Below are positions 1 to 64,000 of a stretch of DNA of 64,000 bases, piece after piece (position 1 is the stretch's first letter; each line of letters opens with the position of its first letter). The DNA comes from Candidatus Aminicenantes bacterium (GTDB lineage: Bacteria; Acidobacteriota; Aminicenantia; UBA2199). Below the pieces are notes generated by a model that saw only the letters and a list, made by a program, of their open reading frames with translations, was not told the origin of the DNA and ran no database searches. The stretch spans positions 939,409 to 1,003,408 of the forward strand of contig CAVXAL010000003.1 in NCBI GenBank assembly GCA_963759765.1. Direction: 5' to 3'. The position numbers and the translations under genes were made by a program.

Positions 1-2829
1 AGAACGGCGGCCGAAATCCAGCAGGCCGAGGAACACATAGCCCCGGAACAGGACGATCCTGTCAACCAGCCCCTTTTTCCTGGGCCGCGGCGGCTTCTCC
101 ATGATACCCGCTTCCGGTTTCTCGACTCCAAGGGCCAGGGCGGGGAGGGTCTCGGTGCCCAGATCAATGGCCAGAATTTGCATGGCGGTGATCGGGGCGG
201 GCAGCCTGAATATCACGTAGAAGATGAAAGGCACGGCTTCCGGAATGAGGTGGGCGAAAATATAGGTGATGAACTTCTTGATGTTGTCAAAGACCGCGCG
301 TCCCTCTTCGATAGCGGAAACGATGGAAGCGAAATTGTCGTCGGTCAGCACCATGTCGGCTGCTTCCTTGGCCACGTCAGTGCCGCGGATGCCCATGGCC
401 ACGCCGATATCGGCGCGCTTGAGTGCCGGGGCGTCGTTCACGCCGTCGCCGGTCACCGCCACGATGTTTCCCAGTTCCTTGAAGGCGTTGACGATCCGCA
501 GTTTGTGCTCGGGATTGACGCGGGCGAACACGACCTCCTTGGCCAGTCGTTTTTTCAACTCTTCGTCGGTCAGGTTGTTGAGCTCGGCGCTGGTGATGAT
601 TTGGGCATCCGCGCTCGAGACGATGCCCACCTGGCGGGCGATGGTCATGGCGGTAATGCCGTAGTCGCCGGTGATCATCACCACGCGGATGCCGGCTTTC
701 TGACAGCGGGCGATGGCCGCGCGCACTTCGGGACGGGGAGGGTCGTACATGGCAGCCAGGCCGATGAACACCAGGTTTTTTTCAATGGTTTCGGCGCTGG
801 CCGACTTGGACTGCTCCGGTTCGACATCGCGATAGGCGAGGGCCAGGACCCGCAGCCCTTCGCTGGCCAGGGCGTCGATCTGGCTGATGATCTCATTCTT
901 TTTATCTTCACCCAGTTTTTCCAATGAGTCACCGAGAACAATCTGGGAGGAAAGGTCAAGGATCTCCTTGGGCGCGCCTTTGATGAACGCGCGCAGCCTG
1001 CCGTCCTCCAGGCGGTTGATGCAGCTCATGCGCTTGCGCACCGATTCGAAGGGAAAGCGCTGGACGTAGAGGCAGGCGTTGCGCTGGCTGTCGCAGTCAT
1101 AGCCCGCTTTGGCTGCCATGGTCAGCAGTGCCCCTTCCGTGGGATCGCCGCTGACGATCCAGTAGCGCCGGTTCTCGTCTGGAGGGAGCAGCTTGGCTGT
1201 GCTGCAGAGCATGCCGGCCTGCAGGAAGAGGTCGAAACGGTCCGCCCGCAGGTCGGCGGGGTCGATTTTTTGCTGGCCCAGGAAAAACTCGCCCCTGGGT
1301 TCGTAATCGGAACCGCTGACTTCGATCCGTTTGCCGTTGAGCCAGATTTTGCGGACGCTGATCTGGCTGGTGGTCAGGGTGCCGGTCTTGTCCGAGCAGA
1401 TGACGTTGGTGCAGCCCAGCGTCTCCACCGAGGCAAGTTTCTTGATCAGCGCGTGGCGCCTGGCCATGCGCTGCACGCCCATGGCCAGGGCCAGCGTGAC
1501 CGTGGGCATGAGCCCTTCCGGCACATTGCCCAGGATGATGCCGATGGCAAAGATCGCCGCACCGGCGAACGTCAGCCCGGCCGCCAGTCTGCCCACAACC
1601 AGGAACACGCCGCCCATCACCACGGCGAGCAGGGCGATGACCTTGGTCAGCCGGACGATCTCCTTCTGCAGGGGGCTGAGTTCCTCGCGGATGGTCTGGG
1701 TCAGGTAGGCGATCTTACCGATTTCGGTGCTCATTCCGGTGGCGATGACCACGGCCTTGCCCTGGCCCGAGACGACGCTGGTGCCGGCGAAAACCAGGTT
1801 GGGAAGTTCGTTCCAGATGAAGTTGACGCCGTCGCGGAACGGTTCGGCCATCTTGTAGCCCGGCCGCGACTCGCCCGAGAAAACGCTGTTGTCCACGCGC
1901 AGTTCATGAGCCTCGATTAGCCTGGCGTCTGCCGGGATGCTGTCGCCTTCCTCCACCAGGATGATGTCGCCCGGCACCACCTCGGAGGCCAGGATCTTGT
2001 TTTCCCGACCGGCCCGGATGATCCGGACATATATGGGCATCAGGTGCTTGAGGGCGGCCAGCGCCTTTTCGGCCCTGTACTCCTGCCAGAAACTGAACAG
2101 GGCATTGATCACGATGACAGCCATGATGGCCCAGCCGACTTCGGGCATCTGCACGATGAAAGCCAATATCGAACCGATCCACATCATCACGGCAAGGGTG
2201 TTGGTGAAATTGTGCAGGAAGCGCTTCCACAGGTCGCTGCGCCGGACTTTTTTCAATTCGTTGGTGCCGTATTCGCTCAGACGTTCCCTGGCTTGCGCTT
2301 CGCTCAGGCCGCTTTCCGAGGTATCGAGTTCGAGGTAAATCTCGTCCTTGCTGAGCGACATGAAGCCGCCTTTCTCGATTTCCTTGGCGCGCAGCAGCTG
2401 GTAGAGTTCGTCGTCATTGGCGGTCATGATCAGCTGCTTGACCAACTGCTGGTTCTTGACCAGGGCGGATATTTTAGAGAGGATTTGCAGATGGGTGCCG
2501 GTTTCGGCCAGGGGCGTCAGGAAGAGGACGATGAGTCGGACGGGCTTGTTGTCGAGCGAATTGAAATCGATCCCCTTCTTGGATATGCCCACAAAAAGGA
2601 TCACTTCATTCAGGTTTTCTATGCGGGTATGGGGGATGGCCGCGCCCAGGCCGATGCCGGTGCTCCCCTTGGTTTCCCGTTCCAGCAAGGAGCGCAGGAT
2701 CTCCCGGCTCTCCTTGAGTTTCTTGTGCTTGACGATGAGGGCGACTATCTCTTCCAATACCGCTTCCTTGTTCCGCGCCTTCAGGTGGGCGGCAACCAGG
2801 CGCTTGTCAATCAGAGATGCGATTTTCAT
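1..2829 (-). CDS. PTS EIIA-domain / P2-type cation-transporting ATPase fusion (runs off left edge)
   Basis: Manual translation from ATG 2829 (SD GGAGG upstream): [11 protein letters not shown]...[19 protein letters not shown] (EIIA), then [43 protein letters not shown]. Absent from ORF track because there is no stop in the window. Confidence 0.93.
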
Positions 2830-2905
2830 TAAATGCCTCCGCGGTAATGACCCTGTCCGTATTTTTTTTGTGGGAGTGCCAGGAGGGATTACCTTGGATG
2901 CGAAT

Positions 2906-2934
2906 ATTCTATTATAAAAATGGGCTCCCGTCAA
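2906..2934 (-). promoter_or_regulatory. sigma70-type promoter for the ATPase
   Basis: TTGACG-17bp-TAGAAT on minus strand. Confidence 0.65.
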
Positions 2935-3014
2935 TACGCCGCGGGTCTGCTGCCGGGCTCCTTTTTGCGTCCGCTGAGGTTGAATATGCCGCACCTTTCT
3001 GTTATTTTCGTTCC

Positions 3015-4772
3015 ATGAAAGGTCTGGGAATTATCGACCTTTTGATCATTGCGGTTTATCTCGCTGCCATGATCGCCATCGGCCTCTGGACTCGCCGTCG
3101 CGCGGCCCGGGGCGAAGGTGCCTATTTTCTCGCCGACCGGAAAATGCCCTGGTGGATGCTGGCCATGTCCGGTTCATCCTCCTACTGGGATGTGACGGGA
3201 ACGATGTGGATTGTTTCACTGCTCTGCGTTTTGGGAATGAAAGGGATGTGGCTGCAGTGGATCTGGGGATTCCCGCTGCCGGTTTTTTTTGCTTCGTTCA
3301 TGGGCCGCTGGATCAACCGCTCGCGGGTGCTGACCGCCGCTGAATGGATGAAGACCCGTTTCGGCGAAGGCGCGGCCGGCCAGGCGGCGCGCCTGGCCTA
3401 CGCCCTGCTGGCCATTGTCACCGTGGTCGGGTTCCTGGCCTACGGCGCGGTGGGCATGGGCAAGTTCGGCAGCCAGTATCTGCCTCTCTCCCGCCAGCTC
3501 TGCTCGGTCCTGATTCTGGGAGTCGCCGGTCTTTACGTCGTTTTCGGCGGCTATTACTCGATCATCTTCACCGAGGTGGTGCAGACGCTGATCATGAGCC
3601 TGGGCGCCCTGATCATCGCTTTTCTCGGCTTCAGACAGGTGCGGCTGGCTGCCGTGGCGGCGAAATTTTCCTTCAACTGGGCCAGCCTGGCCGTGCGCTG
3701 GAAAGATCCGGCTTTCGCTGAAACGGAATTTTTCCTTTTCGGCGCCCTGCTGATCGTCTGGGTGAGCAAGGGGCTGCTGCTCTGTTTCGGCGGACCGGAG
3801 CAGCTCTACGACTTTCAACGCTTTCTGTCGGCGCGCAACGAAAAAGAGGCCTCCAAGTTGGGCATGCTCTGGGGTCTGCTGCATACCCTGCGCTGGCCCA
3901 TGGCCATGGGCATCGCCCTGCTTTTTCTCAGCGGTTTCCAGGGGGTTGCCGACAGCGAACAGGTGCTGCCGGCGGTCATCCAGCGCTTCCTGCCCGTGGG
4001 CCTGCGTGGCCTGGTGCTGGCCGCGCTGCTGGCCGCCTTCATGGCCACCTTCAACTCCACGGTGAACGCGGGGGCCTCCTACCTGGTCATTGATGTGTAC
4101 CGGCGCTACCTGCGGCCGAGCGCCTCCTCGCGCAGCCTGGTGCGGGCCGGCTACATCTCTTCGCTGGCGCTGATCGCCGTCGGCGTTTTGATCGGTACCT
4201 TTGCCACTTCCATCCACCGGATGTTCCAGTGGATCATGGCGGCGCTGGGCGCGGGAGTGCTGCTGCCCAATTTCCTGCGCTGGTACTGGTGGCGGCTCAA
4301 CGGCTGGGGATTTACGGCCGGCGTGCTGGTCGGTATCGCGGCGTCGCTCGTGCAGGCCGTTTTTTTCAAAAGCGCACCCCTCTACCTCTATTTTCCGGTC
4401 ATCGCCGGTCTGGGGCTCGTGGCTGCGTTGCTCGTTTCCTTCCTGACCCCGGCCACGGATCAGGAGGACTTGATCCGTTTCTACCGCTCGGTGCAGCCGG
4501 CCGGGCTCTGGGGCCCGGTAGCCAGGAAAGCCCGGGAGCTCGATCCCGGTTTCCGCAAGGAGGCTTTCGGCCCCAGCATGCTCAATGTGGTGTTGGGAAT
4601 TCCCTGGCTTTTTTCCTTGTGGGTCTTTCCCATGTATCTGGTGGGACGCCAGTGGCGTTCGGCCGCGACTTTTTTCTCATTGGCCGTGCTCTTGACTCTG
4701 GTCCTGTATTTTACCTGGTTTAAGCCCCTGCAAAAGGGGAAAACAAAGGAGTTGCCCGGTGACCCGGCGTGA
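3015..4772 (+). CDS. Sodium:solute symporter (SSS) family protein
   Basis: YFLADRKMPWW, many TM helices, GLVLAALLAAFMAT motif; ATG 3015 preferred over ORF-track start 2817. Confidence 0.9.
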   Translation: MKGLGIIDLLIIAVYLAAMIAIGLWTRRRAARGEGAYFLADRKMPWWMLAMSGSSSYWDVTGTMWIVSLLCVLGMKGMWLQWIWGFPLPVFFASFMGRWINRSRVLTAAEWMKTRFGEGAAGQAARLAYALLAIVTVVGFLAYGAVGMGKFGSQYLPLSRQLCSVLILGVAGLYVVFGGYYSIIFTEVVQTLIMSLGALIIAFLGFRQVRLAAVAAKFSFNWASLAVRWKDPAFAETEFFLFGALLIVWVSKGLLLCFGGPEQLYDFQRFLSARNEKEASKLGMLWGLLHTLRWPMAMGIALLFLSGFQGVADSEQVLPAVIQRFLPVGLRGLVLAALLAAFMATFNSTVNAGASYLVIDVYRRYLRPSASSRSLVRAGYISSLALIAVGVLIGTFATSIHRMFQWIMAALGAGVLLPNFLRWYWWRLNGWGFTAGVLVGIAASLVQAVFFKSAPLYLYFPVIAGLGLVAALLVSFLTPATDQEDLIRFYRSVQPAGLWGPVARKARELDPGFRKEAFGPSMLNVVLGIPWLFSLWVFPMYLVGRQWRSAATFFSLAVLLTLVLYFTWFKPLQKGKTKELPGDPA

Positions 4773-6009
4773 ACGGGTGCTGGCTGCCATCGGCCATCAG
4801 GAAGCGGATCGCGTGCCGGTCGACCTGGGCGGCATGCGTTCAACCGGCATCACCGCCATTGCCTACAACCACCTGAAAGCGCATCTGGGTTTGCGCTCCG
4901 GCCGTACTCTGGTTTATGACGTGGTGCAGCAGCTGGCCCAGCCCGAACCGGAAATTCTCGAGCTGGCAGGAGCCGATGTGGTTGATCTGGGCCGCGTTTT
5001 CCTCACCGCTGAGAAAGACTGGAAGGAATTCGTCCTTGCCGACGGTACGCCGGCACGGATTCCAGGTTACGTCAACCTGGTTTCGGACGACCGGGGGGGC
5101 TGGCAGGCCCGGAGCGAAGACAACACGCTGCTGGGCGCCATGCCCAGAGGAGCGCCCTATCTGCACCAGGAGCATTTTCCGCTGCAGGATTGGGACGGCC
5201 GCGATCCGGCACCGCTGAACGATCTGCCGCGCCTGATGGCCAAAGTCACCTGGGCCGCATTCCCCACCGCGCCTTTCCACCGGCCGCTGACTCCCGAGCA
5301 CCTGGCGGAGATCCGCCGCCAGGCCCGACATCTTTATGAGACCAGCGATTACGCCATCATGGCCGGGTTCGGCGGCAACCTGCTGGAGTGGGGCCAGTTC
5401 CTCTGCCGCTTCGACCAGTTCCTGCTCGACATTCTGGCTGACCGGCCCAAGGTGGAACGGCTGCTCGACCGGCTGGTTGAAGTCCATCTTGAAAATCTGG
5501 AGAAATTTCTTGATGCGGTGGAGGGCTACGTGCAGATCATCCAGATGGGCGATGACCTGGGTACCCAGCTGGCGCCGCAGATATCTCCCCAAACCTACCG
5601 CGAACTCTTCAAGCCGCGCCACCGGCTGCTCTATGAACGCGTGCGGCGGCGCAGGGGCATGCACCTCTTTCTGCACTCCTGCGGTTCCATCGCGGACCTG
5701 CTGCCCGACCTGATTGACAGCGGTGTGGAGATCATCAATCCCGTGCAAACCAGCGCGCGCGGCATGGACCCGCAGAAGCTCAAGCGGGAATACGGCAACC
5801 ATCTGACCTTCTGGGGCGGCGGTTGCGACACGCAAACAGTGCTCCCGCAAGCGAGCCCCACGAGGGTGGCCGCGCACGTGCGCGAGAGGCTGAAGATTTT
5901 GGCGCCGGGGGGCGGTTTCGTCTTCGCCCAGGTACACAACATCATGCCGACGGTGCCGCCGGAAAATATCCTCGCCATGTGGCAGGCTGTCCGCGATTTT
6001 CAACTCTGA
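4759..6009 (+). CDS. Uroporphyrinogen decarboxylase-like / MtaA-CmuA family methyltransferase
   Basis: RERVLAAI..DRVPVDLG, GDDLGTQ, LHSCG, FWGGGCDTQ, GGGFVFAQVHNI. Confidence 0.85.
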   Translation: MTRRERVLAAIGHQEADRVPVDLGGMRSTGITAIAYNHLKAHLGLRSGRTLVYDVVQQLAQPEPEILELAGADVVDLGRVFLTAEKDWKEFVLADGTPARIPGYVNLVSDDRGGWQARSEDNTLLGAMPRGAPYLHQEHFPLQDWDGRDPAPLNDLPRLMAKVTWAAFPTAPFHRPLTPEHLAEIRRQARHLYETSDYAIMAGFGGNLLEWGQFLCRFDQFLLDILADRPKVERLLDRLVEVHLENLEKFLDAVEGYVQIIQMGDDLGTQLAPQISPQTYRELFKPRHRLLYERVRRRRGMHLFLHSCGSIADLLPDLIDSGVEIINPVQTSARGMDPQKLKREYGNHLTFWGGGCDTQTVLPQASPTRVAAHVRERLKILAPGGGFVFAQVHNIMPTVPPENILAMWQAVRDFQL

Positions 6010-6018
6010 GGCCCAGGG

Positions 6019-6513
6019 ATGATTGCGCCCATGGAACAGGAGGTGCTCGACCTGCTGACCCGCCTGGCGATCGCCTTTGAGCGGCACGAGCACCCGCCGG
6101 TGTTCACCGTGGAAGAGGCCGAAATCCACTGGGCCGGCATCGACGCCGTTCACTGCAAGAATCTTTTTCTGCGCAACAAGAAGGGGAATCGCCACTACCT
6201 GGTAATCGCCCCCTGCAGCAGGCAGGTCGACCTGCGCCGCTTAAACCGGCTGCTCGAGGAGGACCGGCTCTCCTTCGCCTCGCCGGAGCGCATGGACAGG
6301 TACCTGGGCGTGACGCCCGGTTCGGTTTCGCCCTTCGGGCTCATTCATGACCGGCAGCGCGAGGTTCAGGTCATTCTGGACGCCGAGCTGCAACAGGCCG
6401 AGCGCGTCGGATTTCACCCCAACATCAACACGGCGACGCTGGTTATTTCTTTTGCCGATTTCGTGCGTTTTCTCAAGCACTGCGGCCAGAACCCGCGTGT
6501 GCTCCAGCTTTAG
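6019..6513 (+). CDS. ProX/PrdX-type aminoacyl-tRNA deacylase (YbaK superfamily)
   Basis: HPPVFTVEE, KNLFLRNKKG, LGVTPGSVSPFG, FHPNINTAT. Confidence 0.9.
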   Translation: MIAPMEQEVLDLLTRLAIAFERHEHPPVFTVEEAEIHWAGIDAVHCKNLFLRNKKGNRHYLVIAPCSRQVDLRRLNRLLEEDRLSFASPERMDRYLGVTPGSVSPFGLIHDRQREVQVILDAELQQAERVGFHPNINTATLVISFADFVRFLKHCGQNPRVLQL

Positions 6514-6643
6514 CCAGATCAGCGTTGATCATTGAGTTTGCTTTGCTCCCCGGGCAGTGTATAATGGCGCTTCTTTGATTCGTCTTTTCGTTCCATCAAC
6601 TTCGCAGGCCTGACGGTCAGGCGGCAAGGATTCGGGTGCAGAC

Positions 6644-7315
6644 ATGGCTAGGGAACAATTGAACGAGTGGCAACAGTTTCGGAGATCGTTCTCCGGACAA
6701 TTGAAAAACATCGTGGCCCTCCTGTGTATTCCGACCGGGCTCTTTTTCTGGTTTCGCGACCGCAACCTGGTTCTGGCCATCCCCATGGCCGTGCTGGCGC
6801 CGCTGGCCCTCAACGCTCCGGCATTCATTTATAAAAAAGTCTCTTGGCTGCACGAACGCTACAACCTGAAGCTGTTGCAGACCTACGAATACTGCCTGAT
6901 CCTCATGATCATCTTCAGCGTGTCCGGATCCGCCTATCTCTTCTACCTGCATTACCAGTTCGATATCCTCGTGCACTACACCGAAAACTTCATCATCGCC
7001 TTTCTCTTGGTCCTGGGATTAAACATCCGTCGCGAGCGCAAGAGTCAGCCGGATTTTTCGGCGAAAAAGGCGGCCTGGCTGATTTTTATCTTCGGTGTTT
7101 GTTTCGCCCTCGGTTGGGAACTTTATCAGGTCGCCTGCGACCATTTCTTCCATACCAAGATGGCCTTCGATTCGTTTCAATCCTGGCTCGACGATACCCT
7201 GTCAGACATGGCCGGCGGCGTGCTCGGCCTGCTGGTCTTCACCCCCTTGATCATCCTGCCGTTCTGGGATTACCTGAATTCACTCATCCGCAGGGGCCAG
7301 GGCATTTCCCGCTAG
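6644..7315 (+). CDS. Membrane protein, DUF2238/VanZ-like
   Basis: About 6 TM segments; FDILVH, WE, DTLSDM motifs. Confidence 0.6.
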   Translation: MAREQLNEWQQFRRSFSGQLKNIVALLCIPTGLFFWFRDRNLVLAIPMAVLAPLALNAPAFIYKKVSWLHERYNLKLLQTYEYCLILMIIFSVSGSAYLFYLHYQFDILVHYTENFIIAFLLVLGLNIRRERKSQPDFSAKKAAWLIFIFGVCFALGWELYQVACDHFFHTKMAFDSFQSWLDDTLSDMAGGVLGLLVFTPLIILPFWDYLNSLIRRGQGISR

Positions 7316-7329
7316 GATACGACGTCCAA

Positions 7330-7358
7330 TTTGAATTTATCCATGCTTGTGCTATAAT
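7330..7358 (+). promoter_or_regulatory. Extended -10 sigma70 promoter for the MgtE-like/NRAMP pair
   Basis: TGc-TATAAT at 7350-7358 with a TTGAA-like -35 upstream. Confidence 0.5.
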
Positions 7359-7440
7359 TCTCTTGAGGCTTTTGAGAGGCAAAGCCCGCTGCCTTTTAGC
7401 ATTGTTTTAATGCCGTGACGGTTGAAGATAAGAAGGCACC

Positions 7441-8705
7441 ATGAAATTCCAAGGTGAGGTCTTTTTAAGCGAGCTGGTCGGCAAGAAGGTCCTGGCGCCC
7501 GACGGCGAGCGGATCGGCAAAGTGCGCGATTTCGTCGTCACCCCGGGCGAGGTGCTGCCTTTTATCGATAGCTTTGTTATCAGAAGGGGGGGAAGCGCTT
7601 CAAACTGCGCTACGAGGACATCGAGCTGTTCAACCGCCTGTTCACGGTCTCCCGTCTCAACTGCGAACAGGTGGAGCCGCGCCCCATCGGAGGGCGGGAC
7701 ATCCTGGCCGTCAAGCACATCATGGACAGGCAGATCGTCGACATCAACGGCGCTAAGGTGGTGCGCGTCAACGACATCAAGGTGCGCGAAATCGACGGCA
7801 AGCTCTCGCTGATCGCCGTGGACGTCGGCATGCGCGGCATCCTGCGCCGCCTGGGCCTGAAGCGCAACGACTGGACCTTCTGGAAAAAACTGGTGCACAA
7901 TATCCCCTATGACCTGATATCCTGGAAATACCTCCAAGCCCTGGAGCCGGAGATTACCCACCTGTCGCTGACCGTGTCCAAAGAACTGGTCGACCTGCAC
8001 CCCTACGACATCGCCGAGATCCTGACCCAGATCCCGCCGGAAAACCAGGAGTCGCTGATCAACACCCTGGGTGTCGACACGGTGGCCTCCGCCATCCCGG
8101 AAATGGACGAAAAGCACCAGAAAGAATTGGTCGAACGGCTTGACGAGGAGAAGGCCGCGGACATCATCGAGGCCATGTCGCCCGACGACGCCGCCGACAT
8201 CCTGGGAGACCTGACCGATGCCAAGGCCGAGGCGATCATCCAGGAGATGGAGGATAGCGAGGCTCAGGAAGATGTCAAGGAGCTGCTGCAGCATCAGGAG
8301 GACACCGCCGGTGGCCTGATGACCACCGATTTCCTGGCGATCAAGCCCGACCTGACGGTGGCCGACACCCTGGCGTTGCTGCGCCAGTTGAGCCCGGAAA
8401 TCGAGAACATCTATCAAATCTATGTGGTGGATGAGCAGGAGCGCCTCCTGGGCTACCTGCCGATCAACGACCTTTTTTGCAAACGGCTGGAGGCCCGCAT
8501 CGGTGACATCATGAACGTGCGCGTCAAAAGCCTGACCAGCGACCGCGGCGACATGGAGGCGGCGGAAATCATGGCCAAGTACAACCTCCTGTCCCTGCCG
8601 GTGGTCGGGGAGGGCAACAAGCTCCTGGGTATCATCACCGTGGACGATACGCTGGAGGTGCTCATCCCGTCGCTCAAGAAGCGCAGCCGCTATAAGCAGA
8701 AATGA
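7441..8705 (+). CDS. Soluble PRC-barrel + MgtE N-terminal + CBS-pair protein, no TM domain (1 frameshift near 7590)
   Basis: ORFs 7441-7812 and 7671-8705 join at a G7 run; LHPYDIAEIL, MSPDDAADIL, TAGGLMTT, LLGIITVDD. Confidence 0.85.
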
Positions 8706-9976
8706 GCCGCGACCTGCCCGCCACGGCCGAGAAAAAACATTTTTGGCGCAACCTGTTGATTTTTCTGAGCGTGGTGGGCCCCGGCATCATCACCGGCAGC
8801 GTGGACAACGATGTCGGCGGCATCACCACCTATTCGGTGGCCGGCGCCCGGTATGGCTACCAGTTGCTGTGGACCCTGCTGCCGGCTTTCGTGGTCCTGA
8901 TGGTGGTGCAGGAGATGAACGCCCGCATGGGCATTGTCACGGGCAAGGGGTTGGCCGACCTGATCCGGGAAAACTTCGGCGTGCGTGTCACTTTTTTCAT
9001 CTTCATCGGTCTGGTGATAGCCGACATCGGCAACACGGCGACAGAATTTGCCGGCGTGGCCGGCAGCATGATGATCTTCGGCGTGAGCAAGTACATCGCC
9101 GTGCCGTTGGCGGCTCTGGCCGTTTGGTTTCTGGTGGTCAAGGGCACATACAAGCTGGCCGAACGGATTTTCCTCGTTTTCAGCTTTTTCCTGCTCTCCT
9201 ACGTTGTTTCGGCCGTGCTGGCCAAGCCCCACTGGAGCGAGATCGGCGTCGCCCTGGTCAAACCCACATTCCAGATGAACCGGGAATTCCTGGGCATGGT
9301 GATCGGCATGGTCGGAACCACGATCGCGCCCTGGATGCAGTTCTACATGCAGTCGGCGGTCATTGAGAAGCGCATCAAATGGAAGGATTATAAATTCGTC
9401 GTCTGGGATGTGATCATCGGCTGCACGGCCACGGTGGTGGTGGCGTTTTTCATCATCGTCGCCTGCGCCTCCACCCTGCACGAAAAGGGGATCGTCATCG
9501 CCGAGGCCAAGGACGCGGCCATGGCCCTGAAACCGCTGGCCGGCGCCATCGCGGCCCAGATTTTCGCCTTCGGCCTGTTCATCGCCGCCATCTTCTCGGC
9601 CACCATTCTTCCTCTGGCCACCGCTTTTTACGTGTGCGAGGCTTTCGGTTTTGAAGCCGGGATAGACAAAAAGCTCCATGAAGCTCCCAAATTTTACGCC
9701 TTGTTCACGGCCATCATCGCCCTGGGGGTGATCATCATCCTGATTCCCGGCGCCCCGCTGATCACCATCACCATCTGGACCCAGGTGGTCAACGGCATCC
9801 TGCTGCCGGTGGTGCTGATCTGCATGATGATCATGGTCAATCGCCGGGAAATCATGGGCGAGCACGTGAACAAGCCCTTCCAGAACGTGATCGGCTGGTC
9901 AACGAGTTTCCTGTTGATCGTCCTGACGTTTTTCTTGATTGTGGCGCCCTTCCTCTCCAAGCTGGTCAAGAAATAG
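8702..9976 (+). CDS. NRAMP-related divalent metal (probably Mg2+) transporter
   Basis: GPGIITGSVDNDVGG and GTTIAPW replace canonical DPGN/MPH motifs; ATGA overlap with upstream gene. Confidence 0.88.
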   Translation: MSRDLPATAEKKHFWRNLLIFLSVVGPGIITGSVDNDVGGITTYSVAGARYGYQLLWTLLPAFVVLMVVQEMNARMGIVTGKGLADLIRENFGVRVTFFIFIGLVIADIGNTATEFAGVAGSMMIFGVSKYIAVPLAALAVWFLVVKGTYKLAERIFLVFSFFLLSYVVSAVLAKPHWSEIGVALVKPTFQMNREFLGMVIGMVGTTIAPWMQFYMQSAVIEKRIKWKDYKFVVWDVIIGCTATVVVAFFIIVACASTLHEKGIVIAEAKDAAMALKPLAGAIAAQIFAFGLFIAAIFSATILPLATAFYVCEAFGFEAGIDKKLHEAPKFYALFTAIIALGVIIILIPGAPLITITIWTQVVNGILLPVVLICMMIMVNRREIMGEHVNKPFQNVIGWSTSFLLIVLTFFLIVAPFLSKLVKK

Positions 9977-9981
9977 CTGCC

Positions 9982-10010
9982 TTGACAAAACGTCGACAGG
10001 CTGGTAAAAA
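9982..10010 (+). promoter_or_regulatory. sigma70-type promoter
   Basis: TTGACA-17bp-TAAAAA with TG extension. Confidence 0.55.
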
Positions 10011-10049
10011 TTGAATTTTGCGTTAAAGCCAACCACTGAGGAGACCGGC

Positions 10050-11477
10050 ATGGCCAGAGAAGAATGCGGCGACAGTTTCGTCAAAGGGCTCGGGGTGCTC
10101 AGTGCCACCAACATCGTTATCGGTTCGATGATCGGCTCGGGCATTTTCATTGCCCCTTCGTTGATGGCCGGCTACATCCAGACCCCCGGCTTGCTGGTTA
10201 TGCTCTGGCTGATCGGCGGCGTGCTGACCATCTGCGGGGCCCTGTCGCTGTCCGAGCTCGCTTCCGCCTATCCCCATGTCGGCGGCCAGTATGTCTTTTT
10301 GCGGGAAATCTATTCTTCCATCTGGGGTTTCCTCTACGGCTGGACGGTGTTCCTGGTCATCCAGACCGGGTTTATCGCCGCCATAGCCATCGCCTTTGCC
10401 AAATACCTGGGCGTTTTTTTCCCGGCTTTGGGTGAAGCAAAGATACTTTTTTCCTTCCAGCTCTTCGCCAAAAACTTTGCCTTTTCGTCGGCCCAGCTGG
10501 TCTCCATCATCTGCATCGCCCTGTTGACGTATGTCAACGTCCGTGGTGTCAGAGCCGGCGCCCTGGTGCAGAATATCTTCACCTTCTCAAAAATGGGGGC
10601 GCTGCTCATCCTCATCGGCGCCGCCTTCTTTTTCGGTTCCGGGAGTTTCAAAAATTTTCTCCCCCTGCTCAAACCCATGCTCCCGGCCGGAGCCCAGCTG
10701 ACCCTGTTTGCCGCGCTGGCGGTGGCCATGAGCAAAGCGCTCTTTGCCTACGATTCCTGGAACTCGGTGACCTTTGTGGCCGGCGAGATGAAAAACCCGC
10801 AAAAGAACCTGCCCCTCTCCATGCTCATAGGCACGGGCGCCACCACGCTGATCTACGTGCTGACCACCATGGCCTTTGTTTACATGGTTCCCATTTTCCA
10901 GATGAGCAAGATCAAGGAGAATCTGGTGGCGGCGGTCGTGGCCCAGTCGGTGATGGGCCAGGCCGGGCTGGTCTTCATCACCGTCGCCGTGCTCATTTCC
11001 ACTTTCGGCTGCATCAACGGCCTGATCCTTTCGGGGGCGCGCCTCTACTACGCCATGGCCCATGACGGGGTTTTCTTTAAGAAGAACTGCCTGATTCACG
11101 AAAAGTACCGGACACCACACGTCGCCTTGATCTACCAGGGAGTCTGGTCCTGCGTGCTGGTGCTGTCCGGGACCTACAGCGACCTGCTCACCTACACCGC
11201 TTTCGCATCGCTGCTGTTCAACGTGATGACCATCATCGGCGTGATCGTGCTGCGTTACCGGAAGCCCGATCTGCCGCGGCCCTACAGGGTCAGCGGCTAC
11301 CCGCTGGTGCCTCTGCTGTACATCGCCATCGCCCTCTTTTTCATCGTTTATATTGTCATCGGCGATCCTCTGAATTCGGGCAAAGGGCTGTTCCTCATCC
11401 TGGCGGGAATCCCCGTTTATGCCTACTGGAACAGCAAAAGGAAAGCCGCCAGCTGCCCGCCCGCTGCGGCCCGGTGA
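10050..11477 (+). CDS. APC-family amino acid permease (LAT-like)
   Basis: GSMIGSGIF, GGQYVFL, FAYDSWN, EMKNPQKNLP; SD GAGGAG before ATG 10050. Confidence 0.92.
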   Translation: MAREECGDSFVKGLGVLSATNIVIGSMIGSGIFIAPSLMAGYIQTPGLLVMLWLIGGVLTICGALSLSELASAYPHVGGQYVFLREIYSSIWGFLYGWTVFLVIQTGFIAAIAIAFAKYLGVFFPALGEAKILFSFQLFAKNFAFSSAQLVSIICIALLTYVNVRGVRAGALVQNIFTFSKMGALLILIGAAFFFGSGSFKNFLPLLKPMLPAGAQLTLFAALAVAMSKALFAYDSWNSVTFVAGEMKNPQKNLPLSMLIGTGATTLIYVLTTMAFVYMVPIFQMSKIKENLVAAVVAQSVMGQAGLVFITVAVLISTFGCINGLILSGARLYYAMAHDGVFFKKNCLIHEKYRTPHVALIYQGVWSCVLVLSGTYSDLLTYTAFASLLFNVMTIIGVIVLRYRKPDLPRPYRVSGYPLVPLLYIAIALFFIVYIVIGDPLNSGKGLFLILAGIPVYAYWNSKRKAASCPPAAAR

Positions 11478-11516
11478 TGCCGGCGGGACGATGCGGCGGC
11501 TGAGGGGTTGGCGGTC

Positions 11517-12926
11517 ATGAGCCGTAGGATTTCTGCGCGCTTAAAGGCCTTGGCGCTTTTTTTCGCCTTGAGCGCCCTGGCGCTGGCGGCGGTTCTGACG
11601 GTCGCCCGCGAATCCCGCCTGCTTGCTGTTCCCGCGCTCGTGCTCACGGCATCACGCTGGTTGGCCATTCTCGGTTTCTTCGCCTACGCGCTGGCGCGGC
11701 GCAGCCTCACCACCTGGATCGTGGTGGCCATGCTCATCGGGGCAGAAATCGGTCACGATTGGCCGCAGCTGGCGGTCAGCCTCCGGGTCCTGAGCCTGAT
11801 CTTCCTGCGACTGATCAAGACCATCATCGCTCCGCTGCTCTTTTCCACTCTGGTCGTGGGCATCGCCGGACATTCCGACCTGAAGCAGGTGGGGCGGATG
11901 GGCGTCAAGGCGCTGGTTTATTTCGAAATCGTCACCACCCTGGCCCTGTTCATTGGCGTGGCGGCGATCAACATCTCCCAGGCGGGTAAGGGGATCGCCC
12001 TGCCGCCGGCTCCGAAAGCCGAGAGGCTCGAGGCCACCCGTCAAACCTCGACCGAGATCATCACCCATATTTTCCCCGAAAACATCGCCAAGTCGGTTGC
12101 CGAGGGCCAGATCCTCCAGGTGGTCGTCTTCGCTATCCTGTTCGGTATCGCCCTGGCCATGATTCCCGAAGCGCGACGGCGGCCGCTGCTGGCGCTCACC
12201 GAAGCGCTTTCCGTGACCATGTTCAAGTTTACTAACATTGTCATGCTCTTCGCACCCGTCGGTGTCGGCGCGGCGATCGCCTACACGGTGGGCCACATGG
12301 GACTCGGGGTTCTCTCCAATCTGTTCCGTCTGCTTCTGACTTTTTACGCGGCTCTGCTTGCCTTCATCCTGCTGGTGCTGCTGCCCGTCGCCCTGATCGT
12401 CAAGGCGCCGGTGAAGAAGTTCATCGCGGCCATCGCCGGTCCCGTGGCCATCGCGTTCGCCACGACCAGCTCGGAAGCGGCGCTGCCGCGAGCCATGGAG
12501 GCCATGGAAGCCATCGGCGTTCCAAGAAAAATCGTGGCCTTCGTCATGCCCACCGGCTACAGTTTCAACCTCGACGGCTCGAGCCTCTATTTGTCGCTGG
12601 CCTCGATCTTCGTCGCCCAGGCCGCGGGAGTCCATTTGAGTTTCGGGCAGCAGCTGTTGATGGTGTTCACCCTCATGCTCACCAGCAAGGGCGTTGCCGG
12701 CGTTCCCCGGGCTTCCCTGGTGATTCTGCTCGGGGCGGTGGCCACGTTCAACCTGCCGGTGGAGCCGGTTTTCATCATCCTGGGAATCGACGAGCTGATG
12801 GACATGGCCCGCACCTCGGTCAACGTCATCGGCAACAGCCTGGCCACCGTCGTCGTTGCCCGTTGGGAGGGGGAGTTCGGAAAGGAGCGTCCCTCAGCGG
12901 TCGTTCAGGAAGCCCTAAACGAGTAG
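11517..12926 (+). CDS. Dicarboxylate/amino acid:cation symporter (GltP/DctA family)
   Basis: FATTSSEAALP, GYSFNLDG, TSKGVAGVP, DMARTSVN. Confidence 0.93.
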   Translation: MSRRISARLKALALFFALSALALAAVLTVARESRLLAVPALVLTASRWLAILGFFAYALARRSLTTWIVVAMLIGAEIGHDWPQLAVSLRVLSLIFLRLIKTIIAPLLFSTLVVGIAGHSDLKQVGRMGVKALVYFEIVTTLALFIGVAAINISQAGKGIALPPAPKAERLEATRQTSTEIITHIFPENIAKSVAEGQILQVVVFAILFGIALAMIPEARRRPLLALTEALSVTMFKFTNIVMLFAPVGVGAAIAYTVGHMGLGVLSNLFRLLLTFYAALLAFILLVLLPVALIVKAPVKKFIAAIAGPVAIAFATTSSEAALPRAMEAMEAIGVPRKIVAFVMPTGYSFNLDGSSLYLSLASIFVAQAAGVHLSFGQQLLMVFTLMLTSKGVAGVPRASLVILLGAVATFNLPVEPVFIILGIDELMDMARTSVNVIGNSLATVVVARWEGEFGKERPSAVVQEALNE

Positions 12927-12951
12927 AATCCCCCTCTAAAATCGTCTGCAG

Positions 12952-14460
12952 TTATTTCGGCGCAGCCGGTTGCTGCGGTTCTTTAGACATAATGCTGTGC
13001 TTCCTTCCATAAAAAAAGTAAATGAACATACCGACTGCCAGCCAGACGAAGAGCCGCAGCCAGTTCACGGCCGGCAGGGAAAACATCAGCATCAGGCAGA
13101 GCAACACACCCAAAATGGGTACCAAGGGGAAGAAAGGCGCCCTGAACGGCCGCTCGGCGTGGGGATGGGTGTAGCGCATGATCAGGACGGAAGTGCAGAC
13201 GATCGCGAACGCCAGCAGGGTGCCGATGTTGACCAGCTCGGCCAGCAAATGGATGGGCAGCAGGGAGGCGAAGGTACCGACGAAAATGCCGGTGAGGATG
13301 GTGGACTTGTAGGGGGTGCGGAATTTATCATGCACGGCGCCGAAAAAGCTGGGCGGCAGGAGCCCGTCTCTGGCGATGGCCAGAAGAATCCGGGGCTGGC
13401 TGAGCATCATGACCAGCAAAACGGAGGTGATCCCTGCGAGTGCCCCGAATGAAATAATGCCCTGGGCCCAAGGGAGGCCGACCTGCGCAAAGGCGTTGGA
13501 AACGGGGGCGTTGATGTCGATCTTGTTGTAGGGCACCATGCCGGTCAACACGGCGGCGACCATGATGTACAAGCCGGTGCAGATCAACAGCGAGCTGACG
13601 ATGGCGATGGGCACGTCCTTGTGCGGTCTGCGGGCCTCCTCCGCATGCGTGGACACCGAGTCAAACCCGATATAGGCGAAGAAGCTGATGGCCGCTCCGG
13701 CGAGCATGCCCAACGGCTCTCCGCCGACACCGGTCTTTCCGAAGAGGGTCTTGCCGAAAAACCGGATGCCGGTGAAACCGAACGGGGCGAACGGCTTCCA
13801 GTTGCTGGTTTTAATGTAGAAGGCGCCGACGGCGATGACCATGACGACCACGCAGAGCTTAATGATGACCATGGTCGCGTTGAACGTCGCGCTTTCCTTG
13901 ATGCCCTTGATCAGGATGAAGGTGACGACGACGGTGATGAACAACGCCGGTATGTTGATGATGTCGCCGCTGGCGACGAGTTTCCCGGTGGCAGGATTTT
14001 TCATGAGCGGCTCCCAGCCCAGGGCATGGGGTATGTGAATCTTGAAAATCCCGATGAAATCCTGGAAATAGTGGGACCAGCCGTTGGCCACGGTTGCCGA
14101 GGCGACCGAATACTCCAGGACCAGGTCCCAGCCGATGATCCAGGCCATCAGTTCACCGAGCGTGGCATACGCGTACGTGTAAGCCGACCCGGCCACGGGC
14201 ACCATGGAGGCGAACTCGGCGTAGCATAACGCGGCAAAAAGGCAGCAAATGCCGGAAACAACGAACGAAAGCATCAGCGCGGGGCCGGCCTTGTCGTGGG
14301 CGGCCACGCCGGTCAGAACGAAGATGCCGGTTCCGATAATGGCGCCGACGCCAAGGCTGGTCAGCGTGATCGGGCCGAGGATGCGGCGCAGCCGGTTATC
14401 GCCGTGCAATTCTTCCAGGAGGACATGCAGGGGTTTTTTTCGGAAAAGTTGACTTCCCAT
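12952..14460 (-). CDS. APC-family amino acid permease (cationic amino acid transporter/YfnA-like)
   Basis: GAIIGTGIF, AGSAYTY, FFAYIGFDSVSTHAEE. Confidence 0.93.
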   Translation of the reverse strand: MGSQLFRKKPLHVLLEELHGDNRLRRILGPITLTSLGVGAIIGTGIFVLTGVAAHDKAGPALMLSFVVSGICCLFAALCYAEFASMVPVAGSAYTYAYATLGELMAWIIGWDLVLEYSVASATVANGWSHYFQDFIGIFKIHIPHALGWEPLMKNPATGKLVASGDIINIPALFITVVVTFILIKGIKESATFNATMVIIKLCVVVMVIAVGAFYIKTSNWKPFAPFGFTGIRFFGKTLFGKTGVGGEPLGMLAGAAISFFAYIGFDSVSTHAEEARRPHKDVPIAIVSSLLICTGLYIMVAAVLTGMVPYNKIDINAPVSNAFAQVGLPWAQGIISFGALAGITSVLLVMMLSQPRILLAIARDGLLPPSFFGAVHDKFRTPYKSTILTGIFVGTFASLLPIHLLAELVNIGTLLAFAIVCTSVLIMRYTHPHAERPFRAPFFPLVPILGVLLCLMLMFSLPAVNWLRLFVWLAVGMFIYFFYGRKHSIMSKEPQQPAAPK

Positions 14461-14511
14461 TTCGATTCCTTATCAACGTTTTTTGACAGAAAATTTGTTT
14501 ACGGAAAAAGA

Positions 14512-14540
14512 ATTCTAATTGTTTTGTTTGGGGTTGTCAA
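14512..14540 (-). promoter_or_regulatory. sigma70-type promoter
   Basis: TTGACA-17bp-TAGAAT. Confidence 0.7.
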
Positions 14541-14675
14541 GCGCCGTCCCCATTCTCTAAGTTTCTCCTTCATGGCCTTGAAAGGAGTTTTCCGGGCATG
14601 CGTGAGGACAAATCCATACGAGCCGAAAAGCTAAAAAGACCTTTCTTCATTGGGTCAAACTGGAGCTGCTGATAT

Positions 14676-16158
14676 TTATTGGGATTGACGCTTCTGCTTG
14701 CGCCGCCAGTAGAGGTAGCCGGGAATGCCGGCCGCGACCAGGGCCACGCCCATCAGCGAATTGATCAGCGGCGCGCGGCCGCTGATATAGTTGCTGATAT
14801 CCGAATAGAGGGTGAACACGATATAAACCGACGCGAAGGCGATGAAAATCCAGGGCACGACCGGGTAGCCCCAGACCTTGTAGGGGCGCGGGGCATTGGG
14901 CATGGTCTTGCGCAGCACGATCACGCCCAGCGTGCCCAGGGCGTAGAAGATCCAGGAGACGAAGATCAGCATGTCGGTCAGTTGGTCGAAGGTGCCGCTG
15001 AGCACGAGGATCGAGGCCCAGACGCCCTGGACAATCAGCGAGGGGCCGGGAGTGTGGAAGCGCGGGTGGATGTTTTTCAGGCGCTTGAAAAAGAGTCCCT
15101 CCCTGGCCATGGCGTAGTAGACGCGGGCCGACATCATGATCGTGCCGTTGGTGGTGCCGAAGGTGGAGATCATGATGGCGATGGCGATCAGCGCGCCGCC
15201 CCAGCCGCCCAGAAACGAGTTGGCCACGTCGGTGGCCACCAGGTAGGACTGGCCGCTGCTCTCTGCGGCCAGATACTTGGCGCCCATATCATGGACCGGG
15301 ATGATATAAATGTAAGCCAGGTTGACCAGGAGGTAAATGGAGATGAAGACTAGGGCGGCAATGGCCATGGCCCGCGGCAGGTTTTTCTGGGGATTCTTGA
15401 TTTCTCCGGCCAGGTAGGTGACGTTGATCCAGCCGTCGTAGGCCCAAAAGGCGCCAGCCATGGCCACGATAAAAGCCAGAAAAACCGAAGAGAAACCGCT
15501 GCCGGCGGCGATCGTTGACTGGGTGAAATTGCCCAGCTGCCCGTTGCCGAACAGTGAATGCCAGCAGCACGATGGCCAGGATGGCGGCGATCTTCAGGCC
15601 GGTGAACAGCACCTGCACGGCGCTGCCCAGGCGCACGCCCAGGTAATTGAGGGTGGTCAGAAAGAGCAGCAGGCCGATGGTGCAGAGCTTCAGGCCGATG
15701 AATTTGAAGGGGGTGATGGCGCCCAGCCAGGGGATGTGGATGGCGAAGTTTTCCCAGGCGGGTCCCAGCCGCGGGAACCTGAAAAAATAACCCAGGGAAT
15801 CGGAGAACACGTAGGCGATGGAGGCGATCGAGCCGGTCTGGATGACGATGAACACGGCCCAGCCGTAGAGGTAACCGACAAAATCGTTGTAGCACTTGTT
15901 GAAGTAGACGTACTGGCCGCCCGCCTCGTGGAACATGCCCGCTATTTCGGCGATGCTCAGGGCGCCGAACAGGGTCATGGCGCCGGCCACCACCCAGACC
16001 AGCATCAGCAGCATGGGCGAGCCGAGCTGCGAGGCCATCAGCCCCGGTTTCTTGAAGATGCCCGAGCCGATCACCGAGCCGATGGCGAAGGCCACGGCAG
16101 CCAGCAGGCCGATTTCCCTGAGCAGTTCCGCCGGTCTCTTTTCTTCCATGCGATTCAT
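14676..16158 (-). CDS. APC-family amino acid permease (1 frameshift near 15550)
   Basis: N-half GSVIGSGIF (ORF 15289-16158) and C-half FWAYDGW..EIKNPQKNLP (ORF 14676-15467); paralogous to 10050-11477. Confidence 0.88.
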
Positions 16159-16224
16159 CGCTATCAGTTCCTTCTCCGGTTTTTAAAAAAGAACAATTAT
16201 AGAAACAATTCCCTGAGATTACAA

Positions 16225-16881
16225 TTATTTATTTTTGCCGGTCATTTCGGCGATTAATTCTTCGCTGGTCATGACCCGCGCGTATGTGCCTTTCAAGGCT
16301 GCCAGCGCTGCGGCATGGGCCTGCTCGGCCGGGATTTTCTTGCCGTTGAATTCCAGATCGCGCGTGGCGCAGGCGTTGTGGACAACCGTGACAATGAAGC
16401 CCAGGTCCGCGGCGGCGCGCGCGGCCGCTTCCAGGCACAGGTGGGTCTGCATGCCGCAGATGACCAGGTTGCGGATGTTCAATTCTTTAAGCACGGCCAG
16501 CAGGTTGGTTTCGCGAAAGCTGTTGGCAAAGTGTTTGGTGATGATGGTTTCGTTTGGGTTGGGCCGGACGTTGGGATGGAACGCGTGTTGCGGGTCGCTT
16601 TCGCTTTTGCCGGGCGATATATGACGGACGTGGATGACGGGGTAATGGAGGGCGCGGAACGCCTCGAGCACGCTCTTCGCTTTCAGGCTGGCAGCCTCGC
16701 TTCCCTGCAGGGGCAGCAGGCCACCAGGGAAATAGAAATTCTGGATATCAACGATCAGCAGCGCCGTGTCTGCTGGCCGCGCGGCCGGGGCCGAAGCGCT
16801 GCGGGCCAGCACCAAGAGTGGCGGCAGGGCAAGAAAAACCAGAAATATAATTGCTTTTAGCAGCTGAAAATAACGTCTCAT
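16225..16881 (-). CDS. Isochorismatase-family cysteine hydrolase with N-terminal signal peptide
   Basis: ALLIVDIQN, ITKHFANSF, GMQTHLC triad pattern; basic + hydrophobic N-terminus. Confidence 0.87.
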   Translation of the reverse strand: MRRYFQLLKAIIFLVFLALPPLLVLARSASAPAARPADTALLIVDIQNFYFPGGLLPLQGSEAASLKAKSVLEAFRALHYPVIHVRHISPGKSESDPQHAFHPNVRPNPNETIITKHFANSFRETNLLAVLKELNIRNLVICGMQTHLCLEAAARAAADLGFIVTVVHNACATRDLEFNGKKIPAEQAHAAALAALKGTYARVMTSEELIAEMTGKNK

Positions 16882-16985
16882 TTCTTACTCCTTAAGACGG
16901 ACATTTCAGGCTGGGATTGTATTCCAAAATTATCTCAATAACAAACTGGTTAAAAAAATATATAATATGATATGGAGGTAGTGCG

Positions 16986-17165
16986 ATGAGTCAAGAGAGC
17001 GGAAATCAGAGTCGTGCCTCCCGGATCCGTGTCAAAATGGGTCTGGGGATTGTCATGGGAATAGCCATAGGAGTTGCCATTGGCACTGCCATGCACCACA
17101 TCGGAGCCGGCATAGCAATCGGCATCGCGATTGGTGCGGGTATCGGGACTGCGTTGACCGCGTAA
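16986..17165 (+). CDS. Small (59 aa) glycine-zipper membrane protein, below ORF-track cutoff
   Basis: GGAGG 7 nt before ATG; MSQESGNQSRASRIRVKMGLGIVMGIAIGVAIGTAMHHIGAGIAIGIAIGAGIGTALTA*. Confidence 0.7.
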   Translation: MSQESGNQSRASRIRVKMGLGIVMGIAIGVAIGTAMHHIGAGIAIGIAIGAGIGTALTA

Positions 17166-17253
17166 GAGAGAAGGGATAAGTAGCACGGCACGAACTGCTT
17201 GCACATGTTCGGGAGGGGTGTTTTTCAATAGAAAATATTCGTCATATCCAGAT

Positions 17254-17282
17254 TTGACAAGGGTTTTAAAAGGTTGTATTTT
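17254..17282 (+). promoter_or_regulatory. sigma70 promoter of tRNA-Leu
   Basis: TTGACA-17bp-TATTTT, 11 nt before tRNA. Confidence 0.7.
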
Positions 17283-17293
17283 CTGGAATGCAA

Positions 17294-17375
17294 GCGAAAG
17301 TGGTGGAATTGGCAGACACGTCAGATTTAGGTTCTGATACCGCAAGGTGTGGGGGTTCGAGTCCCCCCTTTCGCA
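17294..17375 (+). tRNA. tRNA-Leu (anticodon TAG), CCA not encoded
   Basis: Acceptor GCGAAAG/CTTTCGC, D-arm GGAATTGGCAGAC, anticodon arm TCAGA-TTTAGGT-TCTGA, long variable arm, T-arm GGGGG-TTCGAGT-CCCCC. Confidence 0.96.
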
Positions 17376-17412
17376 TGATAAATAAAATAATACAATTTTA
17401 GTTATATATCTA

Positions 17413-17441
17413 TTGAATTCCGCATTTTTTTATAATAAAAT
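17413..17441 (+). promoter_or_regulatory. sigma70-type promoter for the methyltransferase/kinase cassette
   Basis: TTGAAT-17bp-TAAAAT in AT-rich spacer. Confidence 0.5.
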
Positions 17442-17605
17442 AATTATATATGACCCGTTATGATTTTATCTTTAACGATTATTTGCGGGAGCGGACAGAG
17501 GGTAACCCAGCAGGAAAGAGGAGTGAAAAGGGAGTGACGATGAGCCTTTTTCCCATCTTAAACGCCCAGCAAACGGGAAACCGACAAAGGAGGTCCCGTT
17601 AGCCC

Positions 17606-19305
17606 ATGAGGAACTTTCAGGAAGATGTCCGCAAGGCCCGGCGCAAGACGCAGGACAATGCCTTCTGCCGCTTTGACACCGATCCGGCCGAGTTCACCGT
17701 CTACGAGCTTTCCGCGCACGGATTTTCCTTTCTCTGCCCCAAGGAGACCTGCTTTTTCAAGAAAGAGGCGATGCTCGAAAAGATTTCCATTTTTAACGCC
17801 GAGAAGCTGGAGATTATCCGCGCCTCAGGCCGGGTCATGCACGTGGCCGAGTTCGACTTCCAGAAGATGCGTGTGGGTGTCTTTTACACGAAAAAGACCC
17901 TGGACCGCACCATCTCCGGCAAGGTGCGCGTGCCGCGCAAAACGCCCAAGATCCCTTTGAATGCCATCATGAAGGTCAAGGTCAAGGGCGCCGAGCAGGA
18001 TATCCCGGCCAGGTCATGGATTTCACCGCTTCCACTGCGCGTATCGGATTCAACGGCAAAAGACCCGATGACCTTGAGATCGGCGATGAGATAACTGTAG
18101 CCATTCATGCTGAGGATAGTTTGCTTTATGACGGTTTGGGATATGTCTTGCGTAAGAGGGATGAGGGCGCAGAAATCATCATCCAATTTGCAAAATGGAT
18201 TGACTCTTCACGCGTAGAAACCGAAACCCAGGTGTATCAAAACCGACAAGTGATTTTCAGTGCATTGGATTCTATGCAGAAATACGATCTAGTCAAGGAG
18301 GAATATAAAGCGTTGATCAGTGACTGGCGTCTTTATCTGAGCCGGTTAAAGCAGGTTCTGGACAACGAGGAATTAAAAAACACCTATCGCAATGAATCGG
18401 ATAAAGAATTATTCTTAAAAAGCATAGAGGATAGACTTCTCAAAGTCCTACACGGTTATATTCACCAAATGAACCGAATGGTGGAATCCTTAAGCAAACA
18501 AGAAAGCACTATTTATAAAAAATATTACCGAGAAAACTTAAATCCCCTGCTTCGTTCATCCCCCTTGATTTCATCGATTATTGACAAGGACCTGGGCTAT
18601 GCAGGGGACTTCGAAACGATCAAGTTATTTTTTCAGAATCCCTATTCTGGAGACACGCTTTTCGGTAAATTTGTCAACAAGTATCTGTGCAGTTTGGATG
18701 CAGTTACTGCTCATGTGGACCGGATCCGTTACATTTCCGATCAATTGTGTTTTGCATACAAGAACTCTGCCAATGATTTTTCTTTTCTGGCTCTTGGTGC
18801 TGGACCGGCGGAAGAAGTGTTGCGTTTTGTTGAAAACAACTCTTTCGAGAAGCCAGTATTTGCAACCTTGATCGATATGGACGCTTACGCACTGGCTGAC
18901 TTTTCAGACCGCATGCAATATCTTCCCAAGAAGAATTTCACAGTTGATTTGCAGAACCTCAATGTAATTAACTTGATCCGTAATGAACCATCAATCGAGG
19001 ACCGGAAATACGACCTGAGTTATTGCGCTGGCATGTTCGATTATTTTTCTGACACATTCTGTAAAAGGCTAATCAAATACCTTATCAAATGTACAAAGCC
19101 CGACGGTGTAGCGATGTTTACCAACGTGAGCAAAGATAGCATGGCTCGCTACGTCATGGATTACTGCGGCGGTTGGGAGATCATCCACCGCAACAACGCG
19201 GAGATTGTAGCGTTGATTCCTCAGGAATATCACTACGAACTGTCCCACGATGAAAAAAAGGCCAATATTTATGCCAAGATCATCGTACCCAAACGAAACG
19301 GATGA
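17606..19305 (+). CDS. Tandem PilZ-like + class I SAM methyltransferase, PhcB-like signal synthase (1 frameshift near 18005)
   Basis: ORFs 17606-18094 and 18016-19305 join at atcccggccag; RKARR/ELSAHG PilZ-like motifs; DLGYAGDF, LALGAGPAEE, IDMD, YCAGMFDY. Confidence 0.75.
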
Positions 19306-21971
19306 TTAAGTTAGGGCGGCTCCTAAAAAAAATCAATTACCAGATCCCAGTAGAATTCGTCACGTCATACGAATCGAGCCTTCAGGAAATCCGACGTGCC
19401 AGGCTGATCCCAATTTTCTTTTTTAGCATCATACTGATTCCGGCAGCGGTCATTTTCGACAACTTGATTTTCCATACGCTCTGGCGTCGACTTTTCACTG
19501 TTCGCTTAATTTCCATGGCAATCTGCACAGGGCTTTATTTCTTGACCACCAAAATCCCCCTGAAAAACTATCCCCGAGCCATGTGCCAGGTGCTAAGCGT
19601 GGTTGTGGCCACCACCATTGCCTATTTGAGTTACTTAACAGGAGCATTTGAGAGTCCCTATTACGCTGGCCAGATTCTGCTATTCATCAGTATGGCCATG
19701 ATCATGCCATTGGGAATGGTCGGCTCTCTCTTTGCCGGATTTATGATATTGATCATTCATTATGGTATTAACCTGCTGCCGGCCTTGCTTGCCCATCAGG
19801 CAGTAGTTTGGCCATTGGTCTGGAACAGCATCTATTTTTTAACTTTTTCGTTTGGCATGGCCCTCATCGCTTCGCAGATGTTGGAACACAACCGCCGACA
19901 GATTTTTATCAAGACCGAAGAAGAAACTATCCGCAACAAGAAGCTGGAGGAATCGCGACGGCAGATTGACGCCCTCTCCAAGACCAAGAACCGCTTCATC
20001 TCCAACATCACCCACGAATTGAAGACACCGCTCTCAATTGTGATCGGCAACACCGACATCATCCTCGAACGGGCCGAACTCCTCGACGAGGCGATGACCA
20101 ACCAGCTGCAGATCGTCCAGCAGGCGGCCTTCCAGCTGGCCACCCATGTCGACCGCATCATCGCCGTCTCCACCGCCGACGACCCGGAGCTGAAGCTGCT
20201 GACCGAGAACTACGACTATGGCGGCGTGGTGCGCAACATTTTCAATCTCTTCGAGCCCAAGGCCAGCGACGAGGACATCACCTACACCCTCAACCTGCCC
20301 CTGCAGACGCTGGTGGCCAATATCGACGTGGTGCGCATCGAGGAAGTGCTCAACAACCTGATCCAGAACGCCTTCAAATTCTCCTCGGCCGGGGGGAATA
20401 TCAACGTCACCGTGTCCACGGACGGGCAGTGGATCTACACCGAAGTTTCGGATACCGGCGTGGGCATCCCCGAGAGCCGCCAGGGGGAGATCTTCGAGCG
20501 GCTATACCAAGCCGACGAGGTCCTTTCCAAGCGCCACGGCGGCATCGGCCTGGGGCTCTACCTCTGCAAGCGCAACGTCGAACTGCACGGCGGCGCGATC
20601 ACCGTCCATTCGAGCGCCGGCAAGGGCAGCTCCTTCAAGTATACCCTGCCGCTGCACATCAACCAGACCAGCGAGGTCAAGAACCGGCCCTATGTTGGGA
20701 CCGAACAGCGCTCCCAGGCCGAGCGCCGCACCGGCATGGACCGCCGCATGGCCGAGCGCCAGAGACGCTTCGAATACCAGCAGACCCTGGGCCTGGACGA
20801 CCTGGCCAAGATGACCTTTGTCGAAGATATCCACAACTACGAGAACATCAAGCCGGCCGAACCCACCGTGCTCATCGTCGAGGACAATCCGCGCATGATG
20901 AAGGTCATCGCCGAGGCGCTGTGCGACGATTACAACCTGATGCTGGCCCTCACCGGCCAGGAGGCGCTGGAGAAGCTGCAGAAATATCCCGGCCGCATCT
21001 CGCTCATCCTCTCTGACATCATGATGCCCGGCATGAGCGGCTTCGATTTCTGCAAGACGGTGATGGCCACGCCCGAGTGGAAGAACATCCCGCTGATCTT
21101 CGTCACCGCCTTGATGAAGGAGGATGACCAGCTGCGCGGCTTCGCCCTCGGCGCCACCGACTACATCGTCAAGCCCTACAACATCAAGATCCTGCGGGAA
21201 AAGGTGGGCCACTGGATTTCCCGGCGCCAGTACGAGTCGCTGCTCCAGGACATGTCCACCTCGCTGGAGACGCGGGTCAAGGAGATCTCGCGCATCAAGG
21301 ACATCATCCTGCACGAGATCCGCAATCCGCTGCAGCTGATCGGCGGAGCCGACTTCTATTTGCGGCGCATGGGCAACACCCTGTTCAAGGCCTCGGCCGA
21401 GGAGGAGCGCAAGTGGAAGAAGAGCCTGAAGATGCTCGGCCAGGGGATCGAGTCGATCAAGTCGGTGCTGGAGACCTCCCAGAGCCTGGAAGAGTTGGGG
21501 CTCTCCTCCAAGAAACCGGAGCCGGTCTCGACGCTTTTCGACGAGGCCCTCGCCCAGTGCCAGCACCTGCTCAAGGGCATCGACCTGCACAAGGATCTGC
21601 GGGTGATGGCCCACAAGACGGTCCTCTGCAACAAGAAGATGCTTTCCCAGGTGTTCGTCAACCTCATCCGCAATGCCGCCGAAGCCATCCGCGAGAAAGT
21701 TCCCGCTGAGGCGGGGGTGATCCGCATCGCCTCGATCAAGCAGGATGAGGAGACGCTGCTGCTGCGCGTCGAAGACAACGGCATCGGCATCGCGCCGGAG
21801 GCCAAGGAACAGCTGTTCCGTTTCCGCTTCACCACCAAGAAAGACGGCATGGGTGTGGGGCTGCACCTTTCCAAGATCGTCCTCAAGATGCATGAGGGCA
21901 ACATCGACGTCGAGTCGGAGCCGGGAAAAGGCACGGCCTTCATCATCACCCTGCCCGTGCAGAATACCTGA
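19302..21971 (+). CDS. Hybrid sensor kinase TM-HisKA-HATPase-REC-HisKA-HATPase (PhcS-PhcR-like fusion)
   Basis: About 5-6 TM; ITHELKTPL, NAFKF, DTGVG, GIGLGL; VEDN..SDIMMP..VKP; LHEIRNPL, NAAEA, DNGIG, GMGVGL; ATGA overlap with upstream gene. Confidence 0.92.
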   Translation: MIKLGRLLKKINYQIPVEFVTSYESSLQEIRRARLIPIFFFSIILIPAAVIFDNLIFHTLWRRLFTVRLISMAICTGLYFLTTKIPLKNYPRAMCQVLSVVVATTIAYLSYLTGAFESPYYAGQILLFISMAMIMPLGMVGSLFAGFMILIIHYGINLLPALLAHQAVVWPLVWNSIYFLTFSFGMALIASQMLEHNRRQIFIKTEEETIRNKKLEESRRQIDALSKTKNRFISNITHELKTPLSIVIGNTDIILERAELLDEAMTNQLQIVQQAAFQLATHVDRIIAVSTADDPELKLLTENYDYGGVVRNIFNLFEPKASDEDITYTLNLPLQTLVANIDVVRIEEVLNNLIQNAFKFSSAGGNINVTVSTDGQWIYTEVSDTGVGIPESRQGEIFERLYQADEVLSKRHGGIGLGLYLCKRNVELHGGAITVHSSAGKGSSFKYTLPLHINQTSEVKNRPYVGTEQRSQAERRTGMDRRMAERQRRFEYQQTLGLDDLAKMTFVEDIHNYENIKPAEPTVLIVEDNPRMMKVIAEALCDDYNLMLALTGQEALEKLQKYPGRISLILSDIMMPGMSGFDFCKTVMATPEWKNIPLIFVTALMKEDDQLRGFALGATDYIVKPYNIKILREKVGHWISRRQYESLLQDMSTSLETRVKEISRIKDIILHEIRNPLQLIGGADFYLRRMGNTLFKASAEEERKWKKSLKMLGQGIESIKSVLETSQSLEELGLSSKKPEPVSTLFDEALAQCQHLLKGIDLHKDLRVMAHKTVLCNKKMLSQVFVNLIRNAAEAIREKVPAEAGVIRIASIKQDEETLLLRVEDNGIGIAPEAKEQLFRFRFTTKKDGMGVGLHLSKIVLKMHEGNIDVESEPGKGTAFIITLPVQNT

Positions 21972-21982
21972 GCACCAGGGCC

Positions 21983-22447
21983 ATGGAACCCAGGCGCTGG
22001 TTGAAATCCGTTGCCATTCCGGCGCTGGGGGTTCTTCTTTTCTGGTCCTGCATGGTGCGGACCGCGCCGACACCGCCCGACCTGTTGCGCCAGAAGATCA
22101 GCAAACTGGCCCTGCATCTGGCCGGCATCCCTTACCGCAGCGGCGGCAACGATATCGAAGGCTTCGACTGCAGCGGGTTTGTCGCCTATGTCTACGACTG
22201 TTTCGGCGTGAAGCTGCCGCGCAGCGCCAAAGAACAGGCCAAGCTGAAATGCTTGGTGTCGCTGACCAAGGCCCGGCCGGCCGATATTCTGGCCTTCCGC
22301 ATTCAGCGCGGCTGGCACACGGCCATTTTCCTGGGCGAAAACCGCTTCGCCCATGCGCCAACGGAAAACAGCACTGTACGTTTGGAAACCCTCAACGGAT
22401 TCTGGCTGCACCGTCTGCGCAAGGTCATCGACGTGCTCGGCCACTGA
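21983..22447 (+). CDS. NlpC/P60 (C40) peptidase lipoprotein
   Basis: Lipobox-like FWSC; GIPYRSGG, GFDCSG, HTAIF..HA. Confidence 0.88.
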   Translation: MEPRRWLKSVAIPALGVLLFWSCMVRTAPTPPDLLRQKISKLALHLAGIPYRSGGNDIEGFDCSGFVAYVYDCFGVKLPRSAKEQAKLKCLVSLTKARPADILAFRIQRGWHTAIFLGENRFAHAPTENSTVRLETLNGFWLHRLRKVIDVLGH

Positions 22448-22450
22448 AAA

Positions 22451-23133
22451 ATGAAGGAGATCGTGCTGCACGTCGACGGAATCAGCAAAAGTTTTCTCCA
22501 ACCCGACCGCCAGCGGCTGGTCATCTTGCAGGGCCTATTTCTGCAGGTGGCCCGCGGCAGCATCGTGGCCATCAGCGGCGCCTCCGGCTCGGGCAAGAGC
22601 ACTCTGTTGCACCTGGTGGGTTCCTGGACCGGCCCGATACGGGCCGCATCCTGTTTGAGGGCCAGGATATCTTCCAGCTCAGCGGTAAAAAACTCTCCTT
22701 GTTTCGCAACCAGACGCTGGGCTTCGTCTTCCAGTTCCATTACCTTATGCCCGAGTTGAGCGTGCTGGAAAACGTGGCCGCGCCTTATCTGATGCGGCGC
22801 TTCCGCACGGCCGATGCCCTGGTTGCGGCCGCGGAACTGCTGGCTGCCGTGGGACTGGCCGAGAAGCACGCTTGCATGCCGCACCAGCTTTCCGGCGGAG
22901 AGAAGCAGCGGGCGGCCATCGCCCGCAGCCTGATCAACGGTCCGCGCCTGCTGCTGGCCGATGAGCCCACGGGCAACCTGGACTGGAAAACGGGCGAAGC
23001 GGTTTTCAACCTGTTCAAATCCCTGATCCGTGAGCGCGGGTTGACCGCGCTGATCGCCACCCACAACCCCCAGCTGGCTGCCCTCAGCGACGAGCGTTTC
23101 CTGCTGGCCAACGGCAGCCTGCAGCGGTTGTGA
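22451..23133 (+). CDS. lolD: Lipoprotein-releasing ABC transporter ATP-binding protein (frameshift near 22620)
   Basis: GASGSGKST, GFVFQFHYL, LSGGEKQR, LADEPTGNLD. Confidence 0.8.
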
Positions 23134-23188
23134 TATAATAAAATGGAAACTGAGCAGCAATCGTTCGGCGGCTCAAGAGGAGGTAGGG

Positions 23189-24465
23189 ATGCCCGAAGTG
23201 CTGGCGGTGATTCTGGGCGGCGGGCGGGGCGCGCGGCTCTTTCCCCTGACCAGATACCGGGCCAAACCCGCGGTGCCCATCGGCGGCAAGTTCCGCCTGA
23301 TCGACATCCCCATCTCCAACTGCCTGCACTGGGACATCAAGAAGATCATGGTGCTGACCCAGTTCAACACCGCTTCCCTGCACCGGCACATCACGCAAAC
23401 CTACCGCTTCGACAGCTTTTCCGAGGGTTTCCTGCAGATCCTGGCCGCCCAGCAGACCATCGGAGAACTCCGACTGGTACCAGGGCACGGCCGACGCCGT
23501 GCGCAAGAACATCCAGCTACATCAAGAACCAGCGGGTCGGATTATGTGGTCATTCTCTCCGGCGACCAGCTCTACCGCATCAACCTGCGTGAGTTCCTGC
23601 AGCGCCACCGGGAACGGAAAGCCGACATCTCCATCGCCGTCAAGCCGATCACGCGCGCCCGCACCCACGAATTCGGCATCATGCAGATCGACGACCAACA
23701 GCAGATCACCCGTTTCGTGGAGAAACCGGCCGGCAAGGACGCTGCTGGCCGAGCTGTTTACCCCGGATGAATACCTGGGTTTGAAAGACGAGGGGTTGAA
23801 CTATATCGCCTCCATGGGCATCTACATTTTCAACACCGACGTGCTGATCGAGGTGCTGGAAAACAACAGTCAAGGAGGACTTCGGACGCCAAATCATCCC
23901 GGACGCCATCGGCAGCCACCGGGTCTTCGCTTACGTGTTCAACGATTACTGGGAGGACATCGGCACGATCAGGGCCTTTTTCGAGGCCAACCTCGATTTC
24001 GCCAACCCCATGCCGCATTTCAATTTTTACGACGAGGAGGCGCCCATCTACACGCGCAAGCGCTTTCTGCCCGGTTCCAAGATCGAAAACTGCGACGTCC
24101 ACTATTCGCTGATTTCGGACGGTTCGATCATCGAAGGCGGCAAGCTGGCCAATACGGTCATCGGCATGCGTTCGGTCATCCGCGCCAACTCTTACCTGGA
24201 GCGGGTGGTGATGATGGGTGCCGATTTCTACGAGATGGAGGAAGAGATGCAGGAGAACGTCCGCCATGGCCGGCCTCCGGTCGGGGTGGGGTACAACGCC
24301 ATCATCAAGAACGCCATTCTGGATAAAAATGTTCGCCTGGGCGAAAACGTGCGCATCGTCAACGAGCAAGGATTGCAGGACTTTACGGCTGAGCGCTATC
24401 AGATCGTCGACGGGATCGTGGTCATCCCCAAGGACATGGAGATCCCCGACGGTTTTGTCATCTGA
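23189..24465 (+). CDS. glgC: Glucose-1-phosphate adenylyltransferase (several frameshifts)
   Basis: ILGGGRGARL, RAKPAVPIGG, WYQGTADAVR, ILSGDQLY, ASMGIY, YWEDIGT spread over three frames. Confidence 0.92.
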
Positions 24466-24510
24466 TCCCTGAATCGCCCGTTGGCCAACGAACTTCAATG
24501 AGGAGGAACG

Positions 24511-26665
24511 ATGTTAAGACGATTCGCCGTTTTCGTGCTGGTTTTCTTTTCGTTCCTGCTGATTGCCAAGGAGAGATTGACGCTGGACCAGGCGCTCTAT
24601 AACCGGGGCGAAGCGCTGACCCTGCCGCTGCCCTCCATTTCCGGCTGGGCCGACGACAGCCACTATATCCAGATCCGGGGCGGCCAGCTCTTTCGGGTCG
24701 AGGCGCGCAGCGGCCAAGCGACGCTGGTTCTCGACACGGCGCAATACCCGGCCCTGGGCCAGGCCGACCTCGATTTGCTGGCCGCCGAAGACTACACCCC
24801 GGACTGGAACCGCTTCGTTTTCCTCAAGGACGGCGATCTGCACCTGTTCCTGCGACCACTCAAGCGGTTGCAGAGGATCAGCGAGACCGCGGGCGAGGAG
24901 AAAAATCCGTGCTTCTCTCCGGACGGTACCCGGCTGGCCTACACCCTGAGCGGCAATCTCTATGTCTATGACATGGAGCAGCAGAAGAGCACGCCGCTGA
25001 CCGAGGACGGCAGCGAGGAGATTCTCAACGGCTACGCGTCCTGGGTCTATTACGAGGAAGTTCTGGGACGGTCCAGCCACTACCGGTCGTTCTGGTGGAG
25101 CCCCGACAGCCGTAAGATCGCTTTCCTGCGTTTCGACCAAACGGCGGTTCCCGTTTTTCCCATTTTCAATGCCGAAGGGATTTACGGCACGCTGGAGAAG
25201 CAGCGTTATCCAAAACCCGGCTTTCCCAATCCCCGGGTCAAGCTGGGCATCGTGGACCTGGCCAGCCGCAAGCTGGAGTGGATCGTGCCGAATGGAAAAG
25301 AAGACGATTACCTGACCTTTCCCGTCTGGAACCAGAGCCTCCGATCGCCTTTACTTCCAGTGGCTGAACCGCAACCAAAACCAGATGAAAATCCTGCGCT
25401 ACGACCTGGCCGGCCGGACGCTGCAAACGGTCTATGAAGAGCAGCAGGCATGCTGGATCGATTTTTTCGAGAACAACGATTTCCTGCTGCTGGCCGACGA
25501 GAGCTTGCTGCTGCGCAGCTCCAAGGACGGCTGGTTTCACATCTATCGCATTGCCAATGGCCGCCAGGAGCAGCTGACCTCCGGTCCCTGGTCGGTCAAG
25601 AGCGTCGAGGTTGCGGATCGCCAGAAGGACCTGATCCTGTTCAGCGCCGCCAAGGAAGATTCCACGGAAACCGATTTTTACCGCACCTCCTTCAAGGGCG
25701 GCACTCCCCGCCGGCTCAGCACCGAGCCGGGCACCCACAGCGTCACGGTGTCGCCGCGCGGTTCTTATTTCATCGACCGCCATTCGAATCTGCAAACCCC
25801 CGAGCGCCTGGAGTTGTTCGACCTGGGCGGTCGACTGACGCGCATTCTGGGCGAAAGCCGCTCCGCGGCTCTGGATAAATACGGTCTGGCAAAAGTCGAG
25901 CTGTTCCGCATCCCCACCGAGGACGGGTACAAACTGCCCGCGCTCTGGTATCTGCCCGCTGAACTCGACCGCAGCAAGAAGTACCCGGTGATCATGTTCG
26001 AATACGGCGGTCCCGGTTCGCAGGATGTAGCGAACCGTTTTGCCGGGGATATCCGGAAGCATTTCCTGGCCCAGGAGGGGATCATTTCCCTGGCTGTCGA
26101 CCACCGCGGTTCCAGCCATTTCGGCAAGCAGGGAATGGAGCGGATGTACCGCAACCTGGGCAAGTGGGAGATGAACGACTACATCCAGGCGGTCAAGTAC
26201 CTGCGCACGCTCCCCTTTGTCGACCCGGAGCGCATCGGCATCACGGGCGGCAGCTACGGCGGCTACGTGACGGCCCTGGCCTTGACCTGCGCCTCGGACT
26301 ATTTCAAATACGGCATCGCCGAATCGTCGGTCATCGACTGGGCGCTCTACGATTCTGTTTACACCGAGCGCTACATGGGCCTGCCAGCGGAGAACCCCGA
26401 GGGCTACCAGAGCAGTTCCGTGCTGAACTACATCGACAAGTACCGGGGCGGGCTGCGCATCACCCACGGCTCCCTGGACGACAACGTGCACATGCAGAAC
26501 ACCATCCAGTTCATCAGCCGGGTGCTCGACGCCGGCAAGACGGTGGAACTGATGATCTATCCGGGCGATCGCCACGGCTTACGCGGCGCCCACCGGCAGG
26601 AGGACCAGAAGTCCAATCTCAATTTCTGGTTCCGCAGTTTTTACGGCAAGAAGATCGCCGAGTAA
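24511..26665 (+). CDS. Dipeptidyl peptidase IV-like S9B peptidase, exported (frameshift near 25340)
   Basis: WVYYEE, YPKPG, GGSYGG, DDNVH, RHG; signal peptide. Confidence 0.92.
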
Positions 26666-26686
26666 CGGGAGCAAGGAGAGGCAACC

Positions 26687-27337
26687 ATGGAACTGGACAT
26701 CTTCCTAAAAATCATCCTGGCCGCGCTGCTGGGAGGCATCATCGGTCTGGAGCGCGAACTTTCGCACAAGGAAGCCGGGCTGCGCACCAACATCCTGATC
26801 GCCATGGGCAGCGCCCTAATCACCATTCTCTCCTTCAAGTTCGCCGAGGTGGGCAAGGGCGGCGATCCCGGCCGATTGGCCGCGCAGATTGTCACCGGCA
26901 TCGGCTTTCTCGGAGCCGGCGCCATTATCCAGGCCCGGCTGGCCGTTCACGGCCTGACCACGGCGGCCACCATCTGGACCGTGTCGGCCATTGGCATGAC
27001 GGTCGGCTACGGCCTCTACACGCTCGGCCTGTTCATGACCCTGCTGGTGGTTGTTGTGCTGACCGCGTTCAAGTATTTCGCTCTGGCCCTGGAAAGGCAG
27101 CGCAAAACTTATACCTACCTGGTCAGCACCGAAGACCGAGCCGCCATCCTCTTCGAAATCCGCTCCATTTTGACCGAGCTGAACGTCAAATCCCTGAGCT
27201 CCAGGCTGAGTAAAAACAGGGACGGTTACGAATTCGAGATCACCTTCAGCACCTCGGAGAACAAAAACCAGGAGTTCGTGGGGAAAGTGATGCCTTTGCA
27301 GGGTGTCCGCGAGATTGTCAGCGAAAGCTTCTTATAA
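26687..27337 (+). CDS. MgtC/SapB family protein
   Basis: IGLERE, AGLRT, DPGRLAAQIVTGIGFLGAG, GLTTAATIW. Confidence 0.92.
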   Translation: MELDIFLKIILAALLGGIIGLERELSHKEAGLRTNILIAMGSALITILSFKFAEVGKGGDPGRLAAQIVTGIGFLGAGAIIQARLAVHGLTTAATIWTVSAIGMTVGYGLYTLGLFMTLLVVVVLTAFKYFALALERQRKTYTYLVSTEDRAAILFEIRSILTELNVKSLSSRLSKNRDGYEFEITFSTSENKNQEFVGKVMPLQGVREIVSESFL

Positions 27338-27360
27338 AAAAAGGTCGCTCCGGACCGAAA

Positions 27361-28905
27361 TCAGAACCGAGGCAGCACAGGCCTGGAAACGTAAACCACC
27401 ATGTCACGGAGGTATACGTCAGCCTGTTCGCCTGGATTGAGCAGTTTCAGGCGCAGCCGGTGCGAACCGTCGCTGAGCCCGTAATTCCAGAACAGGGTCG
27501 GCCGGCGGCTGAGAAAAGCGGTGGGAAGGGAAATTGGTTCTGGCGGGCCATCGTCAATGCTCATCTCCACCTGCAGCACGTGGTCGCGTTGATCCAGGCT
27601 GCGGGTTTCTCCGTTGATGGCGAAACCGCAGCCGCTGAACTCCAGCACGGATTCGGCCGGCAGGCGCTCGCCAAGTTGCCTGCGCTCTTCAGGGAAATGG
27701 CCGGCAAAACCCTGTTCCAGAGGCAGGGCCGGAGCCTGCTGCAGGCGGATGCGCACGCGATTGCCTTGAATCTGGCCGTTGTTTCGTTGGACCATAGCCA
27801 GGGCGTGCTTCAGGGAAAGGGAATAGGCGTCATTCAGGCAGAGCGGCGTGCCGGAAAAGGGGAGGGATTCGACTGCGCTTAACCCCTGCTTCCAGAAAGC
27901 GGGAATGGCCGAATAGCCGAGCAGAGTTCCCAGGATGCCGCCCGCGGTGGCGGCATTGCAGTCGGCATCGTCGCCACAGCGGGCGCTGATAGACAGGGTT
28001 TTACCGTAGTCGCAATTGCCGTAGAGCAGGCCCAGCAGCACCCAGGCGACATTGATCTTGGCGTCAATGTCAAAGGGGTGAAAGACACCCTCCGGGCAGC
28101 CGAGATCCTCGCCCCATTTGCGCTGCACCTTGAACCAAGTCTGCTTCCAGTCAGACGGATTCTCTTTATGCCAGCGCAGCACGTCGGCAATGAGCCGGCC
28201 GACTCCGCTTTCAACAGGTATGACTCTGGCCGCTTGCACAGCGATATGGCGGATATCGTTTCTGACAAAGGCCAGCGAGTACATGGCTGCCACGTACACG
28301 CCGCTGTACCAGCCGTCGCCATAGTTCATAATGTGACCAATTCGGTCACATATTTGCGCCGAACTCCGCACCATGCCCGGACACATCAAGCCGGCGAAAT
28401 CCGCTTCGATCTGAAAGTCGATATCGTCGGCATGGGGATTGTTCAACCAGTGCCCCGAGGCAGGCGGCATCATTCCTTTGAGGATGTTGTAGCGGGCAGC
28501 CTGGTTGGCGTGCCAGAGGGGGTAAGGCGAGCGGGCAAATGCTTTTGCAAATAAAGAAGCCGGAGCATCCAGTCCCTCTTTTTCCATGGTGGCCACGAAG
28601 GTCAGGTTCATGTAGATGTCGTCGTAGAGCCCGGGCGATTTTTCAAAACTCTTTTGCAAAAGTCCCTTGGTCCAGGGCAAGGGCACATAATCTTGCACGA
28701 TGGATCCCTGGAACAGGAATTCAACGGGTCCGCCAAAAGTGCAGCCTATGGTTTTGCCTGCCCAGCCGCCCTTGATCTTGTCCTGCAACGTCTCTTTGCT
28801 GAGCTCGACATATTCCGGGTTTACCCGCCTGATCTGCTGAATGATCAATGCGGTTATGGAAAAAATCAGAATGCCCAAAAATAAAACAACGCCCCATTTC
28901 TTCAT
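27361..28905 (-). CDS. ADP-ribosylglycohydrolase-family protein with N-terminal membrane anchor
   Basis: DKIKGGWAG, YDDIY, DDIDFQIEAD, GDDADCNAATAGG. Confidence 0.85.
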   Translation of the reverse strand: MKKWGVVLFLGILIFSITALIIQQIRRVNPEYVELSKETLQDKIKGGWAGKTIGCTFGGPVEFLFQGSIVQDYVPLPWTKGLLQKSFEKSPGLYDDIYMNLTFVATMEKEGLDAPASLFAKAFARSPYPLWHANQAARYNILKGMMPPASGHWLNNPHADDIDFQIEADFAGLMCPGMVRSSAQICDRIGHIMNYGDGWYSGVYVAAMYSLAFVRNDIRHIAVQAARVIPVESGVGRLIADVLRWHKENPSDWKQTWFKVQRKWGEDLGCPEGVFHPFDIDAKINVAWVLLGLLYGNCDYGKTLSISARCGDDADCNAATAGGILGTLLGYSAIPAFWKQGLSAVESLPFSGTPLCLNDAYSLSLKHALAMVQRNNGQIQGNRVRIRLQQAPALPLEQGFAGHFPEERRQLGERLPAESVLEFSGCGFAINGETRSLDQRDHVLQVEMSIDDGPPEPISLPTAFLSRRPTLFWNYGLSDGSHRLRLKLLNPGEQADVYLRDMVVYVSRPVLPRF

Positions 28906-29038
28906 TCTGCCTCCCGGTTATGGCATGCTGCCCGCCGGACTCATCTTATTGGAAATGGTGCGCTTGATCAAGATGCCCGGAACAGCGGATTGAACCTTTG
29001 TGATGCCTGTGTTATGAATGAGATTAGCGACAATGGGC

Positions 29039-29641
29039 ATGCGAGTCTTTGAATTGCTTCTGGCCAGCGCCAATCCCAATAAAGTTCTGGAAATCGAGCA
29101 AATCCTGGCTGAAGCGCTGCCGCAAATCATGCTCTGTTCACTCTTGGAAAAAGGAATTCAGGAGAAGGCGCCCGAGCACGGCTCCACTTTCTTGGAAATC
29201 GCCCGCGAGAAAGCGCTGTTTTACAGCCGCCTGACTCCCCTCTACACGCTGGCCGAGGATTCGGGCCTGGAAGTGGCTGCCCTGGGCAACCGGCCGGGGA
29301 TCCATTCTGCCCGCTACGCCGGGGAGGGGGCCAGCGACGAGGAGCGCATCGCCAAGCTGCTGACCGAGATGCGCAACATCAATGAGCGCCGCGCCCGGTT
29401 CGTGGCCGCGTTCTGCCTGGCTCTGAACGGCAAGCTCGTGCAGCAGTTCCAGGGCGAGGCGCAGGGCGAGATCCTGGAGCGGCCCAGGGGCAAAAACGGC
29501 TTTGGCTATGACCCAGTTTTCTATTATCTGCCGCTGAGAAAAACTTTTGCCGAGATGGCTCCAGAACAAAAAAACCGCGTCTCCCACCGCGCCCAGGCTT
29601 TATCCCAGGTCAAGAAATTTCTCAGCTTCTATCCTATTTAA
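29039..29641 (+). CDS. rdgB: Non-canonical purine NTP pyrophosphatase (Ham1)
   Basis: ASANPNK, EDSGL, PGIHSARY, GFGYDP, KNRVSHR. Confidence 0.93.
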   Translation: MRVFELLLASANPNKVLEIEQILAEALPQIMLCSLLEKGIQEKAPEHGSTFLEIAREKALFYSRLTPLYTLAEDSGLEVAALGNRPGIHSARYAGEGASDEERIAKLLTEMRNINERRARFVAAFCLALNGKLVQQFQGEAQGEILERPRGKNGFGYDPVFYYLPLRKTFAEMAPEQKNRVSHRAQALSQVKKFLSFYPI

Positions 29642-29666
29642 TAAAGTTCAAAATCAAATGAGTCGG

Positions 29667-30554
29667 TTAAAAATGGATGCGGATGCCGGCCTGCAGGCTG
29701 ACGCCGCTGAAGTCGATTTTCGCTTCACCCAAATCCATAATTTCTGGTATACCTCCTGTTCCTGAAAAGTTTGCGAGGTATTTTTTATAGCTATAAATCC
29801 TAGAACCTATAAGAGAATGCATAAGATGAAGCTCACCTGATCCGGTATAGGTATAGCCCGTGCTATCTGCATACACATCTTCACCTTTAAAACCACCATT
29901 GAAACGGGCATACCTTCCTTGGGCTTCGATGAAGATGGCCAACTTGGGAGACATGTTGTATTCAATACCCAGATTCCCCACTGCGCCCAGACCGATTCTA
30001 TGGTCACTATAGGTGTGCTCTGACCAAAAGGGAGACATCCCATCGGTTTCCACACGCTCAAATTCGTGAAATTGGGCAGTCGGATAGAATTCCCCGCCGA
30101 CACCAGCAGTGAAATTGAATCTTCTGCCTAAGGGCGTGGTATAAAACATGGCCAGCCGTATCGGCAATGCCCACAACTGTGGATTCGAAGTAATTTTATT
30201 TACTGTACCGGATTGGGAAAAAGTCGCCTGAGAAGTCCTGGAACTCCTCAGATACCCGGAGCCGATGCTCACACCCAGGTGCCGGTTGAATTGAAGGATC
30301 AGGTCAACGCCTAAATCAAAACCATAATGGAGCGCTTTGTAGCCCCCGGTTTGCGTCCAGCCGTTACCGGCATTATAATAATCATCTCTCCAGGCATCGA
30401 AAATCCCCTGACTGCCGGGGTTCACATCTCCTGCTTGCAGATAGTTCAATCCGCCTCTCACCTTTAAACTGAAGCTCACTTCCGCCAGTGTCAGACTCGG
30501 TATTAAACAAAATGCAAATACAAACACAATCGGGAAAAAATGTTTTTTGCTCAT
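29667..30554 (-). CDS. Outer-membrane beta-barrel protein (AT-rich)
   Basis: Signal peptide, amphipathic strands, C-terminal GVSLQAGIRIHF. Confidence 0.8.
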   Translation of the reverse strand: MSKKHFFPIVFVFAFCLIPSLTLAEVSFSLKVRGGLNYLQAGDVNPGSQGIFDAWRDDYYNAGNGWTQTGGYKALHYGFDLGVDLILQFNRHLGVSIGSGYLRSSRTSQATFSQSGTVNKITSNPQLWALPIRLAMFYTTPLGRRFNFTAGVGGEFYPTAQFHEFERVETDGMSPFWSEHTYSDHRIGLGAVGNLGIEYNMSPKLAIFIEAQGRYARFNGGFKGEDVYADSTGYTYTGSGELHLMHSLIGSRIYSYKKYLANFSGTGGIPEIMDLGEAKIDFSGVSLQAGIRIHF

Positions 30555-30716
30555 AACCGATCACCTCTCCAAGACTATTCCCTTAATATCTCCATTTATA
30601 TATATAGTATTATTTTTTTTTCTGTCAACGTTTTTATCTTTTTTTGCCACATCTTCCAATGGCCGCCATTTAAAAAACGTGGCGATTGTACTATCATTAT
30701 GGCCTGAGGAGGCTTC

Positions 30717-31229
30717 ATGCGGCTCAAGAAACTCATTCGCGACGTTCCCGATTTTCCCAAACAAGGCATCGTTTTCAAGGATATCACCACCCTGCTTTCT
30801 GACGGCAAGGCGCTGCGCCGGGCGGTCAGCCTGATGGCCAAGCCGTACCGCAAGATGCAAGTGGACAAGGTGGTGGCCATCGAAGCGCGCGGCTTCATCT
30901 TCGGCGCGCTGCTGGCTTTCAAGCTCGGCTGCGGCCTGGTGCCGGCCCGCAAAAAGGGCAAGCTCCCCTTTCGCACGATTACGGAAGAGTATGCCCTGGA
31001 ATACGGGACCAGCACCCTGGAGCTCCACAGCGATGCCATCGCGGCGGGCGAGAAAGTGATCATCGTCGATGACCTGCTGGCCACGGGCGGCACGGCGCTG
31101 GCCGCGGCGCGGCTGGTGGAGCGGCTGGGCGGGGAGGTGCTGGGCATCGAATTCCTGATCGAGCTCGAATTCCTGAAAGGACGGCAGAAGCTCCTGACCT
31201 ACCCGGTGCGCAGCATCATCCGGTTCTAG
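30717..31229 (+). CDS. apt: Adenine phosphoribosyltransferase
   Basis: PDFPKQGIVFKDIT, EARGF, YALEYG, VDDLLATGGT. Confidence 0.96.
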   Translation: MRLKKLIRDVPDFPKQGIVFKDITTLLSDGKALRRAVSLMAKPYRKMQVDKVVAIEARGFIFGALLAFKLGCGLVPARKKGKLPFRTITEEYALEYGTSTLELHSDAIAAGEKVIIVDDLLATGGTALAAARLVERLGGEVLGIEFLIELEFLKGRQKLLTYPVRSIIRF

Positions 31230-31234
31230 GCGTC

Positions 31235-31639
31235 ATGCGCATCGTCTGGATACTGTCGGCCATCATCCAACAGTTTCTGCTGATGCAGCCCATCCAGAAT
31301 TCGCTGCAGCAGGGCCGCTGGGAGCAGTGGCGCGCGATCTGCCAGGAGAAAGTGGCGGTGAACCTGGAGGATCCCCTGGCCAGCAAGGGCTATTTTGATC
31401 GCGACCAGTTCGTCTTCGAGTTTTCCAAGAAATTTTCGCGCCTGCGCCTGGAGAATGATGCGTTGCGGCCGGGTTTGGAATGGGCCTCGCTGCAGGTGGA
31501 GGAGAACATCGCGGTGCAGTCGCTCAACCTGATCCTGATCGACCGCTTTTCCGGCCGGCGCATCCCCTACAAGCTGATTTTCTTTTTGAGAAAGCAGAAA
31601 GAATGGAAACTTTACTACCTGCGCGGCTTAAACCTCTGA
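31235..31639 (+). CDS. Hypothetical protein
   Basis: 134-aa ORF with host-like codon usage between apt and the kinase. Confidence 0.6.
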   Translation: MRIVWILSAIIQQFLLMQPIQNSLQQGRWEQWRAICQEKVAVNLEDPLASKGYFDRDQFVFEFSKKFSRLRLENDALRPGLEWASLQVEENIAVQSLNLILIDRFSGRRIPYKLIFFLRKQKEWKLYYLRGLNL

Positions 31640-34600
31640 CCCTGCTGATCCTGGCCGGGCTCTGGCTGGCGGCCGGCCTGGGATTTCACTTTTTTTATCC
31701 CGGCAGTCTCACGCCAGCCGACATCGAGAAACAGGTCAACAAGAATATCGTCCGCATCGAAGCGGAGCTGCGGCTGCAGGTGCAGCGGCTGGAACAGCGT
31801 TCCGAGGCGCTGCTGGCACGTTTCCGCGCCGGGAACCTGAACGAGTCCGAACTGGAGCCCCAGGAGGCGCTGATCGAGGAAAAGGAGGGTGTGGTCGCTT
31901 CCACCATCGGAGAAATTTACTATTTCCGCCTTGACCCGCTGCCCCAGGGAGAGTGGCGGTTGCTGCAAAAGGGGCAGGATATTTTTTTCCTGCGCCTGGT
32001 GCAGCCCCACAGCTACTACGTCCGCTTTTTCATGAACGCCGGCTCCAATTTCATCCTCAGCGGTCTGCGCTTCCCCTTCGCCATCCGGGAATTGAAGCTG
32101 ACCGGCCAGCCGCTGGCCGTTGCCCCCGATGAATTCTATTTTCAGCAGGACCGCCAGCAGTTCGTGCGGACCGGCTGCTGCGCAATTCCCAAGGGCAACT
32201 GGTTCTCAACCTGGTGTTTTCGGCAGCCGACATTGCTCTCCGCTATCGTAAAATCAAGAGCCTGCTGGAGCTGGCCTGGCTGGGACTTCTGGCTGCGGCG
32301 CTGTTTTTCCTTGGCCGCGGCCGCTCAACGTTTCGCACTCTCCTGCTCCGCTTTCTGGCGCTGCTGCTGCTCTTTGTCGGACTGCACCAGGTGATCGCGC
32401 TCCATACCGTCCCCAACCTTTTTTTACCGTTCTGGCAGCCGCCGGTTGTCCCCATTTTTCAGTTGCTCAACACCCTCGTTTTCCTGCTGCTGGCAGGATA
32501 CGGGTGGCGGACATACCTGGGCCGGAGCAAACCGGTTTTCAGCATTTTGCTGTTCGACGCGCTGGCCCCGGTCGCGCTAATCATGATGCGGACCGTGCTG
32601 CAGGGCATCCATTTTTCCTTTTCCGGATTTACCCTGGATGCCAGTTACCTGGCTTTGATCCTGGTGCTGCTGCTGCTGCACTTGTTGCCGCTGGCCGCTG
32701 CCGCCCTGGGCGCGAACACCGGCAAACCGGTGCCGGCCTGGCTGCTGGCAGCGCAACCGCTGATGTGGGCGGTTTATCTGGTGCGGGGGGGGCCCAACGC
32801 CTTCAATTTTCTTTTGCTCATGGTGGCCCTGGCAGCCCTGTTTCTGATCCGTCGGCCCGCCTGGCGGCAACTGGCACTCGTTGTGCTCCTGGCCGTCTCG
32901 TTAACCGAACTGACCGACTTCTATACCCGCAAGGAGAAGCGGGAGTTTGTCGAGACCAACCTGCGGACGATTTTTTCCAGCCAGAATCCCTATGCCAAGC
33001 TGGTGGCCCGCGAAATCGTCTACGGTTTCAATTCCCGGCAGAAGCCGTTCGCGGAATTTTTCAAGAAAGAGGCGGGCGCCGAGCTGAAAAGCATCTGGGA
33101 AAACAGCCTGGCAGCCAAGGAGATGATTGCCTCCGGTATCTACGTCATCAACAAGGACGACGAGATCGTCAACTCCACCAATTACCGGCTCCCTTACATC
33201 AAGGTGCAGCGGGAAAATATTTTCCCTTTCTGGCATGTGGAGGAGGTGCGGGCCCAGCTCTTCGGCCGGACCTTCGACCTGGCCGTGGCGGCGATCAACG
33301 TGTTCGAAAACACCGAATATATCGGCTACATCATGGTGCAGGTGAAGAATGCGCCCGAGCTGATCCTCAGGAACGAAGACCAGACTTCGCTGTTCACCAT
33401 CAACCCCAAAATCCGCAGCGAGGGGTTCGGCTACATCCGCATCGCTGAAGACGGCCGGGTCATGGACAATCCGGCCAACGTCAACCTGGAAAACATCGCG
33501 GCGCTGTCTGTGCCCAGCGACCGCTGGCTGCGCTTCCGTTCCATGGGCGTGAGCTACAGCGGCTATCCCTTCCGCGACAACGAGAACACCGTGGTCATCT
33601 TTTTCCCGGACAGCAGCGTGTTCCAGACCGTCTCGGAGTTTGTCCGGCACCTGACCTTTCTTCTGTTGCTGCTGCTCCTGGCCCGCAGCGGCCAAATGAA
33701 AAAAATCGACTGGCGGGCCTATTTCAATTCGTTTTCCATGAAGGTCTTCCTCATCCTGGTCCTGATCGCCCTGCTCACCGCCGCTCTCTTTTCCCTCTTT
33801 TCCTTGAATTTCCATTTCCCGGCCCTGGAGAGGCAGTTCAACCAGGCCATTTACGAAAAAGGGCGCATGGCCCGCAACGTGATAAACAACCTGGTGCCGG
33901 AGGGGGCGGAACTCTCCTGGAACCAGGTTTTCCTGCTGTCCGATATTCTCGGCAACGATGTCAGCGTCTACGATGCCCGCGGCAACGCCGGCCTGCTCTT
34001 CGCCTCCAACACCGGCCGGCAGACTGCAGGGCCGCATCCCAATCTATCTGCGCACCTCCGTTGGCAAGGACCTGGAACGGGAAAACCCCTTCGTGCTGGA
34101 GAAGAAGGGCCAGAGCCTGGCGCTCTATTTTCTGGCTCCGCTCTACCTGCAGGTTCCGCCCGCCTATATTTTCGCCATCGAATTCTCCTCCAACGCCGCC
34201 GACCTGGCCCGGGCCCGCGACGACTACATCGATTTCATCACCACCCTCTTTTTCATCCTTATTGCCTTCGGCCTGGCCGCTGCCATTTTTTCCCGCAACC
34301 GCATCCTGGCGCCCATTCACCAGCTGAACCAGGGGATGCGCGAAGTGGAAAAAGGGAACCTGCAGCCGCTGTCGGCCGTTCCCTCGGAAATCGAGCTGCG
34401 CAGCCTCTACCTGGGCTTCAACGCCATGATCGAGGGTATCCGGGAACAGCGCGAGAACATTTCCGAACTGGCGCGGATGAAGACGATGATCCAGCTGGGG
34501 CGGCGCGTGGCCCACGAGGTCAAGAACCCGCTCACGCCCATTAAGCTCTCGGCCGAACAGATCCAGCGCTCGCTGGACGACAAGAGCAAGAACTACGAGG

Positions 34601-35165
34601 AGACGGTGCGCCGCGCCGTGCGTTTCATTATCGAGGAAACGGAGCACCTGAGGAAAGTGTCTTACGGATTCCTGGACCTTTCCAAACTGGACGAGCTTCA
34701 TGCCGAAGCGGTCGACCTGGCCGATTTGGTGCGCCAGGAGGTCGAGGTCATGGGCTCCCTGTTTCCGCGGATGCGTTTCGATCTGGAACTGCCGGTACAC
34801 CCGCTCTCGGCGGTGATCGATCGCCTCAAGATCAAGCAGGCGCTGCGCAATCTCTTGAACAACGCGGTCGAGGCCCTGGCCGGCTTCAACGGAGCCGGAC
34901 GGCAGGCATGGACCCGCGCGTAGCCGTGGAATTGCAAGAGCGCGGCGAGGAGGCCGAGCTGACGGTCAGCGACAACGGCGGCGGCATGCGCGAAAAAGAG
35001 CTCGACCGGGTGCTCAGCGATACCTATTCGAGCAAAGAACTGGGAACCGGCCTGGGCTTGATCATCGTGCGCCGGATCATGGAGCTGCACCGGGGCAGCA
35101 TGGAGATTGTTTCCGGCCCGGACCGCGGCACCCGCGTGCGCCTCCGTTTTCACACCCATGTTTGA
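31603..35165 (+). CDS. Very large multi-TM HAMP sensor histidine kinase, NtrY-like C-terminus (about 3 frameshifts)
   Basis: Four consecutive ORF pieces; VAHEVKNPLTPI, NLLNNAVEA, SDNGGG, GTGLGL. Confidence 0.82.
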
Positions 35166-36069
35166 GAAACCGAGTCCCCTGAGACCCGGCGACGCGGTGG
35201 GCATCTTTCTGCCTGCCTCGCCGGTCAAAGAACCTTTCCGCAGCCAGGGTCTGCAGGCACTCCAACGCCTGGGCTTCCGGCCCGTGGAAATCGGAAATGT
35301 GTTCGAAAAAAACGATTTCTTGGCCCGGCGCCCGGAAAACGCTTTTGAAGACCTGCTGCGGTTTTTACGCGACCCGGAAATCAAGGCCCTCTGGGCCGGC
35401 CGGGGCGGGTACGGCTCCAACCACCTTTACCCGTTCTTGAGTAGGCTGCAGGGTCTGGCGGCCAAACCGCTCATCGCCTCTTCCGACGTCAGCTACCTGC
35501 TCTGGTTCATGCTGGAGCGCCTGCATTTGGTGGTCTTCTACGGGCCGATGGTCTACGGAGCACTGGCCGAGGGAAGTTTTGACGACCAGCAAACGCTGGC
35601 CGTTCTCTGCCAGCCGCAACCGCCGCCGCCGATTCCGGGCAGAGGTTTTGCGTCCGGGACGGGCGCGGGGCATTGTCACCGGCGGCTGCCTGGCCAATTT
35701 CGCTTCGCTGCTCGGCACGCCCCATCAACTGCCGGTGCGAACCGGATTCTGCTGCTCGAAGATGTCAACGAGCGGCCCTTCCGGCTCGACCGCATGATGT
35801 GGCAGATGCGAGCAAGCGGGCGCGCTGCGGGCGCGTGCGGGCGCTGGTTCTGGGCGAATTCCCGGGTTGTTTCAACGATGAAAACGAAAAAAGCCATTTT
35901 CTGGCGCGGTTGCAGACCTACACCGAGCCTCTAAAAATACCGGTTTTGTACGACCTGCCCTTGGGTCATGCCCCACGCTGCCAGACCCTGCCCCTGGGTG
36001 TGCGCGGCCGCGTCGACACGTCCGCGTTTGCCGGCTTGATCGCTGGAAGAAAGCGGCGTCAAGGCATGA
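35158..36069 (+). CDS. ldcA: LD-carboxypeptidase, S66 family (frameshifts)
   Basis: RGGYG, SSD, YGPM, GGCL, LEDVNE, GH..LPLG. Confidence 0.85.
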
Positions 36070-37453
36070 GAAACATTTTCCTCTGCGGCATCGCCGGCTC
36101 GGGCATGAGCGCGCTGGCCGGGCTCTTCAAGTCGGCGGGGCACGAGGTCAGCGGCTCGGATGTCGAACTTCTATCCGCCGGTGGGCGGAGATCCTCGCCG
36201 GCCTGGGCGTGACGCTCTTTCGCGGGTATTCGGAAAAGAACATTCCGGCGGACGTCGAACTCTGCGTGATCGGCAACGTCATCTGCCGAGGCAATCCCGA
36301 AGCCGAAACCATCCTCAACCAAGGGCTGGAATACTGCTCCATGGCCGAGGCCCTCTACCGCTTCTTCATTGCCGGCCACACCTCGATTGTGGTCGCGGGC
36401 AGCCACGGCAAGACCACCATCGCCTCCTTCGCCGCCCACCTGCTGCAGCGGGCGGAACTGCAGCCCGGCTTTTTCATCGGCGGCAAGCCCCTGAATTTCG
36501 CCGCCAACCAGCAGCCGGCAGCCGGTTCCTATTTCATCAGCGAAGGCGATGAATACGATACCGCCTTTTTCGACCGCTCGCCCAAATTTTTGAAGTACCG
36601 GCCGCGCCTGCTGATTCTGTCCGCCCTGGAACACGACCACCTGGATCTCTATCCCGAGGAAAGGCAATACCTGAAAGTGTTCCGCGACTTGGTGGACCTG
36701 GTGCCGGCCAACGGACTGATCATCCTCAACCGCGATTTTCCGTTGGGCCTGAAAGCGGTGGAGCGGTCGCTGGCCCCGGTGCTGACCTACGGCGAGGGAG
36801 AGGCTGCGCTCCGCGTCTCAGCGGTGCAGCGGGAGAACGACGGTTATGCCTTCACCTTGCAGCGCGACGGCCGACCGTTCCATTTCCGCACTCATCTGCC
36901 CGGACGCTACCAGATTCTGAACCTGTGCGCGGGCATAGCGCTGGGCTTGCACCTGGGGATTACGGAAACCCGGATCGCTGAGGCGGTGGAAAGTTTCCGC
37001 GGCGTGGAACGCCGCCTGGCCCTCATTCAGCGCGCCGGCCGGACCGTCTTTATCGAGGATTTCGCCCATCATCCCACCGCCATCGCCTGGACGCTGGAAA
37101 GTCTGCGCGAATTCTATCCCGGCCAGAGGCTGCTGGCCGTGTGGGAGCCGCGTTCCTGGAGCCTGCGCCGCAATTTTTTCCAGTCTCGGCTTCCCGCCAG
37201 TTTCGCCGCCGCCGATGAGGTGGCCATCATGGATGTGTTTGAAAAGGAGAAAATTCCGCCGGGCGAGAGGCTGGACGTGGCGGCGCTGCGGACGGAACTG
37301 AAAACGCGGGGCAAGGAGGTGTCGTTCTTTGCCGACTACGACGCGCTGAAGCAATTCTTGGCCGGCCTGGATCTTTGCCAGCCCCGGGTGGTGGCCCTGC
37401 TCTCCAACGGCAGTTTCGGCGGCATCCCCCAGTTTGTGCGCACCCTTTCCTGA
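36066..37453 (+). CDS. mpl: Murein peptide ligase (Mpl/MurC family; frameshifts near 36165-36190)
   Basis: GIAGSGMS, GSHGKTT, EGDEYDTAFFD, DFAHHPT, EPRS, SNGSFGG. Confidence 0.87.
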
Positions 37454-37495
37454 TTGCCCCCAATTCTGGTAAAATCAGCTTTTCACGGAGGTTCC

Positions 37496-40400
37496 ATGAA
37501 GAAGATTTTTTTCATTCTCGCTGTCTTGACATTGCTCTCACTGACGTCGGTCGCCGTGCAGGAGGCGCGCTTCCTGCGTTTCCCGGACATCCACGGGAAT
37601 ACGATCGTCTTTACCTATGAGAACGACCTCTGGCTGATTGAGGCGGGCGGCGGCCCGGCCCGGCGCATCACCAGCTTTCCCGGTGCGGAATATGCCGCCA
37701 AGTTCTCGCCGGACGGCCGCTGGATCGCCTTCACCGGCACCTACGACGGCCCGACCCAGGTCTACCTGATCCCGGCCGAGGGCGGCGAACCCAAACGGTT
37801 GACCTATCATCCCGGCGACGCCCAGACTCTGGCCTGGACACCCGACGGGGAAAAGATCGTCTTTCGCTCTTTTTTCGAAAATTTCATCCAGCGCGATCCC
37901 AACCTCTATTTCGTGAGCCGCAGCGGCGGCGTCCCTGAGCGGCTGCCTCTGGACCGCGGCGTGCTCTGCAGTTTTTCGGCTGACGGCAAAAAGATGCTCT
38001 ACTGCCGCAAGGGGAGGGAGGAGTACCAGTGGAAGCGCTACCAGGGCGGCCAGTACCAGGACATCTGGCTTTACGATTTCGCCAGCGGCCGCTTCACCCC
38101 GGTTTCCGATTACGTGGGCAAGAACAGCTACCCGATGTGGATCGGGGGCCAGATGGCCTTTGTCTGCGACCGGGACAACGGCATCGCCAACCTCTACCTC
38201 GAGGATCTGGACACCAAGAAGATGGAACCGCTGACTCGCTTCAATGATTTCGACGTGATGATGCCGAGACTCGGACGGCAGATCCATCGTCTTCATGCAG
38301 GACGGTTACCTGCACCTGCTGGACGTGGCCAGCCGCCAGGAAAAAGCTCAGCGTCTTCGTGCAGTCCGACCGCTGGCAGCTGCGGCCGCGGGTGATCAAT
38401 CCCAGAGAATACGTGCACCAGGCGAGCGTGGCCAACGATGGCCAGAGACTGGCGGTCGAGGCCCGCGGCGACCTGTTTCTGGTGCCGGCAGAAAAAGGCC
38501 AGACCCGCAACCTGAGCAACAGCCCCGGCACCCGGGAGATGCATCCCCAGCTTTCCCCCGACGGCAAGTGGCTGGCGTTCTTCTCCGACAAGAGCGGCGA
38601 ATATCAGCTCTATATCCAGAAGAGCGAGGGCGGGCAGTGGCAACCCCTGACCCGCACGCTGGACCGCTTCGTCTATCAAGCTGCTCTGGTCGCCGGACGG
38701 GAAAAAGATTCTGTTCGGCAACAAGGATTTGGCGCTGTTCTACGTTGACGTGGCGAGCCAGAAGCTGGTCAAGATCGACGAGTCCAACCGCCTGAAGAAC
38801 GACGAGTTTTACTGGGAGATCAGCGACTACGACTGGTCGCCGGACAGCCGCTGGATCTGCTACACCCAGGTGCAGCCCAACCGCAACAGCCAGGTTTTCA
38901 TCTACAGCCTGGAACAGAACCGGCACTTCGCGGCGAGCGGCGATTTCTTCGACAATCTCAATCCCGCCTTTGACGCGAACGGAAGCTACCTCTATTACCT
39001 TTCCAGCCGCAACTTCAGCGTGCAGATGGATTTCTACGAGGACAACCACATCATCGATGCGCCCCAGCAGGTGATGCTGGTTCAACTCCGCGCCGGCGAA
39101 AAGCCGCCCTTTGCCGAGGAAGAGGAAAGCAAGACCGAGGAGAAGAAGGGCGGCAGCGAGCCGCTGGTCATCCAGACCGACGGCCTGGCCGGCCGCACCT
39201 TCCCGCTGCCCGTGACTCCCGGAAACTATTTTTACCTGAAGGCCGGAAAGGGCAAGGTGCTCTGGTGCTCGGTGCCCAAATTTACCGAAAGGAATTACGA
39301 TGAGATATTCAAGCCCGCTAGCCAGACCAAGTGGGATCTGCATATCTTCGACGTGCGGGAGAAGAAAGAGGTGGTGCTGAACGAGCCGATCGCCGCTTAC
39401 TCTCTCTCGACCAACGGCGAGCAGTCTGTTGCTGCGCAAGGACAGCGATTTCTTCCTGACCACCGTTGCCAAGGCGTTCGAGAGCAAGAGCCCAGGCCGG
39501 AAAGTGAACCTCTCCGGCATGGCCTACGAAATCGATTACGGCCAGGAGTGGCAGCAGATCTTCAACGACACCTGGCGCTGGTACCGCGATTTCTACTATG
39601 ATCCCGACATGAAGGGCCTGGACTGGAAGGGTATCGGCGAGACCTACCGCAAGATGCTGCCGCAACCTCTCCTCGCGCGATGAGCTGAACTGGCTGCTGT
39701 CGCAGATGGTGGGCGAGCTCTCCACCAGCCACGAATACATCGGCGGCGGCGACATGGGGCCGGCCGCGCTTCCCGCCTCTTCCATTTACACGGGACGGCT
39801 GGGTGCCGACCTGGCTGCCGATGCCCAGGCCGGGCATTACCGCTTCCAGAAGATATACGGTCCGACCGAATACAACCTCGACGTTCACGGCCCGTTGGCG
39901 CGGCCGGACATCGACCTGCGCGAAGGCGATTTCCTGCTGGCCATCAACGGCCGCGAGCTCAAGGTCGGAGACGATTACTTCCAATAGCTGCAGGTCATGC
40001 CGGGCCAGAAGGTGAAGATCACCGTGAACCGGGTTCCCAGCCTGGCGGGCGCCAAAACCTATGAGATCGAGCCGCTGCGCAACGATCGCGCACCTGCGCT
40101 ACACTGCGCTGGCTGACCGACAACATCCACAAGGTGCTGCAAGCCAGCGGCGGCCGGGTGGGTTACATGCACATCAATGCCATGGGTGGGGGCGGCATCG
40201 CCGAGTTCGACAAGTTCTGGCGGGCCTTCCGCTACCAGGAGGGCCTGATCATCGACGTGCGCCGCAACTCCGGCGGCTGGACCGAGTATTTCCTGATCGA
40301 CAAACTGGAGCGCCAGCAGGTGGCTTACAACGAGCTGGAGACATGGCGCCGTTCCGCTATCCGGGCAGCGCCGGCAACGGCAATGCTACGTGCGTGATCA

Positions 40401-40752
40401 GCAACGAGGACAACGGCTCGGACGGCGAGGCCTTCATCGAGCATTTCCAGGCGCGGCAGCTGGGCCCGGTGGTCGGCGTACCCTCCTGGGGCGGCCTGGT
40501 CGGCATCCTCAACGCCCAGCTGACCATTGACAACGGCAGCGTCAACCAGCCCAACAACGCCTTCTACGGCGACAGGGCGACTGGTGGGTGGAAAACCAGG
40601 GCGCCATCCCGGACATCCTCCTCGACAACGATCCGGCCTCGGTCATGGCCGGGAGCGATCCGCAGCTGGAAAAAGCCATCGAGGTGGTGCTGGAGATGAT
40701 CAAGAAGAATCCGCCGCAGTTCCCGGCCCGGCCTCCCTATCCCAAGAAATAG
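37496..40752 (+). CDS. Tricorn-like S41 protease, exported (many frameshifts, one in-frame TAG at 39985)
   Basis: PD40 repeats (FSPDG), MVGELSTSH, PDZ (LLAING), IIDVRRNSGG, NGSDGE, WGGLVG. Confidence 0.9.
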
Positions 40753-40759
40753 CCGGGGC

Positions 40760-41413
40760 ATGCGTTTTCAGGCGGTGCTGTTCGACCTGGACGGCACCCT
40801 GATCGATTCCATCGGCGACATCGCCGCCTGCATGAACCGCCTGTTGGCGGAAGAGGGAGTTCCCGGCCACAGCGTCGAGGAATACAAGAACCTGGTCGGC
40901 GAAGGGATCACCCGCCTGGTGGAGAAAGCGCTGCCGCCCGGCACTCCTGATCCCCGGCAGATCCCCGAACTGGTGCAGCGCTACCACCGGGAGTACGAGC
41001 GGCATTTTACCGACACCAGCCGTCCCTATGAGGGCGTTCCCGAGCTGCTCGATGTGTTGAGCCAGAAACATGTACCGCTGGCCATTCTCTCCAACAAGTC
41101 GGAGGAGCTGACCCGCATTATGGTGGAACGGTTTTTATGGCGCTGGCGCTTTGCCCAGGTTCTGGGAGAAATGGAGGAACGGCCCAGGAAACCGCACCCG
41201 GCAGCAGCCCTGGAAATTGCCCGCCGCATGGGATTGGCTCCGGAAGTTTTCGTCTACCTGGGAGATTCGTCCGTGGACATGCACACCGCTCAAGCGGCAG
41301 GCATGCATCCGGTTGGCGCGCTCTGGGGGTTTCGCAGCAGCCGGGAACTCGCGGCTGCGGGAGCCGCTGCCTTGATCCGCAAGCCGGCAGAACTGCTCGA
41401 CTTTTTCCCCTAG
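40760..41413 (+). CDS. HAD-family hydrolase (phosphoglycolate phosphatase-like)
   Basis: FDLDGTL, SNK, KPHP, GDSSVD. Confidence 0.9.
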   Translation: MRFQAVLFDLDGTLIDSIGDIAACMNRLLAEEGVPGHSVEEYKNLVGEGITRLVEKALPPGTPDPRQIPELVQRYHREYERHFTDTSRPYEGVPELLDVLSQKHVPLAILSNKSEELTRIMVERFLWRWRFAQVLGEMEERPRKPHPAAALEIARRMGLAPEVFVYLGDSSVDMHTAQAAGMHPVGALWGFRSSRELAAAGAAALIRKPAELLDFFP

Positions 41414-41426
41414 GGTGGGCAGCGGG

Positions 41427-41618
41427 TCAGGCTTCGGCCTTGGGAATGACCAGCCAGAGCACCAAGTAGATGAGGATGCCCGGAAAAGCCACGCTGAGGA
41501 TGGAAATCAGCACATAGGCGACCCGCACCAGGGTCGGGTCGACATCGAAATACTCTCCCAGGCCGCCGCAGATGCCGGCGATCATGCGGTTTTTACGTGA
41601 ACGCCTCAGTGTTTTCAT
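41427..41618 (-). CDS. PspC domain protein
   Basis: LRRSRKNRMIAGICGGLGEYF..DPTLVR. Confidence 0.9.
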   Translation of the reverse strand: MKTLRRSRKNRMIAGICGGLGEYFDVDPTLVRVAYVLISILSVAFPGILIYLVLWLVIPKAEA

Positions 41619-41691
41619 CTCAACGCTCCCGTCGGTTCATGTCCTGCATTTAAGCCATCTATTAAACGCAAGCGCGGCCCCTGCGGTTCCC

Positions 41692-42444
41692 TCAGGGCTG
41701 GCAGCGTTTGCGGAATTCGCAGAAACGGCACAGGACACCTTCTTTTTTGTAAAAGACGCCCTTGCCGATGTTCTCGGCCACATGCACGACCACGTCCAGC
41801 ATGCGCTCGACCTCGTCGGCCGCAGGAGCGTGAAGCGCAGGCTCTGATGCCGGATGTTCTCGGCGTTCCGGGCATAGAGAATTTCGAATTTCAGCGTCGA
41901 GTTGACGGAGCCGTAGGTGCGGTCGAAAAGGAATTTGTAGATCAGCATCTGCAACGAGCTGCGGGCCTTCTGGTCGGACCATTTGTTGGAAGCGGTCTTG
42001 AAGTCGGTGATGCAGAAATCCTCTTCCACTAAGTCGATGATCCCTTTGAGCAGGATGCCGCTGTCGCCGATTTCCACCAGCAGTTCCTTTTCGCAGAAAA
42101 GCGGGCGGGTTGCGGGCCCGATCTCAGTCAAAAAATAGGCGAGGGAAGGCCTGCCCTCGCTCGCAGGTGGGGCCGGGCGGCACGCTCCAGGAAACGTTCT
42201 CCGACTCCTTCAAGGTTGCAAAAACGTCGTTGAAAATAGCGAAAACCTCCGCGCGTTCCACAGCGAGATTCTGGATGCGCTTGCCGAAATAGTGCTCGAG
42301 AGCGGAGTGGAAGGCCTGACCGAGCAGGATCTTGTCGTTGAGCAGCGGTGGAATTTCCTCCACATAGGCGAAGCAGTACTTGCGGGGACAATCGATGTAG
42401 GAACGAACCTGGTTATGGGAGATGTAGCCGCGGGGCAGAGGCAT
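41692..42444 (-). CDS. PD-(D/E)XK nuclease, RecB/Cas4-like with Fe-S cysteines (frameshifts)
   Basis: YIDCPRKY, GQAFH, GIIDLV..DFKT, QMLIY, LCRFCEFRKRC. Confidence 0.8.
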
Positions 42445-42449
42445 TGAAA

Positions 42450-42723
42450 TTACATCTTGATGCCCGCTTTCCGGTATCTCCGAGATGAGCCGCGATTTGT
42501 AACGCGCCCCGGCGTTGCGGTGAATCGTGCCCTTGCGGATGGTGCTGTCGATCACGGCGATGGCCTGGGGCAGCAGCTTCTGGACCTCTTCCTTGTTGCC
42601 GGCTTCTATTTTTTTGCGCAGCAGTTTGATCTTATTTCTCATTTTGGACCGGTTCATGCGGTTGACCAGCCTCAATTTTTCATCGCGTCTGGTTTTTTTG
42701 ATTGCCGATTGGTGAGTGGCCAT
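42450..42723 (-). CDS. rpsT: 30S ribosomal protein S20 (1-bp error near C-terminus)
   Basis: SAIKK..NRMNRSKMR..KGTIHRNAGARYKSRL; probable real stop TAA at 42450. Confidence 0.93.
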
Positions 42724-42744
42724 TCATCCTCCAGAAGAACGCAT

Positions 42745-42773
42745 ATGATATATGAAAAACGGCTGGCTGTCAA
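42745..42773 (-). promoter_or_regulatory. sigma70 promoter of rpsT
   Basis: TTGACA-17bp-TATCAT. Confidence 0.7.
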
Positions 42774-43570
42774 TCCCAGCAGCCGGAGCGCAGCTCCTCC
42801 AGGTCCAGGGTGAGGAAGCGCAGGCCGAATCTTTTGGCCCGGCGGATGAGTCCCTCCCTCAGGGCCAGTAGGCTCGGGAAATTCTTTTCCGACGTTTCGA
42901 TGCGCACGCCGCCTTCCATGTGCCGCACCCGCAACGGAAAGATGCCCTGGCGCGACAGGTACGCTTCGAGTTGGCCAATGGTATCCATCTGCCGGCGCTG
43001 CAACCGATGGCCGTAGGGAAAACGGGTGGCCAGGCAGGTGGAACTGGTCAGGAAATATTCGTCCATCCCTTTTTTACGGAGCTGCTGGACAATCTCTTCA
43101 GAACTGATGGAGGCTTCCTGCAGCGGCGAGCGGATGTTCAGCTGAGCCAGGGCCCTGCGGCCGGGCCGGTGTTCGGAGAGGTCCGAGTTCGTCGAACCAT
43201 CCACGATCCAGGGGACGTTGAATTTTTTCGCTTCCGCGCGCAGCGCCCGGAACATTTTCATTTTGCAGTAGTAGCAACGCAGGCGGGGATTGGCGGAAAG
43301 TCTCTTATCTTCCAGATAGTCAAGATATATTTTTTTAATTTGTATGCCCAGATTTTTTTTCAAGTAAGCGACTCGATGCAGGCTGCCACTGGAAATGAAC
43401 GAGGTGTGCACGAAATAGGGAAAAACATTTGCTTTGCCCAGGGTTTCCAGCGCGGTTTTAAGCAGATAAAAGGAGTCCTTCCCACCTGAAAATGCGACCA
43501 AAACCTTTCCGTATGCCCTTAACCGTTCTTGCAACAACTTTTTTTTACTTGCAAATCCTTTTTTCTTCAT
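42770..43570 (-). CDS. larE: LarE-like ATP-dependent sulfur transferase
   Basis: AFSGGKDS, RCYYCK, DGS..D..RPG, CLATRFPYG. Confidence 0.82.
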   Translation of the reverse strand: MKKKGFASKKKLLQERLRAYGKVLVAFSGGKDSFYLLKTALETLGKANVFPYFVHTSFISSGSLHRVAYLKKNLGIQIKKIYLDYLEDKRLSANPRLRCYYCKMKMFRALRAEAKKFNVPWIVDGSTNSDLSEHRPGRRALAQLNIRSPLQEASISSEEIVQQLRKKGMDEYFLTSSTCLATRFPYGHRLQRRQMDTIGQLEAYLSRQGIFPLRVRHMEGGVRIETSEKNFPSLLALREGLIRRAKRFGLRFLTLDLEELRSGCWD

Positions 43571-43676
43571 TAAGGCTATTTTACAGCGATTTTATCGGTT
43601 TTCCTAGGGAATGTCCTGTTTTTTTTAAAAAAAAAGCGATATGTCATAAAAAAAGGACATTTTTCCCCTTATTTGT

Positions 43677-43692
43677 TGGCAAAGAATATGCT
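43677..43692 (+). promoter_or_regulatory. sigma54 (-24/-12) promoter candidate
   Basis: TGGCAAAGAATATGCT (GG-N10-GC) about 60 nt before ATG 43751; upstream palindrome ATGTC-N10-GACAT. Confidence 0.6.
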
Positions 43693-43750
43693 TCCTTTTT
43701 AATATGGAAGAAGTAAAATATCCCTTTTCCAGGGAAAGGAGAATTTAAAA

Positions 43751-45547
43751 ATGAAAAGATTCGCTTTGTTTATTTTAATGACACTCTTCTTGGGCTTGGG
43801 GCTGTTTGCCGATCCATTGATCATTTACGGCCACATCACCATGACCGATCCGGAAGTGAAGATATCCCGGCCCGATGGCCAGGAAGTTCGCAATGCCATG
43901 CTCAACATGCCGATCCTGCTTGGAGACAACATTATCACGCCGGCCAGCGGCCGCTGCGAGATCCAGTTCGACAACGGCACCATTTTCCGGCTTGACAAGA
44001 ACAGCGAATTGAAAATCGGCACCGTTCTTTCCAAGAGCATGACCAGCAATTGGAAGGTGACCACGCTGAACCTGCTCAAGGGCCAGCTCTATGGCATCAT
44101 CAATACCTACAACCGCGAGATGTTCCAGGTGACCACGCCCAATGCTGCGGTCAAGATGGACGCGGGTTCCAAGAACGTGGTGGCTTACAGCGAGACGGCG
44201 GGCAGCAGGATCGATGTGATTTCGGGCAAGGTTTACGCTCTGTACGGAGCCAAAGAAGATGCGTTGAAAGAGGAGAAGATCGGTCGGGATAAGAGCGTGC
44301 GTATTGGCCCGGACAGCAAGTTGCTCAATGACTCGACAAAGGACGCCGATTTCATTTTTTGGAACGAGGGCATCAACCGCAATTTCGACGAGGCGCATCC
44401 CTCCAGCGTTCTGCCCAAGCCGATTTACCGTTACCCGGCCAGCGTGATTTACTGGGCGGAGAAGTGGTCCAGCCGTTACGGCGAATGGGTCTGGGATTCC
44501 ATTTTGGGTTATATCTGGCGGCCCTATGCGGATACCTTCATAACCAACCGGCCCTTCTTCAACGCCAATTACGTGACCATCGGCGGCAAGCTGTTCATGG
44601 TTCCTCAGGAAGCCTGGGGCTGGGCGCCCGCTTACCTGGGTACGTGGCACTGGACGGCCAAGAGCGGCTGGGTCTGGATCCCCGGTGATGCGTTCGGCTT
44701 GTCTGGCGATAATTTCGGTGAATACGGAATGATCGATGCTGAAAGCTGGATGGATTATTCGTTCAGATACTGGGGTTTCAACAACCTCTACGAGTGGCTG
44801 GTACTGTATTATGACTGGTATTATGGATATCACACATTCAATTTTAATCGCAACGCAGCGATTCCAGGTCCTCCCCACGGGGGCCCTGCTGAAAGTAAAC
44901 TCATGGGAGAAATTCCCATCAAAGGGTACGGCGGGAGTGGTTTTACTGCTGGTATTAAACTGAAAGAGCTGCCCGAGCCTGTCCGTTCGATTATAAAGCA
45001 ACTGGATCGCCTGTCACCTGAAAAGCGCGCCGAACTGATGCCCCAACCGCCGAACAAATTTTTCAGCGGCCCCATGATCAAGGGTGGCGAGGCGTTGACG
45101 CCGCCCAAGCCGCTCCGCCAGGAAACCATCCGCTCCGGCGAGCAGGCCCAGCGCCAACCCTATTATCCCAGCATGCGGCCGGATACCAAGCCCATCGCCG
45201 GTATCCCTGCCAGGCCTGTGGTTGGGACCCCGCATGTCGGTTTCCGCAACTGGAACCCGGATGTGCGCGTCGCCCGGCAACTGGGCATTGACTTCCGTTA
45301 CCTTTCCGGACGCAACGAGTTCGCTTTCCCGAGGCTGGGAGTAACGTCGAGCACAATCTCTTCGTTTCAGCGCCAGACATTGAATGCCAGCGTCCACGGT
45401 TTCAATAATGGGGGCGGCGGATTCGCCGGAGGTTTTTTTAGGAGGGATGATTCGTCAGGCAGCCAGTCCTCTGCGACGAGCAGCGGCACTCACCGCAGCT
45501 CGAGTTCAAGCAGCAGCAGCGGAGGCAGCGAAAAAATTAAGAATTAG
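43751..45547 (+). CDS. Exported FecR-domain + DUF6600-like protein
   Basis: Signal peptide; GRCEIQFDNGT..RLD (FecR-like); YGEWVW..WRP, WGWAP..GTW..GWVWIPG; Ser/Gly tail. Confidence 0.75.
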   Translation: MKRFALFILMTLFLGLGLFADPLIIYGHITMTDPEVKISRPDGQEVRNAMLNMPILLGDNIITPASGRCEIQFDNGTIFRLDKNSELKIGTVLSKSMTSNWKVTTLNLLKGQLYGIINTYNREMFQVTTPNAAVKMDAGSKNVVAYSETAGSRIDVISGKVYALYGAKEDALKEEKIGRDKSVRIGPDSKLLNDSTKDADFIFWNEGINRNFDEAHPSSVLPKPIYRYPASVIYWAEKWSSRYGEWVWDSILGYIWRPYADTFITNRPFFNANYVTIGGKLFMVPQEAWGWAPAYLGTWHWTAKSGWVWIPGDAFGLSGDNFGEYGMIDAESWMDYSFRYWGFNNLYEWLVLYYDWYYGYHTFNFNRNAAIPGPPHGGPAESKLMGEIPIKGYGGSGFTAGIKLKELPEPVRSIIKQLDRLSPEKRAELMPQPPNKFFSGPMIKGGEALTPPKPLRQETIRSGEQAQRQPYYPSMRPDTKPIAGIPARPVVGTPHVGFRNWNPDVRVARQLGIDFRYLSGRNEFAFPRLGVTSSTISSFQRQTLNASVHGFNNGGGGFAGGFFRRDDSSGSQSSATSSGTHRSSSSSSSSGGSEKIKN

Positions 45548-45609
45548 AAGCAAATAAATTTTGATTTTTTTAATTAATTATTAATCTCATCTATTGCCTC
45601 ACCTCCTCT

Positions 45610-46546
45610 CTAAAATAATCTTATTCTTATGCCTATTTTTAATGAAACTCCGCTGTAATCCAAAATTGCTTTTCTTATATCGTTTATAAAATAAATGCTT
45701 GCATCTGGTATTTTTTCCCAAATTTGTAAATCTGCAACTCGACCACCAAAATGTAGATCCTCCCTTGTGTAATAATAAAGAATCCCTTTTTCTTCATCAT
45801 GATCACCATAATCAGTGTCCGTTTTCCTAATTCCTTTTAAACCTCTTATTTTTACAAGCCTTCCTTGAAATTCCATTACCAAGGCCACGTTTTTAATAAT
45901 GGTGTATTCCAGAAGAGCCGAACCTTGAAATCCAATCGAGAATTTTTTCTCGGCATCCATAGATATCGAGCTCCATCCTGTGCCTCCCAATGGAAATGTA
46001 ATATCGGTTTTTGAAAAGCGTGAAATTTTACCTGAATAAAAGCCAATACCTCCCCCGAATAAAATGTTTATTTTTGAAATCAAAGGAATTGTGTAATACA
46101 CATTCAATCTTATGGGCATGGCAACTTTTATATCTGGGTTAAAAGTATATACAAGTATCTGCGGCCCCGCACCCCCTGTCATTGTATAAGTGAGAGAGGC
46201 TCTCGTTGCTTCTATGAAAAGGGCCTGATGTGGAAATCCCCAGACTGATTTTGGGGGAAATATCCATTCTGAATTCCGCTTCCCAATTGCTGGTCCTGCC
46301 ATTGAGCTTTGTTATCTCTCCTTCCACAAGGTTTGGATTATTCTTTCTCAAAAATTCAAATGTAGCGTTATTATTAAAAGATTCTAAGCATTTATTGACA
46401 TCTCCAATTGTTATGGAATCTACTCCACCCGTTACCTTTATGCTGAATTTCGGTTTGAAACTTTTTTTTTCTTCCGCTTGGGCAATACTGGATAACGATA
46501 TGAAAAAGAAAAATAGAATAAGACAACTCACCTTCCTGTGTTGCAT
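45610..46546 (-). CDS. Outer-membrane beta-barrel protein, very AT-rich (frameshift near 46200)
   Basis: ORFs 46139-46558 + 45610-46302; signal peptide; C-terminal DYSGVSLKIGIRIRLF; paralog of 29667-30554. Confidence 0.78.
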
Positions 46547-46710
46547 AAACTTGCCCACCTCTTTTAATTACCTTTCCAAAATCTCCGATTATTATGTAAT
46601 ATTAAATTAATACTCTGTCAACTTTTTTATGTATCAATTTTCATTTTTTCATCACTTTTACGGATTTTTTTATCTTACGATTAAATAATGATATTCCGAA
46701 TTATATTCGT

Positions 46711-47304
46711 TTAAATGAAAGCGCGGTATGCGCGAACGATATCCTGGAAAACAGAATCTAATTCGCCGTTGCCGTCAATGAGACGGATGTTGACGCCTGA
46801 AAGCTTCAGGAAATTTTCGCGGACTTTCTTGAGGAATGCTTCCTTTTCAAACAGCTTGGCTTTTGTCTGGCGGCTCTGGCGGATGCGTTTCAGAGCAGTT
46901 TTCACTTCCACGTCTATGACGAAAACGATGTCGGCTTCGGGCGCGAAAGCCCGGTTGGCCGCCAGGATCTCTTCCATGTCCAGGCCGCGCGCGCCCTGGT
47001 AACAGGCATTGGAATAAAAATAGCGGTCGAGCACTACGATCTTGCCTGCCTGCAGAGCGGGGCGGATGTTTTGCTCCACGTCCCAGCGCCGGTCCGCGAT
47101 AAACAACTCCAGTTCCTGTAGCGGCGGCAAATGGGAGCGGGTACGGGCCAGGCTGCGGATGCGCTCGCCGGTCGGCCCGTCTGAGGGTTCGCGCAGCCAG
47201 ACGTTGGCCTGGCCGTTGTCGCTCAGGGAGCCGCAGAAGAGGCGCGACAGGCAGGTCTTGCCCGAGCCGTCAATGCCTTCGAAAACGATGAGCCGCGGCA
47301 ACAT
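46711..47304 (-). CDS. tmk: Thymidylate kinase
   Basis: FEGIDGSGKT, REP, LDRY..S..YQG. Confidence 0.95.
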   Translation of the reverse strand: MLPRLIVFEGIDGSGKTCLSRLFCGSLSDNGQANVWLREPSDGPTGERIRSLARTRSHLPPLQELELFIADRRWDVEQNIRPALQAGKIVVLDRYFYSNACYQGARGLDMEEILAANRAFAPEADIVFVIDVEVKTALKRIRQSRQTKAKLFEKEAFLKKVRENFLKLSGVNIRLIDGNGELDSVFQDIVRAYRAFI

Positions 47305-47305
47305 G

Positions 47306-48406
47306 CTAAATCCCGAAACTGGTGCCCAGGGCCAAGGCTGTGCGGATCAGGTCGTTGTCTGGACGGATGCGCCGGGGAGAAGCCAGCGCCTCGTCCAGGG
47401 ACACCGTCTGGATCTCGGCCCCGCGCACCCCCACCAGCGTGCCGAAGGTTCCGGCCACCGCCGCCTCCACCGCGTGAAAGCCGAAGCGCGTGGCCAGGAT
47501 GCGGTCAAACGGGGTGGGGCTGCCGCCGCGCTGCACATGGCCGAGAATGGTGTAGCGGGTTTCGATGCCGGTCAGGTCCTCGATCTGGTTGCCGACCAGC
47601 TGGCGGAATTCCGCCCAGGCGCAGCGGCTCGTCGGCGCTGGCCACTTTTCTGGACGACCACCAGTTGGCCGCCCTCGGGCTGGGCGCCCTCGGCGACCAC
47701 CACCAGGGAAAAGCGTTTCCCTTCTTTGAGCCGGCCGCGGATCTTGGCGCACGATCTTTTCCATGCGGAAGGGAAGTTCCGGGACCAGGATGACGTCGCC
47801 GCCTCCGGCCATGCCGGCGTGCAGGGCGATCCAGCCGGCGTAGCGGCCCATCACCTCGATGACCATGATGCGGTGGTGCGCTTCGGCGGTGGAATGGAGC
47901 TTGTCGATGGCCGAGGTGGCCACGGTCAGGGCCGTGTCGAAGCCGAAGGTGACGTCGGTGCCGCCGAGGTCGTTGTCGATGGTTTTGGGCACGCCGACCA
48001 CCGCCAGGCCGTAGCGTCCGGTGCAGGTCGCGGGCGATGGTCTGCGTGCCGTCGCCGCCCACGGTGATCAGGCCGTCGAGGCGGCTCTGGGCGATGGTGT
48101 CCATGGCCTGCTCGGAAACGTCGCGGAACACCGTCTGGCCGCCCCGGCGGCCCACCGGGTACTGGAAGGGGTTGTCGCGGTTGGAGGTGCCCAGGATCGT
48201 GCCGCCGCGCGGCAGGATGCCCGACACGTCGGCCAACTCCATTTTTTTGATGTTGCCCTGGATCAGGCCGGCAAACCCGTCGTAGATGCCGTAAACCTCC
48301 AGGTCGTGCGGCGGCTGGCCGTGTTGACCACGGCGCGGATCACTGCATTCAGGCCGGGGCAATCGCCGCCTCCGGTCAGAATCCCCAGGCTGCGAATCTT
48401 TTTCAT
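47306..48406 (-). CDS. pfkA: ATP-dependent 6-phosphofructokinase (frameshifts)
   Basis: [43 protein letters not shown]. Confidence 0.92.
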
Positions 48407-49100
48407 CGGGGCTCTCCGCCAACAGATTGCTGCGGGCGGCAGCGGCGCATGGCCTCCGCTTCCAGCTCATCGAGCCGTTTTTTCAGCTCCTGCTGCCACT
48501 CGGCCACGGAGAGTTTTTTCAGTTGGGCCGGCGGGTTGCCCGTTTCCAGCGGCCGGCCGCAGAGGAAATGGATGCGGCCGAAGGGCAGGGGGACCAGGAA
48601 GCGGTCCCAGCTCTTTTCCAGGACCTTGACCCGGCTAGCTGCTCCAGCTGATGGGAATGACGCAGGCGCCGGTCTTGGCGGCCAGCAGCACCGTTCCTTC
48701 CTTGATCTGGCGGGCCGGGCCCTTGGGACCGTCGGCGGTGATCAGCACCGGGGTCTTTTCCTGCTTCACGCTGCGGCGAGTTCCAGGAAAGCCCGGGCGC
48801 CGCCGCTGGAGGAAGAGCCGCGCACGGGCCGCATGCCGAAGGCCCGGGCCACGCGGCTCACCAGTTCGCCGTCCTCGGAAAGCGAGATCAGCGGCCGCGC
48901 GCCGCAGTTCCGGAAATGGTGGATGACATACAAAATATGGCGGTGCCAGAAATAATAGATCAGGGGCACGCTCCGCGCCTGCAGGTCGGCGACGGCTTCC
49001 TGCCCGGAACAGCTGACGCGCGAGCTGCGCACGACAGCCGTGATCAGGAGTTTTCCAGCCGGCCTGCCAGGAAGAGCTTAATCCTGCGCCGCAAGGCCAT
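48403..49100 (-). CDS. DUF374-family lysophospholipid acyltransferase-like protein (frameshifts)
   Basis: [27 protein letters not shown]. Confidence 0.8.
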
Positions 49101-50449
49101 ATTCCTTGATTTTTTCCAGCAGCGTTTTGTGGCTGATGCTCCAGCAACCGGGCCGCCTCGCGTCCGGTTGCCGGCGGTTTCCTGCAGCGTCCGCTCGATC
49201 TTGAGCTTCTCGCTGATCTGCCGCGCCCGGGCCGACACCTCTTTGAGCGTGCCGTTGAGATTCAATTGCTCACTGAGGGTGAAGGGCTTTTCCGGAAGGA
49301 TGATGTCGCTGTCGGAGATATCCTTGGCCGGGCAGATGATCGCCGCGCGCTCGATGGTGTTTTGCAGCTCGCGGACATTGCCCGGCCAGTGGTAGCGGCA
49401 GCAGCTTCTCCTTGGCCCGGTCGCCGAGCGTCAGCCCGCCCTTTTTCATTTCCTGGGCGAACTTCTGGCAGAAATAATCGGCCAGCAGCAGGAGGTCTTC
49501 CTCGCGCTCGCGCAGCGGGGGCAGGTAGATGGGGAAGACGGTGATGCGGAAATAGAGGTCCTGGCGGAAGCGGTTCTCGGCCATGGCGTTTTCCAGGTTC
49601 TGGTTGGTGGCGAAGATGAAGCGGATATCCAGATCGATCTCCTTGCCGCTGCCCAGGCGGCGTGATCGTCTTTTCCTCCAGCACGCGCAGGATCTTGCCC
49701 TGCAGGCCCACGGGGAAATCGCCGATCTCGTCGAAGAAGAAGGTGCCGCCCTGGGCGAGTTCCAGCTTGCCGATCTGGCGCAGGTGGGCGCCGGTATAGG
49801 AGCCTTTCTCGTGGCCGAAGAGCTCGTTTTCCAGGAGGTTGTCGGGGATCGAGGCCGAGTTGATGGTGATGAAACGGCTTGTGTCGGCGCGGGCTCAGGG
49901 CGTGAATGGCGCGGGCGAACAGCTCCTTGCCGGTGCCGCTTTCGCCGCGCAGCAGCACCGAGGTGCCGGTGGCGGCCACCGGCTGCAGCTTTTCGGCGTC
50001 CTGCAGGACTCGCGGCTGCTGCCGATGATCACCGATTTTTCCATCTCGGCGGTGCAGCACTTCCTTGAGCACCAGGTTCTCGCGCAGAGCTGGGTCGGCG
50101 ACTCGAGGGCCTTGTCGATCATCAGCAGCAGGTAGTCGGGATCGACCGGCTTGGCGATGAAATCAAAGGCGCCCTCCTTGATGGCCTCCACCGCTTTTTC
50201 GATGGAGCCGAAGGCGGTCAGGATGATGAAGGGGATGTTCAGGGGCTTGATGCGCTTGTAAAAGCTCAGCCCGTCCATGTCCGGGAGCTGCAGGTCGGAG
50301 ACGACTGCCGAAAAGGTCTCTTTCTTCAGAATCAGCAGGGCGGTGGCCACGTCGCGGGTGGTCTTGACATCATAACCCTTCGCGCCGATGGTCTCGCGGA
50401 GCATCTCCAGCATGGAAGGGTTGTCTTCGACCAGCAAAACCTTTCTCAT
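49078..50449 (-). CDS. sigma54-dependent response regulator, REC-AAA+-HTH (frameshifts)
   Basis: VEDN..SDLQLP..AKP; GESGTGKE; [13 protein letters not shown]; FDEI; FRQDLYFRI; WPGNVREL. Confidence 0.9.
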
Positions 50450-50521
50450 GCTCCCATTATTGAATAGCCCGGACCGTTTGTCAATCGCGGCCGCTGCGCC
50501 GACCGTCGGTGTCCGCGCGGA

Positions 50522-51412
<891 letters not shown>

Positions 51413-51413
51413 G

Positions 51414-52052
51414 TCAGGCTCCGGCGGCCAGTTGCCGCACTTTTTCCACGGCGTTGGCCGCGTCGTAGCCGAAGGCGTCGGCGCCGATGTCGGCGGCGAA
51501 CGCGGCGGAGACCGGGGCCCCGCCGATGATGGTTTTGACGCGTGGCCGCAATCTCTTTTCGCCCAGCAGGTCGATGACTTTTCTCATACCGCTCATGGTG
51601 GTGGTCAGCAGGGCCGACATGCCGATCACCGTTGCCTTCTCCTGTTCGGCCGTCTCCACGAACCGTTCCGGCGCCACGTCGTTGCCCAGGTCGATCACCT
51701 CGAACCCGGCGCCGCGCAGCATGATGCCCACCAGGTTCTTGCCGATGTCGTGCAGGTCGCCCTGCACCGTTCCCAGCACCACCTTGCCCTGCGAGGGCGG
51801 CGGGTCCTTGAGGAAATAGGGTTTGAGCTCGTCAGTGCCGCTGTGCATGGCGCGCGCGGCCAGTAGCACCTCAGGCAGGAAAATCTCGCGCGCCTTGAAC
51901 TGCTCGCCGATCACGGCCATGCCCCGGAGCAAACCCTGCTCCAGAATCTGTCGGGCCGGGATATTCTGGGCCAGCGCCTGGCGCGTCAGGGCCGCCACCT
52001 GCTCGCGGTCGCCCTGCTGCAGCTGGCGGGCGATATCGGTCAGAATCTCCAT
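51414..52052 (-). CDS. Cognate corrinoid (cobalamin-binding) protein
   Basis: FLPEV cap domain; GDLHDIGKN, SALLT, IIGGAP. Confidence 0.93.
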   Translation of the reverse strand: MEILTDIARQLQQGDREQVAALTRQALAQNIPARQILEQGLLRGMAVIGEQFKAREIFLPEVLLAARAMHSGTDELKPYFLKDPPPSQGKVVLGTVQGDLHDIGKNLVGIMLRGAGFEVIDLGNDVAPERFVETAEQEKATVIGMSALLTTTMSGMRKVIDLLGEKRLRPRVKTIIGGAPVSAAFAADIGADAFGYDAANAVEKVRQLAAGA

Positions 52053-52077
52053 GGTTTCCTCCTGAGTTTTTTTGGGC

Positions 52078-53540
52078 TTAATCCGGCAGCTGCGGCAGCG
52101 TGTCCAGGCCGTAACGGCGTGCCTCGGCGGCCATCAAATTCTGCAGCTGGCGGCGTATGCCGGCGGGCAGAGAGGATGGCCGACACGTGGCTACGAGGCG
52201 TTCGACCTCCCGCTTGGCCCTGGCCAGCAACGAGAGTCCGCCTTCCTCGAGCCAGCGGGCGCGGTTGGCCCGGTCGATCACCGCACCGGGCAGGTAGTGC
52301 TCCGTCTTCAGATAGCGCCGGGTATGCGTCGGCGATCAGCAGATGTTTTTCGCGCAGCAGTTCTTCGAATAGGGGCAAGGAGGGGAAATCCTCCTTGGGC
52401 GTGATGCCTTTGAGCATGTGCAGGGTCATGCCGCAGATTTCGTTGTCCAGGAGCAATTTTTCCAGGCTCAGGCAGCTCTCGAAGTCCAGCATGCCCGGCC
52501 CGGAGATGTTGTTGATGCCCGCCAGGGCGGCCAGGGTGGCGCCCATGGCCGATTCCAGCCCGGCCTGGGCGTCGAGCTCCTTGGCGTCGCTCAGCGAGAT
52601 ATAGGCCTGGGTGGGCAGGCCGAGGTGCTTGCCGATCTCGCTGTAGGCGCAGTCGAGCATCTGGGTGCTCGATGTCGCCCATGGGCGTGGTCTCGTAGCG
52701 CACGTCGAAAACCGCCGGCGAGCCGCCGTATAGGATGGGCGCGCCCGGATGAGCCAGCTGGCTGATGACGATGCCGCTCAGCGTTTCGGCCGTGTGCTGG
52801 ATCAGGGTGCCGACCAGGGTCACCGGCGCCACGAAGCCAGAAAGGGGCATGGCGATGAACTCGACCGGGATGCCGTAGCGGCCGCAGTCGATCACGTTCT
52901 GCGAGGTCACGTCGCTCCATTTCAGCGGCGACGTGGGGCAGCAGGAAAAAACGGTCAAGGGCTTTTCTTTCAGCGCGGCCTCCGAGCCGCGCACGGCCAG
53001 CTGCAGGTCTTTCATCAGCGCGAACGATTCGATGGTGAAGGTGCCGGTGACCACCGGCTTGTCGCAGAAGAGCAGGCTGAGGTAGAGCCGGTAGCTGTCG
53101 GAAATCGGCTCCGGCACGTCGGCCGGGATCAGCGCCGTGCTCTGCGAGGCGATATGGGGCAGCCGCGACACTAGCTTGGCGTAACGCACGTAGTCGGCGG
53201 TGTTCGGCCGGCGCTGGCTGCGGGTTTCCGCGTCGAGCAGGTAGAGGGCGGCTGAGCCCGGCGTGAAATAGACGTTGGCGCCGGAAAAGTCGTGGGTCAG
53301 GGCGCCGTTGACGTCGAAGAGTTTGAACGAGTGGGGTGAGCTGGCCAGCGCCCGGTCGATGATTCTCTTGTTCATGCAGACCCGGTTCTTTTTCAGGTCC
53401 ACGTCGGCGCCGTGGTCGCCCAGCAGGGCGAGGATTTCGCCGTTATGAATTTCTATGCCCAGGCGGCAGAGGATAGCGCGCGCCTCCAGCAAAATGATTT
53501 CGATCAACTCTTTCTCGAGAAAACGGATGGCTGGCCTCAT
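52078..53540 (-). CDS. MttB-superfamily methyltransferase, non-pyrrolysine (2 frameshifts)
   Basis: TSPL, APVTLVG, PGAPILYG, LSDAKELDAQAGLES, SLEKLLLDNEI; no amber before SDAK. Confidence 0.88.
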
Positions 53541-53564
53541 GTTTTGACTCCTGTTGCAGCCTGC

Positions 53565-53593
53565 ATTCTAAAAATTTGGCTCCTCTTTGTCAA
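53565..53593 (-). promoter_or_regulatory. sigma70 promoter of the methyltransferase operon
   Basis: TTGACA-17bp-TAGAAT. Confidence 0.7.
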
Positions 53594-54429
53594 GGAAAGA
53601 ATCGTTCGGCCAGCGCCTGCAAACAGCCTGAATCCGGCAAGAGGCCGGGGGTTTCGCGCAGGAAGCCGGAGAGCTTGGCCAAATCGGTTAGGGGCCTGAA
53701 AAACGCCAGTTCCAACAGAGCGGCCAACGCTGCCGCGAGCAAAGCGCCAGCGAGCACGGGAACAGCAGAAGATCCGGAAAGGAATTGCAGGGGCAGCAAG
53801 AGCAGCAGAAAAAGAGCGGTACCAATCGCCAGTTCACCGAGCCGCAGGAGCAGCGCCTGCCGGCGCAGAAAGTTTGGCCGCCGGGCATACAGGGCCACCT
53901 GCTTGCAGGCAGCATCATGCGGATTCTCTTTTCCTGAAAGGAGGGCGGCGGCGCAGAGCACCGCAGCCAGGCCGGTGAAAACTGCGGATTTTTTCCCCGA
54001 ACAACTGGCCAGTTCACCGCGGTCGACTGCCCGCAAAGCCCGGCGGATGGATTTCTGGAAATAGGGCAGGGCATGGCCAGCAATTCTTCTTGGGACCTTT
54101 GCCAAACTGAAACGGGCGAGGGGAGCAGCGGGCAGGCGGCCGCTCTGTAAAAGTTCGCCTGCAGCCAGTAGATGGGCGACACGAAAGCGGAGCAGAATGA
54201 AGCGATCACATAAAAAGAAGGCCATCAACCAGAGCCCCGCGCTGAGCAGCAGGCCGAGGTCAAGCGCCAGGGTGGAACCGGCCATGCGGGCGATGAACAG
54301 CAGCAGGCCGAAATTCAGAATCACCAGCAGGCCTGTTAGAGTGCAGATCGCGACCTGAAGAAAGACAAAGGGGAGGGTCCGGGAAACAACAAGCAGGGCA
54401 GCGACCAGGTCGAGTTTCAGCAAGTTCAT
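53590..54429 (-). CDS. Hypothetical membrane protein
   Basis: 279-aa Leu-rich ORF with several hydrophobic segments. Confidence 0.55.
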   Translation of the reverse strand: MNLLKLDLVAALLVVSRTLPFVFLQVAICTLTGLLVILNFGLLLFIARMAGSTLALDLGLLLSAGLWLMAFFLCDRFILLRFRVAHLLAAGELLQSGRLPAAPLARFSLAKVPRRIAGHALPYFQKSIRRALRAVDRGELASCSGKKSAVFTGLAAVLCAAALLSGKENPHDAACKQVALYARRPNFLRRQALLLRLGELAIGTALFLLLLLPLQFLSGSSAVPVLAGALLAAALAALLELAFFRPLTDLAKLSGFLRETPGLLPDSGCLQALAERFFP

Positions 54430-54603
54430 TTCTAAATTATAACCAATATGGTTACAAATAGTTCACTCATCATCTGATCTCAGATTGAATCCACCTGTGA
54501 GTGGGGACTCCAGCCTGAAAAAAGAACAGTAGCATCGGCCGTCCGATAAGTCAACCCGAACCCGCTGATTTAGAAAAGTGCGGTCGCAAAGCGGGGCATT
54601 CTC

Positions 54604-54632
54604 TTGACAGTTGCCGGTTTTTCATGTATATG
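54604..54632 (+). promoter_or_regulatory. sigma70-type promoter of ribH-nusB-lysS
   Basis: TTGACA-17bp-TATATG. Confidence 0.5.
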
Positions 54633-54653
54633 TTTTAACCGCGGAGAAGAACA

Positions 54654-55121
54654 ATGAAAGAACACAAAGGCAAACTGATTTCCAAGGGCTTCAAATACGC
54701 CATCGTGGTATCCCGCTTCAACCAGTTTATCACCGACAAGCTGCTGGAGGGCGCTCTCGATGCCCTGATGCGCCATGGCGCCCAGGAGCAGGAGATCGAT
54801 ATCGTGCGCGTGCCCGGTGCCTTTGAAATTCCCATGGTGGCCAAGCGCCTGGTTCTCTGCAAACGCTATCAGGCGGTCGTCTGTCTGGCGGCCATCATCC
54901 GCGGCGAAACTCCCCACTTTGACTACCTGGCCGCCGAGGTGACCAAGGGCATCGCCCAGTTGAACCTGGAGCTCAAAGTGCCGGTCACCTACGGTATCAT
55001 CACCGCCGACAACACCGACCAGGCCATCGAACGCGCCGGTAACAAGATGGGAAACAAGGGCTTTCAGGCAGCCTTGTCAGCCGTGGAGCTGCTCAACCTG
55101 TTTGCCGATGCCAAGATTTGA
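54654..55121 (+). CDS. ribH: 6,7-dimethyl-8-ribityllumazine synthase
   Basis: SRFN, VPGAFEIP, IRGETPHFDY, ERAG. Confidence 0.96.
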   Translation: MKEHKGKLISKGFKYAIVVSRFNQFITDKLLEGALDALMRHGAQEQEIDIVRVPGAFEIPMVAKRLVLCKRYQAVVCLAAIIRGETPHFDYLAAEVTKGIAQLNLELKVPVTYGIITADNTDQAIERAGNKMGNKGFQAALSAVELLNLFADAKI

Positions 55122-55522
55122 TGTTCCGGGTCAAACACTGCCGTGAGATTCTTCTGAAGGTACTCTATCAGATCGATGTGCTGAAGGCGGATGAGGGAGA
55201 GTATGAGCAATTCCTGGACGACTATTTCAACGCCTTTCGCCGGGTCAATAAAGACGAGGAACAGTTTATCCGCCGCCTGCTACGGCACATCGCCCAGAAA
55301 AGGGCCGACATCGACCGCCTGATCAGCAAGAATCTGATTGGCTGGAAGCTGCGGCGCCTCAATCCCATCGACCGCAACTTGCTGCGCATGGGCATCGCCG
55401 AAGCCCATTTCAACGACCAGAAGGCGATCGTCATCGACGACACCATCCGCCTGGCCAAGAAATACAGCGAGGGCGACGCCTACAAGTTCATCAACGCGAT
55501 TCTGGACAAGGTGCTGCCCTGA
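55121..55522 (+). CDS. nusB: Transcription antitermination factor NusB
   Basis: W..RL..IDR..LR, LAKKY, FINAILD; follows ribH. Confidence 0.9.
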   Translation: MFRVKHCREILLKVLYQIDVLKADEGEYEQFLDDYFNAFRRVNKDEEQFIRRLLRHIAQKRADIDRLISKNLIGWKLRRLNPIDRNLLRMGIAEAHFNDQKAIVIDDTIRLAKKYSEGDAYKFINAILDKVLP

Positions 55523-55576
55523 TGCGCCGGCTGAAGATAGATTTAATTGATCGGCAAGGAAGCGGGGAGGAAGCCC

Positions 55577-57049
55577 ATGGATGACCTGGTGCAAATCCGA
55601 CTCGAGAAGCTGAAAAAGATCGCCGACCTGGGCCTGGAGATCTATCCCTACCGCTACGACCGGAGCCACACCTTCCGGCAGCTGATCGGCCAATTCGCTG
55701 GGCGGGATGCGGCCGAACTGGAAAAGCTGGACAGCACGTTCCGCATCGCCGGACGCATTATCGCCATCCGCCTGATGGGCAAGAGCGCTTTCCTGCACCT
55801 GTTCGACGGCGAGGAGAAGCTGCAGATTTACATACGCCAGGAGATGGTTGCCGAGAAGGATTTCCAGCTCTTCAAGCTGCTGGACATCGGCGACATCATC
55901 GGCGCGGAGGGCCGACTCTTCAAGACCCGCAGCCAGGAGTTGACCCTGCTGGTTTCCGGGCTGACCTTCCTGGCCAAGGCGCTGCAGCCGCTGCCGGAAA
56001 AGTGGCACGGGCTGCAGGACAAGGAGCTGCGTTTTCGCCAGCGCTACCTGGACCTGATCGTCAACCCCCAGGCGCGCGCCATCTTCCAGGTGCGCTCGCG
56101 CCTCATCCAGAGCATCCGTTTTTTCTTCAGCGAGCGCGGTTACTTGGAAGTGGAAACGCCGATGATGCACCCCATTGCCGGCGGCGCCTCGGCCCGGCCC
56201 TTCGTCACCCACCACAACGCCCTGAACATTGACCTCTACCTGCGGGTGGCGCCGGAGCTCTACCTCAAGCGCTTGCTGGTGGCCGGCATGGAGAAGATCT
56301 TCGAAATCAACCGCAACTTCCGCAACGAGGGGATCTCGCTGATGCACAACCCCGAGTTCACCATGCTCGAGTTTTATGAACTCTACCGCGATTTCAACGA
56401 CTACATGAGTCTGACCGAGGAGCTGCTGCAGAAGCTGAACGGCGAGTTATTGCCAGAGGCGCGCCTCATTTGGCAGGAACAGACCATCGCCATGAAACCC
56501 CCCTTCCGCCGCGTCCGCTACCTGGACCTGCTCAGCCAGCAGTCGGGGATAGCGGCCGAGCGGCTCTGGGACGAAGAGTATGTGCGGGGGCTCATTTGCG
56601 AGCGCTTCCCCGAGGAGCCGCCGCCGCCCACCTTTGGCAAGATGCTGGAGCTGCTCTTCGACCGTTACGCCGAACCGACCTTGGTCCAGCCGACCTTTGT
56701 AACCCATTTTCCCAAGGCGATTTCGCCCCTTTCCAAGAAGGCGCGCGGAGACGAACGGGAAACCGAGAGATTCGAACTGTACATTGCCGGCATGGAGATA
56801 GCCAACGGCTTCTCCGAGCTGAACGATCCGCTGGACCAGCGCCGGCGCTTCGAGGCCCAGGCGCAGGACCGCCTGCGCGGCGACGACGAGGCCCAGGTGA
56901 TCGACCGGTTCTTCCTCGATGCCCTGGAACGGGGCATGGCGCCGGCTGCCGGCGAAGGCATCGGCATCGACCGTCTGGTCATGCTCTACAGCGGCGCCGC
57001 GTCCATCAAAGAAGTGATCCTCTTCCCCCTGCTCAGGCCTAAGGAATGA
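55577..57049 (+). CDS. lysS: Lysine--tRNA ligase (class II)
   Basis: [34 protein letters not shown]. Confidence 0.97.
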
Positions 57050-58261
57050 AGTTCGAGTGGTTCATCGCTCGCCGCTATCTGACCCGCGGTCGCAAGAACT
57101 CCTTCATCTCCATCATCTCCCTGGCCTCTATCCTGGGCATCGCCATCGGCGTGGCCGCGCTGATTATCGCCCTTTCGCTGATCAACGGCTTCCAGGGCGA
57201 CATCCGCGACAAGATCCTCTCCTCCTCGGCCCATATCATGATCAGCGACCGCTTCGGCGAAGGCATCAGCGACTACGAGAAGCTGCTGCCCCGGCTGGCC
57301 CGGGAACTGCCGGAGGTGAAGAGCGTTGTGCCCGTGGTCTACGGCACGGTGCTGCTGCGCGGGCCGGGAAAAGAGGTGTCCGGCGCCGTGTTGCGCGGCA
57401 TCGACCTGGCGTTCTCCGGCATCGAGCCCTGGCTGGCCAAGCTGGAATTCGGCCGCCTGCCCGCAGACACGCGGCAACTGCTGGTCGGCCGGGAAATGGC
57501 CGCCAAAATGAACCTGGCCGTCGGCGACAGCCTGTCTGGTCTTCACCCCCCAGCCCGTTCTCTCGCCGGCCGGCATCCTTCCCCGGATGCGCCGCTTTCT
57601 CGTCAGCGGCATCTTTCGCTCGGGGCTGTTCGAGTTTGACAGCGGCACGGTGATCACCGGCCTGGCCGCGGCCCAGGGGCTTCTGGACCTGGGAAAACGG
57701 ATCAGCTACCTGCAGGTAAACCTGCACGACCTGTTTGCTGCCGAGCGCGTGGCCGAGCGGTTGCGGGGCTTCCTGCCGCTGCAGTTGTCGGTGGTCACCT
57801 GGAAAGAACTCAACGAATCGCTCTATTCGGCGTTGAAACTGGAAAAGAGCGTCCTCTTCTTCACCCTGACGCTGATCATCGTTGTGGCTGCTCTGAACAT
57901 CGTTGCTGGCTTGATTCTGCTGGTCATCCAGAAGATCCGTGACATCGGCATCCTGCTCTCCTACGGCGCCGGCCCGCCCCTGATCCGGCGCATCTTCTTC
58001 ATCCAGGGCAGCATCATCGGCCTCATCGGCACGCTCGGCGGCGTGCTTTTCGGGCTGCTGTTCTGCGGGCTGGCCAACCGCTTCCAGCTGATCCGGGTGC
58101 CTTCGGAAATCTACCAGGTCAGCTTCGTCTCTTTCCGCGTCAACGGCTGGGATTTGGCGGCCGTGGTCGCCGTTTCCCTGCTGATCAGCCTGACGGCCAC
58201 GCTGATCCCCTCGCGCCGGGCTGCCGCCATCAACGTGGTGGACGCGGTCAAGTACGAATAG
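57046..58261 (+). CDS. Lipoprotein-releasing ABC permease, LolC/E family (frameshift near 57535)
   Basis: IARRYL, GIAIGVAALI, INGF, IIVVAALNI, IPSRRAA. Confidence 0.87.
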
Positions 58262-58329
58262 TTGAAATTCCTTTTTCATCCGGATTGGTATACAATACGG
58301 ATGGATCGCTTGAGCCAGGGAGGAAAGGC

Positions 58330-58932
58330 ATGACCCGTCGGAGCAAGATGTGGCTGGGGGGTATCAGCCTGTGCGGCGCCCTGGCCTTGTGGGTGCTGCC
58401 CCAGAATGCCCCCGGTCTGGACTGGAAAGCCCTGCAGGAGGCCTGGACAGCCTACAGCCAGGGCCCGGGCGCAGAGACGCTCAACCGCGTGTTGCAGCTG
58501 CTTCCGGAAAAGAGGAAGGCGCCGAACAGCAGCAGCGATGGCGCCACTGCCGTTTCGTTCATCCTGAACAACATCGCCGTGCTGGAAACCCAACTGGTGG
58601 AAAGGAATCCGGCGGCCGTGCGCCTGGCGTTCCGCCTCTTTTCAGTTTCCTTCGGCGATTTTGAAATCAAACTGGCCAAATTGCTGGGCACTTCCATCGG
58701 TTTCGACCCGTTGCTCTTCTTGCAGGAACTGGCTCTGAACCGGGATCTGGTGCCCGATCTGGAGTTGGTGCTGGCCAGTTTCCAACTGGGTTCCCAGCCC
58801 GGTGATTCTGCACGGGAGATGGAGCGCAAATACCGGCTCCACGTCCTGGAGGGTATCGAGCTGAAGGACAAGAACCTCAAGTCCCTGCGCAACGAGTGCC
58901 TGAAAATTCTCAAGCAGGCCAAGACCCCCTGA
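58330..58932 (+). CDS. Hypothetical exported protein
   Basis: SD AGGAAAGG, N-terminal hydrophobic stretch. Confidence 0.6.
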   Translation: MTRRSKMWLGGISLCGALALWVLPQNAPGLDWKALQEAWTAYSQGPGAETLNRVLQLLPEKRKAPNSSSDGATAVSFILNNIAVLETQLVERNPAAVRLAFRLFSVSFGDFEIKLAKLLGTSIGFDPLLFLQELALNRDLVPDLELVLASFQLGSQPGDSAREMERKYRLHVLEGIELKDKNLKSLRNECLKILKQAKTP

Positions 58933-58953
58933 GGCGTTGCCGAACGAGCGGTC

Positions 58954-59523
58954 ATGAGTATCCGGATTGAAGCGGCGCATCTGGACGAGGTGGTCGTGCT
59001 GGTCCCCGATGTCCATGAGGATGAGAGGGGATTTTTTCTGGAAACGTTCCGCGCCGACCAATTCCGGGAGCTGGGGCTGCCCGGTCAGTTCGTTCAGGAG
59101 AACCACTCGGGCTCCCGCAAAGGAGTGGTGCGTGGCCTCCATTTCCAATGGGATCCGCCCATGGGCAAGCTGATGCGGGTGACCGCGGGATCCGCTTTCC
59201 TGGTTGCGGCGGATATCCGCACGGATTCAGCGACCCTGGGCAAGTGGTTCGGCATCGAGGCCTCGACTCAAAACCGCGTCCAGGTCTGGGCGCCGGCCGG
59301 ATTCGCCCGCGGTTTCTGCGCCCTTTCCGACTGGGCCGAAATCCAGTACCTGTGCACCGCGGTTTACAACCCGGAGGGTGAAGGCGCCATCCGCTGGAAC
59401 GATCCCGACATCGGTATCCGCTGGCCTGTCGCCAACCCGCTGCTTTCCGCCAAAGACGCGGTAGCGCAGACTCTCTCCCAGTGGCTCGCCTCGCCCAACG
59501 CATCCCGTTTGAGTTACCCCTGA
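58954..59523 (+). CDS. rmlC: dTDP-4-dehydrorhamnose 3,5-epimerase
   Basis: DERGFFLE, QENHS, RGLHFQ, IRWNDP. Confidence 0.93.
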   Translation: MSIRIEAAHLDEVVVLVPDVHEDERGFFLETFRADQFRELGLPGQFVQENHSGSRKGVVRGLHFQWDPPMGKLMRVTAGSAFLVAADIRTDSATLGKWFGIEASTQNRVQVWAPAGFARGFCALSDWAEIQYLCTAVYNPEGEGAIRWNDPDIGIRWPVANPLLSAKDAVAQTLSQWLASPNASRLSYP

Positions 59524-59591
59524 CCTTCCACTAATATGACAACCAGCTGCGCCCAATATGCCCGGTTGATCCACGAGATGGCAAAGCGGCC

Positions 59592-60713
59592 ATGAACATC
59601 GCCTGCGATATCCGGGTCTTTATCGCTGCCGAAACCGGAATCGGTAACTACTACCGCAACTTGCTTTACTATCTAGCCCGCATCGACAAACAGAACACGT
59701 ATTTCCTTTTCTCCTCTTCCCTCAAGCAGCGCTTCCCGCTCAACCGGCTGCCTTCTTTCGCAAAGCGCCGGTTCAGCGATCAGAGGATACCGGTCCGGGT
59801 GTTGAATTACTTTTGGCAGCGCTTTTCTTTACCTTCTGTTGATCTGTTTTTCCGAGAAAAGATCGAACTATCTCATTCGCCAGTCCCTTTTCTCTTGCCT
59901 TGCACCGGGAAGAAGATCGTCACACTGCACGACTTGTTTTTCCTTGATTCCCCAAGTCAGGCTCAGCCTGAAACCCGCCAATTCTCGCCGCAGCTTTTAC
60001 GCTCCCACCTGGAGCGGGCCGACGGAATTATCTGCGCATCACACGATGCCTGCAACCGACTCCTTGATCGCTGGCCTATTAATGCCAACAAATGCCGGGT
60101 CATCCGTCACGGTCTCCATCCTGTTTTTTTTCCCCCGTTGAATCAAATTTCCGTTGCCCGTGAACGGCTTTTCCTTCCTGAGGCTTATGCCCTTGTCAGC
60201 GGCACAATCGAGCCGCGCAAAAACCTGCCTATGCTGCTGCGCCTGCTGGTTCGGCTCCGACACCGAGGAATAAAAATCCCTCTGGTTATTGCCGGCAAAC
60301 CAGGCTGGGAAAAAGAAGAGTACCAGGCTCTGCGTAAAGAACTGGGGGCGCAGGTAATCGAGACCGGGTATGTCGAGATCGACGAGCTATCTCGTTTGTA
60401 CCGGGGCGCCCGCTTCCTGGTCTTCCCATCATTGGCCGAGGGCTTCGGGTTTCCGCTGCTCGAGGGGCTTGCTTCGGGCATCCCCGTGCTCTGTTCAGAT
60501 CTGCAGGTGTTCCACGAGATCGGTTCCGATTTTCCCCTCTTTTTCGACCTGAACCGTCCCGACGATCTAGAGGATAAATTTCTTAAGCTTTGGCTGAATC
60601 CTGAATACCCGAGACGCGAAGAAGCACGGGAATACGCTCTCTCTTTTACCTGGGAACTTTGCGCCTCGCAAACCCTCGATTTTTACCGCGAAGTGGCGAG
60701 AGAAAACGCATGA
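59592..60713 (+). CDS. GT4-family glycosyltransferase
   Basis: TGIGNY, TLHDL, EPRKN, EGFGFPLLE. Confidence 0.9.
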   Translation: MNIACDIRVFIAAETGIGNYYRNLLYYLARIDKQNTYFLFSSSLKQRFPLNRLPSFAKRRFSDQRIPVRVLNYFWQRFSLPSVDLFFREKIELSHSPVPFLLPCTGKKIVTLHDLFFLDSPSQAQPETRQFSPQLLRSHLERADGIICASHDACNRLLDRWPINANKCRVIRHGLHPVFFPPLNQISVARERLFLPEAYALVSGTIEPRKNLPMLLRLLVRLRHRGIKIPLVIAGKPGWEKEEYQALRKELGAQVIETGYVEIDELSRLYRGARFLVFPSLAEGFGFPLLEGLASGIPVLCSDLQVFHEIGSDFPLFFDLNRPDDLEDKFLKLWLNPEYPRREEAREYALSFTWELCASQTLDFYREVARENA

Positions 60714-61804
60714 GGATCGCAGTAGACGGTTATGAACTCGGTCCGCGGCCGACCGGCGTGGGCCGCTACCTGCGCAGCCTTCTGCTGGCGCTCCTGCGCC
60801 TCGACTTCGAGAATTCCTATACGCTGTTTGTCCGCCAGGAACCGGATCCGCCTTTGCAGGCGTCCAATCTCGAAACCGTGGTTCTGCCCGGTGCCGGCAG
60901 CTATTCCCTCTGGCAGAACTTCCCCCTGCGGCGGGCGCTGGCCGCAAAGCGGTACGACCTGCTCTTCGCACCCAACTACCATTTTCCCCTGGCTCACAGG
61001 GGCCGGGTGCTGCTGGTCATCCACGATGTATCTTGGAGGGCGCGGCCGCGAGATATTCGTTTGCGGGAAAGGCTTGTTAAAGACTTCAAATGCCGCTGGA
61101 ATATTTCCCGCGCCTGGAAGATCGTCTGCGATTCCGAGTTCACCAAAAAAGAGCTGGCCCGTTTTTACCACCCTCCCGACAGGCGGGTCCATACCGTGTG
61201 GCTGGGAGTCGAGGATTCGTTTTCCCGATCCGGGCCTGAGGAGATCGCCCGATTCAAGGCCCGGTACGGAATCGGGGAGGGCCGGGTGCTGGGTTATGCC
61301 GGAACCATGTTCGGCAGGCGGCACGTGAGCGAATTGATCGAGGCCTTTCAACGCCTGAAGACCCGTTTCCCTGTCACCCTGTTCCTGGTGGGCCAAATCC
61401 CCAGGCCGGGACCTCTGGAGCGGCAGCTCCGCCAAGAAGGAATCATCTGGCGCGAGTGGCTTCCCGAAGAGGAGATGAATCCCTTTTACTCTGCCCTCGA
61501 TCTTTTCCTTTATCTGTCCGACTACGAGGGGTTCGGCTTGCCGCCGCTGGAAGCGCTCTGCTGCGGCGCCGTCCCCCTGCTTCTCCGCTCCTCGTCGCTG
61601 ACCGAGGTGTTCGCCGGCATCGCCCTGTTCAGCGACGATCCGGCTCCCGAAACCATCGCGGCGTCGGTCCTGAATTTTTTCGCGAACGAGGATAAAATCC
61701 GCCCCGACCTGAGAGCCCGCTGGAACGAATCCCGCGGCCGGTTCTCCTGGCAGAGGGTCGCCCGCTCCTATCTCGAATTGCTCCGCGACTTGCGGGAACT
61801 GTAG
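60710..61804 (+). CDS. GT4-family glycosyltransferase
   Basis: TGVGRY, IHDV, EGFGLPPLEA. Confidence 0.9.
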   Translation: MRIAVDGYELGPRPTGVGRYLRSLLLALLRLDFENSYTLFVRQEPDPPLQASNLETVVLPGAGSYSLWQNFPLRRALAAKRYDLLFAPNYHFPLAHRGRVLLVIHDVSWRARPRDIRLRERLVKDFKCRWNISRAWKIVCDSEFTKKELARFYHPPDRRVHTVWLGVEDSFSRSGPEEIARFKARYGIGEGRVLGYAGTMFGRRHVSELIEAFQRLKTRFPVTLFLVGQIPRPGPLERQLRQEGIIWREWLPEEEMNPFYSALDLFLYLSDYEGFGLPPLEALCCGAVPLLLRSSSLTEVFAGIALFSDDPAPETIAASVLNFFANEDKIRPDLRARWNESRGRFSWQRVARSYLELLRDLREL

Positions 61805-61807
61805 CTT

Positions 61808-61951
61808 CTATTTTTTGAGAAACACCGGCTGGGTGAAGGCCAGGTCACCCGAGCTGACGATCACCTTGGCGCGGACATAAAGTTCATCACCCCGGAGCGT
61901 GTACGAGGCCTGCAGGCCGTAAACTTCCTTGAGAATTTTCCCGTGATCTCT
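61808..61951 (-). pseudogene. Headless C-terminal remnant of a PHP/CehA-McbA-like metallohydrolase
   Basis: RDHGKILKEVYGLQASYTLRGDELYVRAKVIVSSGDLAFTQPVFLKK*, preceded by in-frame stops, no start codon. Confidence 0.6.
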
Positions 61952-61957
61952 TTATGT

Positions 61958-62908
61958 TCACGCGTCTTGGCTCAGTTCTTCCAGATGAGCGACAACGGCG
62001 CTGGCCAGGCCTTCCGGGTCGTAGCCCCCTTCCAGAACCGCGAGCAGCCGGCCGGCAGCGGCAATGCGGGAGATCTCGTTCATGATGCGGGTGAGCTCGC
62101 GGAACCCTTCGTCGTCCAGGTTGAAACCGCCCAGCGGATCGCCCCGGCGCGAATCGAATCCAGCCGAGACCAATACCAGTTGCGGCTGAAAGGCCCTGGC
62201 CGCCGGCAGCAGGTCGTCGCGGAAGGCGCTGATTATCTCGTTGTTACCGGTCCCGGGCAAAAAGGGGCGGTTGATGATCAGGCCCCGGGCCGGGCCGGCG
62301 CCGATTTCGTCCGGCCGGCCGGTTCCCGGGTAGAGCGGGAATTGATGGGTGCTGAAAAAGAGGACCGTGCCGTCCGCGTAAAAGATCTCCTGGGTGCCGT
62401 TACCATGGTGGACATCCCAGTCGGCGATCAGCACCCGCTCAACGCCGTACCTTTTCTGGGCATAACGGGCGGCCAGAGCGACGTTGTTGAAGATGCAGAA
62501 GCCCATACCCCGGCGCGTGGAGGCATGGTGCCCGGGCGGGCGTACGGCGCAAAAGGCCTTGCTGCAGGTTCCGGAAAAGAGCGCATCAATGGCCTGCAAC
62601 ACCCCGCCCGCGGCCCAGCGGGCAACCCGGAAACTATCGGCAGAGATCGCCGTGTCGCCGGTGGAAAGCGTGGTCTGGCCTGTGCTGCACTCCCGCTCCA
62701 CCACAGCGATATAGCTCGGGTCATGGACCAGGGCCAGGTGTTGGCGGGAGGCTTCTGCCGCTTTCAGCCAGAGCAGGCGTTCGGCGATCTTTTCTTTTTT
62801 GACCCGGGCAACGAGCGCGGCCAGGCGGGCCGGCGTTTCGGGATGGGATGCGCCAGTCAAATGGCCGAGAAAACATCCGTCGAAAAGAAAGCCGACTTTA
62901 CCGCTCAT
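61958..62908 (-). CDS. Histone deacetylase-family protein
   Basis: HPETPARL, RPPGHHA, GFC, DWDVHHGNGT, SAGFD, EGGY; real start ATG 62908. Confidence 0.93.
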   Translation of the reverse strand: MSGKVGFLFDGCFLGHLTGASHPETPARLAALVARVKKEKIAERLLWLKAAEASRQHLALVHDPSYIAVVERECSTGQTTLSTGDTAISADSFRVARWAAGGVLQAIDALFSGTCSKAFCAVRPPGHHASTRRGMGFCIFNNVALAARYAQKRYGVERVLIADWDVHHGNGTQEIFYADGTVLFFSTHQFPLYPGTGRPDEIGAGPARGLIINRPFLPGTGNNEIISAFRDDLLPAARAFQPQLVLVSAGFDSRRGDPLGGFNLDDEGFRELTRIMNEISRIAAAGRLLAVLEGGYDPEGLASAVVAHLEELSQDA

Positions 62909-62963
62909 CGATATCCGGCGGCCATTATGCACCATCTTCAGAAGAAAGAGAAGTTCGCTTGCT

Positions 62964-62992
62964 TTGACATTTGCTTGCGAAAGGTTTAAAAT
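62964..62992 (+). promoter_or_regulatory. sigma70 promoter of the FHA gene
   Basis: TTGACA-17bp-TAAAAT. Confidence 0.72.
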
Positions 62993-63025
62993 TATTTCAC
63001 TCCCATTCAACGAGGAGAAAGGAAC

Positions 63026-63994
63026 ATGGCTGGCAACGAAGCGAGTCGGGTCCATTTGCGAGGACTCTCCGGAACCTACAAGGGCCGGGAATACCCGCTC
63101 AACAAGGACGAGTTCACGATTGGCCGCCTGTCGGGGAGCGATCTGTTTCTCGATGACAGCACGATATCCGCCCGCCATGCCTGCATCCGCCGCGTCGGCG
63201 GCGGCTACGAGGTCAGCGACCTGCGGTCGACCAACGGCACCTGCGTCAACGGGAAACGCATCGAACGGCAGCGGCTGCGGGCCGATGACATCATCCGTTT
63301 CGACGTCCATGAGTTCCTGTTCATCAATCCCGTGGATGTGTCCCGCACCATCATCTCCGCGGTCAGCGGCGAGACGGTCTGGTACCAGAAGACGGCCCCG
63401 GAGGGGCACCCCCGGCCGATCGTGATGGCCGAATCGGATCTGGAGCGCAGCCGCGACGGATTGTCCACCACCCAGCTCTATCGCCCCAGAGATATGCGAA
63501 GTGACAACCTGTTCTGGGGATTGCTCTGGGGGCTGATTTTCGCCTTTGCCTGCTCCTGGGGAGGGCTTTTCCTCAATTCCTGGTCCGCCAAGGGCTTCCC
63601 GGCTTTGGGCAGCATCCTGCGAGAACAACTGCAGTATTTCCCCCTGCTGCATCTGCACACGGCCTGGCTGGGTATCGGCTGGACGCTGCCCACCGTGTTC
63701 AACGCGGTTCTCCTGCTGCTGGGGCTGATCGTCGGCGGCCTGATCGTCCAGAGCATCGCCCGGGACAAGCGCTGGCGGGCGGCCCTGCTGTTCGGACTCT
63801 GCTATACGCTGTTGGCCGAGCTGGCGCAACTGTCCGCCTGCCGCTTCAAGCTGGCAGCCTGGAAAGCAGTGGGGCAAACGGCCGGCCTGGGTGTGACCCA
63901 GCCCTGGCTGGCCTTGGGCGTGATCGCCTTCTACCTCTGGGCGGTGGCCGCGCTTTTTTCCTTTTTGGGAACTCTCCTGGCCAGAAAAAAATAA
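63026..63994 (+). CDS. FHA-domain membrane protein
   Basis: IGR, ISARHA, STNGT; about 4 C-terminal TM helices. Confidence 0.88.
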   Translation: MAGNEASRVHLRGLSGTYKGREYPLNKDEFTIGRLSGSDLFLDDSTISARHACIRRVGGGYEVSDLRSTNGTCVNGKRIERQRLRADDIIRFDVHEFLFINPVDVSRTIISAVSGETVWYQKTAPEGHPRPIVMAESDLERSRDGLSTTQLYRPRDMRSDNLFWGLLWGLIFAFACSWGGLFLNSWSAKGFPALGSILREQLQYFPLLHLHTAWLGIGWTLPTVFNAVLLLLGLIVGGLIVQSIARDKRWRAALLFGLCYTLLAELAQLSACRFKLAAWKAVGQTAGLGVTQPWLALGVIAFYLWAVAALFSFLGTLLARKK

Positions 63995-64000
63995 TGGGGC

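Follow-up and report, generated by a model that had tools for sequence, protein, structure and literature searches.

An uncultured bacterium of sediment or peat carries a small inserted unit of two genes, by which it probably produces and detects a lipid-like signal of its own. The unit consists of a relative of the Ralstonia quorum-signal methyltransferase PhcB, fused to a domain of the c-di-GMP-sensor type, and a membrane kinase in which PhcS-like and PhcR-like parts are joined. The unit lies in the stretch of 64,000 nucleotides analysed here (hereafter the window). The LysS encoded in the window indicates Candidatus Aminicenantes, and the lineage is therefore not proteobacterial, as the original prediction had proposed. 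Three ORFs were found on the plus strand, at 17606-18094, 18016-19305 and 19302-21971. The sequence ATGA at 19302-19305 contains both the stop codon of the methyltransferase and the start codon of the kinase, giving an overlap of 4 nt. This overlapping gene pair had been predicted, and all of the sequence-level statements made about it were found at the expected positions. The 4.6-kb, translationally coupled cassette is inserted between a tRNA-Leu gene and an nlpC/P60 gene in an Aminicenantes-like genome (Table 1); in 7 of 12 loci from relatives, this tRNA-Leu and nlpC/P60 are about 10-180 nt apart. The promoter-like site upstream of the cassette is only a hint, since 7 such sites were found in the region against 3.9 expected.

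Table 1. Features of the cassette and its surroundings (positions in the window).
Feature	Position	Strand	Basis	Remark
Amino-acid permease	14676-16158			split into consecutive profile pieces
tRNA-Leu (anticodon TAG)	17294-17375	+	ARAGORN; Rfam tRNA 56.5 bits	left border of cassette
Promoter-like site	17413-17441	+	consensus scan, 9/12 matches	AT-rich spacer upstream of cassette; weak
PilZ / second barrel / helical bundle / PhcB-family SAM methyltransferase gene	17606-19305	+	~567-aa homologs span both ORFs	
First beta-barrel, PilZ	17663-17902	+	limits transferred from AF2 model of stand-in homolog P0002	
Second, non-canonical barrel	17960-18189	+	AF2 model of P0002, strands 122-198; column counts	contains assembly frameshift 18004-18010
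Low-GC3 tract (GC 0.435)	18090-19950	.		enzyme body + kinase membrane sensor; high-GC3 flanks inside same two genes
Helical bundle	18208-18768	+	helices 205-391 of AF2 model of P0002	carries GYAGDF
Class I (Rossmann) SAM methyltransferase core	18778-19287	+	weak Pfam Methyltransf_25/23 matches	
PhcS-type multi-pass membrane sensor	19302-19946	+	hhalign	FDNLIF at aa 52, ESPYYAG at aa 117
First histidine kinase core (HisKA + HATPase_c, H238)	19986-20657	+	Pfam HisKA 6e-12; H, N, G1, G2 boxes	
Receiver (D572)	20868-21206	+	Pfam Response_reg 3.9e-21	SDIMMPG at aa 571
Second, PhcR-like histidine kinase core (H671)	21267-21956	+	HATPase_c_5 781-874; N + G boxes	HEIRNP at aa 671
nlpC/P60 gene	21983-22447	+	Pfam NLPC_P60 8.6e-20	right border of insertion
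ABC ATPase	22451-23133			split into consecutive profile pieces
GlgC	23189-24465			split into consecutive profile pieces
DPP-IV-like	24511-26665			split into consecutive profile pieces

The methyltransferase, as judged from its alignment, is a full-length but distant homolog of PhcB. The reference was the PhcB-like protein of the phcBSRQ-like locus of Cupriavidus pauculus, standing in for Ralstonia PhcB. The methyltransferase aligned with it over the full length, at 25% identity and an E value of 4e-45 across 427 aa (aa 21-424 in the window, aa 48-462 in C. pauculus), which bears out the assignment to PhcB in the original prediction. The motifs named there were located at nt 18595 (GYAGDF), 18796 (GAGPAEE) and 19021 (YCAGMFDY), and IDMD lies at nt 18871. 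The 37 close and distant relatives show little or no variation in GYxGD, GxGPxxE, the acidic end of strand 2 and YxAGxFDY, each of which the window also has; G194, Y195 and G197 of the first motif are invariant in these relatives, and the invariant residues of the core are G263, E267, D287, D289, Y336, A338 and G339. The JGI product name PhcB is carried by 16 of 76 database relatives. Since the identity is only 25%, the substrate may differ from that of PhcB.

The kinase is a protein of 889 aa. Pfam located HisKA (229-293), HATPase_c (342-452), Response_reg (523-635) and a second GHKL domain (781-874), and the hydrophobic N-terminus of about 215 aa aligned with multi-pass sensors; the predicted TM-HK-REC-HK architecture is thus confirmed. 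H238, D572 and H671 stand in standard H-box and receiver contexts, and the N and G boxes and ATP-lid motifs were found. In profile comparisons with hhalign, the sensor matched the PhcS membrane domains of nine Burkholderiales (94.9%, E 4.6e-8) and the sensors of 22 fused kinases adjoining PhcB-like genes (99.8%, E 1.2e-29). As a single sequence, it gave only E 0.485 to PhcS, and no match at the partner kinase's locus in two other genomes. Residues 106-450 and 521-885 of the kinase aligned with the PhcS-like (E 6e-19) and PhcR-like (E 4e-20) proteins of Cupriavidus, respectively. The predicted fusion of PhcS and PhcR therefore stands in so far as both halves align and the sensor profile fits; by whole-sequence score, however, the best matches of the two halves in the Cupriavidus genome are other kinases, whose generic cores score higher. 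The evidence for kinship lies in the similarity of the sensor profiles, in the architecture and in synteny. The window kinase gave no match to MASE8 (PF20968) at E <= 0.1; 11 of 22 related sensors match it weakly (best 1.2e-5), and the sensor of L009, a sister-subclade kinase, reaches 24.8 bits against a cut-off of 26.2. The best NCBIfam match was LvrA (NF047465, residues 191-885), membership of which was rejected at 282.4 bits against the curated cut-off of 1200.

The pairing of enzyme and kinase was surveyed in two samples, each the best 80 of more than 490 tblastn matches and hence not random. Among these best matches, a TM kinase lies directly downstream of the PhcB-like gene in 65 of 70 GTDB loci (L011-L080) and 62 of 80 metagenome loci. 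The GTDB kinases comprise 48 fused, 9 split, 4 with TM-HK only and 4 ending at a contig edge, with 3 further loci left uncalled and 2 without a kinase within 700 bp. The corresponding numbers in the metagenomes are 34, 9, 5 and 14, with 15 uncalled and 3 without a kinase within 700 bp. One of these last three, L087, has a divergent kinase upstream. A full-length kinase immediately follows the enzyme in L001, L006, L085, L086 and L088. In such neighbourhoods, the enzyme-kinase pairing is conserved across phyla, which supports the original prediction. The split form of Burkholderiales is nested among fused kinases. The kinase usually occurs fused, and the PhcS and PhcR pair of Burkholderiales is more likely a product of fission than the reverse.

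The prediction had also stated that no PhcA-like LysR or other output regulator is adjacent. This agrees with our comparison, in which the two cassette genes are all that is common to the window, L001, L006, L085 and L086; no linked output regulator is common to the five loci, and no LysR gene adjoining the cassette was found. The Cupriavidus PhcQ-like query gave only receiver matches (query 5-152) and none to its C-terminal part in the genome, whose assembly scores 73.7% complete, so that absence of a PhcQ-like protein is unproven.

Gene 1 begins with a PilZ barrel that carries arginines and an SxxG motif of the c-di-GMP-binding type and may bind c-di-GMP. RKARR at nt 17630 (aa 9-13), just upstream of the first barrel, is separated by 21 residues from ELSAHG at nt 17705, and an RxxxR motif is looked for some 20-30 residues before the second motif. 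R12, R16, S39 and G42 are invariant in all 51 clade members. The position opening the SxxG motif is E in the window and 33 of the 51, and D in the other 18; the canonical residue is D or N. The second barrel has, by column counts, invariant RxxR and D[YF][TN]xxxxR. In PhcB-like proteins of about 475 aa, the alignment begins inside this second barrel. The AF2 model of P0002 shows the two barrels (pLDDT 87), and MrkH is among the fold matches, at rank 31.

The original prediction had noted a frameshift near 18005. It is present in the window, where ORF1 (frame 2) and ORF2 (frame 1) correspond to the two halves of the ~567-aa homologs and their frames join within the C/G run 18004-18010. It is not present in environmental DNA. 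Short-read contigs carry an extra C behind 18003 together with T18001G, in one contig per run and in all three covering runs from two studies, and one reading frame is thereby restored. The runs were from peat (X1 and X2) and freshwater sediment (X3), X4 having no coverage of the site; one run is possibly the source of the window itself, and at most one study is therefore independent. The break belongs to this assembly, as an error or a variant, and is not biological; in environmental DNA gene 1 is intact. A further four genes in the surrounding 10 kb or so are likewise split (Table 1), and the completeness score of the 4-contig assembly is only 73.7%; these facts are consistent with an indel-prone assembly.

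The base composition changes sharply within both genes. GC3 falls from 0.78 in the PilZ part to 0.44-0.50 in the enzyme body (0.68 at its 3' end), is 0.56-0.62 across the sensor and reaches 0.88-0.94 over the remainder of the kinase, and the low-GC3 tract is within the lowest ~3% of the genome's 1.8-kb windows. Both borders are bridged by single short-read contigs at >=99% identity (X1 record 3, 17900-18587; X3 record 17, 17641-18147; X1 record 6, 19591-20191).

The frameshift, the GC3 jumps inside both genes and the error-prone assembly would be expected if the methyltransferase were a pseudogene or the locus a mosaic mis-assembled from two organisms. The intact frame in three runs from two studies, even with at most one of them independent, the contigs that span both composition borders and the intact catalytic and motif residues make such an artefact highly improbable. 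A living but purely internal circuit deserves more weight, although we consider it unlikely: the enzyme's substrate may be a membrane lipid, some other metabolite or, as for CheR, a protein, the kinase may monitor the state of the envelope or be the target itself, and the circuit would then be private to the cell. CheR (5ftw_A, E 0.0019) was the sole sequence match among solved structures, NCBIfam gave weak CheR and BioC matches, and a PilZ protein, MapZ, acts on the methyltransferase CheR according to a preprint (bioRxiv 10.1101/814665); moreover, no sign of export or density dependence emerged. Homology to PhcB is nevertheless far stronger than that to CheR (E 4e-45 against 0.0019), and the fold matches at the top are small-molecule methyltransferases. 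The partner sensor is homologous to PhcS, and papers on Ralstonia (PMC11960443 among them) report PhcS as the ester sensor and PhcB as the synthase of methyl 3-hydroxymyristate or 3-hydroxypalmitate.

The barrels may also be structural or protein-contact modules that do not bind c-di-GMP, as is presumably the single N-terminal barrel of Burkholderiales PhcB. The E in place of D/N, the non-canonical second barrel, the lack of a Pfam PilZ match in the window's ORF1 at E <= 0.1 and the absence of [DNE]xSxxG near the N-terminus of most ~475-aa PhcB-like proteins would fit this explanation. We regard it as distinctly unlikely, because both arginines, the serine and the glycine are unchanged in 51 of 51 members despite 36-63% overall identity, and 16 of the 51 homologs match Pfam PilZ (PF07238, best 6.9e-12). 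In addition, the genome contains six GGDEF matches, and both Pfam-scanned partners of the sister subclade (L004 and L009) are HK-REC-HD-GYP proteins, the sensor of L009 being homologous to that of the window (98%, E 2e-13).

Both proteins, and the sensor by itself, are homologous to Phc proteins. Together with the architecture, the intact catalytic and motif residues, the conserved pairing, the insertion and the intact frame, this homology is, in our judgement and with moderate confidence, best explained by a coupled cassette of a PilZ-gated methyl-ester signal synthase of the PhcB family and a PhcS/PhcR-type receptor kinase. What the enzyme makes and whether this diffuses, the binding of c-di-GMP, the direction in which phosphate is passed and the final output are inferred in the following scheme. 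The enzyme would O-methylate the carboxyl group of an acyl-type metabolite, and the resulting hydrophobic methyl ester would leave the cell; c-di-GMP on the PilZ domain would gate the enzyme's activity. The sensor of gene 2 may detect the ester within the membrane, upon which H238 would autophosphorylate and pass the phosphate to D572. Phosphorylated D572 would then switch the second kinase (H671), which may act on an unlinked response regulator.

The closest known system is phcBSRQ of the Ralstonia solanacearum complex and Cupriavidus; C. necator JMP134 has a complete phcA and phcBSRQ, 56-75% identical to those of R. solanacearum, according to PMC2842291. The two systems share the enzyme family over the full length, the type of membrane sensor, the order of enzyme, sensor kinase and receiver-kinase and, as PMC2842291 and PMC11960443 describe it, the logic of a signal synthase beside its sensor. 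They differ in that the window enzyme is only 24-25% identical to PhcB and carries in addition, at its N-terminus, a PilZ barrel with motifs of the c-di-GMP type, absent from Cupriavidus PhcB; that PhcS and PhcR, separate there, form one 889-aa polypeptide here; that neither a PhcQ-like protein in the 73.7%-complete genome nor a linked regulator was found here; and that the host is Aminicenantes-like rather than of the Burkholderiales. MapZ-CheR1 of Pseudomonas aeruginosa likewise couples PilZ to a SAM methyltransferase, as bioRxiv 10.1101/814665 describes, so that c-di-GMP could set methylation activity. In that case two proteins and a chemoreceptor substrate are involved, whereas here the PilZ domain belongs to the same chain as the PhcB-type enzyme, whose similarity to CheR is marginal (E 0.0019). 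Two consecutive beta-barrels, one with RxxxR and SxxG, are shared with YcgR-like xPilZ-PilZ and PilZ-PilZ proteins and MrkH; in YcgR and MrkH it is the C-terminal barrel that is the canonical PilZ, but here the canonical-looking one is N-terminal, the second is degenerate, and both are joined to an enzyme. LvrA-type hybrid kinases share the first kinase core, receiver and second kinase core (191-885), but the match leaves the membrane sensor uncovered.

In the pherotype polymorphism of agr and comQXP, the synthase and the receptor sensor vary together. By analogy only, the segment of odd composition here is exactly the synthase body and the receptor sensor, although, unlike in those specificity groups, no second allele of the cassette was seen at the same site and no donor was identified. 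The introduction of PMC11960443 describes PhcB and PhcS phylogenies that group Ralstonia strains by signal type, not by phylotype. The sharp low-GC3 tract, which covers exactly these two parts, would suggest that they may be exchanged jointly. As a tentative extension, which we put forward as doubtful, the cassette may represent an extensive, unpublished class of autoinducer systems of the lipid type, in which an intracellular second messenger directly gates synthesis, in which the receptor output of one branch, an HD-GYP c-di-GMP phosphodiesterase, would feed back on the PilZ domain of the synthase, and in which the synthase body and the sensor would be exchanged together between lineages as a unit of specificity.

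The original prediction described a methyltransferase gene with the motifs GYAGDF, GAGPAEE and YCAGMFDY that overlaps a kinase gene by ATGA. All three motifs are present in the methyltransferase ORF, and in the overlap, located at 19302-19305, the stop codon of the methyltransferase shares ATGA with the start codon of the kinase. A frameshift had also been placed near position 18005. Database relatives of the methyltransferase (hereafter the enzyme) are about 567 aa long and their N-termini match the 162-aa ORF of the window. The 162-aa and 429-aa ORFs are therefore one gene, the two reading frames of which join in a C/G run at 18004-18010. For a check of the frame, Logan contigs of four public sequencing runs were aligned to 17400-20400. 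All three runs covering 18003 (two from peat, in one study, and one from freshwater sediment, in another; the fourth stops short of the site) carry an extra C behind 18003 together with T18001G, which brings both halves into one frame. Several bins, too, are uncovered in one or other of the runs, and these gaps were given no weight. Since the window itself may derive from one of the covering runs, the read evidence amounts to at most one independent study.

Features of the cassette and of neighbouring split genes
Feature	Position	Strand	Remark
tRNA-Leu	17294-17375		just upstream of the cassette
ORF 1 (N-terminal part of enzyme)	17606-18094	+	162 aa
ORF 2 (main part of enzyme)	18016-19305	+	429 aa
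GYAGDF motif	nt 18595	+	enzyme
GAGPAEE motif	nt 18796	+	enzyme
YCAGMFDY motif	nt 19021	+	enzyme
ORF 3 (kinase)	19302-21971	+	889 aa
Amino-acid permease, split	14676-16158	-	consecutive profile pieces
ABC ATPase, split	22451-23133	+	consecutive profile pieces
GlgC, split	23189-24465	+	consecutive profile pieces
DPP-IV-like peptidase, split	24511-26665	+	consecutive profile pieces

Another four genes in the surrounding 10 kb or so each match a single Pfam profile in consecutive pieces. Single-base indels seem to be numerous in the assembly, and its completeness score of 73.7% for 4 contigs fits this view. In the light of the intact frame in the runs, the four neighbouring split genes and the completeness score, the break was read as an indel error of the assembly. 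The frameshift is thus present in the window but is not biological.

In the 429-aa ORF, Pfam gave only weak generic methyltransferase matches. The close group of the enzyme comprises 62 of 76 database relatives (36-62% identity, mostly 560-580 aa), and 16 of the 76 carry the JGI product name for PhcB. Relatives were found at no fewer than 589 loci from many phyla (one genome per GTDB species), from which the best 80 by similarity were retained; Cupriavidus, Paraburkholderia and Hydrogenophaga are among them. Cupriavidus proteins served as the proxy for the Ralstonia Phc proteins. At a Cupriavidus pauculus locus (L069) the matching methyltransferase gene comes first of four in a row, ahead of genes for a TM HisKA-HATPase kinase, a REC-HisKA-HATPase protein and a REC protein; this corresponds to the phcBSRQ layout. 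Cupriavidus necator JMP134 is reported to possess phcA and phcBSRQ with 56-75% identity to R. solanacearum (PMC2842291).

The window enzyme aligns with the L069 methyltransferase from aa 21 to the end (25% identity, E 4e-45), which bears out the predicted PhcB assignment. Among solved structures, a search by sequence found no relative of the enzyme beyond a marginal CheR match (E 0.0019). We used the AlphaFold model of P0002, a full-length database relative 62% identical to the enzyme (mean pLDDT 87.2), since the gene is broken in the window. In the model, two beta-barrels (23-102 and 122-198) are followed by a bundle of helices (205-391) and a methyltransferase of the Rossmann type (396-565). 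Foldseek with this model returned small-molecule methyltransferases first, and the two-barrel c-di-GMP receptor MrkH at rank 31. At a Verrucomicrobiales locus (L025:8273-11248), the ORF with the PhcB-like enzyme has 991 aa, about 500 aa more at the N-terminus than its relatives; this frame might represent another fusion or be an ORF that extends too far.

The kinase had been predicted to have the architecture TM-HK-REC-HK and to be a fusion of PhcS and PhcR. Pfam identified HisKA, HATPase_c, Response_reg and a second GHKL ATPase in the 889-aa chain, in agreement with the architecture. H238, D572, H671 and both sets of ATP-lid motifs are present, as expected of working domains. Alignment to the Cupriavidus PhcS-like protein spans residues 106-450 (25% identity, E 6e-19) and that to the PhcR-like protein residues 521-885 (24% identity, E 4e-20), so that a single chain matches both, as the fusion claim would have it. 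Taken by themselves, these values lack specificity. In a search of the whole Cupriavidus genome, other kinases outscored PhcS and PhcR for both halves, since the generic catalytic cores dominate. Reciprocal best hits were abandoned as an orthology test of the halves for the same reason.

The membrane sensor alone, as a single-sequence query, found PhcS in Cupriavidus only at E 0.485; it gave an off-locus match in Oceaniferula at E 0.24 and no match in one Polyangiaceae genome. A sensor profile from five clade sequences, the clade being the PilZ-bearing group of the window enzyme, matched nine Burkholderiales PhcS-like membrane domains (94.9%, E 4.6e-8, 181 columns) and the sensors of 22 fused kinases beside PhcB-like genes (99.8%, E 1.2e-29). 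At the level of sequence profiles, the kinship of the window sensor to PhcS sensors is settled; the single-sequence queries were uninformative. The motifs LDY..YP and SPYYAG, seen by eye, are common to the sensors, and Pfam MASE8 weakly matches 11 of the 22 sensors of fused kinases. Cupriavidus pauculus has a second kinase (G041:C12:469390-470424, a 708-aa open frame) that resembles the window kinase from residue 106. The similarity reaches into the membrane part, with E 1.5e-21 versus 5.4e-14 for PhcS itself, and this kinase may be a PhcS paralog.

A neighbourhood survey of homologs showed the linkage that the original prediction had expected: in samples of the best 80, a TM kinase lies directly downstream at most loci and is usually fused. 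The GTDB split loci are eight Burkholderiales and one apparently frameshifted locus (L068).

Kinase arrangement beside enzyme relatives; both samples are non-random (top 80 by similarity), and the GTDB count covers the 70 loci L011-L080
Arrangement	GTDB	Metagenome
Fused TM-HK-REC-HK, single ORF directly downstream	48/70	34/80
Split TM-HK then REC-HK	9/70	9/80
TM-HK only	4/70	5/80
Kinase cut by contig end	4/70	14/80
Kinase too short to judge	3/70	15/80
No TM kinase within 700 bp	2/70	3/80

In a quick maximum-likelihood analysis (LG+G4, SH-aLRT only, unrooted tree, with long-branch warnings), which covered 83 enzyme sequences, 10 Burkholderiales rows (support 100) fall inside a clade whose next neighbours, from Porticoccaceae, Planctomycetota and Lentisphaerota/Pedosphaera, have fused kinases. 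The longest inner branch parts the window's 13-row clade from the other 70. A fission origin of PhcS and PhcR follows provided that the root falls outside the Burkholderiales neighbourhood. We infer from this unrooted tree that the two would be the fission product of a fused kinase.

For analysis of the N-terminal part of the enzyme, 51 full-length clade members were aligned. The two arginines of RxxxR are invariant among them. In the second PilZ motif, Ser and Gly are invariant in all 51, preceded by E in 33 and D in 18. In the PilZ part encoded in the window, 21 residues separate RKARR from ELSAHG. The Pfam PilZ profile matched 16 of the 51 members (best 6.9e-12) and gave no match for the window's own ORF 1. 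The second barrel is non-canonical, with RxxR and D[YF][TN]xxxxR as invariant motifs of its own. The alignment of the PhcB-like proteins of about 475 aa starts inside the second barrel, and these proteins, three from Polyangiaceae excepted, have no [DNE]xSxxG at the corresponding place near the N-terminus. For this reason the first barrel is regarded as a clade-specific addition. The three Polyangiaceae proteins (L046, L047 and L075), distant PhcB-like ones, show DLSL[TH]G close to the N-terminus; they may have retained or regained a motif of the c-di-GMP type. Cyclic di-GMP is a messenger of biofilm and motility. Judging from six GGDEF matches in its genome, the window's organism probably makes c-di-GMP.

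Two types of partner were found in the clade. In type A (the window, L001, L006, L085, L086 and L088), a full-length fused kinase directly follows the enzyme. L085 and L086, from genomes of the window's own family, are each about 53% identical to the window over the whole kinase. The enzyme and the kinase are the only genes common to the window, L001, L006, L085 and L086. This makes it a self-contained two-gene cassette, in line with the predicted module lacking a linked output regulator. In type B, a Desulfobacterales locus (L004:6275-9544, +) encodes 7TMR-DISM-HisKA-HATPase-REC-HD-GYP just upstream of the enzyme, and a Spirochaetia locus (L009:6986-9508, -) has a divergent gene for MASE8-like sensor-HisKA-HATPase-REC-HD-GYP, the sensor of which is homologous to that of the window by profile comparison (98%, E 2e-13). 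Pfam was run on these two loci; L003, L005, L007, L008 and L010 were assigned to type B by the same tblastn pattern only. At L002 the kinase is absent from the 6.4-kb contig. A metagenome scan for closer relatives gave at least two clade members (L087 and L088) among the matches listed. The predicted HD-GYP phosphodiesterase beside a PilZ-fused enzyme lends independent support to the link with c-di-GMP.

The runs in which the locus occurs are metagenomes of peat and freshwater sediment. LysS of the window (55547-57049) shows 68-71% identity to proteins labelled Candidatus Aminicenantes, which are four of the eight organism-labelled entries among 120 matches listed; the remaining ones bear single differing labels. 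A strong match to the enzyme came from just 2 of the 24 other family genomes, and none of 16 sampled genomes of the class's other families gave one. In 7 of 12 relatives' loci (L168, L169, L171, L172, L174, L177 and L178), tRNA-Leu(TAG) lies about 10-180 nt upstream of nlpC/P60. The corresponding gap in the window is 4.6 kb (17376-21982) and is filled exactly by the cassette. The whole cassette is therefore seen as an insertion 3' of the tRNA. No att-like direct repeat of the tRNA end was found at the cassette, no integrase in the 4.6 kb, and no riboswitch or other RNA besides the tRNA upstream of or inside the cassette.

The composition of the cassette is a mosaic. GC3 is 0.78 in the PilZ part, about 0.46 in the enzyme body, 0.56-0.62 in the membrane sensor and 0.88-0.94 in the rest of the kinase, with 0.71-0.81 in neighbouring genes. 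The low-GC3 tract (about 18090-19950; GC 0.435) falls in the lowest 3% or so of the 1.8-kb windows of the genome and is one of 38 low-GC islands in it (1.8-kb windows, GC <= 0.45). Another island lies inside the window at about 44893-47293, and 36 more lie elsewhere in the genome.

An assembly chimera is ruled out as the origin of the mosaic, since single short-read contigs bridge both borders of the tract. The tract covers the enzyme body and the sensor, the parts expected to set signal specificity, and Ralstonia strains are reported to cluster in PhcB and PhcS according to signal type and irrespective of phylotype (PMC11960443). Exchange of a specificity segment is thus an appealing explanation, though an unproven one. 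As for a donor of the tract, none emerged, per-segment identity ordering the relatives alike for every segment without incongruence. The window's genome has no close paralog able to convert the high-GC3 part (best 35%). At the type A locus L006 (9590-13991, locus GC 0.60), GC3 is 0.42-0.64 in the enzyme and sensor versus 0.62-0.82 in the cytoplasmic kinase part. This is the same direction as in the window, less sharp, and lower-GC loci show no such pattern; the mosaic may accordingly have a family-wide cause.

On the basis of homology, architecture, linkage and residue conservation, the cassette probably encodes a c-di-GMP-gated methyl-ester synthase and its sensor kinase. The PhcB-type synthase, gated by c-di-GMP, would make a hydrophobic methyl ester, which the PhcS-type sensor would detect in the membrane. 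An internal HK-to-REC step would then control the second kinase, which would act on an unlinked target.

Published work treats Phc signalling as particular to Ralstonia and its near relatives. Our literature search found no PhcB relatives outside Burkholderiales and no PilZ-PhcB fusion; supplementary tables of PilZ/HD-GYP surveys may list a PilZ-methyltransferase architecture. MapZ-CheR is the sole methyltransferase mentioned in the main text of one PilZ survey (bioRxiv 10.1101/814665). In contrast to the Ralstonia-centred view, the enzyme has relatives in no fewer than 589 species genomes from many phyla, usually with a fused kinase. New here are the two-barrel subclade, the read-level intactness, the empty-site evidence for insertion, the HD-GYP sister arrangement and the composition mosaic. 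The role of PhcR in Ralstonia is described as still debated (PMC11960443); if the ancestor was a single chain, transfer from PhcS to PhcR would be the original wiring. The cassette also bears on the substrate range of PhcB-type enzymes and on whether the output of a signal between cells can be under the direct control of c-di-GMP.

What the first reader, a model, noticed from the sequence alone, without database searches (positions are those of the whole stretch)
18030..20040. AT-rich block spans the synthase catalytic domain and receptor sensor domain: possible specificity-cassette swap
Seen: composition changes inside both genes. Hand counts of 60-nt lines give 38/60 GC at 17821, 18/60 at 18361, 26/60 at 19741 and 40/60 at 20521. 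The first PilZ-like domain and the kinase/REC core have host-like GC-rich codons, while the methyltransferase and TM sensor do not. Known: the staphylococcal agr locus varies in a block covering signal production and the receptor sensor domain. Inference: signal and receptor specificity were exchanged together by recombination in conserved flanks, which would imply several signalling dialects.
Basis: partly seen in the sequence, partly recalled or inferred. Interest (0 to 1): 0.8.

Follow-up and report, generated by a model that had tools for sequence, protein, structure and literature searches.

The report
Swapped signal-synthase and sensor gene block
A 1.9-kb stretch with foreign base composition runs across the border of two neighbouring signalling genes, covering the enzyme part of a likely signal synthase and the membrane sensor of its partner kinase, and relatives show the same piece has been exchanged repeatedly, much like the 'dialect' cassettes of known bacterial quorum-sensing systems.

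Summary
Third-codon-position GC falls from 0.81 to 0.52 at about 18019 and rises to 0.90 at about 19929.

The low-GC block lies inside two translationally coupled genes:
- a PilZ-like/PilZ-like/SAM-methyltransferase gene (17606-19305), which some sources name PhcB-like;
- a hybrid histidine kinase (19302-21971).

The block covers the second PilZ-like barrel, the helical cap and the methyltransferase, plus the six-helix membrane sensor. The first PilZ-like domain and the kinase/receiver core have host-like composition.

Independent short-read contigs bridge the left junction in 3 of 4 runs (two studies) and the right junction in 1 of 4. An assembly chimera is therefore unlikely. The same contigs show that the frameshift at 18003/4 belongs to the window's assembly only.

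Relatives show non-uniform divergence at the same places:
- Three kinase pairs have cores 79-92% identical next to sensors 44-51% identical, with steps at residues 195-208.
- Block and core trees conflict.
- A second locus, L009, has a GC3 step at kinase codon 211-212.

For the window itself there is no tree conflict and no donor was found. The block is only about twice as diverged as its core predicts. That it carries signalling specificity is inferred, not shown.

The parts
17294..17375 (+). tRNA-Leu (anticodon TAG) directly upstream, followed by an AT-rich spacer with a promoter-like site at 17413-17441. Context only.
   Evidence: ARAGORN; promoter scan. No direct repeat of the tRNA end and no integrase nearby.
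17606..19305 (+). Synthase gene: PilZ-like 1, PilZ-like 2, helical cap and class I SAM methyltransferase. The family length is 563-575 aa. Here it is read as two ORFs (17606-18094 and 18016-19305) because of a 1-nt deletion in the assembly at 18003/4.
   Evidence: Fragment 1 aligns to homologue residues about 1-135 and the 429-aa ORF from about 137-141 on. 3 of 3 read contigs covering the site carry +C behind 18003 and T>G at 18001, which restores the frame. AlphaFold2 model pLDDT 91: barrel, helices and Rossmann fold. Methyltransferase matches in the PDB.
17606..18018 (+). Host-like 5' part of the synthase gene (first PilZ-like domain), GC3 0.81.
18019..19929 (+). Low-GC3 block (GC3 0.52). 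It holds synthase residues about 138 to the end (PilZ-like 2, helical cap, methyltransferase), the ATGA stop/start overlap at 19302-19305, and kinase residues 1-209 (membrane sensor).
   Evidence: Change-point scan, 2*deltaLL 254; left support 17999-18061, right support 19926-19974. Hydrophobic segments at kinase residues 32-165, with the sixth helix read by eye.
19302..21971 (+). Hybrid histidine kinase of 889 aa: membrane sensor, HisKA 229-293, HATPase 342-452, receiver 523-635, and a second kinase-like module about 660-889.
   Evidence: Pfam. Closest proteins are P0078 at 72% and P0079 at 70%.
19930..21971 (+). Host-like kinase/receiver core, GC3 0.90. It starts in the conserved linker and H-box stretch (…IRNKKLEES…SRFISNITHELKTPLSIVIG).
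   Evidence: Junction alignment. No paralogous DNA in the assembled genome.

Best explanation
The locus is a two-gene, translationally coupled signalling module.

Gene A is a small-molecule SAM-dependent methyltransferase preceded by two PilZ-like barrels. Several sources name its relatives PhcB-like, that is, like the enzyme that makes the 3-hydroxy-fatty-acid methyl ester signal in Ralstonia.

Gene B is a membrane sensor kinase fused to a receiver plus a second kinase-like module. This has the domain order of PhcS followed by PhcR.

In this genome the middle of the operon was replaced by homologous DNA from a lower-GC relative. The replaced part is the synthase's second barrel, cap and catalytic domain, together with the kinase's membrane sensor. 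The first PilZ-like domain and the whole cytoplasmic phosphorelay core remained resident.

Both crossovers lie in short, strongly conserved stretches: the PilZ1/PilZ2 linker motifs, and the linker/H-box just after the last membrane helix.

The part that makes the signal and the part that senses it travel as one piece. Such an exchange would therefore change the 'dialect' without disturbing downstream wiring, as in agr, comQXP and phc.

Shown:
- the composition step at synonymous sites;
- that it exists in reads from independent runs;
- the same mosaic boundaries and conflicting trees in relatives.

Inferred:
- the direction of the exchange (block foreign, flanks resident), from composition;
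- the recombination mechanism;
- that the methyltransferase makes a diffusible signal, that the sensor binds it, and that the block sets specificity.

My odds are about 0.8 for a real recombinational block exchange and about 0.45 that it is a signal/receptor specificity cassette.
For: Composition
- GC3 is 0.81 | 0.52 | 0.90 with sharp junctions at 18019 and 19929.
- Neighbouring genes have GC3 0.72-0.82.

Reads
- Left junction bridged by X1 rec3 (17900-18587), X2 rec10 (17810-18069) and X3 rec19 (17641-18147).
- Right junction bridged by X1 rec6 (19591-20191).
- Each bridging contig has 1-4 mismatches.

Family
- The same two-gene operon is present, with uniform composition, in G021, G010 and G090; L074 is nearly flat, with a small GC3 step (0.28 to 0.37) at kinase codon 255.
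- L009 has a GC3 step of 0.49 to 0.67 at kinase codon 211-212, 2*deltaLL 44.8.

Identity steps in kinase pairs
- P0078/P0079: 0.44 to 0.92 at residue 201 (support 194-207).
- P0100/P0101: 0.45 to 0.92 at residue 208 (206-214).
- P0087/P0088: 0.51 to 0.79 at residue 195 (190-199).

Synthases follow the sensors
- o203_101 vs o209_100: synthase 57/43/44/59%, sensor 46%, core 93/95/88%.
- o22_87 vs o14_88: PilZ1 74%, then 47/54/60%, sensor 54%, core 81/82/72%. The synthase step is at residue 116 (89-119).

Trees of 18 operons
- Core tree: (o22_87,o14_88) 100/100 and (o203_101,o209_100) 100/100.
- Block tree: (o09_85,o14_88) 100/100 and (o22_87,o203_101) 96/99.
- AU tests: p 0.0039, 0.0498, 3e-5 and 1.8e-5.

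Window against its nearest operon
- Block/core distance ratios are 1.85 (synthase part) and 2.34 (sensor).
- Over all 153 pairs the medians are 1.14 and 1.10 (IQR 1.02-1.29 and 0.97-1.26).
- PilZ1 is 1.70 against a median of 1.47.

Function
- 16 of 76 homologues carry a source's PhcB-type name and 14 of 76 a precomputed PilZ hit.
- The model has a methyltransferase fold.
- The kinase domain order comes from Pfam.
- In Ralstonia, PhcB and PhcS group by signal type while PhcR and PhcQ group by phylotype (PMC8578825, passages read).
Against: - In the block tree the window still groups with the same nearest operon as in the core tree (99/98). Its own exchange is shown by composition and excess divergence, not by topology.
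- On the sensor alone, the clade {window, P0078, P0079} is not rejected (AU p 0.187).
- Against P0002/P0199 the synthase shows no identity step at the left junction.
- No closer donor was found. The best block relatives are 62% identical for the synthase part and 56% for the sensor. A sensor-only search returned only the query itself and one 45% hit.
- Amino-acid make-up (GARP/FYMINK) of the window's block is not clearly different from that of its relatives.
- The 4 runs laid show only this allele, and no loose ends at the block junctions were listed.
- Operon pairs other than L074, G021 and G010 rest on equal contig lengths.
- The tested clades were chosen after the trees were seen.
- Curated models do not confirm PhcB, PilZ or MASE8 for the window's proteins.
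- In both compositional cases (window and L009) the block is the AT-richer part. That would also fit a non-transfer cause.
Confidence: 0.6

Rival explanations
1. The exchange is real but has nothing to do with signal specificity. The methyltransferase would not be a signal synthase (for example, a c-di-GMP-gated modification enzyme). The block would simply be a convenient recombination unit bounded by conserved motifs, an ordinary case of sensor-domain shuffling in histidine kinases.
For: - No curated PhcB, PilZ or MASE8 model reaches its cut-off for the window's proteins.
- A profile of the family finds no solved structure by sequence.
- Structural matches are to many kinds of small-molecule methyltransferase, with no clear substrate class.
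- Other genes of this genome also show conserved catalytic domains joined to AT-richer variable domains, such as the Ser/Thr kinase-TPR paralogues.
Against: - The synthase's catalytic part and the sensor share one history in three independent cases.
- The two genes are always adjacent and overlap by ATGA here, and likewise in G021.
- 16 of 76 relatives are named PhcB-like by a source.
- The same synthase-plus-sensor versus downstream split is reported for phc in Ralstonia (PMC8578825) and for comQXP (PMC6334282).
Confidence: 0.25
2. The block is native and was not imported. Its GC3 would be locally depressed because a long-lived hypervariable region rarely recombines with conspecifics. It would therefore miss GC-biased gene conversion, or be under weaker codon selection, while protein divergence comes from diversifying selection.
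For: - In both loci with a composition step (window and L009) the block is the AT-richer part.
- L074 shows a small step in the same direction, 0.28 to 0.37.
- Variable C-terminal domains of the kinase-TPR paralogues are also AT-richer than their kinase domains.
- The window's block still groups with its core's nearest relative.
Against: - The steps are abrupt, with support intervals of about 50-60 nt.
- A GC3 difference of 0.3-0.4 within one operon is very large for a local rate effect.
- Block and core trees of relatives conflict outright, with block clades rejected on core data at p of about 1e-5. Local rate differences cannot produce that.
- G021 and G010 show no step.
Confidence: 0.1
3. 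The mosaic is an artefact of assembly, binning or polishing of a metagenome-assembled genome. The genome has 4 contigs, 73.7% completeness and many frameshifts.
For: - The assembly carries many indel errors. Split genes occur at 14676-16158, 22451-23133 and 23189-24326, and many half-out-of-frame ORFs occur genome-wide.
- One such error (18003/4) lies inside the left junction's support interval.
Against: - Contigs assembled separately from public runs of two studies cross the left junction (3 of 4 runs). One crosses the right junction (1 of 4 runs). All are at least 99% identical.
- A chimera would need two switches 1.9 kb apart between sequences about 60% identical at protein level.
- The best holder may be the source sample, so the right junction has only one, possibly non-independent, bridge.
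Confidence: 0.03

Closest known systems
Bacillus subtilis comQXPA pherotype locus
   Same: The polymorphic stretch covers the signal-making genes and the 5' (membrane sensor) end of the kinase gene, while the rest of the kinase and the regulator stay conserved (PMC6334282, passages read). Here the block covers the synthase's catalytic part and kinase residues 1-209, with the break inside the kinase gene just before the H-box.
   Different: - The signal there is a modified peptide made by an isoprenyl transferase. Here it is a methyltransferase of unknown product.
- Here the left break also lies inside the synthase gene, leaving a resident PilZ-like domain.
- Coexisting alleles within one species were not seen here.
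- Cross-talk was not tested.
Ralstonia phcBSRQ quorum-sensing operon (3-OH-PAME / 3-OH-MAME types)
   Same: - A methyltransferase synthase sits next to a membrane sensor kinase, followed by a receiver plus kinase-domain protein.
- PhcB and PhcS group by signal type, whereas PhcR and PhcQ follow phylotype (PMC8578825, passages read).
- Relatives of gene A are named PhcB-like by a source in 16 of 76 cases.
- Residues 515-889 of gene B have PhcR's domain order, and a similar length to the 368-374 aa reported for PhcR.
   Different: - Identity to the approximately 475-aa PhcB-named proteins is only 25-27%, and no curated PhcB model matched.
- Two PilZ-like barrels are fused to the synthase.
- The PhcS-like and PhcR-like parts are one polypeptide.
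- The break lies inside the kinase gene rather than between genes.
- The host is an uncultured member of a sulfate-reducer-related phylum. A PhcQ or PhcA counterpart was not looked for.
Staphylococcal agr specificity groups
   Same: A hypervariable block spans signal processing, the signal itself and the receptor's sensor domain, flanked by conserved sequence.
   Different: The signal is a peptide thiolactone, the protein families are different, and the polymorphism is within a species.

Membership tests
Pherotype / specificity-cassette loci (agr, comQXP type) | The variable block spans the signal-production gene and the receptor's sensor domain, while the kinase core is conserved | tested here: met
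   Three kinase pairs have cores 0.79-0.92 identical and sensors 0.44-0.51 identical. Partner synthases follow the sensors. The window's GC3 block has the same limits.
Pherotype / specificity-cassette loci (agr, comQXP type) | Several alleles coexist within one species or population | tested here: inconclusive
   The 4 runs (2 studies) laid on the locus show this allele only, and no loose ends at the block junctions were listed. Contigs drop rare variants. P0078 and P0079 (core about 92% identical) may or may not be one species.
Pherotype / specificity-cassette loci (agr, comQXP type) | Cognate signal-receptor specificity, with cross-inhibition or no cross-talk between alleles | not testable with these tools
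   Needs bioassays.
Phc-type quorum sensing (PhcB/PhcS/PhcR) | The synthase is a PhcB-family SAM-dependent methyltransferase | tested here: inconclusive
   - Class I methyltransferase fold, and a GxGxG motif (LALGAGPAEE) read in the sequence.
- E of about 1e-20 to 1e-26 and 25-27% identity to 424-490-aa methyltransferases, three of which a source names PhcB-like.
- Pfam Methyltransf_25 scores 17.7 bits, below its cut-off of 27.
- No NCBIfam match.
- No authentic PhcB sequence was available for comparison.
Phc-type quorum sensing (PhcB/PhcS/PhcR) | An adjacent membrane sensor kinase, plus a receiver and kinase-domain regulator | tested here: met
   Domain order is sensor, HisKA, HATPase, receiver, second HATPase, all in one protein. 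Here the parts are fused rather than separate.
Phc-type quorum sensing (PhcB/PhcS/PhcR) | The product is a 3-hydroxy fatty acid methyl ester sensed by the kinase; PhcQ and PhcA lie downstream | not tested
   Chemistry is not testable here. Downstream genes are NlpC/P60 and an ABC ATPase. No search for PhcQ or PhcA was made.
PilZ domain (PF07238) | Match to the Pfam model above its gathering score | tested here: not met
   - No PilZ hit for the window's two N-terminal parts at E up to 1.
- P0002 scores 14.1 bits, below the cut-off of 22.5.
- 14 of 76 homologues carry a precomputed PF07238 hit.
- The model shows a beta barrel at residues 1-58 of the 429-aa ORF.
I therefore call it 'PilZ-like' only.
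MASE8 membrane sensor (PF20968) | Match to the Pfam model above its gathering score | tested here: not met
   The window's sensor has 0 families at E up to 1. P0078 and P0079 score 14.9 and 14.4 bits, below the cut-off of 26.2. Many homologues carry a precomputed PF20968 hit.
tRNA-linked genomic island | An integrase and a direct repeat of the tRNA 3' end bound the foreign DNA | tested here: not met
   tRNA-Leu lies 230 nt upstream, but the block starts 640 nt further on, inside a gene. There are no long direct repeats and no integrase among the neighbouring ORFs.

The most novel reading that the evidence does not exclude
Uncultured sediment and peat bacteria related to sulfate reducers may carry a phc-like lipid-ester quorum-sensing system in which:
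- the synthase is gated by PilZ-like (possibly c-di-GMP-binding) domains;
- the PhcS-like and PhcR-like proteins are fused;
- the system diversifies into pherotypes by swapping one cassette (synthase catalytic part plus membrane sensor) at two fixed hot-spot junctions.

At least three sensor types would then sit on near-identical kinase cores in the window's closest clade. The cassette's low GC3 could additionally record long-term recombination isolation of the dialect region.
Probability: 0.35. Interest if true: 0.75.

Novelty: new variant of a known kind. Interest (0 to 1): 0.62.

Why it matters
Co-exchange of a signal synthase and its receptor's sensor is how agr, comQXP and phc systems create mutually unintelligible dialects. 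All known cases come from cultured pathogens or model bacteria.

This case has three useful properties:
- It is in a different protein family and an uncultured anaerobe lineage.
- Both junctions are mapped to within about 50 nt.
- The same junction recurs in at least four other operons.

That yields a concrete, testable map of which part of an uncharacterised methyltransferase/kinase pair should carry specificity. It also points to a natural splice site, just before the H-box, for building chimeric sensors.

Separately, the case shows that a GC3 change-point scan within genes can find such cassettes from a single genome.

Tried and rejected
Searches for a donor or for closer DNA
- Donor search: the block's synthase part had a best hit of 62%. 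A sensor-only search returned the query itself plus one 45% hit.
The metagenome scan gave only 60% and 48% relatives (L008, L009). The genome-contig scan gave one 57% relative (L074).
- Family, order and phylum genome searches found the synthase gene in 3 of 71 other family genomes (the kinase search found its partner kinase in 5 of 71) and in 1 of 400 other sampled phylum genomes. None was closer than 50-56%.

Other negatives
- Own-genome DNA searches found no paralogue of block or core.
- No repeats or mobile-element marks at the junctions.
- A family profile against PDB sequences gave 0 hits.
- NCBIfam gave nothing for the synthase.
- Amino-acid make-up (GARP/FYMINK) gave no clear signal.
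- No RNA holder was listed among the sequencing runs.

Artefact found on the way
- A first genome-wide scan for GC3 contrast was dominated by frameshift artefacts. I replaced it with a scan that also requires low total GC.

Tools and material not available
- Literature searches for PhcB with PilZ (5 papers hold both terms; the 4 listed are unrelated) and for PhcB with Desulfo and quorum sensing (3 papers, none relevant) were seen as listings only.
- Supplements of PMC8578825 (the PhcR/PhcQ trees) were not available.

Full report
**Where and what.** The window is G000:C3:939409-1003408, from a 2.85-Mb, 4-contig assembly of GC 0.56-0.60 and 73.7% completeness. The locus reads as follows.
- tRNA-Leu at 17294-17375, then an AT-rich spacer.
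- Gene A at 17606-19305. It is seen as two ORFs, 17606-18094 and 18016-19305.
- Gene B at 19302-21971, 889 aa, overlapping gene A by ATGA.
- Neighbours are ordinary: amino-acid permeases, an isochorismatase, NlpC/P60, an ABC ATPase and a nucleotidyl transferase.

GC in 300-nt windows drops from about 0.54 to 0.38-0.48 between about 18050 and 19990, then rises to 0.60-0.66.
- The drop is at synonymous sites. GC3 is 0.81 for the first 135 codons of gene A and 0.49 for the rest. It is 0.55-0.60 for the first 200 codons of gene B and 0.85-0.97 afterwards.
- A two-change-point likelihood scan gives 18019 (support 17999-18061) and 19929 (support 19926-19974). GC3 is 0.81 | 0.52 | 0.90, and 2*deltaLL is 254.
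- Neighbouring genes have GC3 0.72-0.82.
- Membrane proteins elsewhere in the genome have GC3 0.76-0.96 in their in-frame parts. The sensor's hydrophobic make-up therefore does not explain the dip.
- Of 1906 ORFs of at least 300 aa, 21 show an in-frame mix of low-GC and high-GC stretches. This kinase is one of them.

**What the genes are: gene A.**
- It belongs to a family of 563-575-aa proteins. Fragment 1 aligns to residues about 1-135 and the 429-aa ORF to residues about 137 onward of the same homologues.
- 14 of 76 listed homologues have a precomputed PilZ hit. 16 of 76 carry a source's name 'extracellular factor 3-hydroxypalmitic acid methyl ester biosynthesis protein', which is PhcB's name.
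- The window's own pieces do not reach Pfam or NCBIfam cut-offs.
- An AlphaFold2 model of the 429-aa part (pLDDT 91) shows a small beta barrel, a long helical cap and a Rossmann methyltransferase domain.
- Foldseek finds many small-molecule SAM methyltransferases, with no clear substrate class. A sequence profile finds nothing in the PDB.

**What the genes are: gene B.**
- It has a membrane sensor, with hydrophobic segments between residues 32 and 165 and one more read by eye.
- It then has HisKA, HATPase, a receiver and a second kinase-like module.
- That is the domain order of Ralstonia's PhcS followed by PhcR. PhcR is a receiver plus histidine-kinase domain of 368-374 aa (PMC8578825, passages).

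**The frameshift is not real in the organism.**
- Contigs from public runs laid on 16800-21200 differ from the window at 18001 (T>G) and carry one extra C behind 18003. This holds in 3 of 3 runs that cover the site.
- By arithmetic, this puts 17606 and 18016 in one frame with no stop between them.
- The assembly has many such breaks. In the reads the site spells GATC, so an error typical of long reads at methylated sites is possible. This is an inference.

**Not a chimera.**
- The left junction is crossed by X1 rec3 (17900-18587), X2 rec10 (17810-18069) and X3 rec19 (17641-18147). That is 3 of 4 runs, from two studies.
- The right junction is crossed by X1 rec6 (19591-20191), 1 of 4 runs. X3 rec21 ends 26 nt past the breakpoint and was not counted.
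- The bridging contigs have 1-4 mismatches each.
- One of these runs may be the source sample.

**Relatives with DNA.** The operon is rare.
- The synthase was found in 3 of 71 other genomes of the family, and the kinase search found its partner kinase in 5 of 71. The synthase was found in 1 of 400 other sampled genomes of the phylum.
- G021, G010 and G090 are low-GC genomes, and their operons have flat GC3. L074, also low-GC, is nearly flat, with a small step of 0.28 to 0.37 at kinase codon 255 (2*deltaLL 14.3).
- L009, a 51%-GC metagenome contig, has GC3 0.49 over the whole synthase and the first 211 kinase codons. GC3 is 0.67 afterwards and in the genes downstream. The step is at codon 211-212, support about 192-226, 2*deltaLL 44.8.
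- That is the same place as in the window, codon 210.

**Relatives known only as proteins.** The nearest kinases are P0078 (72%) and P0079 (70%).
- Against P0078, the core segments are 74-84% identical and the sensor 56%. Against P0079, the core is 75-82% identical and the sensor 45%.
- P0078 and P0079 are 89-95% identical to each other in the core but 46% in the sensor.
- Change-point scans of identity, in the window's numbering:

| Pair | Identity before | Identity after | Step at residue (support) |
|---|---|---|---|
| P0078/P0079 | 0.44 | 0.92 | 201 (194-207) |
| P0100/P0101 | 0.45 | 0.92 | 208 (206-214) |
| P0087/P0088 | 0.51 | 0.79 | 195 (190-199) |

- Control pairs (P0095/96, P0086/91, P0092/94) have sensors at least as similar as their cores.
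- The steps fall at the start of a stretch that is nearly invariant in all eight aligned sequences: …QIF…E.EKIRN.KL.ES…ID.L.K..SRFISNITHELKTPLSIVIG.

**Do the synthases go with the sensors?** I matched synthase and kinase proteins to operons by equal contig length. The match was verified on DNA for L074, G021 and G010.

Percent identity by segment:

| Pair | PilZ1 | PilZ2 | Cap | Methyltransferase | Sensor | Core segments |
|---|---|---|---|---|---|---|
| o203_101 vs o209_100 | 57 | 43 | 44 | 59 | 46 | 93/95/88 |
| o22_87 vs o14_88 | 74 | 47 | 54 | 60 | 54 | 81/82/72 |

- For o22_87 vs o14_88 the synthase step lies at residue 116, support 89-119.
- o14_88's cap and methyltransferase are closer to o09_85 (64% and 70%) than to o22_87 (54% and 59%). 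Its PilZ1 is closer to o22_87 (74% against 61%).
- Trees of 18 operons agree with this.
  - Core tree: (o22_87,o14_88) and (o203_101,o209_100), both 100/100.
  - Block tree: (o09_85,o14_88) 100/100 and (o22_87,o203_101) 96/99.
- AU tests on the block data give p 0.0039 for {o22_87,o14_88} and 0.0498 for {o203_101,o209_100}.
- AU tests on the core data give p 3e-5 for {o09_85,o14_88} and 1.8e-5 for {o22_87,o203_101}.
- These clades were named after the trees were seen, so the p-values are indicative only.

**The window's own block.**
- The window groups with o02_78 (P0199 and P0078) in both trees: 100/99 in the core tree and 99/98 in the block tree. There is no topological conflict.
- On the sensor alone, {window, P0078, P0079} is not rejected (p 0.187).
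- What stands out is the amount of divergence. The path to o02_78 is 0.35 in the core tree and 0.93 in the block tree.
- Normalised distances, block over core, are 1.85 for the synthase part and 2.34 for the sensor. Medians over 153 pairs are 1.14 and 1.10. PilZ1 is 1.70 against a median of 1.47.
- Together with the GC3 step, this fits a block that came from a cousin lineage with lower GC. That lineage is not in the databases searched.
- Amino-acid make-up gave no clear extra signal.
- No paralogue exists in the assembled genome, which argues against intragenomic conversion.
- No repeats or mobile-element marks flank the block.

**How it most likely works.**
- Shown: a compositionally foreign 1.9-kb piece is bounded by conserved motifs and is present in independent reads. 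Relatives carry mosaics with the same bounds.
- Inferred, step 1: homologous or homology-facilitated replacement of the operon's middle.
- Inferred, step 2: gene A makes a diffusible methyl ester, and gene B's membrane sensor detects it.
- Inferred, step 3: because the catalytic cap and the sensor move together, an exchange changes the dialect. The PilZ-like input domain and the phosphorelay core stay as they were.
- The parallels are comQXP and phc. In comQXP, comQ, comX and the 5' end of comP are variable (PMC6334282). In phc, PhcB and PhcS follow signal type while PhcR and PhcQ follow phylotype (PMC8578825).
- agr was recalled only, and no paper on it was read.

**Rivals.**
- *Real exchange without a role in specificity (0.25).* Nothing here shows signal chemistry.
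- *Native block with locally depressed GC3 (0.10).* In its favour, the block is the AT-richer part in both compositional cases. Against it are the abrupt steps and the outright tree conflicts.
- *Assembly artefact (0.03).* The bridging contigs argue against it.

**Novelty.** Literature searches for PhcB with PilZ, and for PhcB with Desulfo and quorum sensing, listed nothing relevant (listings only). The phenomenon is of a known kind. The protein family, the fused architecture, the breaks inside both genes and the host lineage are new.

**Limits.**
- No DNA was available for the closest relatives, so no synonymous-rate or breakpoint test could be run.
- Operon pairing is partly heuristic.
- Only one contig bridges the right junction.
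- Supplements of the papers were not available.

Noticed in passing
window 14676-16158 (-), 22451-23133 (+), 23189-24326 (+); genome-wide examples such as C4:1376-2698: Many genes are split or run half out of frame: an amino-acid permease, an ABC ATPase, a nucleotidyl transferase and a secretion ATPase. This suggests an indel-rich long-read assembly and may explain the 73.7% completeness of a 4-contig genome.
   Followed up: partly
G000 C3:760381-763344, C3:486969-489089, C3:820459-823875, C3:613373-616315, C4:43911-47045: A family of Ser/Thr-kinase plus TPR paralogues has GC3 0.8-0.9 in the kinase domain and 0.35-0.6 in the C-terminal part, in frame. Some kinase domains are nearly identical between copies. 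The same 'conserved catalytic part GC-rich, variable part AT-richer' pattern is seen at the locus studied here.
   Followed up: partly
G000 C2:808667-811561 (-): A large restriction-modification-like gene has GC3 0.5-0.88 in its N-terminal 550 codons and 0.20-0.34 in its C-terminal 350 codons. This may be a swap of the target-recognition part.
   Followed up: no
L009:1858-6330: A metagenome contig carries the same two-gene operon, and its GC3 steps from 0.49 to 0.67 at kinase codon 211-212. Here the whole synthase gene belongs to the low-GC3 part.
   Followed up: yes
window 43000-47000: A low-GC island (GC 0.40-0.53) holds a FecR/DUF6600 protein (43751-45547) and ORFs without Pfam matches. It lies between ribosomal protein S20 and thymidylate kinase.
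   Followed up: partly
window 17999-18004: Where the assembly is wrong (T>G at 18001, one C missing behind 18003), the read contigs spell GATC. This may be a methylation-linked consensus error of long reads.
   Followed up: no
window 16986-17165 (+): A small 59-aa glycine-rich membrane ORF with GC3 0.58 and no Pfam match sits just upstream of the tRNA-Leu.
   Followed up: no
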